A stretch of 64,000 nucleotides of DNA from Candidatus Altimarinota bacterium (GTDB lineage: Bacteria; Patescibacteriota; Gracilibacteria; UBA1369). Positions 1 to 64,000 of the stretch are shown here, in pieces. The notes under the pieces are model-generated. The model worked only from the letters and a program-made list of their open reading frames with translations. It did not search any database and was not told the DNA's origin. The position numbers and the translations under genes were made by a program. Location: the NCBI GenBank assembly GCA_963677745.1, contig OY782391.1:1056001-1120000 (forward strand), written 5' to 3'. Every line of letters starts with the position of its first letter. Position 1 is the first letter of the stretch.

Positions 1-1518
1 GGCCGGATAAACATTGATCCGCCCGGAATTGACCATTTCCAAAGCCCTTTTTTTGAGACTCAAACCTTCTTTGTCCACATTGATAAACCATTGGGTGGAC
101 ATCAGCGGTTCCACTATATCTTTGCCGCGCTCGGCAATCGGTACTTTATGCATCAGTTCTTCCGTCATCAACAGTAAGCCGGCTTCTTTTAAATCTTTAA
201 TCAGCTTGGCGCGGCACTCTTCAATGGAAAGTCCCTGATAAGTTGCTCCAGCCTCCGCAGTCATTTTGCCGAATTTATCTATCACCTGGATAATCGGCAG
301 TTTGTGATCATGTCCGATGGCATTGTCAGTAAAGTCGTGGGCGGGGGTTACTTTTACAGCACCCGTGCCAAAGCCGATATCAATCCGATCGTCGGCTATG
401 ATGGAAATATCACGGTTAATCATCGGCACACGCACTTTTTTGCCGATCAAATGGGTGTAACGCTGGTCCAACGGATGCACCGCCACGGCAGTATCACCCA
501 GCATCGTTTCCGGCCTGGTGGTAGCCACTACAATATTATTTTCATCATCCAGATCCGGTACCATTTCCACGACAACGCAACCGGTGTTGTGCGCTCCAGT
601 ATTCTCTGTCATTTTTGAAATTTTCCCGCGAATTTCTTCGTTGAAATATTCCACCTGGGCCGGTTTCACCTTCCCGGCAGCCAGTTTCAGTACTCTGAAA
701 ACGACAAAATCCCTTTCAATTTCCACGCCGTCAGCTGTTTCCATCTTCACAACGGCTTCTCCGACTTTGGGAGCAACTGTCATTTTTTGTCCTTCTTTTT
801 CCAGCACCACCCAGTGATTGCCGGCATTTTTAATTAATTCAACCTTGCCGAGATCTTCCATTTTGATTCGTTGGCGGGCCGGTTTTTCGGTTTTGTCCAA
901 CAGGGGATAGAGTATATGCCACAGATGCCCTTTTTCCTCTTTGTATTCCACTTCCACATCGGAAATGGAGGTTTGTGAATAAACCGACCAATGAACCATC
1001 CGGCTGCCGCGGTAAACCAGTCCATCCTGCCACATCCGGGAAAATGTCTCATAAATGACATCCGACAACCGCGGATCCAGTGTGAACAGTTCGCGGCTGA
1101 AATCGGCTGAAGTTCCCAACATTTTTTCCTGGGCGCGCATGTAATTGGCACGGTCCGTGCAGAAGTCATAACAACGCTGCCAGAATTCCTCGCGGGGCAT
1201 GGTCTCCACTTCCACTCCTTCTTCACGCAGTTTTCTTTCAAATACCACCTGGGTCTGAATTCCGGCATGATCCTTGCCCGGTACCAGCAGTACGCGTTCG
1301 CCTTTCAGGCGGTGATAGCGGCCCAGAATATCCATCAAAGTATGTCCGTAACAATGTCCCAGGTGCATTTCTCCATTGGCATTGGGTGGCGGCATGGTGA
1401 TGTCGAAGACAGGAGCTTTTTCACTGCCCGTATGTTCATATTTAAAGCATCCGGCGGACTCCCACTTCCGGTTTATTTCTTCTTCTTTTTGTTTAAAATC
1501 AAAGTATTTGTCCAGCAT
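1..1518 (-). CDS. valS: Valine--tRNA ligase, 5' part (runs off the window start)
   Basis: Absent from the ORF track; translated by hand from ATG at 1518. Contains MPPPNANGEMHLGH (HIGH-type), PGKDHAGIQTQ, ATTRPETMLGDTAVAVHP, FGTGAVKVTPAHD and EPLMSTQWF, all ValRS motifs. Confidence 0.96.
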   Translation of the reverse strand, partial: MLDKYFDFKQKEEEINRKWESAGCFKYEHTGSEKAPVFDITMPPPNANGEMHLGHCYGHTLMDILGRYHRLKGERVLLVPGKDHAGIQTQVVFERKLREEGVEVETMPREEFWQRCYDFCTDRANYMRAQEKMLGTSADFSRELFTLDPRLSDVIYETFSRMWQDGLVYRGSRMVHWSVYSQTSISDVEVEYKEEKGHLWHILYPLLDKTEKPARQRIKMEDLGKVELIKNAGNHWVVLEKEGQKMTVAPKVGEAVVKMETADGVEIERDFVVFRVLKLAAGKVKPAQVEYFNEEIRGKISKMTENTGAHNTGCVVVEMVPDLDDENNIVVATTRPETMLGDTAVAVHPLDQRYTHLIGKKVRVPMINRDISIIADDRIDIGFGTGAVKVTPAHDFTDNAIGHDHKLPIIQVIDKFGKMTAEAGATYQGLSIEECRAKLIKDLKEAGLLLMTEELMHKVPIAERGKDIVEPLMSTQWFINVDKEGLSLKKRALEMVNSGRINVYPA

Positions 1519-1682
1519 CTTGGTGTTTTCACAAATAAGTACTGCAAGACAGATTTTAACAGCAGACAGCCCGTAAACCAATCATAAAAAATGGATTTGT
1601 AATTTTTGAAAATTTTGTTATATTCCTTAGGCCAAGCACGAAGCGAAGCGCAATGCGCTGGCCTGATTCAATTTGAAAATTC

Positions 1683-1756
1683 GCGGTACTAGTACAATGG
1701 TAGTACGCCGCCTTGCCAAGGCGGAGACACGGGTTCGATTCCCGTGTACCGCTCCA
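1683..1756 (+). tRNA. tRNA-Gly (GCC)
   Basis: Acceptor stem GCGGTAC/GTACCGC, anticodon arm CCGCC-TTGCCAA-GGCGG, T loop TTCGATT, encoded CCA. Confidence 0.97.
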
Positions 1757-1943
1757 AGAAATCTTGAAATTTCTGTTTTTCTGCGTCTTCTGCAAAAAAT
1801 TCTTCTCGCCGTATCTCTATACTGTCTCGGCGAATTTTTCTGGCATCCTTGAAAAACAGGAAATTTAAAGATTTCTTCCCGTATTCCGGTCAGGGAATAC
1901 TTTTTCTTTTACGTTCAAGAAACAGCAATTTGTGCCAAAGCGG

Positions 1944-1971
1944 TTGACAAAATAGAAAAAAGCTCTAAAAT
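1944..1971 (+). promoter_or_regulatory. Sigma70-type promoter of ORF 1994
   Basis: TTGACA-16 bp-TAAAAT. Confidence 0.6.
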
Positions 1972-1993
1972 AAGCATCTTATCATCAAATAAG

Positions 1994-2932
1994 ATGGCCG
2001 AAAATCCCCAAAATCCAGAAAATGGAGACGCCACCAGTCTGCCCGAAATCGGTGCCGACAAGACCGTTGCAATTTCTGCGGCGACGACTATTGTTCCTGA
2101 AAGCAGTGATATCCTTGCCCCTGTCACGATTCCAGCGTCTAGCCCTCCTGATACGCTTGAAAAAGCCCTGGAACAAGTGGCGGAGGAATTTGCCAAACCT
2201 GTAAATGATTTAATAGATGATTGTGAGGCAATTGTCGGTGAAGTGGACGTGAAAAATCTGCCGGAAGAATTTCAGGATGAAATTGCCTCCGCCGAATTTG
2301 ATGACCTGTGGGAGGAATCAATTCTGGGAAATGCCCCCGTTCCTATTTCGCAAAACGTTGACCCTTCCCAGCTGGAAGCACCTTATTGTGTCTCCCTGGA
2401 ACATCATAGTTTACCCGCTATACCACCTCCTGCACTGAAAGATCTGCCATCCCCGGAATTTATCATCGCCGGGCCTCCTTCAATTCCCAGCGCCGGTCTG
2501 TATTCTTTTAAAAACACCAATCCACCTTCTTCACCGTCTGTTCCGGAGGAAGGGGCGACCATCGGTCCTCCACCGGGCTATAATGCCAGGGATCTCATGG
2601 AAAAAGCTCCTCAGTCCGTGCAGTTTGAGCAGTCTCAGGTCTCCGATTCTCTGCCCCCGTCATGTGATCCTGAGGAAATTACCCGTGAATTCCCTGCTAT
2701 TCTCACTTATTTACCGGCCTTTATGAGGTCGGAATACCAGAAGGAATATGAAATGGAACTGGCCAGATACAAGGAAAATATCAAAATTCGCGCGGCACTT
2801 CGGATGGGATCTGTATTTGACTCACCTCCGCCTTTCCACTGGAGCTATTTCCGCAGGTATCTGGAGGAAGTTGGTGTGGAAATGACCGAAGAAAATCAAC
2901 AGGCACTGAAAAAAATCGAGGCGTCCGATTAG
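1994..2932 (+). CDS. Hypothetical acidic, Pro-rich protein
   Basis: 312 aa ORF with an upstream promoter; low-complexity, no recognised domain. Confidence 0.7.
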   Translation: MAENPQNPENGDATSLPEIGADKTVAISAATTIVPESSDILAPVTIPASSPPDTLEKALEQVAEEFAKPVNDLIDDCEAIVGEVDVKNLPEEFQDEIASAEFDDLWEESILGNAPVPISQNVDPSQLEAPYCVSLEHHSLPAIPPPALKDLPSPEFIIAGPPSIPSAGLYSFKNTNPPSSPSVPEEGATIGPPPGYNARDLMEKAPQSVQFEQSQVSDSLPPSCDPEEITREFPAILTYLPAFMRSEYQKEYEMELARYKENIKIRAALRMGSVFDSPPPFHWSYFRRYLEEVGVEMTEENQQALKKIEASD

Positions 2933-3027
2933 GATGATTAGACTGATGAAAAGCGGGCCTACAATCCATTGCCAGTAATTCATTGGCGCGGTCTTTGATC
3001 TGGGATGTTGTACGAAAGGAGCAGAAA

Positions 3028-5949
3028 TTACTTCACCTCCAGCTGAATTTTACTGAATACGGGATCAGCATTTCCGTTGCCATTCACTCCCACTACGCGC
3101 AGATACACATCTGCTTTGGCACCTGCCACCAGATTCACAAAACTACCCACCTGCAGACCTGTAGTACCGACACCGGCGGAAGGACCGGTGGCTCCGTCCA
3201 GATAATTCCAGGTGGCCTGGTCTGTTGAATACTGTACCCTCAAGACTGCGTTATTTGCTCCGGCAGTCACAACATTCACGCTCAGTCGCACAGAATTAGC
3301 ATTGGTCAAATCAATCCTTATGCGTCGGTTACTGCCGGTCAGTTCAGTTTCGGCATTGGGCATATTGGTCCAGGTAAGCGAAGTCGCATCGGCCAGGAAA
3401 GTAAATAAAACATTAAGTGGTCCTTTCCAGGTCAATACTCCGGAACCATCATTGCGCAAAAATGTATTGGCTGCTCCCTGGGCATCCGGCAAGGTATAAG
3501 TAATGTTTCCTCCCTGATCGGCCCCCTGGAAGATGGTGTAGAAAGTTGGGGTAGTGCCACCTTCCAGTATCCCCAGAGTGCCATTCAGGTATAAATTATC
3601 GGTCAGATTGAAACGGGAGTTTGCACTGTCCCAGCGCAGTCTTTCATTGAGCGTTGTTCCGAACTGCAGATATACATCTCCTACCGTGTTATCGGTATCC
3701 AGGATAAATGAATTGGAGGTGGTGCCGGTATCGGTATTTTGAGTATGGCCGGATCCGGTGGCGGTGAGGTCGATCCAGATGGCTGCTCCTGTTGAGCTGT
3801 CCTGCAGGGCCCAAACCTTTTGATTGGTCAGATTAAACCAAAGAGTTCCAATCAGATAGCCTTTGGTGTTGTCATCATTGACGCTTGGATCGGAGGTGGA
3901 CCGGACATGGTTGGATTCCATTTTTGTATAAGAGCCTGTATCGGAAACCTTGGTGGTTGCATTGGCAATAACGTTATCATCCAATATGTTGCGCTCGCAG
4001 TTGGCATTATTAATATTCACGCCGACAGTGAAGTTTTGGGGGCCGCCCCTGATCGTATTTCCCACGATTATGGCGTCATCAACGTTGCTGTTTAAACGGA
4101 AACCGCTGGCATTGGCATTATTGTTTCCCTCCACCGTGTTGTTCATCACAATGATATCGCTGGAATTTTGGGCAAACATGGCAATGGCACCGTTATTGTA
4201 GCCCATATTGCGGGCGCGGTTGGAAAAGATGGCTGAGGCCGAAACTGCCGCGAAGACATAAGAGGTTTCTGATGCTTCATTGACAATCAATTCGGAGATA
4301 ATACTGTCTGTAATCCCGTTCCCGTAGCCATAAGTTCCCGCATAGGTGGAATCACCATCAATATGCACGCCGTCCACCCAGCGGTTGGCGGGTAGATCGC
4401 GGGTCACAATACTGCGTGTAACGGTGAACCTGGAGCCGGCCGTGACCGAACCGTCAGTAAATAAAATTCCAACCCGACCTGTACTTTTAGTACCAATTGA
4501 ACTAACCGTCATATCCATGACCTTGATTTCCGAGCCTCCATTCACCTGTATTCCATGGATATTGGGGCCGACCTGAACCTGGAAGTTGTTGATGATTATA
4601 TTGGTTTGTGGAGTAGTTCCATTACTGGCACCTACCTGTATCACGGCATCATCGGTGGTAATTCCTCCTGTCCACCCGGCCGAGGGAGCAGAAAGTATTG
4701 TCCCCGGCCCCTCACCCGTAAGCTGAATATTACTGTTATTGAGGGAGATGGAATTGGTGATGGTATGGGTTCCAATCAGCAGCTTGATAACCCCTCCCTG
4801 TGCCCCCAAACTATTAATAGCACCCTGAATGTTCATACCGGGGGAAACCAGGATGGTTCGGTCAGGAACGGAAATAATAGTTCCCGTGGTCACAACATTG
4901 CTGCCTCCGATGATGGTTACCGGCCAGTCGGAAATTTTCAAGGCATTGGTAGTCAGCTGATTGATCACGGTGATCGAGGAAGTCACAAGATTCACGCCGG
5001 TAGCCGCTTGCGTAGTTACAAAAGATCCTGCGTCGGCAGCCGCCTCGGAACAGTTTTGCAAATTAACAATCGTAGTGGGGGGGGTACCTGCCGTGCTGCC
5101 CAAAACAAATTTCCCGGAATTGGTAGTAAAATTAACTTTTGTGAAAAGCACCGAGCTGGCAGAAGCAGCATTATATTTCACATTTAGACCGAAAGTTCCA
5201 CTGATCGCTCCCACAACAATATTCAGTTCTTCAAAGAATGTATCCTTGACCTGAAGTTCGCCAGCTCCGGAAAGACTGATAACGGTGATGCCATTGCCGT
5301 CAGCACCTCGCAATACAATATTTTCCAGGTTTACTTGAGTGATGACCGGATAGGTACCAGGGTCAATCCAGATTTCGCCTCCGGACAAATTGTTCAGATA
5401 GGCAGCTGCCAGTGCAATTGTCGTATAGTCACGGCCAGTGGGGCCGACAGTGACAATTCTGGTGGCATTGGCGGCAGTAATACTTCCCTGAAGTGCATGC
5501 CAAATACTACCATCCCAGGAATAGGAACCAGGCTGGCAGCTGGGACCAGTACAGCCGGGGGCCGTTGAATCGGGGTCAGTGAGTTGAACTATTCTGCCTC
5601 TACCCGCCGCACCAAGCCCTCCCGAGCCACCAGGCATAGAGGAGACATTTTCAATGCGGGCCGATTTGAACTGGTTGGAGTTCAAATTAATATCATTGGA
5701 AAATTGAAATTCCGTACCGCTCCAGCGCAGATAGGTCGAGGAACTGCCAAACTGTAGATCCCTGTTCCCGGGCGAGGATTGGTCGTAGTCAATCACATAA
5801 CTGTCATCCACCGTAACGCCTCCCGTATCGGCACCATCAAAAAGAATGGCAGCCCGCGTGACTCCAGCTGTCATAATCAGCCCTAAAGCAGACAGTAAGA
5901 TCAGCACATTTTGTATTTTTCTAACCATCAACTCGTATTTTGTTTTCAA
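3028..5949 (-). CDS. Large secreted beta-helix (pectin lyase/NosD-like) protein with tail-fibre-like segments
   Basis: Signal peptide ending VTRA-A. Two beta-helix openers (TVGPTGRDYTTIALA...WIDPGTY and NIQGAINSL...GGVIKLLIGTH) and Asn-ladder repeats. C-terminal TLPDAQGAANTFLRNDGSGVLTW. Alternative ATG at 5928. Confidence 0.75.
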   Translation of the reverse strand: MKTKYELMVRKIQNVLILLSALGLIMTAGVTRAAILFDGADTGGVTVDDSYVIDYDQSSPGNRDLQFGSSSTYLRWSGTEFQFSNDINLNSNQFKSARIENVSSMPGGSGGLGAAGRGRIVQLTDPDSTAPGCTGPSCQPGSYSWDGSIWHALQGSITAANATRIVTVGPTGRDYTTIALAAAYLNNLSGGEIWIDPGTYPVITQVNLENIVLRGADGNGITVISLSGAGELQVKDTFFEELNIVVGAISGTFGLNVKYNAASASSVLFTKVNFTTNSGKFVLGSTAGTPPTTIVNLQNCSEAAADAGSFVTTQAATGVNLVTSSITVINQLTTNALKISDWPVTIIGGSNVVTTGTIISVPDRTILVSPGMNIQGAINSLGAQGGVIKLLIGTHTITNSISLNNSNIQLTGEGPGTILSAPSAGWTGGITTDDAVIQVGASNGTTPQTNIIINNFQVQVGPNIHGIQVNGGSEIKVMDMTVSSIGTKSTGRVGILFTDGSVTAGSRFTVTRSIVTRDLPANRWVDGVHIDGDSTYAGTYGYGNGITDSIISELIVNEASETSYVFAAVSASAIFSNRARNMGYNNGAIAMFAQNSSDIIVMNNTVEGNNNANASGFRLNSNVDDAIIVGNTIRGGPQNFTVGVNINNANCERNILDDNVIANATTKVSDTGSYTKMESNHVRSTSDPSVNDDNTKGYLIGTLWFNLTNQKVWALQDSSTGAAIWIDLTATGSGHTQNTDTGTTSNSFILDTDNTVGDVYLQFGTTLNERLRWDSANSRFNLTDNLYLNGTLGILEGGTTPTFYTIFQGADQGGNITYTLPDAQGAANTFLRNDGSGVLTWKGPLNVLFTFLADATSLTWTNMPNAETELTGSNRRIRIDLTNANSVRLSVNVVTAGANNAVLRVQYSTDQATWNYLDGATGPSAGVGTTGLQVGSFVNLVAGAKADVYLRVVGVNGNGNADPVFSKIQLEVK

Positions 5950-6029
5950 GATTCTTCAAGCTCTCAATAAAAAATACCATAAAATTAAAGTGGTCGCTTA
6001 AAATACTATTACAAAAGTAGTTTACAGGA

Positions 6030-6962
6030 ATGGCAAAAGATGATAAAATATTAAGATTTGTAAATAAAAGACCGATGGGGGTATTTAAAAGTGTGTCTAA
6101 AATTCTGATAATTGAAGTCCTGGTATTAATTCCAGGGGCATCCTGTCTGGCCCTGGTAGATTTGGAGATGCCAACGGATGATTCCAATATCGTCCACAGC
6201 GCGCTGGATCAACTCCATAGTGCCGAAGTCAGTACCAGTGTGGAGGAAATGAAAGACGATCTCGATGGAGCGTTGGAAATTTGCACGAGTGGATCTGAAG
6301 AATGTATGACTGTTTCTGGTGATGATTTGGATAATTTTAATAATTCCAATTTGCCGGATACTATATCGATAATTCCTTTGAGAGTGTCGGAGGACTCCGT
6401 GCTATACGAATCGCTTCCCCAACTGTCTGACAGCCCGGCAACGGCTCCGGTAGATCATCTTCAAATGGAGATTTCGGGGACAGGAACAGAGTTTGCATCC
6501 ACTGCCTTTACACCCCCGGTTGATATTCCAAAAATAGAACAGGTCATTGCACCATCCGAACCTGTCAATGCAATTGAACAAAAAGTTACCGTTATTACGA
6601 ATAATCCTGCACAACATTTATCAGAACCAATTGAAACAAAGCTATCTCCGATTTTGGCAGATACTGAAAATCCCACAGTCTCGACAGATGACAGCGAAAC
6701 GGCGACTCCAACCAATCTGCCAAACACGGCGGAGGGCAACCTGTCAGACGGTTCCGCCAACGTTTTATCGTTCAATGAAAACACCAGTAATAATATTCTT
6801 CTTAGCAACAATTTCATGTACTGGGTCTTTTCCGGAATTCTGGCCTATTTTTCCGGAGTTATGATGATAATGCTGCTAGTTTGTCGTAACAACCGTCGGT
6901 CCTTGCAACGCCAAGTTAAAGTCAGAAAAAAGGCTTTTCAATACATAAAAGCAAGGCGTTGA
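6030..6962 (+). CDS. Exported protein with C-terminal membrane anchor
   Basis: N-terminal hydrophobic stretch, S/T/P-rich stalk, C-terminal TM helix followed by a basic tail. Confidence 0.65.
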   Translation: MAKDDKILRFVNKRPMGVFKSVSKILIIEVLVLIPGASCLALVDLEMPTDDSNIVHSALDQLHSAEVSTSVEEMKDDLDGALEICTSGSEECMTVSGDDLDNFNNSNLPDTISIIPLRVSEDSVLYESLPQLSDSPATAPVDHLQMEISGTGTEFASTAFTPPVDIPKIEQVIAPSEPVNAIEQKVTVITNNPAQHLSEPIETKLSPILADTENPTVSTDDSETATPTNLPNTAEGNLSDGSANVLSFNENTSNNILLSNNFMYWVFSGILAYFSGVMMIMLLVCRNNRRSLQRQVKVRKKAFQYIKARR

Positions 6963-6997
6963 AGTGGTAGAAAAGGTCGATTTTAAAATCTCTATAT

Positions 6998-7028
6998 AAA
7001 AAGGCGCGCCGTGCGGCGCGCCTTTTTT
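6998..7028. terminator. Bidirectional intrinsic terminator
   Basis: AAAAAGGCGCGCC-GTGC-GGCGCGCCTTTTTT between convergent genes. Confidence 0.85.
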
Positions 7029-7046
7029 GTTTCTCCGGAAAACGAT

Positions 7047-7868
7047 CTATTCTCTTTTTCTCATTAATAAATAAACCATCTCCGCCACTTCGGCTCTGGT
7101 CACTTGGGTTGCCGGGTAAATCAGCGTGGCGTCACTGTCGATAATCTGCTCGTTCAAACCTGCCTGAACGTATTTCACATACCACTGGTTCAGTTCGATG
7201 TCGGAAATCCCAGCCAATTGTTGCAGTTCCGCTGCACTGACGGTGAGGTCGCTTTTGAATCCGCGTGTGGTAATTTTCAGTGTTTCCACAACGTTGGCGG
7301 GTTTTTCGGCGCGGAACAAACCGTCCGGATAGCCGTGTACGATATCGGCATTCTTGGCGGCTTTAACATGCCTGGCCGACCAGCTTCTGGTATTGGTGTC
7401 AGGGAAAGCTTTCGGTTCGGGAGAGACTGGTACGGGTGCATCTACCGCTCTGACCACCATCGTGGTTACTTCGGCGCGTGTTGCGGCGGCATTCGGATCA
7501 AAATAACAGGGTCTTCTGCCCCCGGCTATTCCTTTATCATAAAGATAATTGATCGCCTCAGCCGACCGGTTGCCTGCAATATCCCTGAAACGGCAATTGT
7601 TGGCCTGGCTGATTAATCCTCCCGGTTCAACCTGGGCATTACCGGAATCCGAGGCACCGCTACCACCTGAACCGCCGCCCTGGATTTCGGTCAGGTAACT
7701 CCCGCTCGACGCCTCTCTCAGGAACGGTAACTTCATGGAGTTAATGGGACGCTCAGCGCCGCTATCCTGTGCGAAAACTCCGACAGGAATCATTACTCCG
7801 ATCAGTACCCCTCCCCAGAAAGCAGATCGGGCCAGAGCGCCTTTTGAAAAAAAGCTTTCTCTAGACAT
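7047..7868 (-). CDS. S-layer homology (SLH) domain protein
   Basis: Signal peptide; three SLH repeats (FRDI..., ATRAE; GYPDGLFR; VTRAE). Confidence 0.88.
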   Translation of the reverse strand: MSRESFFSKGALARSAFWGGVLIGVMIPVGVFAQDSGAERPINSMKLPFLREASSGSYLTEIQGGGSGGSGASDSGNAQVEPGGLISQANNCRFRDIAGNRSAEAINYLYDKGIAGGRRPCYFDPNAAATRAEVTTMVVRAVDAPVPVSPEPKAFPDTNTRSWSARHVKAAKNADIVHGYPDGLFRAEKPANVVETLKITTRGFKSDLTVSAAELQQLAGISDIELNQWYVKYVQAGLNEQIIDSDATLIYPATQVTRAEVAEMVYLLMRKRE

Positions 7869-7931
7869 ATTTGGGAAATAAGGTATAAAAACGGGCTCAA
7901 TATAGCACCATTATTTCCCGATGCCAATTTT

Positions 7932-10900
7932 TTACTTCAGGGATATGTATTTTCTCAGATCATAAATCCTGACCAGAATTGTGGCGGTTTCTGCACGAGT
8001 GATAGGATCAGAAGGGCGGAAATAATCCAGACCGTCACGACCTTTGGAGCCTAGTATCAGATTATTTTCCCTGCCTGCCGACACGTATTCGAAAAACCAG
8101 TCCGCCGGAACCACATCGTGAAAATATGATTTGGCCTGATATCCCTGTTTTTTAAGTTTCTGGATATTAACCAGTATCTTGATGGCCTCGGCTCTGCTGA
8201 TGGATTTCTCAGGATAAAAATTCCCGTCCGGATAGCCGGAAACGATGCCTTTTTTAGTCGCACTGTAGACATAATTCTTGTACCAGTTGTCCGAATTCAA
8301 CGGGACGTCACCATAAGGTTGGATTTGTGCTGACTGACCGGAAAATTCTTCAATTCCCAGACAATTGGCGACCAGAGCCATTTTAAGAAATTCCGCTCTG
8401 TTGATATTCCGGTCGGGCTGAAAAGAATAACTTCCGTCACTGCCTTCATAACCGCTGATTACAAATGTTTGATTTTTGGTCTGCGCCAGAAGTTTGATTA
8501 TATCGGCGGCCTGATGGTTGGAGACATCATTGAACTCATGCAAAGGGGGTGTCTGTGAAAGACAGGAAAGAGAGGGGGGAGTGGTGTCTTCCTGTTCGGG
8601 CGTTGTCAGAAATTGCATGGCGGGAGGCAGGTTGACCGGTGCGAAACCACCGGACGAAGCGCCGCCTGCTACGGGTAAGGAAGGTCCCGCCCCGCCTCCG
8701 CCGACGGGCGCAGCAGACCCTGAAACTACAATATTACCGCTCAAGCCGGTTTTAGCTGCGGCATCGGTGGCAGATAATTTTATAATTTCGGCATTGAGAT
8801 CATAGACAAATATGGAGGCAATTCCGCCAACCAGATTGTAAACATTATTTTGACTGGTGAATCCGGGAGAATCAAAGAAATAAGCATGACCATTACTTTT
8901 TGCCGTGAAAGAACCGGCCATTTTTACCAGATTTCCATACAGATCATTGGAAGTTACTATTTCGGTCCAGCCCACTGCGGTAGTCTGGGGTGTGGTATTG
9001 GTGATTTCATAATGGTCCAAAGGAGCAACGTTTACGATTAAAGGAAGTCCGCCGTTGGGAGTTCCGCCATGCGGCTGGGAGGTGACAGTCTGATCCGTGG
9101 CATGAACAGTGGAGGTTTCTTCCTTGTAGGCCACCAGAGTGGAGGCTGACAGATCGGAGCTTCCGGCCGTAAAATTGACCAGCACCGGATTGCCGAAGGT
9201 GACCGCCTCCACGACCGGATTGTAAATACCAATCGGACTGAGACCGGAGAAGGTAAGATATTTTGAGCCTTCATATCCGCTGACTACATTGCCCTGCAGA
9301 TCATAAGCGGTCACCGTCAGTTCGTTGGTGGTACCGGCAGACATAGCCGGCAAACCGGTGATCACAAAGTAAGAGGTACAATAAGAGAGTTGTCCCAGTG
9401 ACGAACCGGAAGCCACCAGTGAGGCCGAGCCGGCGGTGGAAGCCGTTGAGTTAACCTTGGTTACGGCGGTGACGTCATTTACTTTATTGCCGGGAATGGT
9501 GCGTACAACCGCTGCTGTGACATCATTAACTGTAAGACAGCTGGGATCAAAGATATTACCGGATGCATCCGTCTTGACCACCCAGATATCGCTTTGTTTC
9601 AAACCCGGTGGAATCGGATGCCTGGAGCGGCCGGCAAAGATCATACCTCCGTCCAGAGTGGACTTCATATCATAGAACAGGTTGTTGATATTGTCCCCGA
9701 TAGCTTTGGCCAGATTAACAGTACCCAGAGCGGGGCCGGGACCGGCGTCAATTTGAAGATAAAAGCCGTCATTGTCTCCTATGCCCAAACCTTCGGTATT
9801 ACCTGCCAAATAATAGGAACTTCCGCCGTTCATGACCGTAAAAAACTCATCCGGAAAGGAAGTTGAATCTCCATAATTGAAAATCCAGTCCAGATTGCCG
9901 TTGGCATCGATTTGCATCAAGAGAGCTTCTTCATAGGCACCGGCATTGGCCACCAGATTGCGACCCGCCAGAATATATTTTCCGAGGGCTGTGGAACCGG
10001 TGATACTGTTAAAAATTGAAGACGCTGAAGTGCCCGGACCTTTGATCGGGTCATTGACCAGAATATCATAAGTGTTACTCCAAATCAGGGCACCGGCACT
10101 GTCGATTTTAAAAATCCAGCCCACATATTCGTTGTTGGGGGCAGGCGCAAATGAGTAAGTCCATCCGGCTACAATGAAGGAACCATCAGGGTTCTCATAA
10201 AGGGCATTGACCATTTCCTGGTCAGCGCCGCCGTATCGGTTTTCCCAGACGATATTACCGGAAGCATCAAGTCTCACCAGCCAGGCTTCCGACACGGGAG
10301 CCAATAAGGGGTCAATACTGGCCTGACCGATCAGCATGAGGCCTCCATCAGCCAGAATATGCATTTTCGACACCACTTCGGACGGTCCACCCAGATCAAA
10401 AGATTTTTGCCAAAGTATATTTCCGTTGCCATCCAATTTCATGGCCAGAAAATCATTGGTTCCCGAAGCGTCGGTGGCTCCGCCGACAAAAATTGATCCA
10501 TCGGAGGCTACTTTCAGGCTGTTTAGAGTGACGGAAAAAGAATCTCCATAGGAGGTTTCCCAGATCACCGTACCGTCCTGATCCAGTTTCATCACCGAAA
10601 GATTGGAAGGAATATACCCGCCTACGATAAAATTGCCGTCCGCCGCTACAGCCACAGCATTGGCTGCGTCATGTCCGCTGGAATCAAACAGTTTGCTCCA
10701 GGTTTTGAGATAGCCGGTTACGTTCAAAGCCAGACAATGGCTGGGTTCGCCAGCAATCGGGTTGCAATTGTATTTCCCGTCGGTCAGTGAAAGAGTCGCC
10801 GATTCTACTATTTGGGGGGTCAGAGTGGCCACCAGTGGGTCGGATACTCCGGCAGTGAAGTTTATCGTTTGAGGTGTGCCGATTATTGTCCCTTCCACAG

Positions 10901-12479
10901 CCGGGAATTTGATTCCATTATTGGACAGACCGGAAAAAGTAATTGTTTTTGGTCCGTTGTAGTTGGTGCGAACGCTTCCCGCCGTATCATAGGCGGTAAT
11001 AGTCAACTCATTGTTGGCGCCGGCCATGGTTGAGGCGGCCCCGGTAATTTCCAGATAACTTGTGCAATACGAAGATGTCTGCAAATAATTTAACGTCACG
11101 CTTACTCTGGTCAATGAAGCGTTATTGACGGTCAGTCCCGGATCCCCTTCATTTTTTACCGTTAATATCGCCACCAGTCCGGCATTTGTATCGATAGCGG
11201 AAGTCACGGTGGAAGTTATACAATCAGGATCATCCAAATCACCGCTATCATCAACTTTGCCGATCCAGATGTCGGATTTACCGGTCAGGGGAGTGGAAAT
11301 TCCACCTGAAAGGACAAACCCGTTGTCATTGGTGGGGGAAATGGCGTTGATATGTTCACCATTGGCGTCTCCCAGAGCTTTTTGGGCCAGTATCGCACCG
11401 TTTGCATCCAATCTCAAAAACCAGCCGTCCATGGAACCGGCTCCATAAGAAACAGTCAATCCGCCTACCACATATTCGCTGCCGGTATCCTCGAGTACAT
11501 CGTTAAAAGACTCATTCACGCCTCCTCCATACATTTTCTGCCAGATTATTCCTCCGGTTGGGTTGATTTTTACGGCCAGTCCTTTGTAGGGACTGGGATT
11601 GGGCGACGCAGTGTACCCCACAGCCAGATAATTACCGTCGGTTGTGGTTATTATTTTATCCAAAGTGTCGACATCCGTACCCCCGATTACCCGGGACCAG
11701 GTATTGGCGGTTATATCATATTTGCCGTCCTCGCCGACTCTGATTATCCAGGCATCGCCGTTTCCGGATCCGTAAGAGGTGGTATGTCCGGAAGCCACAT
11801 AGCCGTGGTCCGCTGTTTCACGGACGGATTTTAAAACATCATAATTCACGTCACCAAATTCCTGCTGCCAGAGGACGTTGCCGTTGGAATCAAGTTTAAT
11901 CATCACTGCATCAGCGCTGCCAAAAGCACCGGTCTCGGTAAAGCCTACCAGCACAAAATTATGATCATAAGTTTCAATAATGGAATAGCCGATATCTTCT
12001 TTTGCTCCGCCGATCACTTTTTGCCAGACGATGTTGGCAGAACTGTCTAGTTTGGAAACCAAAATATCATTATTTCCTGACGCATCCGTTCCCCCGACCA
12101 GTATTATGCCTCCATCGGAAGTCTCCTTGAACTCCCTGGCATAATCATTTTGTTTCCCGGCATAACCCAGAGAGTATTGCCAGACCGGTTTGCCTTCACC
12201 ATCGATTTTTTGCAGTAAAATGTTGTCGAAATAATTTCCTGCCAGCGGATCATGCCCCTGACCGACTGAATTGGTGACAGACATCACTAAAAAATTTCCG
12301 TCGGCCAGCTGTTTGGTGCTGAATGATTCGTCATTATTGGAAACTCCGGTCACATCGTTATAACCGATGAAACTCTCCAGCCAGGTAGCGGCTTGTGCTA
12401 TGGGTGCAGCAAGTGCCATATAAATTCCCAGGGAAATCATAAATAAGAATTTCCCAACCGACATTTTGGATAAAAGCAT
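7932..12479 (-). CDS. Large surface protein: two beta-propeller/Ig-like modules plus C-terminal SLH domains
   Basis: Repeated KLDxxGNxxWQ / DGGxxxxG blades in two blocks, each followed by a similar linker (SYCTSYxxITG..M.AG..NELT). SLH motifs INRAE, GYPDGNFYP, ISRAE, ITRAE. Confidence 0.85.
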   Translation of the reverse strand: MLLSKMSVGKFLFMISLGIYMALAAPIAQAATWLESFIGYNDVTGVSNNDESFSTKQLADGNFLVMSVTNSVGQGHDPLAGNYFDNILLQKIDGEGKPVWQYSLGYAGKQNDYAREFKETSDGGIILVGGTDASGNNDILVSKLDSSANIVWQKVIGGAKEDIGYSIIETYDHNFVLVGFTETGAFGSADAVMIKLDSNGNVLWQQEFGDVNYDVLKSVRETADHGYVASGHTTSYGSGNGDAWIIRVGEDGKYDITANTWSRVIGGTDVDTLDKIITTTDGNYLAVGYTASPNPSPYKGLAVKINPTGGIIWQKMYGGGVNESFNDVLEDTGSEYVVGGLTVSYGAGSMDGWFLRLDANGAILAQKALGDANGEHINAISPTNDNGFVLSGGISTPLTGKSDIWIGKVDDSGDLDDPDCITSTVTSAIDTNAGLVAILTVKNEGDPGLTVNNASLTRVSVTLNYLQTSSYCTSYLEITGAASTMAGANNELTITAYDTAGSVRTNYNGPKTITFSGLSNNGIKFPAVEGTIIGTPQTINFTAGVSDPLVATLTPQIVESATLSLTDGKYNCNPIAGEPSHCLALNVTGYLKTWSKLFDSSGHDAANAVAVAADGNFIVGGYIPSNLSVMKLDQDGTVIWETSYGDSFSVTLNSLKVASDGSIFVGGATDASGTNDFLAMKLDGNGNILWQKSFDLGGPSEVVSKMHILADGGLMLIGQASIDPLLAPVSEAWLVRLDASGNIVWENRYGGADQEMVNALYENPDGSFIVAGWTYSFAPAPNNEYVGWIFKIDSAGALIWSNTYDILVNDPIKGPGTSASSIFNSITGSTALGKYILAGRNLVANAGAYEEALLMQIDANGNLDWIFNYGDSTSFPDEFFTVMNGGSSYYLAGNTEGLGIGDNDGFYLQIDAGPGPALGTVNLAKAIGDNINNLFYDMKSTLDGGMIFAGRSRHPIPPGLKQSDIWVVKTDASGNIFDPSCLTVNDVTAAVVRTIPGNKVNDVTAVTKVNSTASTAGSASLVASGSSLGQLSYCTSYFVITGLPAMSAGTTNELTVTAYDLQGNVVSGYEGSKYLTFSGLSPIGIYNPVVEAVTFGNPVLVNFTAGSSDLSASTLVAYKEETSTVHATDQTVTSQPHGGTPNGGLPLIVNVAPLDHYEITNTTPQTTAVGWTEIVTSNDLYGNLVKMAGSFTAKSNGHAYFFDSPGFTSQNNVYNLVGGIASIFVYDLNAEIIKLSATDAAAKTGLSGNIVVSGSAAPVGGGGAGPSLPVAGGASSGGFAPVNLPPAMQFLTTPEQEDTTPPSLSCLSQTPPLHEFNDVSNHQAADIIKLLAQTKNQTFVISGYEGSDGSYSFQPDRNINRAEFLKMALVANCLGIEEFSGQSAQIQPYGDVPLNSDNWYKNYVYSATKKGIVSGYPDGNFYPEKSISRAEAIKILVNIQKLKKQGYQAKSYFHDVVPADWFFEYVSAGRENNLILGSKGRDGLDYFRPSDPITRAETATILVRIYDLRKYISLK

Positions 12480-12583
12480 AAAACCTTTTTATTTGTATTT
12501 GCCAGTATTTTATGCGAAAAACAGGCTTTCCGCAATGCAAATTAAGCCCACAAAAATTTCGGCACAAAGTTGGAAAACTGATG

Positions 12584-13075
12584 CTAAATTACCAATTCCT
12601 GGAACATTATTCCTTCGGCCCCGAGCTTTTCACCCATCAGCCTCATCCCAACGCTTAAAGCCAGTTTCAGACTGGCCAGATTGCCGGTTTCCACCAGATA
12701 AGAAATTTTTTCCTCATGCCCGTAAGTCGATTTAAACCAGTCCAGCAAAAGGTGAACGGTTGCCTTTCCATAACCGTGGCCCTGGGCGGATTCTTTGATC
12801 CACAAACTGAACTGGGGATGAATATTCAAATCATTGATGGCGGCCACCCCCAAAAACTCCCGCGTTTCTTTGGCCAGCACGGCCATAGTCAGGGAACGGG
12901 TACTTTCATGGGACTCCCTACAGAAGTTGATCCAACTGTGAACTTCATTTGTATCGGTGAAATGATGGGAGTATCTGGCCACATTGCCGGTCTTGGCCAG
13001 GAATATTTCTTCCAGCCACTCCAGCGAGATTTTTTCCAGTAAGATTTTGTCTGATTCCAGACTTAGGGGGAGCAT
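12584..13075 (-). CDS. GNAT N-acetyltransferase (RimJ/RimL-like)
   Basis: QGHGYGK acetyl-CoA motif and NLASLKLA motif. Confidence 0.85.
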   Translation of the reverse strand: MLPLSLESDKILLEKISLEWLEEIFLAKTGNVARYSHHFTDTNEVHSWINFCRESHESTRSLTMAVLAKETREFLGVAAINDLNIHPQFSLWIKESAQGHGYGKATVHLLLDWFKSTYGHEEKISYLVETGNLASLKLALSVGMRLMGEKLGAEGIMFQELVI

Positions 13076-13187
13076 TTTGTTTTGGAAACAATTAAATCTT
13101 CACATTATAGCAAAAAAACACCGAAAATCCCAGCCCCAAGCCGTTAGATATCATCTCTCGGGGAGAAAATGGTTGACGTAAATAGAT

Positions 13188-13790
13188 TTAGACGCTGAGT
13201 TTAATCAGCTCGGTTTTCTTCTGATTCTGCTTTTCCAGGACAATCAAGACGAGGCAGCCGATTACGGACATGATTCCCACCACCACAAAAGAGAATCTGA
13301 ACCCCAGAAAATCGGCCATGGCTGCTCCGGCTGAAGCCGAAATTGCCGTGCCGATACCGGTCAAAGTGGAATACAGGCTCCACTCATAACTTTCATGATT
13401 CTTGTCCAGATTGATGCTCCACAGTCCCAGCCAGGTGGGATAGGCGAGGCCGCTGCCGACGCCGTAGAGGAACTGGGCCAGATAGATAAACCAGATATTG
13501 GGTGCAAATATATAGATTACCGGCACAAAAGTGACCAGTCCCATCCCCAGAATCAGCCAATGGATTTTGTTATCGTGGCCATCCACATATTTGGAAAAGG
13601 GGAGCTGTATAAGGCTTTTGGTTACGAAGAAAATTGTGCTGGCAATACCGGCGGTGAAAATAGAGCCGCCCTCGATGCTGCCGTCGATAAAAATCGCGAT
13701 AATCGGATCGATCAGACCGAAACCGGTCAGAAAGAAGATATCGGAGAGAATCAGCAGAATAATTGTACGGTTGAGGTGAAACTTTCTCAT
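13188..13790 (-). CDS. Half-size (about 6 TM) MFS transporter
   Basis: 200 aa hydrophobic protein with MFS motif A-like FSKYVDGHDNK and motif B-like AQFLYGVGSG. Confidence 0.75.
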   Translation of the reverse strand: MRKFHLNRTIILLILSDIFFLTGFGLIDPIIAIFIDGSIEGGSIFTAGIASTIFFVTKSLIQLPFSKYVDGHDNKIHWLILGMGLVTFVPVIYIFAPNIWFIYLAQFLYGVGSGLAYPTWLGLWSINLDKNHESYEWSLYSTLTGIGTAISASAGAAMADFLGFRFSFVVVGIMSVIGCLVLIVLEKQNQKKTELIKLSV

Positions 13791-13881
13791 GGTGATTTCC
13801 CTTTTAAATCACCCAATTATACCATGAAAAAGCCCTTTGCCGCACCACAAAATGGGGAATTAGCCGGTTTGAATGGCCACT

Positions 13882-15483
13882 TTAGCAGGTCAGATAATCT
13901 TCATACGCCGCCATTGCCAGCGGTGAACCCTTCAATTCTCCGTCCTCAAACCACAGCAGATAATAGGCGCCTTCTTCCTCGGCATCTTTGACCATCAGAT
14001 TGAGCGGGGAATCAGCTCTGGATAGAAAATGCGGCCGTTTGCTCAGGAGAATCAGGCGTTTAATCTTTTTATCGGCGCTTTCCTGCATCCTCTTGATATA
14101 AGAACGGGCATACAGATCCAGCTGACCGACAGCCAGTACCATTTCATCACGTTCATTGCAGTGGGAGGTATTAATCGATTTCACCTCCACCAGCAGCAGT
14201 TGATCTTTTCTCATACAGGCATAATCAAAGCCTTTCTTGCCTCTGCCGACAGAAAACCATTTATCTGAGTTCGATTCTACCAGCGTTTTCCATTTATCCA
14301 GTGTGGCCTCATGGGTATCCACTGCCAGTACAGTTTTAGCTCTTGTCAGGGGGTCGGCGGCCTTGGTTTTTTCCCGGCGCGGGTCGCCGTTTTTGCCGTT
14401 GGTCAGCGTTGGCAGAATTACTGGGGCAGGAGGAGTTTGCTGCTTCGGCAAACGGTCCGCCAATATTTTGGCAATTTCTTCTGTATAGTGACCGTCCCTT
14501 TGCAGCTCTTCCATTAGTCTGTCAGCTTCCTCAAACTGTCCTTTTTTTAGAAAGTATTTGGCCATCACAAATTTGGCCGGGGCGTGGTCATTTTTTTTTG
14601 CCAAAACCGCCAGGGCCATATCCCGGCTCTCCTCTGAGATCAGGTCTTGCCCCAGATCTGCCAGCAATATAGTTTCCCGGGCCGGCAAACTGTCCGGTTC
14701 AAAAAGCAATATTCCTTTGGCAAAAGCCCTGGAATTCTCCAGGTTGTTTGTGGCAACTGCTTTGATCATCTTAAAATGGAGAGCCTGGCGGGGATTCTTT
14801 TCATGGGCGATCGCAAAATCCAGGAAAAATTTTGCCAACTCCCCATTATCGCCGGATAATTCCACTTTCCCGAAGTCACGGCAAATCAATAATCCTCTAA
14901 CAGTATTTTCATTTAACCATTTCAATAACTCCACCTTGGCAGCCCTCAAGCCGTCTTTCTTCAAAATACTGCGGGAAAGCGAAGCGCGAGCCATGACTAT
15001 GGCGTCATGATGCTGCATCTCCAGAGCCTTTCGTAGCGCTATTTCCGAAAAATTCCTGGCTGGACCGAACCGTCCGGCTTTCATATTGATGGTGGCGGCA
15101 GTATAGGCGGAGTTGTAAATTCTTGAATTAATTCCGGATTTTCTGGCCTGCTCATACTCGCCCGAAACCAGATCCAAAGCTTCCCCGTGCCGCCCCTCCT
15201 CAACCAAAGCTTTTATTCGTTCCTGGAAATTCTTATCCGTTTCCAGTGTATCCAGGGAATCATCCTGTATCACTCTTTTTATCTGTCCTGAAGTGCTTTC
15301 GGCTGTTTCTTCTGAAGCAGTTACAAGGTTTGAGACCATTCCTGCAACGGAATCATCCAAAAGATTTACCTCTTTGATATAAAGCGTTGTAGGCGGCACT
15401 TTTTTGATTGTCGCTATTTCAGACGTTTTTTCCACAACCACTTCAGCCGGAAAAGGGCGACGATCTGTTGAATTATCATTCAT
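13882..15483 (-). CDS. TPR-repeat protein with C-terminal PD-(D/E)XK nuclease-like domain
   Basis: Helical TPR-like repeats; C-terminal FD...LVEVKS...AVGQLDLY. Confidence 0.65.
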   Translation of the reverse strand: MNDNSTDRRPFPAEVVVEKTSEIATIKKVPPTTLYIKEVNLLDDSVAGMVSNLVTASEETAESTSGQIKRVIQDDSLDTLETDKNFQERIKALVEEGRHGEALDLVSGEYEQARKSGINSRIYNSAYTAATINMKAGRFGPARNFSEIALRKALEMQHHDAIVMARASLSRSILKKDGLRAAKVELLKWLNENTVRGLLICRDFGKVELSGDNGELAKFFLDFAIAHEKNPRQALHFKMIKAVATNNLENSRAFAKGILLFEPDSLPARETILLADLGQDLISEESRDMALAVLAKKNDHAPAKFVMAKYFLKKGQFEEADRLMEELQRDGHYTEEIAKILADRLPKQQTPPAPVILPTLTNGKNGDPRREKTKAADPLTRAKTVLAVDTHEATLDKWKTLVESNSDKWFSVGRGKKGFDYACMRKDQLLLVEVKSINTSHCNERDEMVLAVGQLDLYARSYIKRMQESADKKIKRLILLSKRPHFLSRADSPLNLMVKDAEEEGAYYLLWFEDGELKGSPLAMAAYEDYLTC

Positions 15484-15581
15484 AAGTAAGAATTAAGGGC
15501 GGATTATGATATAGGAAGGGAATTAAGTCAAATCCAGGAAGTGAGACAACCATACATCGGGCAAAGAAAAACGTAACAAAA

Positions 15582-15609
15582 TTGACATTAACTGGTCGCA
15601 AAATATAAT
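15582..15609 (+). promoter_or_regulatory. Sigma70-type promoter of alaS
   Basis: Perfect TTGACA-16 bp-TATAAT. Confidence 0.75.
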
Positions 15610-15640
15610 CTCTTTGCACCACATCAAATCTGTAAAACAC

Positions 15641-17515
15641 ATGGACTCATTTGAACTCCGCCGCAAATATCTGGATTTCTTCGTCAGCAAAGGCCATAAG
15701 GAAATTGCTCCAGCCGGTCTGCTGGCCGAAAATGATCCCACATTATTGTTCGTCAATTCCGGTATGTTCCCGCTGGTCCCCTATCTGTTGGGGCAAAAGC
15801 ATCCGGAGGGTACCAGGCTGGTCAATTCGCAAAGGTCTTTCCGCTCCGACGATATCGATGAAATCGGTGATCAGCGCCACACCACTTTTTTTGAAATGCT
15901 GGGCAACTGGAGTCTGGGCGATTATTTCAAGAAAGAACAACTCAGCTGGTGGTATGAGTTTTTGATTGACCAGGTTGGACTGGATCCAAAAAAACTGTAT
16001 CAGTCGGTTTTTGCCGGCAATGACCTGGTGGAAAGGGATGAAGAAAGTATTCAGACGCTGCAGGCCATGTTCAAAAAAAACGGAATTGAAGCCGAAGTCG
16101 GACCTGCCACCACCGGCAAAGGGGAGTTTGGACCAGGAGTGGAAATTGATTTCAGCCGCCAGCGCATTTTTCCTTACATTGACAAAAACTGGTGGAAGAG
16201 AGGGGACGCGGTGGGCGAACTGGGCGGCCCGGATTCGGAAACTTTTTATGATACCGGGGCACCCCATGACACCCGTTTCGGGGAATTCTGTCACATCAAC
16301 TGCGACTGCGGCAGGTTTATTGAAATCGGCAATTCGGTCTTTATGCAGTATAAAAAAACGCCCGACAGCTGGGAGCCGATGGACCAAAAAAATGTGGATT
16401 TCGGTGGCGGCCTGGAGCGCCTGCTGATGGTGGTGGAAAACCAGACCGACATGTTCAAGACCGACCTCTTTCTGCAATACATACAGGCAATCGAGCTAGA
16501 CACCGGCAAGAGTTATGCAGACCATCTGCATGATTTCCGTTTAATCTGCGACCATGTGCGGGCCGCCACCTTTCTGATCTCCGACGGCGGCGTACCATCC
16601 AACAAGGATCAGGGATATTACATCCGCCGTCTGATCCGCCGCGCTCTGGTCAGCGTCAGAAGCCTGGGCGGACAACATTCTCTGGTGGAAAAACTGGCCG
16701 GACAGGTAATCGAAAAAATGTCCCCCGCCTACCCCCATCTGCAGCAAAAAAGCGCCGATATCATGCGGGAGATTTCCGACGAAGTGGAAAAATTTTCCAA
16801 AACCCTGGAGAAAGGCGTCAAATATTTCGAGATGATCAAGCCTCAAAACGGCCTGATTTCCGGGGAGGACGCTTTCAATCTGACCACCACCTACGGCTTT
16901 CCCCTGGAGATAACCACCGAGCTGGCCGGCAAAAAAGGCCTGAAAATTGATCTGGAGGATTATTTCAAACGCATCGAACATCACAAAGATCTGTCCCGCT
17001 CGGGTTCCGAACAGAAATTCAAGAGCGGTCTGATCGACACCACCGCCGAAACCACCCGTTTGCATACCGCCACCCATCTGCTGCATCAGGCCCTGCGGGT
17101 GGTGTTGGGTCCGCATGTTGAGCAGCGCGGCAGCAATATCACCCCGGAACGCCTGCGTTTTGATTTTTCCCACCCGGCCAAAATGACTCCCGAGGAAATT
17201 AAAAAGGTGGAGGATATAGTGAATGAACAGATTGCCCAGGGGCTGGAGGTGCATTGCGTGGAAACAACCCCGGAAGAAGCCAAGAGCAAGGGGGCGATCG
17301 GTCTTTTTAACGACAAATATGCCAGCAACGTCACGGTCTATACAGTCGGGGCGCCGCTGGCGGAAGCCGAACGTGCTTTCTCCAAAGAAATCTGCGCCGG
17401 TCCCCACGTCAAAAACATTTCCGAATTGGGCGGATTCAAGATCACCAAAGAAGAGGCTAGTTCCTCCGGTATCCGCAGAATCAAGGCGGTGATAACCGCC
17501 AATTCGCAAAAATAG
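15641..17515 (+). CDS. alaS: Alanine--tRNA ligase (short form without C-Ala domain)
   Basis: DPTLLFVNSGM, HTTFFEMLGNWSLGDYFK, EIGNSVFMQY, DFGGGLER; editing motifs HTATHLL and ICAGPHV; ends just after GIRRIKA. Confidence 0.96.
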   Translation: MDSFELRRKYLDFFVSKGHKEIAPAGLLAENDPTLLFVNSGMFPLVPYLLGQKHPEGTRLVNSQRSFRSDDIDEIGDQRHTTFFEMLGNWSLGDYFKKEQLSWWYEFLIDQVGLDPKKLYQSVFAGNDLVERDEESIQTLQAMFKKNGIEAEVGPATTGKGEFGPGVEIDFSRQRIFPYIDKNWWKRGDAVGELGGPDSETFYDTGAPHDTRFGEFCHINCDCGRFIEIGNSVFMQYKKTPDSWEPMDQKNVDFGGGLERLLMVVENQTDMFKTDLFLQYIQAIELDTGKSYADHLHDFRLICDHVRAATFLISDGGVPSNKDQGYYIRRLIRRALVSVRSLGGQHSLVEKLAGQVIEKMSPAYPHLQQKSADIMREISDEVEKFSKTLEKGVKYFEMIKPQNGLISGEDAFNLTTTYGFPLEITTELAGKKGLKIDLEDYFKRIEHHKDLSRSGSEQKFKSGLIDTTAETTRLHTATHLLHQALRVVLGPHVEQRGSNITPERLRFDFSHPAKMTPEEIKKVEDIVNEQIAQGLEVHCVETTPEEAKSKGAIGLFNDKYASNVTVYTVGAPLAEAERAFSKEICAGPHVKNISELGGFKITKEEASSSGIRRIKAVITANSQK

Positions 17516-17578
17516 CCGCTTCTCCGATAAATAATTTGTCAGAAGTACCCGTGCTCCCTATAATAACGCAGTTACCAG

Positions 17579-17654
17579 GCCGCTATAGCTCAGCTGGTAG
17601 AGCAATGGTATCGTAAACCAGAGGTCGGCGGTTCAATTCCGCCTAGCGGCTCCA
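17579..17654 (+). tRNA. tRNA-Thr (CGT)
   Basis: Acceptor GCCGCTA/TAGCGGC, D arm GCTC/GAGC, anticodon loop ATCGTAA, T loop TTCAATT, encoded CCA. Confidence 0.95.
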
Positions 17655-17670
17655 GAATTCAATATTCGTA

Positions 17671-18396
17671 TTATCTGCTGAACTTAAAGAAATTCATGAT
17701 TGGAGTGTTCGCCAGATCCCGATACTTGGGGATTTGCGTAATCAACTGATTAGACGGGGGCATGGGCTCGGCCACTGTGAGCTGCAAACCGGCCTGCTCA
17801 CCCACCAGAACGTAGGCCATTTCCTTTCTGACGATGTCCACCAGTTCGCCTAATGACCTTCTGATGGAAGTGACATAGGTCAGAGAATCCAGTTCTTCAA
17901 TTTCCACCTGGTAATCATGCCTTGCCCTTTTGTAATAGTCATAATCCGGCACAATCGCCACAAACTCCCCGGCCGGCTCGGCCAGCAGCAGACGGACTCT
18001 GGCAAAAGCTTCTTCCAGATTCCTGATATGAGGCAGTGACATAATCGAAATGATCCGGTCAAATCGTTGGATGGTGCGGTAATCTTCGAACGTACCCTGT
18101 ACCATTTGTATTCTGGGGAATAGCCGTTTGGATAGTCGTACGTTCTGAGCAGATGGTTCGATTCCGATTGTGGTTGAGGCACCCAGCTTTTTAGCCTCAT
18201 CCAGCGCCCAGCCGCTACCCGCACCGATGTCCAGAACACGTCGGCCCTGCCAGTCGGGACAATGCTTCATAATCTGCTGCCAAAAAAACGTTCTCATCGG
18301 TGAATCCAGATCGGATTCACTCCGCCAAGTGATATCCTGCCGGTCGTATTGGGCCGGATCGGTGGCCCTGTCCAGTAGATTTGATTTTCCGGTCAT
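17671..18396 (-). CDS. Class I SAM-dependent methyltransferase
   Basis: Motif I VLDIGAGSG, GIEPS, FDRIIS. Confidence 0.88.
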   Translation of the reverse strand: MTGKSNLLDRATDPAQYDRQDITWRSESDLDSPMRTFFWQQIMKHCPDWQGRRVLDIGAGSGWALDEAKKLGASTTIGIEPSAQNVRLSKRLFPRIQMVQGTFEDYRTIQRFDRIISIMSLPHIRNLEEAFARVRLLLAEPAGEFVAIVPDYDYYKRARHDYQVEIEELDSLTYVTSIRRSLGELVDIVRKEMAYVLVGEQAGLQLTVAEPMPPSNQLITQIPKYRDLANTPIMNFFKFSR

Positions 18397-18440
18397 TATT
18401 TTTTGTCGTAGTGTTAAAGGTTTCGGAAAATTCTGAAAGT

Positions 18441-19328
18441 TCAGGCAGCCTTGCCCAGTAAACGTCCAATCAGTTCAGACAATTCTTCCCCGTTGGAATC
18501 ATCCGTCAGCACGGTATCAAATACTTCCTGAAAATGCTCCAGATGATCCGTTGTCTTGCGGTTGTAAAAACCGATGCTCAGAACCCGTTCGGCCGCAAGC
18601 CCGGTAGCCATATGGATGTCGGTCAAACTGTCACCCATTTGTATAATGTTCGTGCGTCCGGACAAATCCTTGGCCACCGGCAAATGACTGACCACGGTTT
18701 CATCTTTATTCAGTGAGTGTACAATCGGTTGGCGGTAACCGGTCATATATCCTTCAGAGTCCCATTCCAGTTCATTGGATACGATGTGAATATTGGGCAG
18801 AAGCAGCTGGTTGTGATCCAGATGCCAGCGTATGGATTCACTGCCCAGCCCGTTGGCGGACATGATGATCACAGGCACCTGAGCGGAGGCCGTCATGCGC
18901 AAAATCTCTGCCATACCGCTTCGTACTTTGGCCTGCGCGTCCCGCATGGCTTTGTGGATATCGCTGCGGTTCAAACGGTGTCTGATCAGCAGTGCGTAAT
19001 GTTTTTCCCACCATTCCTGCATCAAAGCTTTCTTGATGACAGGATCGACTGAGGGATCTTTCTCAATGGGCTTGTAATGTTCAGCCAAAGAATGCGCTTC
19101 AGTGGAATATTCCTCACTTAAATAATTGCCTTCCCGTAAGGTGGCAATCAGGCTGGGGCGGGGATTGCCATCAAGGTCCCATTCATAGGTGACGGTCCCG
19201 TCATAATCCAGCAGCAGATGAAGTTTGTCAGGTCCTTCCGCAGCAATTTCCCTGCACAAATTTTGAAACTTCTCCGGATTTTTGGTCAGCAGTTTGGATT
19301 TGTTTCCCAGTGTTTCCTCTAAGTTCAT
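18441..19328 (-). CDS. HAD-family pyrimidine 5'-nucleotidase (UMPH-1/NT5C3-like)
   Basis: DYDGTVT, MQEWWEKHYALL, MSA, IVSN, HSLNK and GDSLTD match recalled cN-III family motifs. Confidence 0.8.
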   Translation of the reverse strand: MNLEETLGNKSKLLTKNPEKFQNLCREIAAEGPDKLHLLLDYDGTVTYEWDLDGNPRPSLIATLREGNYLSEEYSTEAHSLAEHYKPIEKDPSVDPVIKKALMQEWWEKHYALLIRHRLNRSDIHKAMRDAQAKVRSGMAEILRMTASAQVPVIIMSANGLGSESIRWHLDHNQLLLPNIHIVSNELEWDSEGYMTGYRQPIVHSLNKDETVVSHLPVAKDLSGRTNIIQMGDSLTDIHMATGLAAERVLSIGFYNRKTTDHLEHFQEVFDTVLTDDSNGEELSELIGRLLGKAA

Positions 19329-19337
19329 AATACTAAA

Positions 19338-19859
19338 TTACCTTTTTTCTGTCCGTGGTAAAACTTTTTTTTCCACGCACTGTTTTAAAGCCTGTTCGCA
19401 AGTCAGCACATTGATAGAACATTCCCTGATCATTTTATAATTAATCTTGTCGTGGTATTCCCGTTTGATCATTTCGGAAAGATTCTGGGAATGGCGAGGG
19501 GTCAGACAATTACCACGAGTGGGAGCAACGCAGCGGGTTCTGTCACTTTCACATTTAGTCAGTTCGGTCTGGGCTTCGGAATTATTGGAAATTTGAGGCA
19601 GGCTGGCCGAAGTCAACTCTTCTATACCAGTGGAGATGGGGAAATTCGTATCATTTTCAATAATTCCAGAAGTTTCAAAACGATTTCTAATGTCGGATAT
19701 GATTTCGGCTCTTTCAGCGGCAGCTGCACGACCCCGGTCAAAGGCAACGCTCAGACTCAAATCGGTGCCTTTGTCGAACAAGTAACTTCCCCACAATGCC
19801 GTTGTCAGTCCGGCAAACCCGATTCCAAAAGCATGTCTGTATAATTTAGATTTATCCAT
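19338..19859 (-). CDS. Hypothetical membrane-anchored Cys-containing protein
   Basis: N-terminal TM helix and six Cys; upstream TTGACT-16-TATTTT promoter. Confidence 0.6.
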   Translation of the reverse strand: MDKSKLYRHAFGIGFAGLTTALWGSYLFDKGTDLSLSVAFDRGRAAAAERAEIISDIRNRFETSGIIENDTNFPISTGIEELTSASLPQISNNSEAQTELTKCESDRTRCVAPTRGNCLTPRHSQNLSEMIKREYHDKINYKMIRECSINVLTCEQALKQCVEKKVLPRTEKR

Positions 19860-19947
19860 AACGATTTAATAAATTAGCCCAAAAATAACACAAATCTGCG
19901 AACAGTCAACCACGTACTTAATGAAAAATCGGTATGGAAATTTTTAA

Positions 19948-22521
19948 TCAGATATTTCCGTACTTTTTGATAAACCAGTTTTTAACCAGTTGTACCAGTG
20001 ACAGGTAGGAAACGAGCATTACTCCCAGTATCGCAAAGTATTGCCAGGGCAGTGCCACAAATCCTAAGACACCTCCCCAGGGGGAAAAGGTAAATAGAAA
20101 AGCAAAGGCCAGGACGGACAGCGTGGTGATCATGAGCGGTTTGCTGGGCCAGCTTTGCAGGAAGGGTATTTTATTGGTTCTGATTACGTAAATTACCAGG
20201 GTCTGGCTGGCCAGCGATTCCAGAAACCAGCCGGTGTTAAATACAGCCTGCTGTGCAACCGTGTCGGCCCGAAAGACAAACCACATCAGTGCAAAGGTCA
20301 GATAGTCGAACAGCGAACTGACCGGCCCGATAAAGACCATGAATTTTTTGATGGCGTCAATATTCCAGGGACGGGGCTTGCTCAAATATTCCTCGTCTAC
20401 TTTATCGGTGGGCAGGGAGATCTGGGAAATATCATAGAGAAAATTATTGAACAAAATCTGAATCGGACGCATCGGCAAAAAGGGCAACAACAAACTGGCT
20501 CCGGTCATGCTGAACATATTTCCGAAATTGGAGCTGGCACCCATCTTGATGTACTTGATGATATTGCCAAAGGTCTTGCGGCCTTCCGTGACGCAATCAG
20601 CCAGCACTTTGAGACTTTTTCTCAGTAGAATGATATCCGCGGTTTCTTTGGCAATACCGACGGCATTATTGACGGATATACCTACATCGGCCGCTTTGAG
20701 CGCCGGCGTGTCGTTTATTCCATCACCGAGGAATCCAACCGCATGTTTCTTGGCCTGCAGGGCGCGGATCACCCTTTGCTTTTGCAGCGGATGCAAACGG
20801 CAGAATACATTGACCCGGTCAATCACCCTTTCCAGTTGCTTGTCATTCATCTTATCCAGCTGTTCGCCGTTCAGAAGTCCGGTAATCACCAGATTCACGT
20901 CACCGCAAATTTTTCTGGTCACCAGTTCATTATCGCCGGAAAGGATCTTTAAAGTGATACCCAGATCTTCCAGTGCCCGGATGGTATTGGCCACGGTTGG
21001 CTTGGGAGGGTCCAGAAAAGCCACAAAGCCTTTGAAAATCAGCCCTTCCTCATCTTTTACCGAAAATGATTTTTTGTCGGGTGTGTAATTATTATAGGCT
21101 AGGGCCAAAACCCGGAATCCCTGAGAACTTAACAAATCATATTCCTTAGCCAGACGTGCAATCATGGTCTTGGTAAGCGGGCCGATCTTGCCATTCACTT
21201 CATAGCAGTCACAGCGTTTGAAGATTTCTTCGGGGGCCCCTTTGGTGACGATGCGCCTGGTATGATCCATGGCTACGATCACAGACATGACGCGCCGGAC
21301 AAAATCAAAAGGTATTTCGTCGATTTTCTTATAACGGGTCACCGCCAGATGCTTGAAATTCAAAACGGCCTTATCCAACATATTGCGGAGTCCCGTCTGA
21401 TAATAACTGTTCACATAGGCGAAACGCAGCACGTCTTCATCCTCGCGGGCCAGAGCGTTGAGGTGCTTGACCAGCACGATCTGATCCTGTGTCAGGGTGC
21501 CGGTTTTATCGGTGCACAGTACATCCATAGCTCCGAAATTCTGTATGGAATCCAGGCGTTTGACAATGACTTCCTTTTTGGACATTTCGATGGCTCCCTT
21601 GGACAGATTGATGGTCACTTCCATCGGGAGCATCTCGGGCGCCAACCCGACTGCCACGGCTAACGAAAAAAGGAAAGCCTCCACCAGGTTGCCTTTGGAT
21701 ACAGCGTTGATAATAAATACCACCAAAGCCAGAATTACCATGGTCTTGATCATCAGCATGGTGAAACCCAACACACCTTTGTCAAAAGCGGTCAAAGATT
21801 CACTTTTTTGCAACTCGGTGGACATTTTTCCCAACTCCGTGGAGCTGCCGGTGTAAAGAACCACAGCCTGACCGGTTCCACTGACTACGCTGGAGCCCAT
21901 CCAGGCAATGGTATCGGGGATGGAATCTTTGGGGATGGGGGAATCACTTAGCCTGGCATTGTGCGTGGCAAATTTTTCCTCCGGGAAAGCCTCACCGGTA
22001 AATGAAGCCTGATTGACGAACAGATCTTTGGAGGAAATAATGCGCAGATCGGCCGGGATCATATCTCCGGCGGACAAGTCGACTATATCACCGGGAACCA
22101 GATCGCTGGTACTGATGGTGATAATCTTTTTTTCTCGCAGCACATCCACTGTTGACCGTACCATATCAATCAATTTTTCCGCGTCCCGGTTGGCCCGGTA
22201 TTCCTGAATAAAGGAAATAATGACACTGGCAAAGGCCATTACCGCCACCAAAACGGCGCTGATTTTTTCTCCGAAAAAGTAGGAGAAAACGGCAATGCCG
22301 AGCAGGGCAATTACCAGCGGTTCTTTGAACTTGGCCAAAACCTGCAGCAGCAGATGTTTTTCTTTCCTCTTGGTCGGTTCATTTTTTCCGTATATCTTCA
22401 GTCTGCGTTTGGCCTCCAGATGAGAAAGTCCCCCTGTCGTAGTTTTCAGTGATTTCAATATCTCCTTAACGCTTCCGTCAATCAGTTTTACCTGCCGGAT
22501 TTGGGAGAGCGGAATATTCAT
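19948..22521 (-). CDS. mgtA: Magnesium-translocating P-type ATPase
   Basis: DKTGTLT, TGE, AVGLAPEMLP, FDFVRR, GDGINDTPAL, ASSNFGNMFS and GWFLES. Likely start is ATG 22521. Confidence 0.93.
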   Translation of the reverse strand: MNIPLSQIRQVKLIDGSVKEILKSLKTTTGGLSHLEAKRRLKIYGKNEPTKRKEKHLLLQVLAKFKEPLVIALLGIAVFSYFFGEKISAVLVAVMAFASVIISFIQEYRANRDAEKLIDMVRSTVDVLREKKIITISTSDLVPGDIVDLSAGDMIPADLRIISSKDLFVNQASFTGEAFPEEKFATHNARLSDSPIPKDSIPDTIAWMGSSVVSGTGQAVVLYTGSSTELGKMSTELQKSESLTAFDKGVLGFTMLMIKTMVILALVVFIINAVSKGNLVEAFLFSLAVAVGLAPEMLPMEVTINLSKGAIEMSKKEVIVKRLDSIQNFGAMDVLCTDKTGTLTQDQIVLVKHLNALAREDEDVLRFAYVNSYYQTGLRNMLDKAVLNFKHLAVTRYKKIDEIPFDFVRRVMSVIVAMDHTRRIVTKGAPEEIFKRCDCYEVNGKIGPLTKTMIARLAKEYDLLSSQGFRVLALAYNNYTPDKKSFSVKDEEGLIFKGFVAFLDPPKPTVANTIRALEDLGITLKILSGDNELVTRKICGDVNLVITGLLNGEQLDKMNDKQLERVIDRVNVFCRLHPLQKQRVIRALQAKKHAVGFLGDGINDTPALKAADVGISVNNAVGIAKETADIILLRKSLKVLADCVTEGRKTFGNIIKYIKMGASSNFGNMFSMTGASLLLPFLPMRPIQILFNNFLYDISQISLPTDKVDEEYLSKPRPWNIDAIKKFMVFIGPVSSLFDYLTFALMWFVFRADTVAQQAVFNTGWFLESLASQTLVIYVIRTNKIPFLQSWPSKPLMITTLSVLAFAFLFTFSPWGGVLGFVALPWQYFAILGVMLVSYLSLVQLVKNWFIKKYGNI

Positions 22522-22660
22522 CGAAAACACCGTTATAGTAATCTCAATATTATAATGCATTAGCCCTAAAAAGGCCAATAATCGGTATTTAAATTACAGC
22601 CGGTTTTGGAAAAACCGCCGGTCATGCTTTAATACTTTCAGAATCACTAAGAAATTCCTT

Positions 22661-23065
22661 ATGATTAAAGACATAGTTCCTTTCATTCTAGTGGCAGTCG
22701 GGGCCGTGGTTTTACAAATTCTTCTGACCATCGCCAGCGGCATTTTTTCCAGATCCCAAACAATTCCCAACCGGAAATTAATGGGAAAATTAAGCTTTTA
22801 CTCGCTGGTTTTTTCTTTTGTGGTATTTCTGGTTATTGGTTTTTCCATTGTGCCGATCTTTGTTAAGTTGTTTACCGATGCGCTTCCCAGTGTAATAACC
22901 GAGTCCGATTTTCCTAAAACGATCCGGGAACATGCCTGGACGATCGTTTATGTTTTTTGGGGCGGCTATGTGCTAGGTCTGATCATTGCGCTTCCCTCCA
23001 TTCGTAAAAGTGACTTTTTCCAGCCGGAAGTACCTCCTCCCACGGATAAACCCGGCCAGCAGTGA
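22661..23065 (+). CDS. Hypothetical membrane protein (3 TM)
   Basis: 134 aa with three hydrophobic helices. Confidence 0.7.
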   Translation: MIKDIVPFILVAVGAVVLQILLTIASGIFSRSQTIPNRKLMGKLSFYSLVFSFVVFLVIGFSIVPIFVKLFTDALPSVITESDFPKTIREHAWTIVYVFWGGYVLGLIIALPSIRKSDFFQPEVPPPTDKPGQQ

Positions 23066-23123
23066 TGGTTTGACACTTCAGCCGGTCAAAAGTAAATTGT
23101 CTGCGTCATAAATAAGCGACTAC

Positions 23124-24461
23124 ATGGAAAAAAATACGGCCCCATCTTCACCCTCGGAAAGAATTCTCAGCAGCGAAATTCCATCACATCTTGATCAGAC
23201 GGTCATGGTTGAAGGATGGCTGCATAATCTCAGACTTTTCAACGATTTCGCTTTTGTTGTTCTGCGCGACCGGCATGGCGTGTTGCAATGCGTGATCAGT
23301 TCACCCGACCAGCTGGAAATTGTCCGGCATCTGCAAATGGAGAGTGTACTGCGGGTCCGGGGCAAAGTGATCAAACAGCAGAACTCCGAAGACCGTTACG
23401 AATTGCAGGATGCCCGCGTGGAAGTGCTTAACGCAGTTGAGGAAGCCCTGCCGGTGATTATCAATAAAAAGGAAATGAATCTGCACCCGGATACGCTGAT
23501 TTCCAACCGCCCTCTGACCATCAGAAACCTGCATCAACGGGCAATTTTCAAACTGCACGGTCTGGCCCAGCAGGCCTACCGCGAATATATGGTCAGCCAG
23601 GACTGCACTGAATTTTTTCCTCCAACCATTTTGACCGGCAGTTCCGAAGGGGGTTCTGAACTTTTTTCGGTGGATTATTTTGGAAAAGAAGCCAAATTGA
23701 GCCAGAGTGCCCAGTTATATAAGCAAATTTGTATTGGTGCCTACGAGCGTGTTTTTGCCATTGCCAAATGTTTCCGTGCCGAGAAGTACGCCACTTCCCG
23801 CCACCTGACCGAGGCATCCCAATACGAATTTGAAATGGCTTTTGTCGAATCGATCGACCAGCCACTCCATTTCCTGCAGGAAACCATCCGCACAATGGTG
23901 GAAACCATCAAGGAGAAAGGAAAGGAGGAACTGGAACTTTTAGGTATCAAGCTGCTCGACGTCCCCCCAACCATCCCGCAGGTCACCATGCAGGAGGCTC
24001 AGGAAATTGTTTACAAAGAAAGTAATGGCAAACAGGATGACCGCCGGGAACCCGACATGTCACCGGAAGGGGAACGTCTGATCGGCGAATGGGCCAAACG
24101 CGAGTATCAGTCCAATTTTGTTTTTATCACGCATTATCCCCGCAAAAAAAGAGCCTTTTATACATTGCCCACACCTTCCAACCCGGAACTGACCGAGAGT
24201 TATGACTGTATTGGCGGCGGATTTGAAATTGCTTCCGGTTCGCTGCGCATTAATAAATATGAAGATCTCCGGCAGTCGGCGATTGACAAGGGCATTTTGC
24301 CGGAAACCATTGAAGACTATTTGAATATCTTCAAATTCGGCATGCCTCCCCACGGCGGTTTTGGCATGGGAGTGGAACGCTTCACGCAAGCAATCCTGGG
24401 CTATCACAATGTCCGCGAGGTGACAATGTTCCCGCGTGATGTGAACAGGCTGAAGCCCTGA
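23124..24461 (+). CDS. aspS: Aspartate--tRNA ligase, archaeal/eukaryal (likely non-discriminating) type
   Basis: OB-fold N-terminus, SEGGSELF, LSQSAQLYKQ, FRAE..RHLTE, GMPPHGGFGMGVER, FPRD; 445 aa with no GAD insert. Confidence 0.9.
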   Translation: MEKNTAPSSPSERILSSEIPSHLDQTVMVEGWLHNLRLFNDFAFVVLRDRHGVLQCVISSPDQLEIVRHLQMESVLRVRGKVIKQQNSEDRYELQDARVEVLNAVEEALPVIINKKEMNLHPDTLISNRPLTIRNLHQRAIFKLHGLAQQAYREYMVSQDCTEFFPPTILTGSSEGGSELFSVDYFGKEAKLSQSAQLYKQICIGAYERVFAIAKCFRAEKYATSRHLTEASQYEFEMAFVESIDQPLHFLQETIRTMVETIKEKGKEELELLGIKLLDVPPTIPQVTMQEAQEIVYKESNGKQDDRREPDMSPEGERLIGEWAKREYQSNFVFITHYPRKKRAFYTLPTPSNPELTESYDCIGGGFEIASGSLRINKYEDLRQSAIDKGILPETIEDYLNIFKFGMPPHGGFGMGVERFTQAILGYHNVREVTMFPRDVNRLKP

Positions 24462-24499
24462 CCGGTCTTGATTCGGCTGAGGGCCCTGTGTGATCCGTT

Positions 24500-24847
24500 T
24501 TATAAATTCATGGTCTCGTCGAAAGTGCCCCCGGCTTCTACGCTTTCATATTGAACAAAGGGCTGTGTCTCTTCATCTTTATAAATTTCCAGGGATAATT
24601 TATCAGTTGGCACGCCGGTCTTGGTAAATTCCATATGAAAAGTGTTTGCCCCGGGATTCAGTATGAAATACTTGGCGGCCATTTCCGGAGAGGCTTCTTT
24701 GCGCATCGGATGGTCCGTCCCCATGAATCTTTTGCTTTCCGATTGTCCGCCTTTCATTCCTATATCCATGCCGTTAATCGAAGCCTTGACCTGGTAACCA
24801 TATCCCATGCAGTTGAGCGAGATGGTGATTTCTTCGGGAGTTGCCAT
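24500..24847 (-). CDS. Hypothetical protein
   Basis: 115 aa beta-rich ORF downstream of gdhA. Confidence 0.65.
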   Translation of the reverse strand: MATPEEITISLNCMGYGYQVKASINGMDIGMKGGQSESKRFMGTDHPMRKEASPEMAAKYFILNPGANTFHMEFTKTGVPTDKLSLEIYKDEETQPFVQYESVEAGGTFDETMNL

Positions 24848-24884
24848 GTTTTTTTAGTATTAAAAAATTATTATCATTATAATA

Positions 24885-26228
24885 CTAAACCAGGCCCTGA
24901 GCCAGCATGGCATCGGCCACCCGTATAAATCCACCGATATTGGCGCCCTTAACGTAATTGACATAATCGCCTTCCTGTCCGTGTTTAACGCAGGTGGAGT
25001 GGATGTTTTTCATGATCTTTTTGAGCTGCTGGTCGACTTCCTCGGCAGTCCAGTAGCCGCGAATGGAATTCTGGGTCATTTCCAGGCCGGATGTGGCTAC
25101 TCCTCCGGCATTGGAGGCTTTGCCTGGCGAAAAGAGTATTTTATTCTGATGAAAATATTCCATGGCATCCGCCGTTGTGGGCATATTGGCTCCTTCCACC
25201 AGAATTTTGCAGCCGTTTTGCACCAGCTTTTTAGCATCTTCCAGATCCAGTTCGTTCTGGGTGGCACAGGGGAAAGCAATATCGCATTTCACTCCCCAGG
25301 GTCTTTCACCGGCATGATATTCTGCGCCAAATTTCTGGGCATATTCACTGATTCTGCCCCGAGCCACATTCTTGAGTTGTTTGATAAATTCCAGCTTTTC
25401 CTGTGTTATGCCGTCTTTGTCATACACATAACCATCCGAATCGGAAACCGTCACTACCTTTGCTCCCAACTGCAGCAGTTTTTCCACGGTGAATTGTGCC
25501 ACATTACCGGATCCGCTGACCGCAGCCACTTTTCCTTGCAGCGTATCACCTTTTACCGCCAGCATTTCCTGGGCAAAATAAACGATCCCGTAACCGGTGG
25601 CCTCGTTGCGCAGCAGGCTGCCGCCAAAAGTCAGCCCCTTGCCGGTCAGTACTCCTGTGAATTCATTGGCCAGACGTTTGTATTGTCCAAACAGAAATCC
25701 CACCTCCCGGCCTCCCACACCGATGTCTCCGGCTGGCACATCCGTATCGGCGCCCACATGGCGAAACAATTCCGTCATGAAACTCTGACAGAATCTCATC
25801 ACCTCATTGTCCGATTTTCCTTTGGGTTCAAAATCCGAACCGCCTTTCCCGCCGCCCAGCGGCAGAGAGGTCAGGCTGTTTTTGAAAATCTGTTCGAAAC
25901 CCAGAAATTTTAGAATGCTCAGGTTGACGCTGGGATGGAAACGCAGCCCGCCTTTGTATGGTCCGATGGCACTGTTGAACTGGACTCTGAAGCCGCGGTT
26001 AATCTGGAATTCGCTCTTATCATCTATCCAGGGGACGCGGAACATCACGGTTCTTTCAGGCTCCACCATCCTTTCCAGGATTTTGGCCTGTTCGTATTTG
26101 GGATTTTCAGAGATAAAAGGCATTACCGTCACTGCCACTTCCTTGACTGCCAGGGTGAATTCCGGCTGGTGGGGGTTTTTAGCCTGTACATCTGCCATAA
26201 ACCGTTCCAATTTTTCTGAAACTTCCAT
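24885..26228 (-). CDS. gdhA: NADP-specific glutamate dehydrogenase
   Basis: GPYKGGLRFHP, GGGKGGSDF, DVPAGDIGVG, SGSGNVA, PCATQNE, EGANMP. Confidence 0.97.
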   Translation of the reverse strand: MEVSEKLERFMADVQAKNPHQPEFTLAVKEVAVTVMPFISENPKYEQAKILERMVEPERTVMFRVPWIDDKSEFQINRGFRVQFNSAIGPYKGGLRFHPSVNLSILKFLGFEQIFKNSLTSLPLGGGKGGSDFEPKGKSDNEVMRFCQSFMTELFRHVGADTDVPAGDIGVGGREVGFLFGQYKRLANEFTGVLTGKGLTFGGSLLRNEATGYGIVYFAQEMLAVKGDTLQGKVAAVSGSGNVAQFTVEKLLQLGAKVVTVSDSDGYVYDKDGITQEKLEFIKQLKNVARGRISEYAQKFGAEYHAGERPWGVKCDIAFPCATQNELDLEDAKKLVQNGCKILVEGANMPTTADAMEYFHQNKILFSPGKASNAGGVATSGLEMTQNSIRGYWTAEEVDQQLKKIMKNIHSTCVKHGQEGDYVNYVKGANIGGFIRVADAMLAQGLV

Positions 26229-26326
26229 GATTTATAAATTTAAAAATATGCCCCCAAGGTATAGCAGGGGAGAAGGTCACTGTAAATAATTCACCGTTGA
26301 AGAATTTTCAGCTGATGTCGTTCCGC

Positions 26327-26788
26327 CTATTGGTAGGAATCTGAATTGAGTATTGGAGCGAGTCCCAGCTTTTTCATCAAACTTCTGTTTTGATAAAGAA
26401 TGCCGGCCGTCTGGTCAATTGAACATCGCAAATCGGCAGTATTCAGACCGTATCGTGCGGCATCGAGACCCTTGTCTTCCAGCAGACATTTTTCCAGCAG
26501 ATATAACAAATCAACAGCTCTGGTACCGGGGTTGGCCTGCTCATCGGCAGCATATTTCCCTATCAATACATCCAGATGTGTCTGTTCAAGCTGTTTGAAG
26601 AGGTCTTCAATTCCCAGATCCCGCAATGTCAGATCTCTTGCTTCCAGCCACTTTCTATATGCCTGGAAACTCAAATAACTCTCGCTGGCCCGGACGCGTT
26701 CCCACATCCGCATAGCGTCAGTCAATTGCTCCTCACCACAATTTTCAGTTGATAATTTCCCTGATCCGGCTTCTGTTGATTGGTCCAT
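26327..26788 (-). CDS. Hypothetical protein
   Basis: 153 aa ORF with upstream TTGACT-16-TACCGT promoter. Confidence 0.6.
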   Translation of the reverse strand: MDQSTEAGSGKLSTENCGEEQLTDAMRMWERVRASESYLSFQAYRKWLEARDLTLRDLGIEDLFKQLEQTHLDVLIGKYAADEQANPGTRAVDLLYLLEKCLLEDKGLDAARYGLNTADLRCSIDQTAGILYQNRSLMKKLGLAPILNSDSYQ

Positions 26789-26890
26789 GATTGGTTGAAA
26801 ATCAAAAAATAATCAACCGGAACGGTAACACAACCTTGTGGTAAGTCAAGGGTAGGCGTTTTACAATAAACGTATCGAAGCGTCCGGATA

Positions 26891-27250
26891 TTATCTGCGA
26901 ATGCCGGCCGATCTTTCGTAGGGTTTACTTCCCTGATGTACTTTCGGCATTTTAGTAAAGGCTTCAGTCGCAACCACATCCCTCAGTAAATCCAAATTCT
27001 GTACAATTACGGATAAATCGGCAAAGTCTGTGAAGTCAAAGTCAGCTTTGGTATCCCTCAATTTTCTCAAAAGCGCCGAAGTTGTTTTGGCATTATCCGT
27101 TTCCCCCTTCTTAAGCAGACTTTTCAGCAGCTTGGAAAGGATTGTTACCTTAACGGGTTTTTCAAAATTCCCGAAAATATCAACAAAGTCTATCTGTTCC
27201 GGGGTCAATTTACTAAAATATTCATTAGTTTCTGCTTCTGAAATTGACAT
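26891..27250 (-). CDS. Hypothetical protein
   Basis: 119 aa ORF transcribed from the divergent promoter region. Confidence 0.6.
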   Translation of the reverse strand: MSISEAETNEYFSKLTPEQIDFVDIFGNFEKPVKVTILSKLLKSLLKKGETDNAKTTSALLRKLRDTKADFDFTDFADLSVIVQNLDLLRDVVATEAFTKMPKVHQGSKPYERSAGIRR

Positions 27251-27278
27251 AAATTAAAAGTTATTGATAAATCAGAAG

Positions 27279-27322
27279 ATAATAACACAAAACATTGACA
27301 ATGTCAAAGACCGGTGTAGTAT
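27279..27322. promoter_or_regulatory. Overlapping divergent sigma70 promoters
   Basis: Palindrome TTGACA-A-TGTCAA supplies both -35 boxes; -10 boxes are TAGTAT (+) and TATTAT (-). Confidence 0.65.
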
Positions 27323-27343
27323 GTTAGGCCTTAATTAACCTTT

Positions 27344-27763
27344 ATGTCTGAAGGCAAAAAGTGGGGACAGGTAGTGATGGATTTGGATCTGGAAAACTGC
27401 AGTTTTAAGCAGGGAAAATATATTGTGACCAAGGGAAAGACCAACCAGGACAGCCGCTGGACTCTTCGTTGTCAGAAATCACCTTGTCCCGGAAAGGCCA
27501 TCATCTTACAGGCGAAGCTGGAAGCTGTTATAGATCAGACCGGAAAGGAGATTCCTTTGGATGAATTTGATCAAGAAACCAGAGATCTTCTGGAAACAAC
27601 CAACAAACAGGTAATTAGCTGTTTGAGGCATCTTTTATTAAAAGTAGCCGGATCAGCCGATATAGATTACAGCCGGCCAAAATCCGAAAATTGTTACCGT
27701 GATGACGATTATGACGAAAAAGGACTTGCTCCCGTCATTCCTATAAACAGATCCCGCCAATAG
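27344..27763 (+). CDS. Hypothetical protein
   Basis: 139 aa ORF with several Cys and an upstream promoter. Confidence 0.6.
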   Translation: MSEGKKWGQVVMDLDLENCSFKQGKYIVTKGKTNQDSRWTLRCQKSPCPGKAIILQAKLEAVIDQTGKEIPLDEFDQETRDLLETTNKQVISCLRHLLLKVAGSADIDYSRPKSENCYRDDDYDEKGLAPVIPINRSRQ

Positions 27764-27767
27764 GGAT

Positions 27768-27926
27768 TTATTTTTTTGACTTCTTCTGCTTTTTTACCGG
27801 CAATATTTTTCGGCCGGTATTGGATGCATCTTCACCTTCCGGATAGACATGTTCTTCAGTCAGTAATTTCCCCGTTTCTTTCTTGTCTGCCGGTTGGACT
27901 TCATGTTTTCGATGATACATTCCCAT
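27768..27926 (-). CDS. Small hydrophilic protein (52 aa)
   Basis: Manual translation: MGMYHRKHEVQPADKKETGKLLTEEHVYPEGEDASNTGRKILPVKKQKKSKK. Fills the intergenic gap; below the ORF-track cutoff. Confidence 0.45.
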   Translation of the reverse strand: MGMYHRKHEVQPADKKETGKLLTEEHVYPEGEDASNTGRKILPVKKQKKSKK

Positions 27927-28077
27927 GGATTTTTGATTATTGTTTCAACCCATACTAATCACTTGGCTGCTTTTCAGGCAACTGAAAATATCAATCTGTC
28001 AAAAGCCGTCGGAATTGCTGAAATAGTATCGATTTTGGTGATATAATGAAAAGATATGTTTATTAACACCGCTTCTG

Positions 28078-28923
28078 ATGGAATTTCTGGACAGAATGAA
28101 AGAAAAAATCAAAAGACGTCGCGGCCCGGCGGAAACCGGCCGTACTCCGGAAATCGATGATCTTCAGCGGTCCACATGGGAAAGTGTTTACCGTACGCCG
28201 GGCCGCACGGAGCCGGAATATAATTTATCTGCGGAACAAAAGGAGTCTCTGCTTAACGATCTGAAGTATCAGTACCATCTGTCTTTGAAAGTATTTAGAA
28301 AAAACAGCCCTCCGTTTGAGGATCGGCCGGCAGGACAGGCACCTTCATGGGAACAAATCAAACCCGGACTGACACCGGAAATTCTGGATAAAATTGCCAA
28401 AATGCGTGAACCCATGTTGCTGTTAATCCCGCCTACCTCTGCACCAAGTAAAATCAGGGCAATTGAACTGAATTCCAAGTCTTCGTCCTATCCATCCCGA
28501 ATTACTGTACCCGATTTGGGAAATGCCGATCTCTGGAACGGGGGACAGTCTGAATTTTCCAAAGAATGGCGGGTTGGAATTGCGGAAGGTTTTCCGGACG
28601 AAGCGGCAGACCCAAACATTACCGGAGACAATCTGAAAATGGCCGAAGGATGGCTTTTTAAATATTTAGCAGAAGGCTTTGATGTTATTAATGATCTGGA
28701 CACCTATCTGACGCTGGTTATGCATGCCCTGGCCTGTAAAAAACCGCTCGACACCAAAACTCTGACAGTTTTAAACTCCAAAAATCTCCAGGCGGGAAAA
28801 TGGCTTGCCTACGGGAATATGGATCAAGATCAGGTTTATGTGGGAACAGCTCATTCCAATATCTTTTTCCAGAATATTCGTCTGCGCCCTATAGTCTGGG
28901 TAAGGACGCTAAAAGACGGTTGA
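28078..28923 (+). CDS. Hypothetical protein, possible C-type-lectin-fold C-terminus
   Basis: 281 aa; ends LAYG...VYV...NIRLRPIVWV, resembling the terminal strand of CLec folds. Confidence 0.6.
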   Translation: MEFLDRMKEKIKRRRGPAETGRTPEIDDLQRSTWESVYRTPGRTEPEYNLSAEQKESLLNDLKYQYHLSLKVFRKNSPPFEDRPAGQAPSWEQIKPGLTPEILDKIAKMREPMLLLIPPTSAPSKIRAIELNSKSSSYPSRITVPDLGNADLWNGGQSEFSKEWRVGIAEGFPDEAADPNITGDNLKMAEGWLFKYLAEGFDVINDLDTYLTLVMHALACKKPLDTKTLTVLNSKNLQAGKWLAYGNMDQDQVYVGTAHSNIFFQNIRLRPIVWVRTLKDG

Positions 28924-29168
28924 GATCTTGGGAAGCTGGACAGTTTTATGTTATAAATCCTATGGGAATAGTCAGAAAAATTTGAAAAATTATTATGCCG
29001 GAAAATCAAAAACAGACAGGCCGTCCCGATAATGCTTCCCTGCTGGAAATCTGCGGAAAAGAGATTTTTACAACCATCGAAAAAAAGAAAATGCGTGGTG
29101 ATGTCGGAAAATCCACTCATCAGGAACCAAATATTTCTATCCCGGGAAATAATCAATAATCTCTTATA

Positions 29169-30431
29169 ATGTCTCCATTCGAAATTCCAGACACCAGACC
29201 GAAACCCTGGGAACAGCCGGCCCCGGCCAAACAGGAAGACCTGAAACTCCAGTTGAATCAGGCAGTGGAGAAAAAGGAAAGTCGGGAATCCCTGAACCGG
29301 CTTGGTAATCTGCTTTACCGGAATTTCCAGTCCAGGGAATATTCTCCGGCCATGGTTTTGTCTGCGATCAGGGAAGTTTATGACAAACATCAGAATGGGT
29401 TCAATCCGAAGTTGGGTTTCAATGATTTCATCAAATCTTTCGGGCCGGGGATGGTAAAACTCTGCCAACTCAAACTGGTGGCGGCCGGCGGCTTTGATCT
29501 GGGCAGATTCGGTGAAAGAAAAACCGGTATAGACGGGAAATTGGGAAAAATGACAGCCAAAGCACTTGCCCGTTATTATGGAAAAGAAATGGGGCGCGCT
29601 TCCCAGACTCCTAGTCGATTCGTATCCCGTCGTAAACCCGGCGCCTCGGCACCAACACGAACAACCTCTGTTTCCACTCCGGCTCCGGAACCCGCACCTA
29701 TGCCAACAGACGATGTCCGCGGACGGTTTGACCAACCCTCGGTCGCACCGGAAAAAGCCAGAGTCAGTCCCAAATCAGCGCTCGAGCCAAGAATGCTTGA
29801 TATCTATAATCGCACTCCCAACACTTTTCGCACGGACGATCTGCCTGAATATTTCGGCAACACCCGCGAAGCTATTGAACCGTATATCGTCAACGAAGAT
29901 CCGGTGGCTCTGACTGCACATCCTCCCCGTCATCAGCCACTGACATTCCTGGACCGAACCATTGCTGATCCTCACGCCAAGGGCAAGAAGGGAGTAAATA
30001 TGATGATTATTCCTTTTCTGAAAATCGTCGAAGAAAAAATGGATCAGCTGAAGATCAAATACCGGCCGGCCGCTTCTCAAATTCTGGGATTTGAATTCCG
30101 CGGTATGAAAGTTGGCGGAAAAGAAACCAAAACCCTCAGCTCCCACGCTTTCGGTCTGGCCATCGATATCGATCCCAACCAGAACGGCCCCAAGGACGGC
30201 CGGGGAAACATTCCCGACCAGCTGGCTATGGCCATGGTGGAATCGGGTTTTGCCTGGGGACTGATCGGCAGCCAGGACTACCGCATGCTTGGAGCAGATC
30301 CCATGCATTTTCAATTGCGTTTTCCTCCCGACAGCGCGGAGGGACAGGCCATTATCAATTCCAGCCCAGCCGGCAGAAAATACTGGGCGGCCATTGCGCC
30401 GATGCTGGCTGAAATCAAAAATCACGCCTGA
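29169..30431 (+). CDS. M15-family Zn peptidase with peptidoglycan-binding-like motif
   Basis: SSHAFGLAIDI (SxHxxGxAxD), DPMHFQ and GIDGKLGKMTAKAL. Confidence 0.82.
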   Translation: MSPFEIPDTRPKPWEQPAPAKQEDLKLQLNQAVEKKESRESLNRLGNLLYRNFQSREYSPAMVLSAIREVYDKHQNGFNPKLGFNDFIKSFGPGMVKLCQLKLVAAGGFDLGRFGERKTGIDGKLGKMTAKALARYYGKEMGRASQTPSRFVSRRKPGASAPTRTTSVSTPAPEPAPMPTDDVRGRFDQPSVAPEKARVSPKSALEPRMLDIYNRTPNTFRTDDLPEYFGNTREAIEPYIVNEDPVALTAHPPRHQPLTFLDRTIADPHAKGKKGVNMMIIPFLKIVEEKMDQLKIKYRPAASQILGFEFRGMKVGGKETKTLSSHAFGLAIDIDPNQNGPKDGRGNIPDQLAMAMVESGFAWGLIGSQDYRMLGADPMHFQLRFPPDSAEGQAIINSSPAGRKYWAAIAPMLAEIKNHA

Positions 30432-30515
30432 AGCACGCGCACCCAGTTAGACTGTTTACATATTGACAGAGCGTTTTATAATCATATACACTTGCTCTCC
30501 AATAATGTTTTATTA

Positions 30516-31979
30516 ATGCCCAAAGATACCACTTCAGCCTTTGATTTTCTTTTCCGGGAAGGACAAACTCTTTGGGGAACCCAACAGGGCTACCGGGATG
30601 AAATGCAGTACAAGTCGCTGGAGCAGGAAAAGGAGCAGACGGCGCTACTGAAAGACATGATGGAGCGACAAAAAGAAGCTGCTGCTTTGGCACTGCAAGC
30701 CGCCCCGGACCCGACAACACCGGTTAATTTCTCACCATATATTGAGGTTCAGGCACCGTCGGTGGATATTTATGGTCTGGTCGAAGAATTAAGACCGGAA
30801 TTCATGGAGTTGGCCGATGCCCAAAGGGAACTGGGTAAAAAGGTCGGGAAATTGGGTTATCTGGGGCAATGTGTTTTGCAGGAATCATCCGAACAGACCG
30901 ATTTTTTAGAGTCTTTGGATAATCAGGCCCACGTAGCTTATCAGCAGCGGGAAGCGGCTTTGGAAAAAATGGGAGTTGCCATTCTGGAACATCGCGAGAC
31001 CAATCGGCACTTGGATGAAGCCCACTTGCAACGTGAGTTTATTTTATGGAAGATGGATCAGGCACATGAACAAGGAGAAACTGCATTGGAAAAAATGGAC
31101 GAAGCTCATCTGCAACGTGAGACTGCGTTAAATAAAATGGATGAGACTATTGCAGAACACCGTCAATCCAATCGATTAATTAAGGGGCTGAATCGTTCAT
31201 TAGACTTGTCGACGGCGATTTTGGACCGGGACTTAAAGAAAATGAAAAAATCACTGGCCGTCGCACTGGGGGATATTGGGATTGGCATAGAAGGATTAAC
31301 TGATGAAGTAATAAAAACCAGGTTGGCAGTCGTTCAGACTTTGCAGGATTCCCAATCAATTTTTCTCTGGTCGCATCGGGAGCAAATGTGGCAGCGCCAG
31401 CAAACTTTGGATGTTTTACGAAGTCCCCGTCGGACTGCTGCCCGGGAGGCCTGGCAAATCGGGGAGATATGCCGGCAAGCCGGAGACACTGCAGAAGCTT
31501 TAAGAATGTATCTGGAAAGTCTAAGAATCAACCCCAGTGAGGCCAGGAATTATGTTTCCGTCGGTCTGCTGTCTCTGGACCTCGGCGCTGTCGACAAGGC
31601 CAGGACGCAATTTGCACAAGGTGCCCGCTACGCGGGAGAGCCATCTATTAAAGCAACTGCTCTGATGTACTTGGCTAAAGCCGATCTTTTTGAGCAGGAC
31701 TTTTCCAAAGCAAAATCGAGTCTGGAGCTGGCTCTCCAAAGCGATGTCACTAATCTGGAAGTCTGGTTCGATCTGGCAATTTGTGAAATCAAATCCAACA
31801 ATCGTGAAAAAGCCTTGTATTACATCCGCAATTTATTGTTGGTGCCCACACGGGTGAAGGGAAAACGAGCAAGGGCAGCTGCAGAATATGCCTTGAAGAT
31901 AGTCGCTGAAACGGCGTTTCAACCTATCCTGCCTGAGATCAGAGAAATAATGAAAGAAATTATCAATAACTATCGATAA
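30516..31979 (+). CDS. Coiled-coil repeat protein with C-terminal TPRs
   Basis: Repeated AHxQRExALxKMD units; TPRs such as AEALRMYLESLRINP and NLEVWFDLAIC. Confidence 0.75.
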   Translation: MPKDTTSAFDFLFREGQTLWGTQQGYRDEMQYKSLEQEKEQTALLKDMMERQKEAAALALQAAPDPTTPVNFSPYIEVQAPSVDIYGLVEELRPEFMELADAQRELGKKVGKLGYLGQCVLQESSEQTDFLESLDNQAHVAYQQREAALEKMGVAILEHRETNRHLDEAHLQREFILWKMDQAHEQGETALEKMDEAHLQRETALNKMDETIAEHRQSNRLIKGLNRSLDLSTAILDRDLKKMKKSLAVALGDIGIGIEGLTDEVIKTRLAVVQTLQDSQSIFLWSHREQMWQRQQTLDVLRSPRRTAAREAWQIGEICRQAGDTAEALRMYLESLRINPSEARNYVSVGLLSLDLGAVDKARTQFAQGARYAGEPSIKATALMYLAKADLFEQDFSKAKSSLELALQSDVTNLEVWFDLAICEIKSNNREKALYYIRNLLLVPTRVKGKRARAAAEYALKIVAETAFQPILPEIREIMKEIINNYR

Positions 31980-31980
31980 T

Positions 31981-32532
31981 ATGGGAATGGAAAACGATAA
32001 AGATATTTTAGACAGGTACAGCCAGGCCATTACTGCGGTTGAGGAAAACGGTGTAGTTACACTGCATGTGAGACCTGATCTTGTGATTGCCGAAATTAGA
32101 AACAGAATTAATGAACTTTATTCACAAAAAAACGATTTACAACAGCGTAAATTCCTGCTGAAAGTCCAAATAACGGATAAGGATTCAATAATTGAGGCAA
32201 TGCCAGCGGAAAGATTGAATCTGCTCAGGAACAGAAAGCAGGAGTTTCAATTTATAATAGATAATTCTTTCAGAAAATCGGGACAACACCGCTCCGCGGA
32301 CAGGGATTTGCAGCTATGCCGCGAGGAATCACATAATATCTCATTGGTCTCTCACCAACTTGGTTCTCTGAAAACGGATCTTTATAATTATGATTTGGCA
32401 GTAACCACGAAATCACTTTATGAAGAGGAACTGGCCGGTCTCCAACCGGAGATCGACCGCCTGTCCAGGCAAATTGAGGAATATGATGAAGCGATTATCA
32501 AAATCCTGGAAGCTTGTATCAAAGGAGAATGA
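31981..32532 (+). CDS. Coiled-coil hypothetical protein
   Basis: Starts 1 bp after the upstream stop codon; heptad pattern. Confidence 0.7.
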   Translation: MGMENDKDILDRYSQAITAVEENGVVTLHVRPDLVIAEIRNRINELYSQKNDLQQRKFLLKVQITDKDSIIEAMPAERLNLLRNRKQEFQFIIDNSFRKSGQHRSADRDLQLCREESHNISLVSHQLGSLKTDLYNYDLAVTTKSLYEEELAGLQPEIDRLSRQIEEYDEAIIKILEACIKGE

Positions 32533-32622
32533 AGTGGTCAGCAGCAGATGCTTGGCGAAATTGATCGGAAAGGATTTTTAAACTTTTATTTACGGCAAAA
32601 ATAAGTATAAGTTTTAGGTTGT

Positions 32623-33504
32623 ATGGAAGAATTCCCCGTAAAACACAATCCCAGACGGCAATTCTACCTGATCCTGACGGTGGTGGTAATTTTGATGATG
32701 TCTGGCGGGGGATATCTTGCCAAAAAAGTTTGGGGATATCAGAAACAGCCGGTGCCGCCGGCGGTCAGTTTTGCTTCGGTCATTTCAGCCGGGCAAACCG
32801 CAAATCAGGATCAAACTACTTTATTGCAGAATCAGGGAACTTTGCCGCTGGACTCGGCTGCCTCTCCTGAAGTTGCGGCAAAATCAGATCAACCAACTGC
32901 AAACGATGCGCCAACCATCCCCCCCGAATTAAATCTGGAGGTCCCTTTTTACGCTCAGGCGCCTTATGCCAACTGGGATTACCCCTGGCAGGAAGCCTGT
33001 GAGGAAGCCAGTATTCTGCTGGTGGCCGACATCTATTTTGACCGTCAATGGGACCGCCAAACTTTCAATCAGCAAATTCTGGATCTGGTGGAATGGGAGA
33101 AAAAACGATTTGGAGACTACAAACATACTTCGGTGCAGCAGACCTCTGACATGCTGGCGGAATACCTGGAACTGAAAAGCGTCATCCATGAAAATCCCAC
33201 TTTCGAAGATGTTCAAAAAGTATTGGCTCGCGGTCATCTGATCGTGATGACTTTTGACGGAAAAACTCTGGGCAATCCCAATTACAAAAACGGAGGACCG
33301 GTCTACCATGCTATGGTTATCAAGGGGTATAAAGAGGGACAGAAAATTATCACCAACGATGTCGGTACCAGAAACGGTGAGGATTATATTTATGACTGGG
33401 CAACCATCCAAAATTCCCTGCATGATTACAGTGAACCCATGAAAGACGGGGCTAAAAGAATGATCGAAGTTTTACCGCCAGACCTTCAACCCCCGATGCC
33501 ATGA
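32623..33504 (+). CDS. C39-like cysteine peptidase, membrane-anchored
   Basis: VPFYAQAP, ACEEAS, YHAMVIKGY, NDVGT. Confidence 0.85.
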   Translation: MEEFPVKHNPRRQFYLILTVVVILMMSGGGYLAKKVWGYQKQPVPPAVSFASVISAGQTANQDQTTLLQNQGTLPLDSAASPEVAAKSDQPTANDAPTIPPELNLEVPFYAQAPYANWDYPWQEACEEASILLVADIYFDRQWDRQTFNQQILDLVEWEKKRFGDYKHTSVQQTSDMLAEYLELKSVIHENPTFEDVQKVLARGHLIVMTFDGKTLGNPNYKNGGPVYHAMVIKGYKEGQKIITNDVGTRNGEDYIYDWATIQNSLHDYSEPMKDGAKRMIEVLPPDLQPPMP

Positions 33505-34895
33505 CCACCAGCACCACAACTCCTAATCCCTCGCTGACGGTACTGGGCAAAAAAATCGTCTTTTCTACTGCCGTTCAATATGCAGGCAGGGGACTGCAGA
33601 TGCTTTTAGCGGTGGTGGCGCTCAAGCTGATTTCCAATTTTCTGAGTCAGCACGATTACGGAATTTACGGAACCATCACCGAATATTCGCTGTTTTTTTC
33701 GGTGGTCGCCAACCTGGGTATCTTTGCCAACATTGTCCGCCGCATGGCGGACAACCCCCGCGACGGGCGGATTTTCATCAGCGGTTTGGCACTGCGTCTG
33801 ATTAGCGCGGGAATTATTTTTATCATCGGGATTTTTTATCTGCTGCTGTCCGGCAGCGATCCGCTTTTCATCGGTTGCGTGGCCCTGCTGCTGGTTTCTT
33901 TGTTTCTCGATTTTATCACCTCGGTCTGCGACGGAATGCTGCAGGCCAATTATCTAATGGGCAGGGCCACACTGGCTCTGGTCGCCGGCCGCCTGGTTAG
34001 TCTGGCGGGCATTTTTCTGCTCACTGTCCAAACTGCTGCACTGACAGGGATGGGAGCGCCCGCCGACACCGCTTCTCTCCCACCCATCCTGGCTGCGGCA
34101 GGCGCCCCCTCCGCTCTCTTCTGGATCTTCGGAGCTTCCATTGCCGGTTCTCTGGTCACAGCTCTGCTCAGTCTCTACTTTGTGCGCGCCAGAATCGACT
34201 GGAGCTGGAAGGCCGACCCGGAACTGATTAAAAAACTTTTCTGGACCAGTTTCCCGATCGGACTGGTCTCCACCGTCAACCTGCTTTATTTCCGTTTCCT
34301 GCCCGATTATTTTGCCACCTTAAGCCTGACCGAGGAGCAGTTTGCGACCTTTAATATTTCTTTCCGCATTGCCCAGGTGGTCAGTCTGCTGTCCACTTTT
34401 CTAATGTTCTCGGCGCTGCCCGGCCTGCGCGAATACCTGGCACAGAAACACTGGCAGAAAGTCCTGAAACTGCTTCGCAAAATCTGGATATTTCTGGCTG
34501 CCTGCGGGCTGGCACTGGTTGTGTTCGGTTCGCTTTTTGGTGCGCCGCTGATCGAACTTTTGACCCACAAAAAATATTTTCTGCCGGAATTCTGGTTTGT
34601 ACTGCCGCTGATGTTCGTGCTGGCGGCTGTTTCCTACGGTTACGACGTGATTCTGGTGGTGCTGTTTGCCCTGGAGAAAGATTGGTGGCTGTTCAAACGG
34701 GAGCTGCTGGCCCTGACCATCGCACTGCTTTTTTTCGGTGCGGGCTGGCTTATCCCGGCCGCTCTCCCTTCATCTGTTCAGCTCAAACTGCTCCTGATAA
34801 TTATTGGCGCCATCGCCGGTGAGACCACTATGCTGATTCTGGGTGCAATCAAAATAAAAAAGTCACTGGGACTTCTTACTCACGAAAAAAAATAA
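33501..34895 (+). CDS. Oligosaccharide flippase (Wzx/MOP family)
   Basis: About 12 or more TM helices, YGIY...ANLG pattern; ATGA overlap with the upstream gene. Confidence 0.8.
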   Translation: MTTSTTTPNPSLTVLGKKIVFSTAVQYAGRGLQMLLAVVALKLISNFLSQHDYGIYGTITEYSLFFSVVANLGIFANIVRRMADNPRDGRIFISGLALRLISAGIIFIIGIFYLLLSGSDPLFIGCVALLLVSLFLDFITSVCDGMLQANYLMGRATLALVAGRLVSLAGIFLLTVQTAALTGMGAPADTASLPPILAAAGAPSALFWIFGASIAGSLVTALLSLYFVRARIDWSWKADPELIKKLFWTSFPIGLVSTVNLLYFRFLPDYFATLSLTEEQFATFNISFRIAQVVSLLSTFLMFSALPGLREYLAQKHWQKVLKLLRKIWIFLAACGLALVVFGSLFGAPLIELLTHKKYFLPEFWFVLPLMFVLAAVSYGYDVILVVLFALEKDWWLFKRELLALTIALLFFGAGWLIPAALPSSVQLKLLLIIIGAIAGETTMLILGAIKIKKSLGLLTHEKK

Positions 34896-34910
34896 TTTAA
34901 ACAAATAACC

Positions 34911-35207
34911 ATGGTTAAATGCATTCAATGCGGAAAAGAACTGGAAAAGTCTGAAGCCTCCATTTCCGGCAGCCAGCTGGGGGATGAAAACACCGATTCT
35001 TATTATTTATGTCCCGTCTGCGGAGTCTATACTCTGGAACATTATTTTGACGATTTTGACGGCGAGGGGTCCTCTTCCTTCGAAGGGCCGGTCAGCAAAG
35101 AAAAAGGCGACCAGGCCATCAATCTGATCCGCCAGTGCCCTGAACCCTGGGACAAAACCTGCCGCTGCCCGGCCCATCTGAAGTATTGGTCAGGCAATCT
35201 GGACTGA
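34911..35207 (+). CDS. Small Zn-binding protein
   Basis: CIQC, CPVC and C-x6-CRCPAH. Confidence 0.75.
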   Translation: MVKCIQCGKELEKSEASISGSQLGDENTDSYYLCPVCGVYTLEHYFDDFDGEGSSSFEGPVSKEKGDQAINLIRQCPEPWDKTCRCPAHLKYWSGNLD

Positions 35208-35219
35208 CCTGACAAACTC

Positions 35220-35249
35220 AAAAAGAACTGTCCCGCGACAGTTCTTTTT
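35220..35249. terminator. Bidirectional intrinsic terminator
   Basis: AAAAGAACTGTC-CCGC-GACAGTTCTTTT between convergent genes. Confidence 0.85.
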
Positions 35250-35267
35250 ATTAGTTTTTGATTGGAA

Positions 35268-35876
35268 TTACTCCTTGGAAACTTTCTTGGCAGCCTTTTT
35301 TACTTTGGCCTTTTTGACGGGTTCAGCGGCAGCTTTCTCAGCCTTGGCCTCTACTGATGCCTGTTCCTTTTTATTGACGATAATATCCGGAGGTGCCAAA
35401 AGTCTGATCAGTTTATCGAGTTTTGCGTTGAGCATCTCAAACTGTACCGTGTACAAGTCGGCGCCTTTATTTCCACCGTCTCTGCTATCCCGGCTGTCTC
35501 TGTCTCTGTCGCCGTATCCGCTTTCCTTGTGAAAAGAAGGTCTTCCCGAATCCCGGTTGTCCCTGCCGTAGCTGGGTTTGTCGAAATTTCTGCCGCCGGA
35601 TCTGTCGGAGTCACCCTCTCTCTTGAAACAATTGTTGCAGAAAACGGGTTTGTCTCCTGAAGGTCTGAACGGTACTTCGCATTCGTTACCGCATTCATCG
35701 CAAACAGCCGGATGCATGGAGGGTCTGCCTCCATCCCTGCCGCCTCCAAAGCCCCCGCGACCGCCGCCAAAGCTTGGTCTTCCGGAAGGTTTTCCGTAAA
35801 ATTTCTTCCCTCCGCCGCCTCCTCCATCGCGGCTGCCTCCTCCACTGCCGAATCTTTTATTCCTGTTAAATTCCAT
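35268..35876 (-). CDS. CxxC-x17-CxxC domain protein with RGG-rich low complexity
   Basis: MHPAVCDECGNECEVPFRPSGDKPVFCNNCF; C-terminal LNAKLDKLI helix. Confidence 0.9.
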   Translation of the reverse strand: MEFNRNKRFGSGGGSRDGGGGGGKKFYGKPSGRPSFGGGRGGFGGGRDGGRPSMHPAVCDECGNECEVPFRPSGDKPVFCNNCFKREGDSDRSGGRNFDKPSYGRDNRDSGRPSFHKESGYGDRDRDSRDSRDGGNKGADLYTVQFEMLNAKLDKLIRLLAPPDIIVNKKEQASVEAKAEKAAAEPVKKAKVKKAAKKVSKE

Positions 35877-36015
35877 GAAAATGATTTTTTAGCTATTACA
35901 AGGGCAAAAGGTATGCCTATTCTCTGAATTAGGCAATAGCATCTTACTTTTTAAAATGGTTTTGAGAAAAATACCCGAAAAGTCCATAATCGGATAAATC
36001 AATAATCTTACTTGC

Positions 36016-37260
36016 ATGGAAACCAATTTTTCGGGACCAGGACAAATCCCCCCGGATCTTCAGTCGAAGCTGGGCATTCAGGGCAACAGCCAGTTCCCTT
36101 TTGACCCCGAACGGATTAAAAGGAAAGTCAGACTGACGCTGATCACTACTGTGGCCTTTGTAGTCATAATTTTAGGGTTGATGGTCTCATTGATATTTTT
36201 CCCCTACCTGTTTTCCGGGATTTTCGAAATTTTTGATCGCGGGCCCATCAAAGGAGAAATGTTGGACCTCGCTTACTTTCCCTCTGAATCCGCTGGCGGC
36301 CGGGCCTGGATAGTGACCAATCCCTCCTTCAACTATATCCAGACGGTCAGCACTCCCGGCAGTTATTCCGTCAGTTCCGAATGTGTGGGGTGCAAAATCC
36401 GGGTATATATCTTTGATCCGCTGACACAGACTGTACAGACGCAGTGGGACATCCCCATTACAGGCAGACCGCTTGATGTAAATCTCGACCGTCAGCAGGA
36501 TTCTGTTTGGATGTCGGCCCGCCAGACTGATGATTTCGATCCTATCATCTACAAATATGACGCCAAAACGGGAGCGGAATTATTTAATACGAATTCATTC
36601 ATCAAGAATTTTCCGCAATTGACCGCTCCGATCGTGGAATTGATGCAGCTTGAAAATCCCCTGAGATACAATTTAAAACTGGCCGACGGTAAAGAGTTTG
36701 TTTTCGATCCCGGAGAGGGCAAATTGTATGCCGATCAGCAGGAATTCGACAAGTCCCTAAACGGTGAAAAGGAAGCCACCGTGTTCGCACTGGTAAAGGA
36801 ATCCTCCGATCAAAGGAAAAAACTTTTCAGTATCACCGGGCCCGGCAACAAAGTTCTGAATGGAAAATGCGATGCACACGCCAATGACTCTGACACGTTA
36901 AAATTTTTCTGTGCTGCAACCGCAAAACAGCTCAGTGAAGAAATATTTCTGGAACCAATCATCATTTACCAGGACGAACGGCTGGCGGTGATCTTTCATC
37001 AGGACAACCTGGGCAGAAGCGCCCAAAGACAACTAACCGCCTTTGGACTGGACGGAAAGAAACTCTGGACCGTGCCGCAGGACCGGCTTTTTAATGAAAT
37101 TAGATACAGCACGGAAGATCCATTTTCCGGAATTTTCTTTATTAAAGATCATCTTTCCGCGGAAAAGGCCGGCGATGTGTTTGTCTTCAGCGTTGAGGGC
37201 GTAGGGGCTGTTGGCATAAACACGGAGAATGGGGCTGAATTATGGAGGATCAGGCCCTGA
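36016..37260 (+). CDS. Membrane-anchored beta-propeller-like protein (possibly PA2928-like)
   Basis: One TM helix and PQQ-like blades (DAKTGAELF, DGKKLW, NGAELW). Confidence 0.6.
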   Translation: METNFSGPGQIPPDLQSKLGIQGNSQFPFDPERIKRKVRLTLITTVAFVVIILGLMVSLIFFPYLFSGIFEIFDRGPIKGEMLDLAYFPSESAGGRAWIVTNPSFNYIQTVSTPGSYSVSSECVGCKIRVYIFDPLTQTVQTQWDIPITGRPLDVNLDRQQDSVWMSARQTDDFDPIIYKYDAKTGAELFNTNSFIKNFPQLTAPIVELMQLENPLRYNLKLADGKEFVFDPGEGKLYADQQEFDKSLNGEKEATVFALVKESSDQRKKLFSITGPGNKVLNGKCDAHANDSDTLKFFCAATAKQLSEEIFLEPIIIYQDERLAVIFHQDNLGRSAQRQLTAFGLDGKKLWTVPQDRLFNEIRYSTEDPFSGIFFIKDHLSAEKAGDVFVFSVEGVGAVGINTENGAELWRIRP

Positions 37261-37338
37261 TAATGCTTGTAAAGACGGAATGCTTGAAAAAAGCATTTTC
37301 AGGGTTAAATTGGACAGGCAGATATTTAAAATAAATTT

Positions 37339-37857
37339 ATGATCAAACGCACCGCCCTATTGTTTGTCGCTCTGTCCTCCCTTGTCTTTCTGTCCGCCTG
37401 TGGCACCGTAAGCACTCCGGTTGAAAAACAAGATAAACTGACCGTTGTTGAGACTCCCAAAGTTGAAACTCCCAAAATCGAAATCAAAGAAACTGAATCG
37501 GAAGATCAGAACACCGAACAACCGAAAACCGATGACAATGACAAAGTTGCCGTTATTGACGCACCTCTGAAAGACGCCAAAATCACCACGCCGGTCACCG
37601 TCTCGGGGACAGCACCTGCTTTCTGGTTTTTCGAAAATTCCTTTCCCGTACAGGTTCTGGATTCCGCCGGAACGGTATTAGGTTCCGCACAGGCCAATCC
37701 GGACACGGAGAGTATGCCCGAAGGAATGACTGCCTTCCACGCCGAAGTGGAATTTGAAAAGTCAGCTACTCCTACGGGGATTTTGCTATTCAGAGCCGAC
37801 AACCCCTCCGGTTTGCCGGAAAATGAATACAGCGTGAAGGTGCCGGTAACATTCTAG
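37339..37857 (+). CDS. Lipoprotein with Gmad2 Ig-like domain
   Basis: Lipobox LSAC; GTAPAFWFFENSFPV and DNPSGLPE. Confidence 0.85.
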   Translation: MIKRTALLFVALSSLVFLSACGTVSTPVEKQDKLTVVETPKVETPKIEIKETESEDQNTEQPKTDDNDKVAVIDAPLKDAKITTPVTVSGTAPAFWFFENSFPVQVLDSAGTVLGSAQANPDTESMPEGMTAFHAEVEFEKSATPTGILLFRADNPSGLPENEYSVKVPVTF

Positions 37858-37858
37858 G

Positions 37859-38704
37859 ATGGGAAATCTAGACAATACAGCGTTGCCAAAAACTGCCAGT
37901 CAGCGCTTCTGGACGCGCGATTCATCTTTCCTGCTGGCTGGTTTTTTACTGGTGATCATTCTGATCGGTTACTTCTGGTGGCCCTTGGTTGAGGCGATCT
38001 TGAGACGGATTGACTGGAACGGGGACTGGTGGCTGCGACTGGATTGGCTGTTGCTGGGTATTTTTGCCTTCACGTCACTTACCATTGTGGCCCGGGCCGA
38101 CTTCAAAACCGACGCCTTAATCATCTTTGTGGGAATATGCGGCGGCTTGTTCATCGAGGCCTGGGGAACTCAGACCAATTTATGGCATTATTACACTTTG
38201 GAACGGCCGCCCCTCTGGATTATTCCGGCCTGGCCGATTGCCAATTTGTCTATCGACCGGATTACCAGGGCACTGGATTGGATCGTTACAAAGTTCTCCA
38301 AAGTCCACTCCAAAGACAAGCTTCAACGAAATGGAATTTTCAAGGTCGCGTACTGGATCATTTTTGGGGCTTTCCTGATTCTAATGATTTCTTTTGTCGC
38401 ACCGACCTTCGACAAATCTTTCACCATTTTGTCTTTGCTACTTTGCGTGATTATGATTCTCACCCCGACCGACTACCGTCATGTCACCCTGATCTTTATC
38501 GCCGGCTCGGCCCTCGGTTACTTTCTGGAACTATGGGGCACCACCAACCATTGCTGGACCTATTATACTAACCAAACTCCGCCACTCTTCGCCGTTCTGG
38601 CTCACGGCCTGGCCGCCGTGGCTTTCTGGAGGGCGGCACTGGTTTTGAAAATGATCCGGAACAGCGCAGTCGGGCAGTTGGACAAGCTGTTTGCCAAAGT
38701 CTGA
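37859..38704 (+). CDS. Integral membrane protein with internal duplication
   Basis: Two copies of E.WGT...W.YYT...PPL. Confidence 0.7.
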   Translation: MGNLDNTALPKTASQRFWTRDSSFLLAGFLLVIILIGYFWWPLVEAILRRIDWNGDWWLRLDWLLLGIFAFTSLTIVARADFKTDALIIFVGICGGLFIEAWGTQTNLWHYYTLERPPLWIIPAWPIANLSIDRITRALDWIVTKFSKVHSKDKLQRNGIFKVAYWIIFGAFLILMISFVAPTFDKSFTILSLLLCVIMILTPTDYRHVTLIFIAGSALGYFLELWGTTNHCWTYYTNQTPPLFAVLAHGLAAVAFWRAALVLKMIRNSAVGQLDKLFAKV

Positions 38705-38821
38705 ATATTTGCAATCACAATATTATTTTAAATACTGCAAACATTATACAGCAGAGAACTCAAAACAAAATTGGTGGGCGAATAAAAGAGCACGTTCGTG
38801 CGAGTCTTACTTTAACTAAAA

Positions 38822-39241
38822 CTAACGATTGGTTTTAATTGTGTCGGCCACCCTGGGCCACAGGTCCAGCTGTCCCAACAGAAGAGACGCCGACTCCGGT
38901 CTGGGCGGAATCATGCCGTTTAAATAAGCTGCGATAGCCAGAATGGCATATCGATTAATCCTAACCACTCTATAATGACCGTAACCCGCGTCTCCAATTT
39001 CTACTGCGTCCAGGAATGAATCTTTAACTATCTCCAACTGCTCATCGGAGAGTTGCACCGAATCAAGTGCTTCGGGTTTGAGCATTTTTTTAAGGAGTTT
39101 GATTACCATGCCTGCAGCTGTGTTTCTTACTGTATGCAGTTTCTGAAAATCAATATCTCTGTTTTCATAAGGTTCCAATTCGTTTTCCATTTGTACGAAA
39201 AAGTCCCTTAATAACTGAAATTTTGGTGCTTCAAGTCCCAT
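38822..39241 (-). CDS. Hypothetical protein
   Basis: ATG 39241 lies downstream of a TTGACG-16-TATTAT promoter. Confidence 0.6.
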   Translation of the reverse strand: MGLEAPKFQLLRDFFVQMENELEPYENRDIDFQKLHTVRNTAAGMVIKLLKKMLKPEALDSVQLSDEQLEIVKDSFLDAVEIGDAGYGHYRVVRINRYAILAIAAYLNGMIPPRPESASLLLGQLDLWPRVADTIKTNR

Positions 39242-39425
39242 ATTTGTGTAATTAAACTTTAGCCTGCCCCGGCAGGAATAATACGACAAATGCTAAAAAC
39301 GTCAATAAATAGATGACACGCTGATTTAACCTCTAACTAGTTATCATTTTAGGCTATCTCTAGACACTTGACAAAAGTGCAAAAAACAGGTACAACGTTA
39401 TACAAAGATAACTTAAAACACTTGT

Positions 39426-40601
39426 ATGGATTTCCTGAGGATAAATGAACAAATGGAGGGGAAAGTGCATAGGTCAGCCGTCGATTTAACGATCATCCAA
39501 GGTCTTGCGGCCATGACTTTAGCCGTTTCTTCGCTTGTGGCCGCTGTGGGATGTAAAGAAGCCGCAGCCGACAGGGAAAAACCGGCTGAAATCCAAACCC
39601 AGAAACCCTCGGTTTTCAGAAAGGCGGAGAAACTCAAGCAAATTGATCGAAATACCATTCCCGCAAGTCTGGCAGTAAGAATCAAAGGTCAGGGAACAGT
39701 CGAAATCGCGCCTGAAAAATATGATCCCAGTCTTCCCAACTTGTATTTGATCGGTGTTACGCATACTCGTGGAGACAATCAGGCCAAGGGGCTGGACTCA
39801 CAAAAACAGGCCTTAGAAATATTTCACACCTTGTATTCCCTGGGCACTGAGCGACAGATTATGGAAGGAGTTGACCGGAGTAAAGAACTTATTCATGACC
39901 GTCCCCAGCCGGGCTTTAACGAAACTCCCTATGAGGCCATGCCGGTCTATCTGCGTACAGGTAAAATCCATCGTGGTTACGTTGCTGTGGAGGGAATCTA
40001 TGGCTCATCAGTTGAATCACTTGGAGCAGAAGATGAAAAGCTGGAGCTAACATTCAGAAAGAATCCGGTTTTGACAGAATCAAATGAATTAAAAATCACA
40101 GGCGATATTCTTGCGCGATTATGTGACGAATTCAAAGTACCGGTAGAAAAGAGTAAACTGGCAAAAAGGGATTACCGAAGATCCATTGCCGCGCAGATCT
40201 GGAAAGATCATGTTTCCTGTTTACCTGCCGACAAAATTCAGGGACTGATAAACCGGACTGTGCTGGCCAATCAGGAGTATCAGGAATTTAATAAGACAAT
40301 GGCGGCCAGCAGGTTTCACACCTATCAGGGTAGAAACAAGACATTCAGGGATACACTGAAGTCCATTCCAACTAAAGATACCGCTTTTATAGTAGGCGCC
40401 GCCCATATGTCGGGCATTGCAGGTCTGGTCAAGAACTACAATGTTTTTGGAATAAAAACTGATGCTGTGAATTCTCAAAAGCTGCATTACTATCACGAAA
40501 AATTTTCTCTTCAGGAATATCAAAACGATCTGCTTAAATACGATTTGTACCTATACGGCTTGGGAGAAAAACCTGAAAAAACACTTTTTGACGATATTTA
40601 A
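39426..40601 (+). CDS. Putative lipoprotein, TraB/GumN/Tiki-like metalloenzyme fold
   Basis: Lipobox-like AVGC; LYLIGVTH, IMEG, R-N and FIVGAAHMSGI. Confidence 0.55.
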   Translation: MDFLRINEQMEGKVHRSAVDLTIIQGLAAMTLAVSSLVAAVGCKEAAADREKPAEIQTQKPSVFRKAEKLKQIDRNTIPASLAVRIKGQGTVEIAPEKYDPSLPNLYLIGVTHTRGDNQAKGLDSQKQALEIFHTLYSLGTERQIMEGVDRSKELIHDRPQPGFNETPYEAMPVYLRTGKIHRGYVAVEGIYGSSVESLGAEDEKLELTFRKNPVLTESNELKITGDILARLCDEFKVPVEKSKLAKRDYRRSIAAQIWKDHVSCLPADKIQGLINRTVLANQEYQEFNKTMAASRFHTYQGRNKTFRDTLKSIPTKDTAFIVGAAHMSGIAGLVKNYNVFGIKTDAVNSQKLHYYHEKFSLQEYQNDLLKYDLYLYGLGEKPEKTLFDDI

Positions 40602-40610
40602 AAAAACTAT

Positions 40611-42257
40611 TTGTCCACCATGGAGCCTTCAATAGATAAAAAAACACGCACTCCGGAAGAACTTCGACAAAGGCTTTCCCTGGCGATTCAATTGCCTCAG
40701 GATGCCAAAAGGTTTTTTAGCGGACAGCGCCTGGAAGAGCTGATCAGGGTCTTTCGTGACCCTGCGTTGGTCGAGCTGGATATGATGGCCAATGATCCTG
40801 CTATTGCTGAGGATATGGATTTTATTGAATATTGCACCTTTTTGCCGGAATGGAGGAGCGTAAACAAGAAATTTGACAAAGCCGGCAAGGAACTTTATGA
40901 GTTTCTTAAAAAAGGCGTACCTGCGGCTGTCCGCAAAGTTACGGACTGTACGCAATCGTTTCATCCGGGACCGGTATTGGAACTATATAGTGCCGTAACG
41001 CGCCTGATTATTTCCCTGTCTGTACATCAGCCAGGCATAAAAACGCCGTTTGCAGCCAATTTGCAGACCAATCTGCTGATCGATACCTATGCCCGCTTGA
41101 CTTATGCAGTGATTGAAGAATTCAGAAAGGCCCCGCGTACAGTGACTTACCGGGGTGCAGTCCAGGATGTTACTGATCTGCTCAGCGGCAGGTTGGGGGA
41201 TCTGGTGAATAATCTTTACCAGACCAACAAACATTTGTTTCCCTGGGGATTGCCCGGTTATGCGGAACAGAAGTCAATTTATCAGATTCTTCTCAACAAC
41301 GAGAACTTTTTCAGGAACTTGGCTGAATTGCAGAAAATCGGATCTGTCAGCAGGGATCCGAAAATACTTCAGGAGCAGATAGACGAAAAACACGAATTGA
41401 TTTTCGAACTTTTAAATGAAAATGATTTCGAGGATTTTGAGTTCACCGGAACAAATTTCCGCGTGCGATTTTCCAATATTCGCCGCCAGTTGGGAGCAGG
41501 TAGAAAAGCCAATTATCTGTTCAAGTGTAAAATTATTCTGGATCCCTCCGTCTCAGTGGTACCGGATGAACCGGTCGCCAAAAAGGGCCAGGATATGGGG
41601 CTTCTTGTTGATGTTCGTCCCGGTTATTATGATTTGATTGCCTATTCCAGCAACAGCAATCTGCACATCAGCAACGGATTAAGCTATGAAATGCTTTTCC
41701 AGGATCAGACAAAATATTTGCAAATACTAAATGCCATTTATCAGATATTTTTCGATAAAATCGGCGAAATTGACAGTGCCCGGATGAAAGAGGTCGTCAA
41801 ACAGAAAAGCGTGAAGGAGATGGCCGAGGATACGCATGAACAAATTACGGAAGATCTGGCCCCGTCTCAGCCGGCAGAAACACCGGAATTTTGGGAAACA
41901 GAATTGCCGGAAATGTCGTCACCGGAAGAATCACATGAACAACCAACTTCGGAGGTCACCCCGGACCAGACCATTCCGGAAGACCGCCCCGAACAAATTA
42001 TTCCCGAAGCCCGCAAAAGCAGCGGCGCCAACATCTCTCTGCGCGGACGCAAAGGAAATCGTGTGCTGCAGGTTCTGGAAAGCATCTTAGGGCCTTCCGT
42101 GCGCTGTGAGGGAACCAGCCACTTCATTTTTCGGGGGCGTTCCGGAAAAACCTATCCGATCTCGATTCATGGTAAAAAAGACGTTGGGGAGGGACTTCTG
42201 AAAAAATGCCTGGAAATGTACGGCATTTCCAAAACGGAGTTTGATGATGGATATTGA
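40611..42257 (+). CDS. Large protein with C-terminal HicA-like RNase domain
   Basis: C-terminal GTSHFIF...YPISIHGKKDVGEGLLKKCL..YGIS matches the HicA pattern. Alternative ATG at 40620. Confidence 0.7.
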   Translation: MSTMEPSIDKKTRTPEELRQRLSLAIQLPQDAKRFFSGQRLEELIRVFRDPALVELDMMANDPAIAEDMDFIEYCTFLPEWRSVNKKFDKAGKELYEFLKKGVPAAVRKVTDCTQSFHPGPVLELYSAVTRLIISLSVHQPGIKTPFAANLQTNLLIDTYARLTYAVIEEFRKAPRTVTYRGAVQDVTDLLSGRLGDLVNNLYQTNKHLFPWGLPGYAEQKSIYQILLNNENFFRNLAELQKIGSVSRDPKILQEQIDEKHELIFELLNENDFEDFEFTGTNFRVRFSNIRRQLGAGRKANYLFKCKIILDPSVSVVPDEPVAKKGQDMGLLVDVRPGYYDLIAYSSNSNLHISNGLSYEMLFQDQTKYLQILNAIYQIFFDKIGEIDSARMKEVVKQKSVKEMAEDTHEQITEDLAPSQPAETPEFWETELPEMSSPEESHEQPTSEVTPDQTIPEDRPEQIIPEARKSSGANISLRGRKGNRVLQVLESILGPSVRCEGTSHFIFRGRSGKTYPISIHGKKDVGEGLLKKCLEMYGISKTEFDDGY

Positions 42258-42301
42258 CACGAGCCGAAGGTGTGTTAATGTAAGCCCTAAACTATCTAGT
42301 T

Positions 42302-43087
42302 ATGAAATTCACAGACAAAGTCGTGGTTGTCACCGGAGCCGGAACTGATCCGGATCAGGAAGTAATAGGTTTTGGACATCAGATAGCCAATGATTTGTAC
42401 TATCAGGGAGCTACCGTCGCCATCATCGGCACCAGCATTAGCCGGCTGCGCGATGCCACTTTCAGAATAACCGGAAGTCACAATCCCAGTGAAGAATTTT
42501 CCTATCACTCCTGTGACGTCGCCGATGAAGAGCTGGTGGAACAGGTCTTTGATTATATCAGGGAAACTCACGGAGCGGTCTATGGACTGGTCAACAATGC
42601 CGCGGTGAATATTATTAATCCGCTGGCAGAGCTGGAATTATCGGAAATGCGCCGGGTGCTGGACGTCAATCTGCTCGGACCGATGCTTTGCGCCAAACAT
42701 GCCATCAGGCAGATGCTGGAGACGGGCAGAGGCAGTATCGTCAATGTCAGCTCCATCGCTGCCAAGAAAAGAAGTACCTGGGCTGAAATGCCGGCTTATA
42801 ATACCTCTAAAAGAGGCCTGGAAGCTGTCAGTGACAGCATTTCCCGGGATTATGGACTATTGGGGATCAGATCGAATGTGGTGCGGCCCGGCTTTGCCAG
42901 AACACCTTTTACCAGCCTCCATTTTGCCGAAAATCCGGCTCTGGAACATTCCCTGTCCGCCCGCCAGCCGTTGGGTGGACTGGTGACACCTGAACAAATA
43001 GCCGGTGGAGTCCTTTATTTTCTTGATCCGGCCTGCCCGGACAATGGCGAAATCCTGGAAATAAGTAATGGGCACATTGCAGGTTGA
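42302..43087 (+). CDS. SDR family oxidoreductase
   Basis: TGA...GFG, NNAA, NVSS, YNTSK (YxxxK) and PG. Confidence 0.92.
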   Translation: MKFTDKVVVVTGAGTDPDQEVIGFGHQIANDLYYQGATVAIIGTSISRLRDATFRITGSHNPSEEFSYHSCDVADEELVEQVFDYIRETHGAVYGLVNNAAVNIINPLAELELSEMRRVLDVNLLGPMLCAKHAIRQMLETGRGSIVNVSSIAAKKRSTWAEMPAYNTSKRGLEAVSDSISRDYGLLGIRSNVVRPGFARTPFTSLHFAENPALEHSLSARQPLGGLVTPEQIAGGVLYFLDPACPDNGEILEISNGHIAG

Positions 43088-43111
43088 CAAAAGGCAAAAT
43101 AAAGTTATAAT
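43084..43111 (+). promoter_or_regulatory. Sigma70-type promoter
   Basis: Perfect TTGACA-16 bp-TATAAT. Confidence 0.75.
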
Positions 43112-43136
43112 CATCTCTACAATTAATTTCAATTTT

Positions 43137-43610
43137 ATGAGAATGGTACCAAGAGAAACTGAAGGTGTACTAAATGTTACGCCCTCGGGCGAAGGGTCTG
43201 CTGATGATTTAGCTGGTCAATTGTCCGGTGAACAACAAGATTTCAATCATAGATTGGATGGTGTTTTGACTACTGAAAAAATTCTGGACAGAGGTGAAAT
43301 TGTCGGTCAGTACCCGAAAGCCAAAATTATGATTCGCGTTATTGGTGCTGCTTTGGGATTGGGCGAGCGATACCTGGTTATCTGGCTGGGACATTATTTG
43401 GAGAAACATGGCGATCTGCCGACGGCCCTCAGAAAACTGATCAGGTTGATCTGGCATGATGGTAACGCTACAGCCGCCCAGCTTAAAAGTTTGGTAGGAG
43501 TATTGGTTGATCTTGGTTTGATTGAAGAATGGGAAAAAGAGGTCCTGGACAGGATTCTTACCGGTTTCGAAGACCTGGAAAAGAAACGATTACTCGGCCC
43601 GCAGTTTTAA
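43137..43610 (+). CDS. Hypothetical protein
   Basis: In-frame ATG 43137 follows the promoter. Confidence 0.6.
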   Translation: MRMVPRETEGVLNVTPSGEGSADDLAGQLSGEQQDFNHRLDGVLTTEKILDRGEIVGQYPKAKIMIRVIGAALGLGERYLVIWLGHYLEKHGDLPTALRKLIRLIWHDGNATAAQLKSLVGVLVDLGLIEEWEKEVLDRILTGFEDLEKKRLLGPQF

Positions 43611-43631
43611 GGAAAATTTTAAAAAAACTTT

Positions 43632-44801
43632 ATGTCATTAGAAAATCGATCCGGTGAGGAGCATCTTATTTCCCAACCGCAAAACAGATCATTCATGGTT
43701 GAAATGGCCAAGGCCATTGCTTTGGCCCTGCCTCTGGCCGCCACTGCCTGCGGAGGATCGGTGGAAACTACCGATGAAGATGAGCCTGTAGACGCTGCTC
43801 CGATAGCGGAAACATGCCAGAATATTATTCTCAGACAAGATCCCGATCATCCAATTGCACAAATGCTCCTGCGGGGTGATCACCCTGACGCCATCGGCTG
43901 CTGGCAGATTTCCAATCCCTGTCCCAAACCGCTGCAGGTAAACAGCGCAAAAATATCCAAAAACGGAACGGCCAAACTGGATGCTTTTCAAAATTATAAA
44001 ATTTCCAAAATTTCGGATCAGCCGGTTTTAAACTCCTTATCCCAGACCATTATTTTCCCGACCGGAAACTGGGAAATTCCACCTAAATCCGCTGTGGATT
44101 TCTGCCTGGAGGCCGACGTGTCACCGGTCACGGGATGCGAGATTTCCGCCAAATTCCAGATCAATGCCGCCACCGATCTGAACATCACCTATGACGGCCA
44201 GCCTGTCACTGCGGACAATTATTTAAATGATTTCCCGGTTCTGGGAGGTGAAGACGGCATCAACTGCCTGAATCTATTTGACGCCCAAACCAGTTCCATT
44301 CCGTTACAAACCGAAGCTACGATCGCCAGCATCATTACCTGTCTGTATGTGGACGCTTCCAATGCCGGCAGCAAGGACATCATTCTTAAAAACTTTACGG
44401 CAGCGGTGGAATTTGAGGGGGCGGACGGAGTAAAAGGCGGTTTGTTGGATACCACAGATCCCGCCAATCCGGTGGCCAATGTCGGGCCGATGCAGATTAT
44501 CCACTCTACCAAAGACTCCAGCCTGTGGGTAGGCACTCCGGAGTTTTCCATCGACGGTGACGACCAGCATCTGGAATACAGCCACACTTTTCCCAATATC
44601 CACCTTGCCCCTTTAACCACACACGGAATAGACCTGGTGGTCGACATTCTGGACGTCCAGGAACTGGTCGGCAGCAAAATCCGCTGTGTTTTCAGGGCCA
44701 ACCCGCAAGTCACCGATCCTAGCGGCAAGCCGCTTAATGAGGCGACAGTCGGACCTGATCAGGACATCGTTGGCAACTGGATCACGCTGACCGCTAAATA
44801 A
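43632..44801 (+). CDS. Putative lipoprotein with two Ig-like beta-sandwich modules
   Basis: LAATAC lipobox after a long N-region; beta-rich with paired Cys. Confidence 0.65.
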   Translation: MSLENRSGEEHLISQPQNRSFMVEMAKAIALALPLAATACGGSVETTDEDEPVDAAPIAETCQNIILRQDPDHPIAQMLLRGDHPDAIGCWQISNPCPKPLQVNSAKISKNGTAKLDAFQNYKISKISDQPVLNSLSQTIIFPTGNWEIPPKSAVDFCLEADVSPVTGCEISAKFQINAATDLNITYDGQPVTADNYLNDFPVLGGEDGINCLNLFDAQTSSIPLQTEATIASIITCLYVDASNAGSKDIILKNFTAAVEFEGADGVKGGLLDTTDPANPVANVGPMQIIHSTKDSSLWVGTPEFSIDGDDQHLEYSHTFPNIHLAPLTTHGIDLVVDILDVQELVGSKIRCVFRANPQVTDPSGKPLNEATVGPDQDIVGNWITLTAK

Positions 44802-44810
44802 TCAATAAAC

Positions 44811-45284
44811 ATGTCTGCAGAACATTACGGACAACCGGTAGATCTGCGTGCCCATCACCTGTACAGCCTGCAGCAGCAGTACTCTTTCCCAATATCCACA
44901 AAAGCTTTGAAGGCTATCAAGCTGGCCGTCCTGGGTTATCAGGATCCTGAATTTCCGGAACATTTAATGAATGTCGTCGATGATATTATTAACGGAACAA
45001 CGCAAAAAGTAAGAATTGTTGACCATCATGATGCGATTTGTGAAAAATGCTCGCAAAAAAGGGAGCACCATTGTCGGGTTGCCGGCAGAAATTATTCTTC
45101 TGCTTTTCTGTCTCTGCTGGATCAGGCAATTGCTGAAAATTCCGAATTGGAAATAGGGGCCACTTATACATCGAAAGAGATCGTCGGAAGAATAAAATCT
45201 GTTAGAAAAGGTCTTATCCGCACAGCAATTCAAATACCGGCACTTCTGGAAATTGCACGGTTAATGGAAATTTCCAAGAAATAA
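44811..45284 (+). CDS. DUF1284-like metal-binding protein
   Basis: LRAHHL...GY...F..HL...DAICEKC pattern. Confidence 0.65.
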   Translation: MSAEHYGQPVDLRAHHLYSLQQQYSFPISTKALKAIKLAVLGYQDPEFPEHLMNVVDDIINGTTQKVRIVDHHDAICEKCSQKREHHCRVAGRNYSSAFLSLLDQAIAENSELEIGATYTSKEIVGRIKSVRKGLIRTAIQIPALLEIARLMEISKK

Positions 45285-45397
45285 TATTCGGTAGCCGGGG
45301 CGTGGAGGAAGTTCAAAATATTGTCTGGGAAAAGTCATGTACTTTTATAATTCTGGGAACTAAATTAATATTGTCGGGAATTCTTGTTTAATTGCCT

Positions 45398-45937
45398 ATG
45401 GAAATCCTGGATATATTGGATGAAAACGGTGGTTTGACGGGAGAAAGGAGATACCGCGAGGAAGTGCATCAGAAGGGATTATGGCATCGGGTTGTGCATA
45501 TCTGGATTTTAAATTCCCGAGGCGAGGTCTTGATTCAAAAGAGGGCAGCCCGCAAATTAACCTATCCAAATTTGTGGGTAATGTCGTGTGAAGGACATCT
45601 TTCGGCAGGCGACACTGCAAATCAGGCTGTAATAAAGGAATTGCAGGAAGAGCTGGGCTTACATGTCGAGGCCTCAGAGTTACAGTTTTTAATGGGTTAT
45701 AAGCGGCAATCCGTTACCAATAACGGTACCTATTTTGGCAATCATTTCATTGATGTTTTTCTGGTCCGGCGTGATTTAAATATTGCCGATTTAAAACTTC
45801 AGGAAGATGAGGTTGCTGAAGTAAAGTGGATAAAAATTGATGAAATGGCAGATCGGGTCAGAGCCAAAGACCCGTCTTTCAAAGATTATCCCGGACAATA
45901 TCCGGAGATCTTCGATTTACTAAAACATCACAAATAA
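45398..45937 (+). CDS. NUDIX hydrolase (IPP-isomerase-like subfamily)
   Basis: HQKGLWHRVVH, QKRA..K..YP..W, GH...G...AVIKELQEELG and LQEDEV. Confidence 0.9.
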   Translation: MEILDILDENGGLTGERRYREEVHQKGLWHRVVHIWILNSRGEVLIQKRAARKLTYPNLWVMSCEGHLSAGDTANQAVIKELQEELGLHVEASELQFLMGYKRQSVTNNGTYFGNHFIDVFLVRRDLNIADLKLQEDEVAEVKWIKIDEMADRVRAKDPSFKDYPGQYPEIFDLLKHHK

Positions 45938-45983
45938 GCCAAAAACTTTGGAGCTCCATCGTAGAGGAGGTTCACACTGGTTT
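45935..45983 (+). repeat. Intergenic direct repeat, copy 1
   Basis: TAAGCCAAAAACTTTGGAGCTCCATCGTAGA is 30/31 identical to 47860-47890; similarity continues to CACACTG. Confidence 0.9.
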
Positions 45984-46054
45984 AATCGCGGACAGGCACT
46001 TGCAATATGAATAGAGCGTGTTATAATACCGTCTTAAGCCATGGAATTGCGTTT

Positions 46055-47029
46055 ATGGAAAGGGAAAACGATTCATCTGAACAATTGGAATTATTAAATA
46101 AGGAGGCAGAAATTGAAAAGCTGAAAATGGAGGGTTTTCACAGGGCAGCCCTGTATCTTGAAAACCCTGAATTGGTTGACGGACTGACACTAAATGACAT
46201 ACTCGTTTTGAATGACCACCTGAAGCGGGGCCGCCATGACCGGGAAAAATCTATAAACGGTCGCTTGATAAAACCTGAACAGATCCCCTCTATCACTGTT
46301 GCAACCATAAACCGGATCAGGGAAGTCCTTCCCAATCCTGATCAGTCGCTTTCTTTGGAAGATGCTTTTTTAATTGAAGATATCTATCGTCGGTCCTGTT
46401 TCAGTGGACAAGAAAGATTAGTGTACGCCAGTATTGCCTGCGGTCTGTTTCATGCCGCTTATTTTTTTTCGCCATTTCCTGCTGACAGAGAACCATATTT
46501 TGTCTATGCAACGCCGGCCGCGCTCATTCGGGAAGTGCTGTCCAAAGAACAGGAAAATCCCGAAAATTTTGCCTGGGCAGAAACTATCATGAAAAAAATT
46601 ATTAATTACATAAATACCGAATTTGCCCGGGAGTATATCTATTACAGCATCCTTTACCCTAGGAGTGATGCCTGGTATCAGACTAAAAATTTAAATAAGC
46701 AGGAGAAGCAGCGCCTGGCTAAATTTGCAGGAATTAATTTAAAGGGATATAGCGGTGCAATTCATGCTTCCGGAGGTAGACAGGGACGTTATCCCGGTAG
46801 GGCATTCTGTTCAAGCCTGGAACAGGCCCTGGATCCTTTTATCCGGCCGATTATGGGATCACATATGGAAGGTCTTAAGGATTTTCATCTTCTGGCCAGG
46901 ATGAAACAAACTCCCTATGCCGAAAAATTAGCTGAAACGTTCAGAGCTCTGGCCAGGGACAATCCCCCGCATAATACTGATATTTTGCTGCTCAAAGAGC
47001 TGAATCTTGGGGCCCAGGATTTCAAATAA
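46055..47029 (+). CDS. Hypothetical protein
   Basis: ATG 46055 follows a TTGCAA-16-TATAAT promoter at 46000-46027. Confidence 0.65.
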   Translation: MERENDSSEQLELLNKEAEIEKLKMEGFHRAALYLENPELVDGLTLNDILVLNDHLKRGRHDREKSINGRLIKPEQIPSITVATINRIREVLPNPDQSLSLEDAFLIEDIYRRSCFSGQERLVYASIACGLFHAAYFFSPFPADREPYFVYATPAALIREVLSKEQENPENFAWAETIMKKIINYINTEFAREYIYYSILYPRSDAWYQTKNLNKQEKQRLAKFAGINLKGYSGAIHASGGRQGRYPGRAFCSSLEQALDPFIRPIMGSHMEGLKDFHLLARMKQTPYAEKLAETFRALARDNPPHNTDILLLKELNLGAQDFK

Positions 47030-47075
47030 TTTGGCATTCTGATATAATTAACTGATAACTAATTATTAACGTCAC

Positions 47076-47843
47076 ATGCTTAACAGTTCAGACCATTATG
47101 GTTCTGCAGAAGAGGAAGGAAGAGTATCTCTTCGGGATTTTTTGACCTACGAAAATCCGAAAATTGCGGAGTACCGGGAGTTGATGCGGCAGAACCAACA
47201 AGAAGGGTCTAGGATGGAGGACGGTTTTGCCATGCAATGGTCCGAAATTCTTTATAATCCGGGAAGTAATGATTCACAGGTAAATTATAATCCCTCCCGC
47301 TGGGAAGTGGCCCGCGACTATTTTAAAGAAAAACTATCAGGAGGCGTGCTTATTGACGTAGGAGGAAATACGGGCAATCAGATTGACACAATGCGTGCTT
47401 TCGCCAAAAAATTTGGTGCCCGCACCTATATTGATGTTGATCTGATGAATGGCGGCCCCCCGGATCCCTTTACAGCTGTCAGGGCAAACGAAAGCCAGTA
47501 TTTGGAATTACCACCCGAAGAACGCATTGGCGCAATGGATGAATACCTGGTTACCGCTGATATGCTCGATTTTGTATCCCGCCTGCCGGACAACTCCTGT
47601 AACTTTGCTGAAAATGGCATTGATCAATATATCTTGGGGACTGGCAGAAATGGTACGGAGTACGGCAAAGCCCTTTTCCGGGAGATGATCCGCGCGACCA
47701 GGGTTGGCGGCATTATCTTCGGTATTGAATCCGATATGTGGGGCAATAGTGATCCCAGACTGAAGGACATGACCGAATCATTGGGTTTCAGGAAAGGAGG
47801 ATGGGGAAACCGCCATCAAATCTATGAGAAGATCAAAGAGTGA
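47076..47843 (+). CDS. Class I SAM-dependent methyltransferase-like protein
   Basis: LIDVGGNTG, YIDVD, ADMLDF..LPDNS and EMIRATRVGG. Confidence 0.72.
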   Translation: MLNSSDHYGSAEEEGRVSLRDFLTYENPKIAEYRELMRQNQQEGSRMEDGFAMQWSEILYNPGSNDSQVNYNPSRWEVARDYFKEKLSGGVLIDVGGNTGNQIDTMRAFAKKFGARTYIDVDLMNGGPPDPFTAVRANESQYLELPPEERIGAMDEYLVTADMLDFVSRLPDNSCNFAENGIDQYILGTGRNGTEYGKALFREMIRATRVGGIIFGIESDMWGNSDPRLKDMTESLGFRKGGWGNRHQIYEKIKE

Positions 47844-47859
47844 TTAAAAGAGGCTTAAG

Positions 47860-47907
47860 TAAGCCAAAAACCTTGGAGCTCCATCGTAGAAAATGTCCAC
47901 ACTGTTT
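47860..47907 (+). repeat. Intergenic direct repeat, copy 2
   Basis: TAAGCCAAAAACCTTGGAGCTCCATCGTAGA; see copy 1. Confidence 0.9.
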
Positions 47908-47917
47908 TTCTTTTGTC

Positions 47918-48697
47918 CTATGAATTTAAATAGTCCAGATCTTCCTTGGTTAGCAGGTCCTTTTCCAGTATTTTTGCGTACTCGAATCCAAAATTGAAAA
48001 TTGAACGCTGCGTGTCGGCGATGTTGATGTTTTCGATAATCACTCCTACGGCATCCTGATGTGACATAATTGCCACCTTGTCGTCATAAATATCGATTTC
48101 GTTTTTGAAAGGGAACTTTTCTTTCGGGATCAGGTGAACTTCACGCAGTTCGGCTTTTTCAGTCTTTTTAAATTCCAGAGCGCGCTTATCATAGCCCAAA
48201 ATAGCGTTGACCCAGACTTTGCGTTCCACCTTTTTCCTGATATAGGTGGGGTAATAATCGGCTAAAAGCGTTGTCGCAGCCAGGTCCGCATTTGCCCAGC
48301 CGCAGATAGGGGTCTTGGTGGTTAATGTATCTTCCATGATTTTGATCAATCCTTCCTTTCCTTCAAAAAGGCGCATCTGCGGTACGCTAAAAAATCGTTG
48401 GTGCAGACTCAATAGCTCCGGCAAAGATTTTTCCAGTGATTTGTATTTTGTAAACTGGTCTTCCACTAACATACGCGGATCCAGTGCCTGGAAGTATCTC
48501 TGTCCTTTTTTGTCTATATGACTCACCAGACCTTTCGCTGCGAGAGTTTCCAGAATCACATAAGTTGTCGGCCGTTTGACTCCCGTCTTACGCGAAATTG
48601 TACTGGGAAGGGCTTCTTTTAATTCGAGGAGCGAGAGATAAACTTTCGCCTCCTTTTCACTTAAGCCGTTTTGTTCCAGAATGGTTACCAGATCCAT
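47918..48697 (-). CDS. TrmB-family transcriptional regulator
   Basis: GLSEKEAKVYLSLL, RPTTYVILETL..KGLV wHTH, FEGKEG and IYDDKV. Likely start is ATG 48697. Confidence 0.9.
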   Translation of the reverse strand: MDLVTILEQNGLSEKEAKVYLSLLELKEALPSTISRKTGVKRPTTYVILETLAAKGLVSHIDKKGQRYFQALDPRMLVEDQFTKYKSLEKSLPELLSLHQRFFSVPQMRLFEGKEGLIKIMEDTLTTKTPICGWANADLAATTLLADYYPTYIRKKVERKVWVNAILGYDKRALEFKKTEKAELREVHLIPKEKFPFKNEIDIYDDKVAIMSHQDAVGVIIENINIADTQRSIFNFGFEYAKILEKDLLTKEDLDYLNS

Positions 48698-48812
48698 ACT
48701 GTCAATAATTATGACAACAACTAATATATTAATTATAAACAAAGAAAACATTGAAAACAAGCCCAAAAAAGACAATTAAGTTGTTTGCAAAGTTGACAGA
48801 CCGTCAAGAAAG

Positions 48813-48840
48813 TTGACTAACACAATAGAAGTGATATCTT
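48813..48840 (+). promoter_or_regulatory. Promoter of the TrmB-divergent operon
   Basis: TTGACT-16-TATCTT with extended TG. Nearby palindromes ACAATTAAGTTGT and TTGACagaccGTCAA are candidate operators. Confidence 0.55.
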
Positions 48841-48870
48841 GTACTCTTCAATATATTAAAAAAATGTCAA

Positions 48871-49647
48871 ATGAGTACGCAAAAGATTGCAATACTGGCG
48901 GGAAATCCCAGGGTCGGACTGGATAAAAACGGCGGTCTGTTGATTGACCCTCAGTTGGAGGCTTTTGAGGAAGCCCTGAAAATTGCCGCTGATTGCCGCG
49001 ATCAGATTGCCAAGATAGTTGTACTTTTCGATCACCGGAGGGGCTTTAAAAAGAGATTCGTGGATGAAACACTGGAATTTGCTTCCAAAAAGCAAAAGAA
49101 GAAAGCTTTTGACCACTTGAAGATGTCACATTTATTGCCGGAGATCAGAAATGTTTATGAAGGACTTGCCCAAAAATACGGAGTAGCGCTCGATCAGATC
49201 AATGTTTTGAGTGAAGACATGTGCCGTCTGGAAATCTTTAAACGGATGGAGGGAAATCAGGAGTTGAAAAAATTTGCCACTAATAAACGTGAGCAGGTAT
49301 GCACCGGCGAGAAAAGCTGTTCTGTAGGAGGTAGTTGTGGAAGCTCTGACTGGGAAGAAGATGTGGATGATCAGGAAGTTCCGGAATTACGTCCGGAGCG
49401 GGTCAGCTGTCCCGGTATTGCGGCTGCAGCTATATCCTATCTGGCCAAGGGGCTCAATCAAGACGACAAAATCATCACCTGCTGGCAGTACGATCAGAAC
49501 AGGGTCAACAGCCGGAATGTGATAGTAGGTAGCCAGATAGCCAGGAATTTGCTGGGCGTGGAAAATCCGATTGAGGTTCGATATGTCCGTTGGCCGGTCG
49601 CGGCAGATGGTACTGTTGCAAGCGAAACGATTGTCAAAAATATCTAA
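48871..49647 (+). CDS. Hypothetical protein, possible HUP/class I aaRS-like catalytic fold
   Basis: Alternating beta/alpha pattern IAILAG / IVVLFDH / YEGLAQKYGV..INVLSE..R / SCPGIAA, with a Cys-rich insert. Confidence 0.55.
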   Translation: MSTQKIAILAGNPRVGLDKNGGLLIDPQLEAFEEALKIAADCRDQIAKIVVLFDHRRGFKKRFVDETLEFASKKQKKKAFDHLKMSHLLPEIRNVYEGLAQKYGVALDQINVLSEDMCRLEIFKRMEGNQELKKFATNKREQVCTGEKSCSVGGSCGSSDWEEDVDDQEVPELRPERVSCPGIAAAAISYLAKGLNQDDKIITCWQYDQNRVNSRNVIVGSQIARNLLGVENPIEVRYVRWPVAADGTVASETIVKNI

Positions 49648-49666
49648 TAATTATCATCAATCTACT

Positions 49667-50800
49667 ATGAGTATCAATAAACTAGAGGAATCAGCAAAAA
49701 ATCCACTCGAACAATTGGTTAATTTCCACTCTCTCAAATTACTGCCGGAAAAATTATCAGAACGTCAGAGGCAATTTGCCCACCTGATTGATCCGCGTTT
49801 CTTTGAGGGAAATCTGAATCCCTCCCGCGAAGGGAAATCAAAAAAAGATTACAGCTATATCACGCCTATTGAGCTCGAAAAAGATTTGTTTTATCTCCAC
49901 CCGCTGATGGATCCCTCCGTACTGGAACAGGGGAATGTGCGGAGGTTTCCCTCGGGTGTGAATGAAAAGTATATCGCGGAAAAATATTTTGAAGACCAAT
50001 GGGTGTCGGAGGGCAACAATCTTCTTTCCCGGAAACTGGAATCTTATATCCTCGCAAATCTGGCTGAACTGGAAAGAAAAGACCGAATCAAACTGGTGGA
50101 TATCGGCCCCTGTGGCGGAGCAATTACCACGCTTTTTGCCTTAAAGGCATTGGAAAAATACGGTCTTCTGGAGAAAGTGGAAGTGTCACTTCTGGATATT
50201 GTTCCAAATGTCCTGGAGGCCACTTTACTGGGAAAATATCATGTTCCCAATGAATTATTGGAGGAGTATGGCCTGGGATATGCCGGAAAGGATGGGGAGA
50301 ATTATAAAAGTTTTCTGTCGGGCGGAGTACTGCACGGGGTGAAGGAATGGTATGAATCGGGTGACAACCCTTTGAGTGAAATGGCTGAAGCTGCCTTGAA
50401 AAAGAGCGGGGAGAATAAAGGAAGTTCAACCGGCAGTCCCGATGTTCACTATTACCGGGGTGATGGGGAAACCTTGCCTCTGGATATCCGGGATTATGAC
50501 ATCGTTTTGTCCGCCTATACCCATCATCACATGAACTTGTACGGCAGAAAATCGCTTTGTTTGCAAATGGAACAGGCGGCTTGCGATGGAGGATTTATTG
50601 GCATAGCAGATTTCTTTGTTCCAAGTTATGAGGACTATCTCGCCTGGTACAAACCGCATTTTGAAAAATACGGGGATGCACCGCCGGTTGAATGTCCATT
50701 GGTGGATGGGCAGACACTGGCATCATGGTTTGAACAGGTAGAAATTTCTGAAATTTCGAATATCGAAAAGAGTTTTGTGTTTGGCGGAGTAAAGAAATAG
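49667..50800 (+). CDS. Class I SAM-dependent methyltransferase
   Basis: LVDIGPCGG, LLDIVP, GDGETLP, YDIVLSAYTHHH and GGFIGIAD. Confidence 0.78.
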   Translation: MSINKLEESAKNPLEQLVNFHSLKLLPEKLSERQRQFAHLIDPRFFEGNLNPSREGKSKKDYSYITPIELEKDLFYLHPLMDPSVLEQGNVRRFPSGVNEKYIAEKYFEDQWVSEGNNLLSRKLESYILANLAELERKDRIKLVDIGPCGGAITTLFALKALEKYGLLEKVEVSLLDIVPNVLEATLLGKYHVPNELLEEYGLGYAGKDGENYKSFLSGGVLHGVKEWYESGDNPLSEMAEAALKKSGENKGSSTGSPDVHYYRGDGETLPLDIRDYDIVLSAYTHHHMNLYGRKSLCLQMEQAACDGGFIGIADFFVPSYEDYLAWYKPHFEKYGDAPPVECPLVDGQTLASWFEQVEISEISNIEKSFVFGGVKK

Positions 50801-50860
50801 TCTAAATCTAAGCTAAGGGATGTTCACATGAGGTGGGCTAGTTTATAACAAAACCAACAG

Positions 50861-50931
50861 TGGTGGAACCGCGGGGAGTCGAACCCCGATTCAACAATTG
50901 TCAAAACCGTGAATGGACCACTCCCGGTCCC
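50861..50931 (-). ncRNA. Minimal tRNA/tmRNA-like RNA with G3:U70 alanine identity
   Basis: GGGACCG/CGGTTCC acceptor stem followed by ACCA, T arm CGGGG-TTCGACT-CCCCG, internal ACGGTTTTGAC; no canonical D or anticodon arm. Confidence 0.7.
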
Positions 50932-51067
50932 ACGCGCTATTGGCGATTTATATAATATTTATTGGCCATTAACTAACCATAAATAAAAGTTAAAATATTC
51001 CTGAGATATTTGAAATAAACAGAAAATTTGGTATATTAACTATGTCAAAACTGTGAATGACCTTCCC

Positions 51068-51096
51068 AAAAGAGCCCGCGCATGCGCGGGCTCTTT
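51068..51096. terminator. Strong hairpin/terminator downstream of the tRNA-Gly element
   Basis: AAAGAGCCCGCG-CATG-CGCGGGCTCTTT. Confidence 0.7.
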
Positions 51097-51118
51097 GTTT
51101 GCTGTTATAAAATCTTGA

Positions 51119-51262
51119 AGCGGGTTAGGGGAATAAACTGCGCTGCGCTCGTTTCGCGGACTGCATTCGCTCGCATCTGAAAATAAATTTTCAATGACTC
51201 GCTTCATATGTCTGCACGAACCCACGCCCGCTTCGCGGGATCGGGTTCTCTTCCCCTTGCCC
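51119..51262 (-). repeat. tRNA-Gly 3'-end duplication bounding a structured mini-element
   Basis: AGCGGGTTAGGGGAAT at 51119-51134 is identical to 51311-51326; nested hairpins lie between the copies. Confidence 0.7.
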
Positions 51263-51307
51263 AGGCACAAATAAAAATATCACGCTCAAAAGAGCCCGAT
51301 ATTTTTA

Positions 51308-51381
51308 TGGAGCGGGTTAGGGGAATCGAACCCCTGTCTTCAGCTTGGAAAGCTGTCATAATACCATTATACTAAACCCGC
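51308..51381 (-). tRNA. tRNA-Gly (TCC)
   Basis: Acceptor GCGGGTT/AACCCGC, anticodon loop TTTCCAA, T loop TTCGATT, encoded CCA. Confidence 0.95.
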
Positions 51382-51470
51382 CTGATTGTACTGATTGGAA
51401 AACAAAAACTTCGATCCGTGAAAATTTTCTTTGCCAGCTGATTCTAGCCAAAAAGCCGGCAGCTTTCAAC

Positions 51471-52493
51471 TTATTTTTTGCTGATCAGGTAGCAGTTGTG
51501 GATCTGGTTGGGCTCGGCAAACCATTTGGGATTGATGGTGTCGATCCAGAAATCCAGCGGAATTGTTTCATTCTGGATGTCCTGAATCCGGAAAGTCTGC
51601 TTGAGTCCGGTACTCAGCATAAAATCCTGGCAGTTATTGGAAAACAGTATCTGTCCGCCGTCTTTCAACAGTGTGGCGGCTGTTGCGATCAATCTATCCT
51701 GATCCCGCTGTACCGAAAAATTTTCGGTTTTGTTACGCGAGAAAGTGGGAGGATCGATAATGATCAGATCAAACAGTAAACTTTTGCGCGCCGCATAGCG
51801 GAAAAATTCGAAAGTGTCCATGCGGTAAATCCAGTTTTTGTCCTCCGGGAAACCGTTGAGCGTCAGGTTGCGGCGCGCCCAGTCACAATAGGTCTTGGAC
51901 AGGTCCACCGTATGAGTCATGGCGGCCCCTCCGGCGGCTGCATACACCGAAAACGATCCGGTATAGGCAAACAGATTTAGCACAGTCAAATCTTTGGCCA
52001 TTCTTTCCACCCTTCTCCTGGTTTCCCGATGATCCAGAAAAATTCCGCTGTCCAGATAATTGTTCAGATTGACAATGAATTTATGTCCAAATTCCTGAAT
52101 TATAAATTCCACCGGCTCTTCCTCCGGCTTTCCTCCGCTGTCCGGAGTTTCTTTTAGTTTGAAGCGCTTCTTTTCATAAAAGCCTTCCAGCGCAAAATCT
52201 TCCGTCAATATTGTCTTCAATCCCTCCAGCAGACCGCGCTCCAGTTCCTCCTGATAAATTTGCAGCACCGCTTTTCCGCCCGCAATATGGGCCGAGTCAC
52301 CCGACCCCTCTACTATCGCACCATAAACATCTACGGCCACCGGTATATCCAAGTCTTCTTTACTGGCCAGACGAAACGCTTCCAGTTTGTTGCCCGCCAC
52401 ATAGGCCCGGCGTCTCTTCCAGGACTCCTGCAGATTATGGCGCAGTCCGGAGTCGGGTCGGGAAAAAGTGTCATTTTTACCTGATTTAATCAT
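51471..52493 (-). CDS. 23S rRNA methyltransferase, RlmK/RlmI-like stand-alone domain
   Basis: YLDSGIFLDHRETR, LNLFAYTGSFSV, DLSKTY and IDPPTFS. Confidence 0.85.
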   Translation of the reverse strand: MIKSGKNDTFSRPDSGLRHNLQESWKRRRAYVAGNKLEAFRLASKEDLDIPVAVDVYGAIVEGSGDSAHIAGGKAVLQIYQEELERGLLEGLKTILTEDFALEGFYEKKRFKLKETPDSGGKPEEEPVEFIIQEFGHKFIVNLNNYLDSGIFLDHRETRRRVERMAKDLTVLNLFAYTGSFSVYAAAGGAAMTHTVDLSKTYCDWARRNLTLNGFPEDKNWIYRMDTFEFFRYAARKSLLFDLIIIDPPTFSRNKTENFSVQRDQDRLIATAATLLKDGGQILFSNNCQDFMLSTGLKQTFRIQDIQNETIPLDFWIDTINPKWFAEPNQIHNCYLISKK

Positions 52494-52512
52494 GGTAATT
52501 TGGTCATATCAA

Positions 52513-52827
52513 TTAGGGGAATTTAAATTTCGGCAAAATTTTCTTGAAAAACTCACCGTGTTTATAAACCCTGTCACAACCGGCTGCCCTGGCCGCCTTC
52601 AATTTATTTTCATCATCGGCGGAACCAAAAGCCAGACATTTGTGGGCCTGGCTTTTGAGCACCAGCATTGCCATCGGATCGTCCAGATCCACCATCAGCA
52701 GATCAAACCCCGAAGAGTCAAAGATCGGACTGCTGATGATTGTAACCTGATGTCCCAGCTCCTCCAGTTCATCGAAAATTCGCGTCTTGGTGATTACGTC
52801 TTTACTGAGTAAACCGATTTGTGCCAT
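52513..52827 (-). CDS. Stand-alone receiver-like domain protein
   Basis: FDLLMVDL and AARAAGCDRV in a CheY-like pattern. Confidence 0.6.
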   Translation of the reverse strand: MAQIGLLSKDVITKTRIFDELEELGHQVTIISSPIFDSSGFDLLMVDLDDPMAMLVLKSQAHKCLAFGSADDENKLKAARAAGCDRVYKHGEFFKKILPKFKFP

Positions 52828-52909
52828 TTCTTGGATTTATTAATTGATTAAAAACCGCGCTGTGTCGTGTTCTTTTCCGTATATTGTAACATTTTAGTTC
52901 TGCGTACCT

Positions 52910-53716
52910 TTATTGCGTTACCTGTGGCAAATTGATAATCGGAGTGCCGCCGCCTGTATACAGAGGGAGTACGCCGTTCCATTTCTCCACCATTTTCAGT
53001 TGGACCAGTCCAGCGTTTTCCCTAAGGGCTTCACCCTGGATGCGGATGGATTCGGCATCGGCCTTGGCGGTCTCAATCTGCTGTTTGGCTTCAATTTCAA
53101 TTCTCCTCAAATCATTCTCGGCCTTCAAAGCATTTTGTACGGCTGTCTGTTTGGATTCAATTGACCGGTTAAATTCCTCGGAAAAACTGAAGTTCACGAT
53201 CGACACGTCATCCACCATGATATTATAGGGTTTAAGCCTTTCTTCCAGAGCTTTCCGGATGGCCTCCTTGACTATTGAACGCTTGGTAATAAGTTCTTCC
53301 GCAGTATATTGGGCAGTGGCCGCCTTGACGCTTTCCTGGATGGCCGGGCTGATGATACGGGCGGAATATTCCAGACCCACCTGCTGGTAGATTTTATCGA
53401 CGGCCAGTGGATCAGCGTGATAGTTCAAAGCCACGGTACCTTCAATTGACTGCAAATCCTTGGAAGCGGCATCAACTGTATCTTCGGACTTCTGTGTCTG
53501 GACATCCATTACCACCACATTATTGACAATCGGCAGCTGGAAATGCAGGCCGGGTTCGTAAACCCCCTGAACCGTTCCCAGTTGCAGGAGGATGCCTCTT
53601 TCACCCGGGTTAATTACGGTGAAAAAGCTGAAAATATTGACCAAAATGATCAGGACAAGCAAACCTCCCAATATTTTTAGGGCCAGCTTGATAAACTCTC
53701 CAAATGTAAATTTCAT
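52910..53716 (-). CDS. Prohibitin/SPFH family protein
   Basis: PGERG, PGLHF, SKDLQ, AEELITKR and IESKQTA. Confidence 0.92.
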   Translation of the reverse strand: MKFTFGEFIKLALKILGGLLVLIILVNIFSFFTVINPGERGILLQLGTVQGVYEPGLHFQLPIVNNVVVMDVQTQKSEDTVDAASKDLQSIEGTVALNYHADPLAVDKIYQQVGLEYSARIISPAIQESVKAATAQYTAEELITKRSIVKEAIRKALEERLKPYNIMVDDVSIVNFSFSEEFNRSIESKQTAVQNALKAENDLRRIEIEAKQQIETAKADAESIRIQGEALRENAGLVQLKMVEKWNGVLPLYTGGGTPIINLPQVTQ

Positions 53717-53766
53717 GTTAAATGATTTTATGAATTATAAATTTTCAATTTGAATTAACAATGATT

Positions 53767-56424
53767 TTATCCCGGATTATTGACCTGCTCCGGTTGAGGG
53801 GGGATTTCAGGCAGTGTATCAACCTGAGGTAAATCAGGCGGGGATCCTGCATCGGTCGGAGACAAAGGCGCGGGAACCGAGTCGGGTACTGCCGGAGCCG
53901 GAGGTGTTTCGGCACCCGTGTTGATGGGTCTTTCGGGAGAGGCGGCTGCATTCTTGGCATCCTCGGCCGCTTTTTTGGCGGCATCATCTTTGGCTTGCTG
54001 CTCCTCGGATTTGCAGAGCAGAGGGTCCTTGGTTCGTTCTTCTTCCGTACAATCTTTACGTATCAGTGGTCTGAATCGGGAATCATAATTCTTCTTTTTA
54101 TCCCAGTTGGGCGGATAAAATTCCTTGCCAACCTGTGTGATGCTTTCCGGTTTTGTATATTCCACCAGCGGTTTATCCTTGAGTGTCATTTCCAGAAAAG
54201 CTTTATTGATTGGCGCTGCGGTGAATTCCCCCCAGGCCATCAGGGATACCTGTTTGCCGTCGGCGTTGCCGACCCAGGTGGCGGACAGAATAGTGGGGGT
54301 ATAACCGAGTGTCACCAGATTGTTAGGATAATTGGTGCGTCCGATTTTTTTATTGGAAGTACCTGTTTTACAGGCCAGATTTTGTCCCGGGATGGTTAGT
54401 ACGTTTCTCCAGGAGCCGGCCGGACGGGCGTAGATGTCGGAAAGTATTGAGTTAATTATGAAAGCGGTCTCAGGTCTCATTACCTGCTTGCCCTTGTCCT
54501 CATATTTTTCCAGGACATTCCCGTAACGGTCCCGGATTTCCAGAATCGGATTAACCGGATTGAATTTTCCGTCATTGGCAAAAGAAGCGTACGCGCCGGC
54601 CAGATCCAGCAGTCTGACTTCTCCGCTGCCGATGGCCATGGCCGGACCGTAACTAAAATCCCATTTGCGGTTGGGATTGCTGTTGTAGGCGTCTTTATAT
54701 TCTCTCAGCGACGTCACCCCCACTTTATCCAGGAAATCCAGCAGGCTCTGCTCTTCGCCTCCCACATACCAGGCTTTGATGGCGGGAATGTTTCTGGACT
54801 GGGCGATTGCCTGTCTGATTGTCATGCGGCCTTTGAACTGATTGTCGGAATTATTGGGGATATAGTTGTCTCCGAATTTGGTTTTGTAATCTCCCAGAAC
54901 GGTACCGGATCCGATTCCGGCATTCTCGATGGCATTGGCATAAACCAAAGGTTTGAAAGAAGACCCCGGCTGTCTGAGACTGGTGGTAATGTTAACCTGT
55001 CCGTCGATCGCTTCATCCCAATAATTCACCGAACCGACCATGGTCAGTATGCCTCCTGTCTTTGGATCTATTGAAACCTGGGCGGCATTGGTAGCTCCAT
55101 AACGTTTGATGTTCTGGTCATAACGCTCGGCAATGATTTTTTCCGCATTGGATTGAAGTACCGGATCCAGAGTGGTGATCACGTCCAGCCCTCCGCTTTC
55201 CACCATTTCCTTGCCGTATTTTTTCTCCAGGTAATCTTTTACGTAAAAAACAAAGTGAGGCGATACAATGGTTTGTTTGAGATCCTGGAATTTAATATCA
55301 AATCCTTCCCTCCACGCCTGCACCAGTTCATCATGGGTTATTTTCCCGTCCTCCTGCATTCTCTGCAGCACCAGATCCTTACGGCCCCAGACATAATTTG
55401 TATCGTCGGGGGAGTCGCAATTTTCTACTTTGCAATACCCCATCAACTCTTTGCGGTTGGACCCGTACGGAGAAAACTTGGAAGGGGCCTTGGGCAGGGA
55501 CGCCAGTATGCTGGCCTCGGCCAGAGTCATTTCCTTGGAAGGTTTGCCGAAGAAAGTTTTGGAGGCCGCCTCAATTCCAAAGGCGTTGGAACCATAGGGG
55601 ATTTTGTTAAAATACATTTCCAGAATTTCGTCCTTGGTGTAGTACCACTCTATTTCTACGGCCAGAATCAGTTCCTTGATTTTACGGTCAAAAGATTGTT
55701 CCGGTGACAGATAGAGATTTTTTGCCAGCTGTTGCGTGATGGTGGAAGCCCCCTGCACCGAATTTTCATCATTCATGTTGTTCAGCTGGGCGCGAATGAT
55801 GGCTGCCGGATCAAATCCCAGATGGTTGTAGAAAAATTTGTCCTCGATCGAAATGGTGGCGTCTATAACTTTCTGATTGATTTCTTTAAGCGGCACGTAA
55901 GTGCGGTTCTCGTCCCCGAAAATTTTATAAAGTATATTTCCGTCCCGATCGTAAATTGTGGTGGTTTCGGCAAAATTGGCCGATTTGAGCTGCCGCACAT
56001 CAGGCAGGTCGTGTCCCCAGATCATATAAATTGTAAACAGTCCCAAAATAAAAATCAGCACCAGCACCGCCACGGTAATCAGAAGCCAGCGGATCGAAGC
56101 AATAACACCTCCCACCCGGCCGGCGATTTCCCTGGAGTATCTTCTGATTTTACTGACGGGTTTTTTGGCCGGAGACAAATCTTCAGTGGTCGCCGTCCCG
56201 ATTACCTTTACCGGCTTGAAAAAACCGCCCACCTTCCCGACCTGTTCCAGCAGTTTGAATTTTTTCACCTCCTTTTTTTGTTTTTTTTGCCGCTGTTCAT
56301 TGTCTTCTATCTCTTTGCGGCGTGCCTCCTTTTGGGCTTCCAGTTGCATCCTGCGGCGTGCCGATTTGTTCATTTTCGGTTTCTTTTTATCTGCCCCCGG
56401 ATTTTTCTGTTTTTTTTCAGTCAT
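53767..56424 (-). CDS. Class A penicillin-binding protein (PBP1A family)
   Basis: Transglycosylase EDKFFYNHLG, GASTITQQLAKN and RKIKE; transpeptidase SSFK, SRN and KTGT. Confidence 0.95.
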   Translation of the reverse strand: MTEKKQKNPGADKKKPKMNKSARRRMQLEAQKEARRKEIEDNEQRQKKQKKEVKKFKLLEQVGKVGGFFKPVKVIGTATTEDLSPAKKPVSKIRRYSREIAGRVGGVIASIRWLLITVAVLVLIFILGLFTIYMIWGHDLPDVRQLKSANFAETTTIYDRDGNILYKIFGDENRTYVPLKEINQKVIDATISIEDKFFYNHLGFDPAAIIRAQLNNMNDENSVQGASTITQQLAKNLYLSPEQSFDRKIKELILAVEIEWYYTKDEILEMYFNKIPYGSNAFGIEAASKTFFGKPSKEMTLAEASILASLPKAPSKFSPYGSNRKELMGYCKVENCDSPDDTNYVWGRKDLVLQRMQEDGKITHDELVQAWREGFDIKFQDLKQTIVSPHFVFYVKDYLEKKYGKEMVESGGLDVITTLDPVLQSNAEKIIAERYDQNIKRYGATNAAQVSIDPKTGGILTMVGSVNYWDEAIDGQVNITTSLRQPGSSFKPLVYANAIENAGIGSGTVLGDYKTKFGDNYIPNNSDNQFKGRMTIRQAIAQSRNIPAIKAWYVGGEEQSLLDFLDKVGVTSLREYKDAYNSNPNRKWDFSYGPAMAIGSGEVRLLDLAGAYASFANDGKFNPVNPILEIRDRYGNVLEKYEDKGKQVMRPETAFIINSILSDIYARPAGSWRNVLTIPGQNLACKTGTSNKKIGRTNYPNNLVTLGYTPTILSATWVGNADGKQVSLMAWGEFTAAPINKAFLEMTLKDKPLVEYTKPESITQVGKEFYPPNWDKKKNYDSRFRPLIRKDCTEEERTKDPLLCKSEEQQAKDDAAKKAAEDAKNAAASPERPINTGAETPPAPAVPDSVPAPLSPTDAGSPPDLPQVDTLPEIPPQPEQVNNPG

Positions 56425-56495
56425 CAAATCAATCAAAAAAATGTCATTAAACTAATAACACAAGCGGCATTTGGCGTGAAATGAAAAACAAATTA

Positions 56496-56523
56496 AAAAG
56501 CCCTTTTATTGAATTAGGGCTTT
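56496..56523 (-). terminator. Intrinsic terminator of the basic peptide gene
   Basis: AAAAGCCCT...AGGGCTTT hairpin. Confidence 0.55.
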
Positions 56524-56549
56524 CTAAAAAAATAATTTATGATAATAAA

Positions 56550-56651
56550 TTATTTCTTCTTTTTCTTTGCTACCTTTTTTACAGCCTTCTTTACAACCTT
56601 TTTGGTCGCTTTTTTAGCTGGTTTCTTGGCAGCCTTTTTTTTCGTAGCCAT
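56550..56651 (-). CDS. 33-aa Lys/Ala-rich histone-H1-like peptide
   Basis: Manual translation MATKKKAAKKPAKKATKKVVKKAVKKVAKKKKK, followed by a terminator. Confidence 0.75.
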   Translation of the reverse strand: MATKKKAAKKPAKKATKKVVKKAVKKVAKKKKK

Positions 56652-56797
56652 GTTTCTTTTTGCTTTAAAGAATGAAATTGTTTTTTGGTATTCCAAAAAC
56701 AAAATTACTATAACAAATCTTTTATTAAAATAGCAATATAATAAGCTGTCTTTTTCTTGGCATCTGTTTAAAATTTATTCAAATTTAAAAAAACAAT

Positions 56798-57316
56798 TTG
56801 GCCGAATTAACTGTTTATACCGATGGAAGTTGTCTGGGAAATCCCGGTCCGGGAGGCTGGGCTTTTATGCTTGTGGAAGACGAAAAACACCCCTCCGAAA
56901 AAGTCGTAGTCAGCCAGTCCGGCTATGTTTTTCATACCACCAATAACCGTATGGAAATGACTGCGTTTTTAATGGCGCTGAAATTTCTCGCGCAAAAATT
57001 CCCTGGCGCGCTTGTGGAAATAAATGCTGATTCCAATTTATTGGTACAGACTATTAACGAAGGGTGGAAGCGAAAAGCCAACCCGGACCTGTGGGTTGAA
57101 ATAGATCGCTATCTTTCCAAAATCAATTTTAAATTATTTTGGGTGAAAGCTCACGCGGACAATCACTACAATAACAGATGTGACGAATTAGCATTGCAGG
57201 AAGCCCAGAAAGCCAAACAGATGGTTTTGAAAAATCCCACTCTTTCTCCCGCCGAGTCGTCACCGCAGCAAAAAAAAACTGAAGAAAAAATCGATAATCA
57301 GTCTTCACTTTTTTAA
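56798..57316 (+). CDS. rnhA: Ribonuclease HI
   Basis: YTDGSCLGNPGPGGW, TTNNRMEM, DS, WVKAH and NNRCDELA; TTG start. Confidence 0.95.
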   Translation: MAELTVYTDGSCLGNPGPGGWAFMLVEDEKHPSEKVVVSQSGYVFHTTNNRMEMTAFLMALKFLAQKFPGALVEINADSNLLVQTINEGWKRKANPDLWVEIDRYLSKINFKLFWVKAHADNHYNNRCDELALQEAQKAKQMVLKNPTLSPAESSPQQKKTEEKIDNQSSLF

Positions 57317-57344
57317 AACTTCGAGAAAATTTAAACAGAAAAAT

Positions 57345-57378
57345 AAAAAAAACTGCTCCCGGTGATGCAGTTTTTTTT
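57345..57378. terminator. Bidirectional terminator between rnhA and trxA
   Basis: AAAAAAAACTGC...GCAGTTTTTTTT. Confidence 0.7.
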
Positions 57379-57407
57379 GTGTGAAAATTATCCGGAAAAG
57401 ATTTCCT

Positions 57408-57728
57408 TTATTCCAGCAGCTTGTCCAGCATCTTTTTTAGCACCTCCTCACTCTTGAACCCCATGTCCCGGTGCACCGCTTTTCCATCCTTGAAAAAAAT
57501 CAGCGTGGGAATGCTTTGTACCATGTACTCGGCGCTTTTCTGTTCATTGGCGTCAACGTCCAGTTTCCCGATTAGAAATTTCCCCTCATATTCGGCGGCC
57601 AGTTTGTCGATGACCGGTGCCATCATTTTGCATGGGCCGCACCACTCGGCATAAAAATCCACCAGTACCGGAATTTTTGACTGCAATACTTCGCGGTCAA
57701 AATCGGCGTCGTTAAAATGTTTTGCCAT
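57408..57728 (-). CDS. trxA: Thioredoxin
   Basis: WCGPC and SIPT. Confidence 0.97.
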   Translation of the reverse strand: MAKHFNDADFDREVLQSKIPVLVDFYAEWCGPCKMMAPVIDKLAAEYEGKFLIGKLDVDANEQKSAEYMVQSIPTLIFFKDGKAVHRDMGFKSEEVLKKMLDKLLE

Positions 57729-57815
57729 GTAGAAAAAGTTTAATGATAAATTGCATAGTTCATTCTATCATAAAAAAAACACCCAACCCAAAAAAAACTT
57801 GCCGTTCGCCGGTTT

Positions 57816-59105
57816 TTATCTCAGCACCGGTTTATACATGTGGCGGTGTCTTTGCGGGGGGCTTTTCATCATACGCGCCAGGGTGAAAAAACGGTTGGCA
57901 TCATCCTTGAACTTCTCCTGGTCTGCCGCCTGGCTGAAACCGATCAGAGATTTCCTGAACAGCCTCAAAAAAGCCATGCGCAAAATTGCCACGCGATATT
58001 TGGTTTTGCGCAGCTCGTCTTTGTTTTTCAACAGGGGACTCAGATCATAATCAAACATCACCATACACTGATTTATTTCCAGAACTTTTCCCTCCATGCG
58101 GTCGATGGCCAGTCCCTGTTCCATCACAATGCGGAAGAAAAAGATCCTCCGGTCGGCAGGATTGTTACTGAGTCCCATCACAATGGTATTGAGTGTGGGC
58201 AGCGCGCACAGAAACCAGGCCCGCACTTTCACATCCCGCGCTTCCTGATCATTAACCAGCGAAAAACCTACAAAGAATTTTTCCTCTTTATCCAGACTTC
58301 TCACAAACTGAATTTTCTTTTCCAAATCGGGATTTCCGGCAAAAGCCAGTTCCATCACTCTGGCCGGCAGAGCGGCGTCCAGTTTCTTCAAAGCCGGGAT
58401 TTCCACTGCTTTTCCATCCTTGATGGCATAAGCCAGTTTTAGTAAAACCGGTAATGAGAATCCGGGCAGTACGGAATTAAGTTGGGTCAAAACCCGCTGA
58501 TACATTTTTTCCAGACATCCCTCCAGGCATTCGCGGACCGTATCAAAATGAGACCCCAGTCTGTAAACGTTGATTTTGGTACCGCTGTCAGCCTCGATCT
58601 GCAACAGATATTCATCATCCATAAACTGGTGGTGTCGCATAAAATTCAAATTCACTGCGAAAGCGTCCGAGAATTTTGGCAGGAAAAGGATGCTCTGTTC
58701 ATAAACCTGCATTACTGAAAAACCTTTGTTGATGGATTTGCCAAACTGATTGATCACCTCCACGCTGCAGTCAAACTGCTCCATCAGCATTCCCACGCGC
58801 ATAAACAGATTTTCGGCAAAAAACTCGTTTTTAATTCTGTAAAAATCACCCAAAAAATTTTCCACGCTGTCGCCGAAACGCGAGAGTTCAAATTGCTCCT
58901 TGGCAAAAGTGGTAAAGATGAATTTGTCTTTGTCAGCGCGGTTTTCCTTGATGTCGATAAAATTGACGATCTCCCCATGGTCATTGGCCCCTTTTCCTTT
59001 CAATCTGAAATATTTCCGGTCAAAGACGATTTCGCCTTCTTTTTCCAGAATAATTTTCCCTGAAAAGTTCAATTTTTTGAACTTCACACTATAAGCGACT
59101 GCCAT
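57816..59105 (-). CDS. Hypothetical protein, possibly tandem PH-like domains
   Basis: 429 aa ORF with repeated beta-rich segments, each ending in a helix. Confidence 0.7.
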   Translation of the reverse strand: MAVAYSVKFKKLNFSGKIILEKEGEIVFDRKYFRLKGKGANDHGEIVNFIDIKENRADKDKFIFTTFAKEQFELSRFGDSVENFLGDFYRIKNEFFAENLFMRVGMLMEQFDCSVEVINQFGKSINKGFSVMQVYEQSILFLPKFSDAFAVNLNFMRHHQFMDDEYLLQIEADSGTKINVYRLGSHFDTVRECLEGCLEKMYQRVLTQLNSVLPGFSLPVLLKLAYAIKDGKAVEIPALKKLDAALPARVMELAFAGNPDLEKKIQFVRSLDKEEKFFVGFSLVNDQEARDVKVRAWFLCALPTLNTIVMGLSNNPADRRIFFFRIVMEQGLAIDRMEGKVLEINQCMVMFDYDLSPLLKNKDELRKTKYRVAILRMAFLRLFRKSLIGFSQAADQEKFKDDANRFFTLARMMKSPPQRHRHMYKPVLR

Positions 59106-59240
59106 AAATTGGTTTTACTATTATCTCCAAATGAAAACTGCCCAAAAGCAGGTATGGAAAAATCTGCTTTCTTTTCCCGAAATCAATATACCCAGGCCTT
59201 TTTCAAAAGCAAGACAAAAGAAAATTGGCAGGGGGGGGCT

Positions 59241-59268
59241 TTGACGAAAACGAAAAAAGGTGTATAAT
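59241..59268 (+). promoter_or_regulatory. Sigma70-type promoter
   Basis: TTGACG-16 bp-TATAAT. Confidence 0.7.
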
Positions 59269-59306
59269 TCTATGATTAGTTAAATAAATTGTTAACCAAA
59301 ACAAAT

Positions 59307-62300
59307 ATGCAAATTTCAAAGAAATGGCTAACCATTGCGGGAGGAGTTGCCCTCGTGGTGGTGATTGGCCTGGCCGTCGGACTCAATCAGGGCGGTCTGT
59401 TTAAAGGTACATTGACCCAGTTCAATACTTTGGGCACTACCAAGGAACTGACTACAATCACCAGACAAACGAACACTGAAGGTCAGGTGCTGGACACGGT
59501 CCTGACACGTAAAACTGACGCCAGCGGTGTTTCCCATGATATCCTTGTGGATCAAGCGGTCAAAGCTGCCTTTGTTGAACCTCTTGCTACAAAAACCGCC
59601 AGCTCTTTCGTCGGTACACCCGTAATGACTTTGGATATGAAGATGCTGAAAGAAAAAGGTTACTCGGCAATCTATTTCAAGGTTCAGGATGTTGCACCGG
59701 TAAGGTTGACACCTGCTCCCGAACCCAATCTTTCCGTTGCCCAGCCTTTGTTACCAATTCAACCTTCCGCAGACACTATCTCCATCGCTCCCACTGTCGA
59801 TACCGGATCTATCACTGATAAATTATCCGCTCCCGTCGAAAGCGCTACAGGTCTTACTGATTTGACGATCAGTCAGGATACTGGCATCACTACTATTACT
59901 GATCAACCCCTCACTATCAAAGATTCTGCGGTAATTAATAAAGATCTTACCCTGGCTCCGGCCACAGACACTCTGTCGGTCAGCAATGATCTGATCTTGG
60001 CACCCGCCCAGGACACCGCCACACTTAAAGACATTACTCTGGCGCCGGCCCTGAACGCCGTTGACACCATTACCAACACAACCACGGAGACAAGATCCGC
60101 CCCTTCCACTCTAAATCTTACTACCACTGATTCTCTTGTTAAGGGTACAACCACAACTACTACAACCACCACGGATACGCTAGCAGCTCCCCCAGCCAGT
60201 TTAAACCTTAGGACTTCTTGGATTCCTTCCGCCCACGCCGCTGTCGGTCAAATCAACCTTACTCTGGCAAGTGATAATATCGCCAAACTTGATCTGAGTC
60301 AGATTACGGCTGATGGTGATTATATGATCAACCTGGGTACTATCGGACTTTCCATCCCGATTAAGGCCAGCGGAGTTACACCGCTATTGCCCGCAGCACA
60401 GGAAGAAATACAGATCAGCTTTGGGCCGGCTGTTACCGGTCAACTACTTAGCAAAAATAGTGTTGATGTAAAAGTGTCCGATACCAAGGTCTCCAGCAGC
60501 TATCTGACTCCCAAGATGGTCAACAGCATTACCTATGTCGGTCAAATCGACGACAATGCTGACGGGAATTATGTAGACGGCAAGGAAAACATTGCTATCG
60601 CTTCGCTACTTCCGAGTTACCACTTAATGTATGGCACACAGGTAATGAGTCCCACAACACCTATCAATGCCGACGGGACAATTACTTTTGGATCATCCAA
60701 CGGTCCGGGTCTTCTGGGAGTCCAGCCTGATCAGACCAAGACCATGCAGTTGGTGGCCGATAGTGTAAAACCGCATCCAACTCTTCAAAATGATGTGAAA
60801 ATCAGGTTCCATGTCAAAGAATATACCTTCACGGAAGCCGGAGTAAATTCGGTGAATAACGCCATCAATAATCCTCCCGACATTGTCTTGCCAAAAGAGT
60901 GCCAGGCTATTGATAAATTTGCCTTTGATCCCATGATTCTGACTTATGATGGTGGAATTGCCACGCCGAAAGTACAATCAACCAAAATGAAAGCCTATGA
61001 AAGTACAAACGTGCTCAATCTCGACCTGGTCGGGTTCTGCCAGACCGATCTCGCCACCAAAGCCAATTTACCGGCAAACACAACAGGGCTCTATCTGGAA
61101 TTGGTTGACCAGACTGGTGTCGTAATAGACAACGAAAGTCTGGTGCTCGCAGCTTATCCGGCAGATGGTTATACCAATCTGATGAATGGGTTCCTGACCA
61201 GTGTTAAAAAAGTCGATGATCCGAATCTGGATTATGTGGAATTCACCAATGATTTTTCCAAGACTGATCTGGGCGGAGGGGTAACTCTCAAGAGCGGTCA
61301 GACCTATACTTTGAACGTTAAGGCTACCGATTCCAATGGCGTGACGTCCAACAATGTTACCGCCAGTTATAAGTTGGTAAATAATGCAAAAAGCCTGACA
61401 GTTGTCCCGAGATTATCTTCAACAACCACCACCACAACCACTCCGAGCACTACTACCACGACTCCCAGCACTACTACCACGACTCCCAGTACGACCACCA
61501 CGACAACCACTCCGAGCACCTCAACCACTCCTTCCACAGTCAATAATTATTACTATACCACACCCGCTACCACGACTATTCCCGCTACCACAACCACCGC
61601 TCCTGTAGCCGTACAGACTCCGGCCGCAACCACGTCTTCTTCCACGCCTTGTGTGGTTGGCGATAAGACTTTCTATCTCGCTGGTGGTCCAAGCTCTACT
61701 TATTGTAAAGATCTGCAGGTACTGGTTAATACCAATCTGCCGACACCAACCCCTACCATCTTTACCCTGGATCAGTCTGGTGATACTGCACAGGTTAGAT
61801 ACACAACTGGTTTGGCTACGTTGAGAATTCTTAAGGAAATGGGTGCAACCTTCAAAACCAGAAATCTTTCCAGCGACTGGTATATGGATTTCGCTGATTC
61901 CTCCAAAATCGCCGCTTCCACTGCTAACGAAATAAAGGATTTCCAGACTGTCTTCTCCAATGGTGTTCTGTTGGGACGTGAAAATGCAACAACCGGAACG
62001 AGAACTCTTGATGGAGCCGGAAGAGTAAACTACATCGAAATATTGGCCATCTTTAAGCAGGCTCTCAGTAACGGTTTGGGCGTAACCATCACCCTCAACA
62101 AAGCTAACCTGCCTGAATCCATCTTGAAGGCCTACAACAATGACCCTGCCGGCTGGCAGTGGATCGCCGAGGCCTATTCCTTCGGTGTACAATACAATCT
62201 GATCGAAAAAGATGACTATGATAGTATGACTGTCTTCAACTATGCTAACAGAGAAGACATGGCGAATTTTCTATCCAACTTCAAGACATTCATCCAAAAG

Positions 62301-62330
62301 TATCCTAATCTGATCAAGGGGACACTGTAA
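59307..62330 (+). CDS. Large Thr-rich surface/S-layer-like protein with degenerate C-terminal SLH-like repeats
   Basis: N-terminal TM helix followed by GGLFKG, mucin-like Thr tracts, and C-terminal VNYIE and ANREDMA; own promoter and terminator. Confidence 0.78.
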   Translation: MQISKKWLTIAGGVALVVVIGLAVGLNQGGLFKGTLTQFNTLGTTKELTTITRQTNTEGQVLDTVLTRKTDASGVSHDILVDQAVKAAFVEPLATKTASSFVGTPVMTLDMKMLKEKGYSAIYFKVQDVAPVRLTPAPEPNLSVAQPLLPIQPSADTISIAPTVDTGSITDKLSAPVESATGLTDLTISQDTGITTITDQPLTIKDSAVINKDLTLAPATDTLSVSNDLILAPAQDTATLKDITLAPALNAVDTITNTTTETRSAPSTLNLTTTDSLVKGTTTTTTTTTDTLAAPPASLNLRTSWIPSAHAAVGQINLTLASDNIAKLDLSQITADGDYMINLGTIGLSIPIKASGVTPLLPAAQEEIQISFGPAVTGQLLSKNSVDVKVSDTKVSSSYLTPKMVNSITYVGQIDDNADGNYVDGKENIAIASLLPSYHLMYGTQVMSPTTPINADGTITFGSSNGPGLLGVQPDQTKTMQLVADSVKPHPTLQNDVKIRFHVKEYTFTEAGVNSVNNAINNPPDIVLPKECQAIDKFAFDPMILTYDGGIATPKVQSTKMKAYESTNVLNLDLVGFCQTDLATKANLPANTTGLYLELVDQTGVVIDNESLVLAAYPADGYTNLMNGFLTSVKKVDDPNLDYVEFTNDFSKTDLGGGVTLKSGQTYTLNVKATDSNGVTSNNVTASYKLVNNAKSLTVVPRLSSTTTTTTTPSTTTTTPSTTTTTPSTTTTTTTPSTSTTPSTVNNYYYTTPATTTIPATTTTAPVAVQTPAATTSSSTPCVVGDKTFYLAGGPSSTYCKDLQVLVNTNLPTPTPTIFTLDQSGDTAQVRYTTGLATLRILKEMGATFKTRNLSSDWYMDFADSSKIAASTANEIKDFQTVFSNGVLLGRENATTGTRTLDGAGRVNYIEILAIFKQALSNGLGVTITLNKANLPESILKAYNNDPAGWQWIAEAYSFGVQYNLIEKDDYDSMTVFNYANREDMANFLSNFKTFIQKYPNLIKGTL
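61440..61502 (+). repeat. 21-bp tandem repeat (about 3 copies) encoding TPSTTTT
   Basis: ACTCC(G/C)AGCACTACTACCACG twice, plus a degenerate third copy. Confidence 0.8.
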
Positions 62331-62362
62331 GAGAAAATCACTGAGATTATTGAACTTGATGA

Positions 62363-62393
62363 AAGAAACCCCCGCCGCCGGCGGGGGTTTCTT
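62363..62393 (+). terminator. Intrinsic terminator
   Basis: AAGAAACCCCCGCC-GCC-GGCGGGGGTTTCTT. Confidence 0.85.
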
Positions 62394-62492
62394 ATTAACC
62401 ATTTGCCGTATAGTGTCAAGCTGAAGAGCTCTACGGGATGTTATATTCGGGCTATTTTTATGTTATAATTTCCAGATAAATTAATCCGCATC

Positions 62493-64000
62493 ATGAATAG
62501 AAACTTTTTCAGTTCCGCCCATGGAAAAATTTCCCGGATCCTGGCTGGTTTGATAATGTTCTCTCTCCTGGCAGGAAGCGTGTCCGCCCAAAAAATTGCC
62601 AACAAGCCCGTGGAACCCTTTTATCGTGCCGTATCTGCCACTGTTCCCGCTGAATATGAACCGGAAGTGACCTATCTCTCACCCGAAAAAGCAGCCCCCA
62701 TTGAATTCTCCAGTTTGGGAGCCAGTTGGAGCCAGCAGCAGCCCGCAGGTACATCGGTGGAAGTTGAAGTCAGACTGAAAAGTAAAGGCAAGTATTCCGC
62801 CTGGTATCAGCTGGACGCCAGCACCGACGACAAATATGGCGAAGAGAATCAGGGGGAAGTATCGTCTTTTTTAACTACCAGCCTGGCGGACGGATATCAG
62901 TACAGAGTAAGCCTTAATTCCCAGACCGGTACCGACACTCCAATCCTGGACAATTTAAAGTTTACTTTTATCAATGGTGGCACCCCGCAGCAAAGAACCA
63001 ATTTGCTGGCCGACAGTATTTCCCCCCAATCGGGGGCGGATCTGCCACTGGTCAGATCGACCGGCCTGGTTGCTCAAGCGGAATCGACCCTGATTCCCGC
63101 CAAACCGAAAAGCACTGTTACACCTCCCGCCCAGCCAATACGGCGCAAAAGTACAACTTCCTCCTCTCTGAAAATTATCAGCAGAGCCGACTGGGGGGCC
63201 GATGAAAGTCTCAGACTCTACAATCCGGATACCCAAAAAGATGCCAAGTTGGTAACGCTCGAAGACGATTATTATACAAAATTTGCGGATGAATTGAAGG
63301 AATCCAGGCGAGTGGAAACAGACGAAAACGGCAAACCACTCACTTGGCCGCTCAGTTATCCCGAATCCGTCAAAAAAATTATTGTCCACCACACTGCCAC
63401 CGCCAAGGATCTTGACGATCCCATGAAAGCCATCCGGGATATTTACATCTGGCATACGATTTCCAAGGGCTGGGGGGATATCGGCTATAATTACATAATT
63501 GACCAGCAGGGGAATATTTATGAAGGTCGCTATGGCGGTGAAATGGTGGTCGGAGCACATGCCGGCCGTGGTAATCATGGTTCCATCGGTATTGCGGTCC
63601 TCGGCAATTTCCAGGATGAGGATCCGCCGGAGGCGGTAGTTACAGCCTTAACCGCGCTGATCAAAGAAAAGGCCCAAAAATACAACATAGATACGGAAGG
63701 TGATGATCTTTTCCGCGGTGAGAATTATCCCAACATCATGGGACATCGCGAAATTATGTCCACAGCCTGTCCCGGTGACAAACTGTTTGAACTTTTACCG
63801 TTGGTCCGCCAACTGTCCAAGGTCAAAACCACAGCCATCGTCAGCGCCAAAACCAGTGCGGAATACAATTTTGGCTGGGCCGGCACGGGAGCTCCCGTCT
63901 TCACCATCCCGCCCAAAACCAAAAAGACGGTTACCCTTAGACTGAAGAATATCGGCTCCAGGAGCTGGGACAAAGCAACGTATTTTAAAGTCATCAATAA
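62493..64000 (+). CDS. N-acetylmuramoyl-L-alanine amidase (Amidase_2/PGRP-like), 5' part (runs off the window end)
   Basis: Absent from the ORF track; translated by hand from ATG 62493. Signal peptide, IISRADWGADE, IIVHHTA, WGDIGYNY, YEGRYGG, GAHA, GIAVLGNF and GHR...TACPG. Confidence 0.9.
   Translation, partial: MNRNFFSSAHGKISRILAGLIMFSLLAGSVSAQKIANKPVEPFYRAVSATVPAEYEPEVTYLSPEKAAPIEFSSLGASWSQQQPAGTSVEVEVRLKSKGKYSAWYQLDASTDDKYGEENQGEVSSFLTTSLADGYQYRVSLNSQTGTDTPILDNLKFTFINGGTPQQRTNLLADSISPQSGADLPLVRSTGLVAQAESTLIPAKPKSTVTPPAQPIRRKSTTSSSLKIISRADWGADESLRLYNPDTQKDAKLVTLEDDYYTKFADELKESRRVETDENGKPLTWPLSYPESVKKIIVHHTATAKDLDDPMKAIRDIYIWHTISKGWGDIGYNYIIDQQGNIYEGRYGGEMVVGAHAGRGNHGSIGIAVLGNFQDEDPPEAVVTALTALIKEKAQKYNIDTEGDDLFRGENYPNIMGHREIMSTACPGDKLFELLPLVRQLSKVKTTAIVSAKTSAEYNFGWAGTGAPVFTIPPKTKKTVTLRLKNIGSRSWDKATYFKVIN

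What the first reader, a model, noticed from the sequence alone, without database searches (positions are those of the whole stretch)
50861..50931. 71-nt CCA-ending mini-tmRNA/tRNA mimic with the G3:U70 alanine determinant
Seen (minus strand): GGGACCG GGAGTGGTCCATTCACGGTTTTGACAATTGTTGAAT CGGGG TTCGACT CCCCG CGGTTCC A CCA. It has a complete 7-bp acceptor stem with G3:U70 and A73, a perfect T arm and an encoded CCA, and an AT-rich TATTAT/TATAAA box lies just upstream. The 36-nt middle does not form a normal D arm plus anticodon arm. It carries ACGGTTTTGAC, close to the tmRNA D-loop motif GG(A/U)UUCGAC, and can also fold into one 10-bp hairpin (ATTC-ACGGTT/AATTGT-T-GAAT, loop UUGAC). Established: G3:U70 is the AlaRS identity element shared by tRNA-Ala and tmRNA. 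There is no tag ORF, and no second acceptor strand follows the CCA, so it is not a permuted two-piece tmRNA. Inference: an alanylatable tRNA-like-domain-only RNA. It could rescue ribosomes without tagging, act as a decoy for SmpB, EF-Tu or anticodon nucleases, or donate Ala outside the ribosome.
Basis: partly seen in the sequence, partly recalled or inferred. Interest (0 to 1): 0.85.

Follow-up and report, generated by a model that had tools for sequence, protein, structure and literature searches.

The report
tRNA-alanine mimic with its own antisense RNA
The 71-base element is a real, conserved gene for a tRNA-shaped RNA carrying the alanine charging marks, and it belongs to an apparently undescribed family in ultra-small (CPR) bacteria in which each copy sits beside a gene for a small RNA that is exactly complementary to it.

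Summary
Window 50861-50931 (-) is a compact cloverleaf with G1:C72, G2:C71, G3:U70, A73 and an encoded CCA. It is not a tRNA, a tmRNA or an att scar. It is one of four paralogues in this 1.34-Mb Peregrinibacteria-type genome. About 50 copies occur in 19 of 36 genomes of its taxonomic family, and more in Saccharibacteria, Gracilibacteria and other CPR lineages. All helices covary, yet G3:U70 is kept in 48 of 50 rows and ACCA in 38 of 49.

On the + strand, a conserved promoter (51010-51037) and terminator (51069-51096) bracket a ~63-nt RNA (about 51044-51106). Its first 24 nt are antisense to the D arm, the 5' strand of the long 'anticodon' stem and its loop. All five close homologues have this partner, and it covaries. 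41 of 50 family loci have a cognate antisense above the 99th percentile of non-cognate controls. In this genome, cognate duplexes are -40 to -43 kcal/mol and non-cognate ones -13 to -28.

Best reading: a two-RNA module, in which an alanylatable tRNA mimic is neutralised by its own antisense RNA, possibly toxin-antitoxin-like. Transcription, charging and effect are not shown. No Rfam family reaches its threshold, and four literature searches found no description.

The parts
50861..50931 (-). tRNA-like RNA 'E' (71 nt): acceptor stem 7 bp with G3:U70, D stem 3 bp with 4-nt loop, 5+4 bp 'anticodon' stem with one bulge and 7-nt loop YTTGACA, T arm, A73, CCA
   Evidence: Covariation. My CM R1 scores it 91.2 bits, but it was a seed of that model.
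50932..50943 (-). 5' leader: CCAATAG strand of the leader/trailer stem (50943-50937) plus a 5-nt linker whose last two bases can pair with A73 and C74
   Evidence: Read. The stem is kept with one-sided changes in 5 of 5 close homologues. Leader/trailer duplex is -8 kcal/mol or stronger in 42 of 48 family loci, against 22 of 48 in a non-cognate control.
50847..50860 (-). 3' trailer: CTGTTGG strand of the leader/trailer stem (50860-50854) followed by a T-rich run (50853-50847), the probable 3' end of the primary transcript
   Evidence: Termination here is inferred.
50952..50957 (-). -10-like box TATTAT, 8 nt before the leader stem (putative promoter of E)
   Evidence: Read. Similar boxes stand before most family copies. 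The strict scan did not call it.
51010..51037 (+). Promoter of the antisense RNA: TTGAAA, 16 nt, TATATT, with TG before the -10
   Evidence: 10 of 12 matches. Conserved in the close homologues as a -35-like TTGAnA in the four loci aligned there (not aligned in G001) and TG-n-TATAAT in all five.
51044..51067 (+). Antisense segment of the partner RNA ('anti-E'), complementary to positions about 7-33 of E: D arm, 5' strand of the long stem, and loop
   Evidence: score 49; non-cognate null mean 26.9, 99th percentile 37.6. Duplex -40.4 kcal/mol against -18.6 +/- 3.5 for 200 shuffles. DNA repeat D2. The start of the RNA is inferred from the promoter.
51069..51106 (+). Intrinsic terminator of anti-E (12-bp stem 51069-51096 plus T-rich tail). 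It has a T run on both strands, so it can also end the tRNA-Gly transcript coming from the other side.
   Evidence: I2. Conserved in 5 of 5 homologues, with a compensatory change in G001.

Best explanation
The element is a functional gene for a ~71-nt tRNA mimic with alanine identity. It forms one half of a two-RNA module. The other half is a ~63-nt RNA transcribed divergently from the + strand (about 51044-51106). The 5' end of that RNA is antisense to the mimic's D arm, the 5' strand of its long 'anticodon' stem and its loop.

Proposed working:
1. E is made as a ~100-nt precursor. Its leader and trailer pair with each other and partly with the ACC of the 3' end, so the CCA is caged.
2. RNase P and 3' trimming free G1 and the CCA.
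3. AlaRS charges it through G1:C72, G2:C71, G3:U70 and A73.
4. The mimic cannot decode. Its anticodon-side helix is about 4 bp too long and it has no 8/9/26 or variable-loop linkers.
5. The antisense RNA docks on the U-turn-like loop and zips through the stem and D arm. In the tandem subtype it also reaches acceptor pairs 5-7. This unfolds the mimic, and RNase III may then cut the duplex.

The module therefore behaves as a matched RNA-RNA switch. The most likely biological logic is toxin-antitoxin-like. The stable, charged mimic would be the active, growth-limiting species (draining AlaRS or EF-Tu, or entering stalled ribosomes with SmpB). The antisense RNA would be its specific neutraliser.

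Shown: the fold, the conserved identity marks, the family, the cognate complementarity with covariation, and the consensus promoter and terminator.
Inferred: transcription, processing, charging, the direction of regulation and any toxicity.
For: Fold and family:
- An independent MAFFT + RNAalifold run on 47 copies gives the same cloverleaf. 20 of 23 predicted pairs show double changes.
- On the CM-fitted alignment, 95.9% of cells are paired against 68.2% when shuffled. The covariation score is 0.743 against 0.197, with 0 of 500 shuffles reaching it. Slid controls pair in 60% of cells or fewer.
- About 50 copies of 69-75 nt score 45-94 bits in 19 of 36 family genomes. Ordinary 76-77-nt tRNAs score 44.4 bits or less.
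- There are four copies in this genome.

Identity marks:
- Pair 3:70 is G-U in 48 of 50 rows. Pair 4:69 is GC 22, CG 12, AU 11, GU 4, UA 1.
- ACCA is present in 38 of 49 copies.

Partner RNA:
- 5 of 5 close homologues carry a divergent, covarying antisense, with a conserved promoter and terminator.
- 41 of 50 loci exceed the 99th percentile of 280 non-cognate comparisons.
- Three gene arrangements occur (tandem, divergent, convergent). Read by eye in the outputs, the strand set by the promoter or terminator is the antisense one in the copies I inspected.
- G-U wobbles occur in the pairing, which argues for RNA-level pairing.
- In this genome's 4 x 4 matrix, cognate duplexes are -40.4 to -43.0 kcal/mol and non-cognate ones -12.8 to -28.0. 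The dimer is favoured by 14-19.5 kcal/mol over the separate folds.
- BLAST found no other extended target of the four antisense RNAs in the genome.
- Three loci instead carry an antisense to the 3' acceptor end including the CCA (by eye). That fits 'block the mimic' as the shared purpose.

Machinery present in the genome: AlaRS, SmpB, RNase III and RNase P RNA.

Selfish or TA-like traits:
- Patchy spread: 19 of 36 genomes in the family, and 4 of 150 others in a phylum-wide sample.
- Copy number of 1 to 7 per genome.
- No conserved protein neighbour among 91 flanking ORFs.
- The antisense promoter is nearer consensus than the mimic's in 15 of 23 tandem loci.
Against: - No transcript evidence. 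The RNA runs that share words with the region cover only the neighbouring tRNA-Gly.
- The strict scan finds no promoter for E itself.
- The single-sequence MFE is not the cloverleaf, which lies 2.8 kcal/mol above it.
- The leader pairs with A73-C75 (3 of 3 pairs in 23 copies and 2 of 3 in 20, of 49). 11 of 49 copies lack CCA but mostly keep that pairing. The mature RNA might therefore keep a closed end and never be charged.
- In tandem copies there is no terminator between the mimic and the antisense. A single read-through transcript that switches between two folds is possible.
- Toxicity is pure inference.
- The CM was seeded with 8 sequences that all have G3:U70, and the related genomes are not independent samples.
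Confidence: 0.55

Rival explanations
1. Uncharged tRNA mimic. The mature RNA keeps the leader/trailer helix, as bacterial YrlA Y RNAs keep a closed acceptor end. It would act as a scaffold or decoy for acceptor-arm binders (AlaRS, RNase P, EF-Tu, anticodon or acceptor nucleases), with the antisense RNA as its regulator.
For: - A continuous helix of leader/trailer stem, the -1..-3:73-75 pairs and the acceptor stem is present in most copies.
- Non-CCA copies keep the pairing by covariation, for example ATAT with ATAT.
- The anticodon-like stem carries a bulge, as recalled for YrlA.
Against: - ACCA is kept in 38 of 49 copies, although pairing alone would let it drift.
- There is no Ro/TROVE gene in the genome.
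- No Y RNA family hit appeared in Rfam scans at E up to 10 for the E region and up to 0.01 for two other copies.
- The invariant G3:U70 is specifically the AlaRS charging determinant (established knowledge).
Confidence: 0.15
2. Dedicated alanine donor outside the ribosome. Ala-mimic would feed FemX-type peptidoglycan bridge transferases, like the non-proteinogenic tRNA-Gly of staphylococci, and the antisense RNA would tune supply.
For: - FemAB genes are present: two in this genome.
- One family copy lies directly after a FemAB gene (L022). Another lies within about 2 kb of one.
- The mimic looks unfit for decoding.
Against: - FemAB occurs in 35 of 36 family genomes but the mimic in only 19 of 36.
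- Only 2 of about 50 loci are near FemAB.
- No aminoacyl-phosphatidylglycerol synthase domain was found in 0 of 36 genomes.
- A housekeeping donor does not explain up to 7 paralogues with hypervariable stems and private antisense partners.
Confidence: 0.1
3. Tag-less ribosome rescue ('mini-tmRNA'). The Ala-mimic, with SmpB and EF-Tu, would enter stalled ribosomes and accept the nascent chain without adding a tag.
For: - The acceptor end and T arm resemble tmRNA (about 30 bits on RF00023 for three copies).
- SmpB is present.
Against: - A full ssrA is present.
- The mimic has a real D stem where tmRNA has an unpaired D-loop analogue.
- With no resume codon the ribosome would stay blocked.
- This role does not explain the antisense partners or the patchy spread.
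Confidence: 0.07
4. The partner is the effector and the mimic is its sponge or processing scaffold. Or, in tandem copies, the whole unit is one transcript that toggles between a cloverleaf and a long hairpin (a cis switch).
For: - The MFE of tandem units is the long hairpin.
- There is no terminator between the mimic and the antisense in tandem copies.
Against: - Antisense sequences share no conserved seed and have no other target in the genome.
- Divergent and convergent copies, including E, cannot be single transcripts.
- A TTGnnT, 17-18 nt, TATAAT/TATACT promoter sits at a fixed place in 16 of 23 tandem copies. Full TTGACA/TATAAT promoters are seen in Saccharibacteria copies (by eye).
Confidence: 0.08
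5. Relic: a decayed tRNA/tmRNA fragment, or an attachment-site scar of a mobile element. On this reading the 'antisense' is only a DNA repeat left by recombination.
For: - A tRNA-Gly 3'-end repeat lies 190 bp away.
- One hybrid copy exists in G002 (L018).
- Xer-like integrases flank 4 of 91 neighbour positions.
Against: - Covariation in every helix.
- The 3' half is unlike the ssrA and tRNA-Ala ends of the genome.
- No integrase near E.
- The repeat covers the 5' half, not the 3' end as island scars do.
- A conserved promoter and terminator bracket it.
- G-U-tolerant complementarity.
Confidence: 0.03

Closest known systems
tRNA-like domain of tmRNA (Rfam RF00023)
   Same: GGG start, G3:U70, A73, CCA, a GGGG/TTCGA-type T arm and alanine identity. 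The tmRNA model aligns the two ends.
   Different: It is one contiguous 71-nt unit. It has a true 3-bp D stem, and a closed hairpin where helix 2 would leave. It has no pseudoknots, resume codon or tag frame. It scores 29.7 bits against a gathering score of 47. The genome has its own 441-nt ssrA.
tRNA-Ala
   Same: The full acceptor-end identity set for AlaRS, a T loop and the D-loop GG.
   Different: - No bases 8, 9 or 26 and no variable loop.
- D stem of 3 bp.
- Anticodon-side stem of 9 bp plus a bulge.
- Loop triplets vary among copies (UGA in E; UGC, UGU, CGU, UGG, UAC elsewhere).
- Not reported by Rfam tRNA at its gathering score.
- Three normal tRNA-Ala genes exist in the genome.
mascRNA / MEN-beta tRNA-like RNAs of vertebrates (Rfam RF01684)
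   Same: The same helix plan without linkers. This is the best-scoring Rfam model: 41.9 bits, E 2.2e-07.
   Different: The score is 0.6 bits under the gathering score. These are eukaryotic lncRNA 3'-end products, recalled as not aminoacylated. They have no alanine marks and no antisense partner. The likeness is taken as convergent.
YrlA bacterial Y RNAs (recalled: Chen et al. 2014; Wang et al. 2018; not read here)
   Same: A tRNA mimic whose acceptor helix continues into a helix formed by the 5' and 3' ends, with a kinked anticodon-like stem.
   Different: No Ro/Rsr (TROVE) gene in the genome. CCA and G3:U70 are conserved. There is no Rfam Y RNA hit. It has an antisense partner instead of a protein partner gene.
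RNA-RNA toxin-antitoxin pairs (type VIII) and paralogue-specific antisense pairs of type I systems (recalled: SdsR/RyeA, CreT/CreA, Ibs/Sib; type VIII seen only in the search listing)
   Same: Adjacent genes, private complementarity for each paralogue, several copies per genome, patchy spread and a stronger antisense promoter.
   Different: The target is a tRNA mimic, not an mRNA or a known sRNA toxin. Toxicity was not tested. No such pair with a tRNA-like member appeared in my searches.

Membership tests
tmRNA (RF00023) | Score at or above the Rfam gathering score (47 bits) | tested here: not met
   29.7 bits in the whole-genome scan. 22.5 bits as a truncated match in the local scan.
tmRNA (RF00023) | mRNA-like domain with resume codon and tag reading frame, plus pseudoknots between the two halves of the tRNA-like domain | tested here: not met
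   The 71 nt are contiguous, and ARAGORN reports no tag peptide here. The real ssrA with its tag is at genome 701797-702237.
tmRNA (RF00023) | Alanine identity (G3:U70, A73, CCA) | tested here: met
tRNA (RF00005), as tRNA-Ala or tRNA-Ser | Canonical cloverleaf reaching the Rfam gathering score (29 bits) | tested here: not met
   Three tRNAs of the window were reported at the gathering threshold, and this element was not among them. Only ARAGORN calls it, as Ser(tga) with the anticodon at position 29.
tRNA (RF00005), as tRNA-Ala or tRNA-Ser | 5-bp anticodon stem, linkers 8/9/26, variable loop, and an anticodon that matches the identity | tested here: not met
   The stem is 9 bp plus a bulge and there are no linkers. 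The loop triplet is UGA while the acceptor marks are those of Ala. A normal tRNA-Ser(tga) and 3 tRNA-Ala genes exist.
mascRNA-menRNA (RF01684) | Score at or above the gathering score (42.5 bits) | tested here: not met
   41.9 bits.
YrlA / bacterial Y RNA | Ro (Rsr, TROVE domain) protein encoded in the genome, usually next to the RNA | tested here: not met
   PF05731 gave 0 matches in the 97.9%-complete genome. The control search found it in D. radiodurans and B. thetaiotaomicron.
Permuted two-piece tmRNA (RF04321) | Acceptor 3' piece lying upstream of the 5' piece | tested here: not met
   11.3 bits against a gathering score of 47. The two acceptor strands are in normal order.
RNA-RNA (type VIII-like) toxin-antitoxin module | Two adjacent RNA genes with specific complementarity | tested here: met
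RNA-RNA (type VIII-like) toxin-antitoxin module | One RNA inhibits growth and the other relieves it | not testable with these tools
   Needs expression experiments.
AlaRS substrate | Charged with alanine by AlaRS | not testable with these tools
   Only the determinants are shown. An AlaRS gene is present.

The most novel reading that the evidence does not exclude
A new class of selfish or defensive RNA module. A charged tRNA-alanine mimic would act as an RNA toxin, either jamming stalled ribosomes with SmpB or draining AlaRS and EF-Tu. A private antisense RNA antitoxin would hold it in check. The module is multiplied and diversified in CPR bacteria. When transcription falters, for example on phage attack or loss of the locus, the short-lived antisense would decay and the stable mimic would stop translation.
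Probability: 0.25. Interest if true: 0.9.

Novelty: categorically new. Interest (0 to 1): 0.8.

Why it matters

- It would be the first tRNA mimic known to be controlled by a dedicated antisense partner.
- It would be a natural set of orthogonal RNA-RNA pairs.
- It would be a direct test case for what an aminoacylated non-decoding RNA does in a cell: toxin, amino-acid donor or rescue factor.
- It has a practical side for annotation. ARAGORN calls these genes tRNA-Ser and the like, so tRNA counts in CPR genomes may be inflated.

The module is small enough (about 250 bp) to be tested whole in a laboratory host.

Tried and rejected
- **Expression.** One search for sequencing runs and one laying of four runs. 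The three RNA-labelled runs hold only the conserved tRNA-Gly at 51305-51384. One DNA run holds a relative's copy of E and its partner. Nothing can be said about transcription.
- **Phage carriage.** The family pattern found 45 stretches in viral contigs. Of the 35 model matches in them, all but one (L223, 58 bits) score below 50 bits; most are 74-75 nt, the length of ordinary tRNA-Ala (their sequences were not read). No link to phages was found.
- **Protein partner.** Pfam on 91 nearest ORFs of 50 loci gave no shared family (Phage_integrase 4, RF-1/PCRF 3, NERD 2). Clustering and annotation showed that these are local synteny.
- **Ro/Rsr.** None.
- **Aminoacyl-lipid synthase.** 0 of 36 genomes.
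- **FemAB.** Present in 35 of 36 genomes, so uninformative.
- **Att-site copy of ssrA or tRNA-Ala.** Rejected.
- **tmRNA D-loop motif.** Rejected as chance.
- **Other targets of the antisense RNAs.** None beyond chance-level short matches.
- **Single-sequence folding.** Does not return the cloverleaf.
- **Non-CPR look-alikes** (Dehalococcoidia, Planctomycetota, Xanthobacteraceae, Taklimakanibacter, Vicinamibacterales). They fit the model at 42-57 bits but show no antisense above the null. I do not count them as the same system.
- **Literature.** Four full-text searches found no paper describing such an RNA (listings and abstract starts seen). Passages of PMC11915505 were read. Supplements were not opened. 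Subscription journals are not covered.
Full report
**What is at the coordinates**

ARAGORN reports a gene at exactly these coordinates, as 'tRNA-Ser(tga)' with the anticodon at position 29. Rfam at gathering thresholds reports the three ordinary tRNAs of the window but not this element.

With permissive thresholds the best models are the vertebrate tRNA-like mascRNA-menRNA family (41.9 bits, gathering score 42.5, E 2.2e-07) and tmRNA (a truncated 22.5-bit match).

The window lies at 1056001-1120000 of a single-contig genome of 1,335,835 bp with 47% G+C. That genome has:
- a normal set of 46 ARAGORN tRNA genes besides this one, including tRNA-Ser(tga) and three tRNA-Ala;
- a full 441-nt ssrA (105.7 bits);
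- smpB;
- AlaRS at window 15653-17020;
- RNase III;
- RNase P RNA.

The 3' half of the element differs from the 3' ends of ssrA and of the tRNA-Ala genes. It is therefore not an att-site copy of those genes.

**It is a family**

The tmRNA scan of the genome turned up two further 72-nt look-alikes, at 320712 and 321832. Same-genus genomes hold close homologues of the window element: one in G001, and three full copies plus one hybrid in G002.

From eight sequences I built a covariance model with a structure that I specified. I then searched the 36 genomes of the same taxonomic family. The result is bimodal:
- About 50 matches are 69-75 nt long and score 45-94 bits.
- Ordinary 76-77-nt tRNAs score 44.4 bits or less.

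19 of 36 genomes have at least one short, high-scoring copy, and one genome (G004) has seven. This genome has four, the fourth at 300202-300272.

The organism is therefore a CPR (Patescibacteria) bacterium.

80 loci were listed and I searched 77 of them. Its pattern forced GGG...TCCACCA by design. It also found copies fitting the model at 50-77 bits in Saccharibacteria, Gracilibacteria, Uhrbacteria and other Patescibacteria.

In an even sample of the phylum, 4 of 150 other genomes had a match at E 1e-8 or better. The spread is therefore patchy. The model is biased towards its Peregrinibacteria seeds.

**The fold**

All copies share one plan:
- a 7-bp acceptor stem;
- directly after it, a 3-bp D stem with a 4-nt loop that keeps GG;
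- directly after that, a 5-bp stem, one bulged base on the 3' side, 4 more pairs, and a 7-8-nt loop of the form Y-U-Y-G-N-C-A;
- directly after that, the T arm (mostly GGGG, TTCGAYT, CCCC);
- the acceptor 3' strand;
- A73 and mostly CCA.

An independent MAFFT and RNAalifold run on 47 copies recovers this structure. 20 of 23 predicted pairs have at least one double change.

On the model-fitted alignment (which leans towards the model), the figures are as follows:
- 95.9% of cells pair, against 68.2% after shuffling.
- The covariation score is 0.743 against 0.197, and 0 of 500 shuffles reach it.
- Sliding the partners by 1-3 columns drops pairing to 41-60%.

The single-sequence MFE of E is not the cloverleaf, which lies 2.8 kcal/mol higher. 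This is common for tRNA-like folds, because tertiary contacts are not scored.

**The alanine marks are what is conserved**

- Pairs 1:72 and 2:71 are G-C in 50 of 50 rows.
- Pair 3:70 is G-U in 48 of 50. The two A-U rows are an aberrant copy (L070) and a true tRNA that entered the alignment.
- The next pair, 4:69, is GC 22, CG 12, AU 11, GU 4, UA 1.
- The 3' tail is ACCA in 38 of 49 distinct copies.

G3:U70, with A73 and G2:C71, is the established identity set of AlaRS, and it suffices even in minihelices (recalled: Hou and Schimmel 1988; Francklyn and Schimmel 1989; not read here). The loop triplets differ among copies (UGA in E; UGC, UGU, CGU, UGG, UAC in others). The anticodon-side helix is about four pairs longer than in a tRNA. 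I therefore infer that the RNA cannot decode.

**The ends are caged**

In 42 of 48 loci the 13 nt before position -3 and the 14 nt after the tail form a stem of -8 kcal/mol or better. The non-cognate control gave 22 of 48; it is weak because most copies share a GCTGG/CCAGC core. Positions -1 to -3 pair with 73-75 fully in 23 copies and at two of three positions in 20, out of 49.

Copies without CCA mostly keep this pairing through other letters. For E the stem is CCAATAG (50943-50937) with CTGTTGG (50860-50854). It is kept with one-sided changes in the five close homologues and is followed by a T-rich run. A -10-like box stands about 7-8 nt before the leader in most copies. For E it is TATTAT at 50957-50952, although the strict scan did not call a promoter there.

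The stretch 51043-51059 repeats 50899-50915 on the same DNA strand (D2). An RNA read from the + strand there is therefore antisense to E.

The promoter scan finds TTGAAA, 16 nt, TATATT with an upstream TG at 51010-51037 (+). It also finds a 12-bp terminator at 51069-51096 (+). Together these bracket a ~63-nt RNA (about 51044-51106). Its first 24 nt pair with positions about 7-33 of E, that is, the D arm, the 5' strand of the long stem and the loop.

All five close homologues have the same divergent arrangement. The antisense segment changes in step with each mimic's stem, with G-U wobbles, while the -10 box and terminator are conserved in all five and the -35-like hexamer in the four loci aligned there; G001 has a compensatory change in the terminator stem.

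Across the first 50 deduplicated loci (48 from the family set plus L143 and L118), 41 have a neighbouring antisense scoring above the 99th percentile (37.6) of 280 non-cognate comparisons, whose mean is 26.9 with sd 3.9. Of the nine loci below that line:
- One is a contig-end duplicate (L052) whose twin, L053, does have the partner.
- Three (L032, L033, L071) carry instead an antisense to the 3' acceptor strand including the CCA (by eye).

Three arrangements occur:
- Tandem (23 loci). A TTGnnT, 17-18 nt, TATAAT or TATACT promoter lies at a fixed place in 16 of the 23, with the -35 hexamer formed by the acceptor 3' strand.
- Divergent (17 loci, E among them).
- Convergent. These are copies from other CPR lineages that share an A-tract/hairpin/T-tract terminator (by eye).

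In the copies I inspected in each arrangement, the strand fixed by the promoter or terminator is the antisense one. This, together with the wobble pairs, argues for RNA-RNA pairing rather than a DNA repeat.

Within this genome the four mimics and four predicted partners form an orthogonal set. Cognate duplexes are -40.4 to -43.0 kcal/mol and non-cognate ones -12.8 to -28.0. The dimer is favoured over the two separate folds by 14 to 19.5 kcal/mol. For E the duplex is -40.4, against -18.6 +/- 3.5 for 200 shuffles. BLAST finds no other extended match of the four antisense heads in the genome.

**Context**

There is no conserved protein neighbour. Of 91 nearest ORFs, Phage_integrase occurs 4 times (Xer-like orthologues of one clade), RF-1/PCRF 3 times, NERD 2 times and FemAB once. 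Around E there is no integrase.

- No Ro/TROVE gene is present.
- FemAB is in 35 of 36 family genomes, whether or not they carry the mimic.
- The aminoacyl-lipid synthase domain is in 0 of 36.
- Viral contigs gave almost only ordinary tRNA-Ala.
- RNA-seq gave no information on E.

**Interpretation**

Shown:
- a conserved, covarying tRNA-shaped RNA gene family with fixed alanine marks;
- a caged 3' end;
- a private antisense partner gene with consensus promoter and terminator.

Inferred:
- Both RNAs are made.
- RNase P and 3' trimming release the mimic.
- AlaRS charges it.
- The antisense docks on the U-turn-like loop and unfolds it. The YUNR idea is recalled from Franch et al. 1999.
- RNase III may cut the duplex.

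Several traits point to a toxin-antitoxin-like or defence-like RNA module with the charged mimic as the active species:
- several paralogues with hypervariable but matched stems;
- patchy spread;
- no protein partner;
- an antisense promoter nearer consensus, higher in 15 and equal in 5 of 23 tandem loci.

I put about 0.55 on the general two-RNA, alanylatable-mimic reading, and about 0.25-0.3 on the toxin-antitoxin logic within it. The main rival (0.15) is an uncharged scaffold or decoy whose end stays closed. The leader:ACC pairing and the 11 of 49 non-CCA copies keep that reading alive. A cell-wall alanine donor (0.1), tag-less rescue (0.07), a cis switch or sponge (0.08) and a relic (0.03) follow.

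**Comparison and novelty**

- It works like a tmRNA tRNA-like domain at its acceptor end, but it fails the tmRNA membership tests on score, tag frame, pseudoknots and D-loop form.
- It fails Rfam tRNA.
- It falls 0.6 bits short of the mascRNA model, which it resembles in plan only.
- It lacks the Ro protein that defines Y RNAs.
- No Rfam 15 family reaches its gathering score on E, and none matches the two other copies scanned at E 0.01 or better except tmRNA below threshold.
- Four full-text searches returned no paper that describes a bacterial alanine-identity tRNA mimic with an antisense partner, or any tRNA-like RNA in CPR phyla. Passages of the 2025 tmRNA database paper do not mention such genes.

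I therefore rate it as a new kind of RNA module. The caveat is that the library lacks most subscription journals and that supplements were closed.

**Limits**

- Everything is computational.
- The model was seeded with eight sequences that I chose.
- Related genomes are not independent.
- Several statements on promoters, bidirectional terminators and the three 3'-end-directed partners rest on my reading of printed flanks, not on a scored test.

Noticed in passing
window 51308-51381 (-) and 51116-51134: tRNA-Gly(tcc) has a 19-nt, 95% identical repeat of its 3' end 192 bp downstream (D1). A 12-nt repeat of the sequence after the tRNA lies at 51067-51078 and 51287-51298 (D4). This looks like the scar of a small insertion or a decayed island next to the antisense gene's terminator.
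   Followed up: partly
genome 320712-321903 (L003:1501-2692); L050:3001-4131 in G002: Two tandem mimic-plus-antisense modules flank a 245-aa NERD-domain ORF. In this genome the two modules have diverged stems. In G002 the two flanking copies are identical, so the duplication there is recent.
   Followed up: partly
L018:1509-1572 (-) (G002:C1 about 165.5 kb): A hybrid copy. A terminator and the antisense-gene-like 5' part are fused at the shared loop sequence to the 3' half of a mimic (37.1 bits). This suggests recombination between a partner gene and a mimic gene. Three more copies lie within 6 kb.
   Followed up: no
L032, L033, L071 (downstream of the mimic): In three family loci the neighbouring small RNA is antisense to the T-stem and acceptor 3' strand including the CCA, not to the 5' half. 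This is a second way to block the same RNA (read by eye).
   Followed up: no
L099:4066-4138 (Taklimakanibacter lacteus), L156:6779-6851 (Xanthobacteraceae MAG), L136:164-235: 73-nt alanine-identity mimics with a tRNA-Ala-like loop (CUUGCAA) sit inside arrays of unusual tRNA-like genes. The upstream gene ends in GGCACCA, and the downstream gene has a GUU loop and a long extra arm. No antisense partner is present.
   Followed up: no
L061:973-4660 and L071:1218-4805: In two genomes the mimic lies between two paralogous ORFs of about 550-580 aa that have no Pfam match. The five such ORFs form one BLAST cluster.
   Followed up: no
L022:1638-2666 (G015) and G045:C34 about 6470-9278: A FemAB-family gene ends 67 nt before one mimic, and another lies about 1.7 kb from a second mimic. 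That is 2 of about 50 loci, slightly more than chance would give.
   Followed up: partly
genome 21874-22068: ARAGORN finds only two CAT-anticodon tRNAs in the complete genome. Bacteria usually need three: initiator, elongator Met and lysidine-Ile.
   Followed up: no
window 15653-17020 (+): The AlaRS open frame is only 656 aa and matches positions 1-436 of the 552-position catalytic-domain model. This may be a shortened AlaRS.
   Followed up: no
genome 701797-702237 (-): The ssrA is long (441 nt). ARAGORN predicts an unusual tag, EANNLATVFAPRTFALANVA.
   Followed up: no
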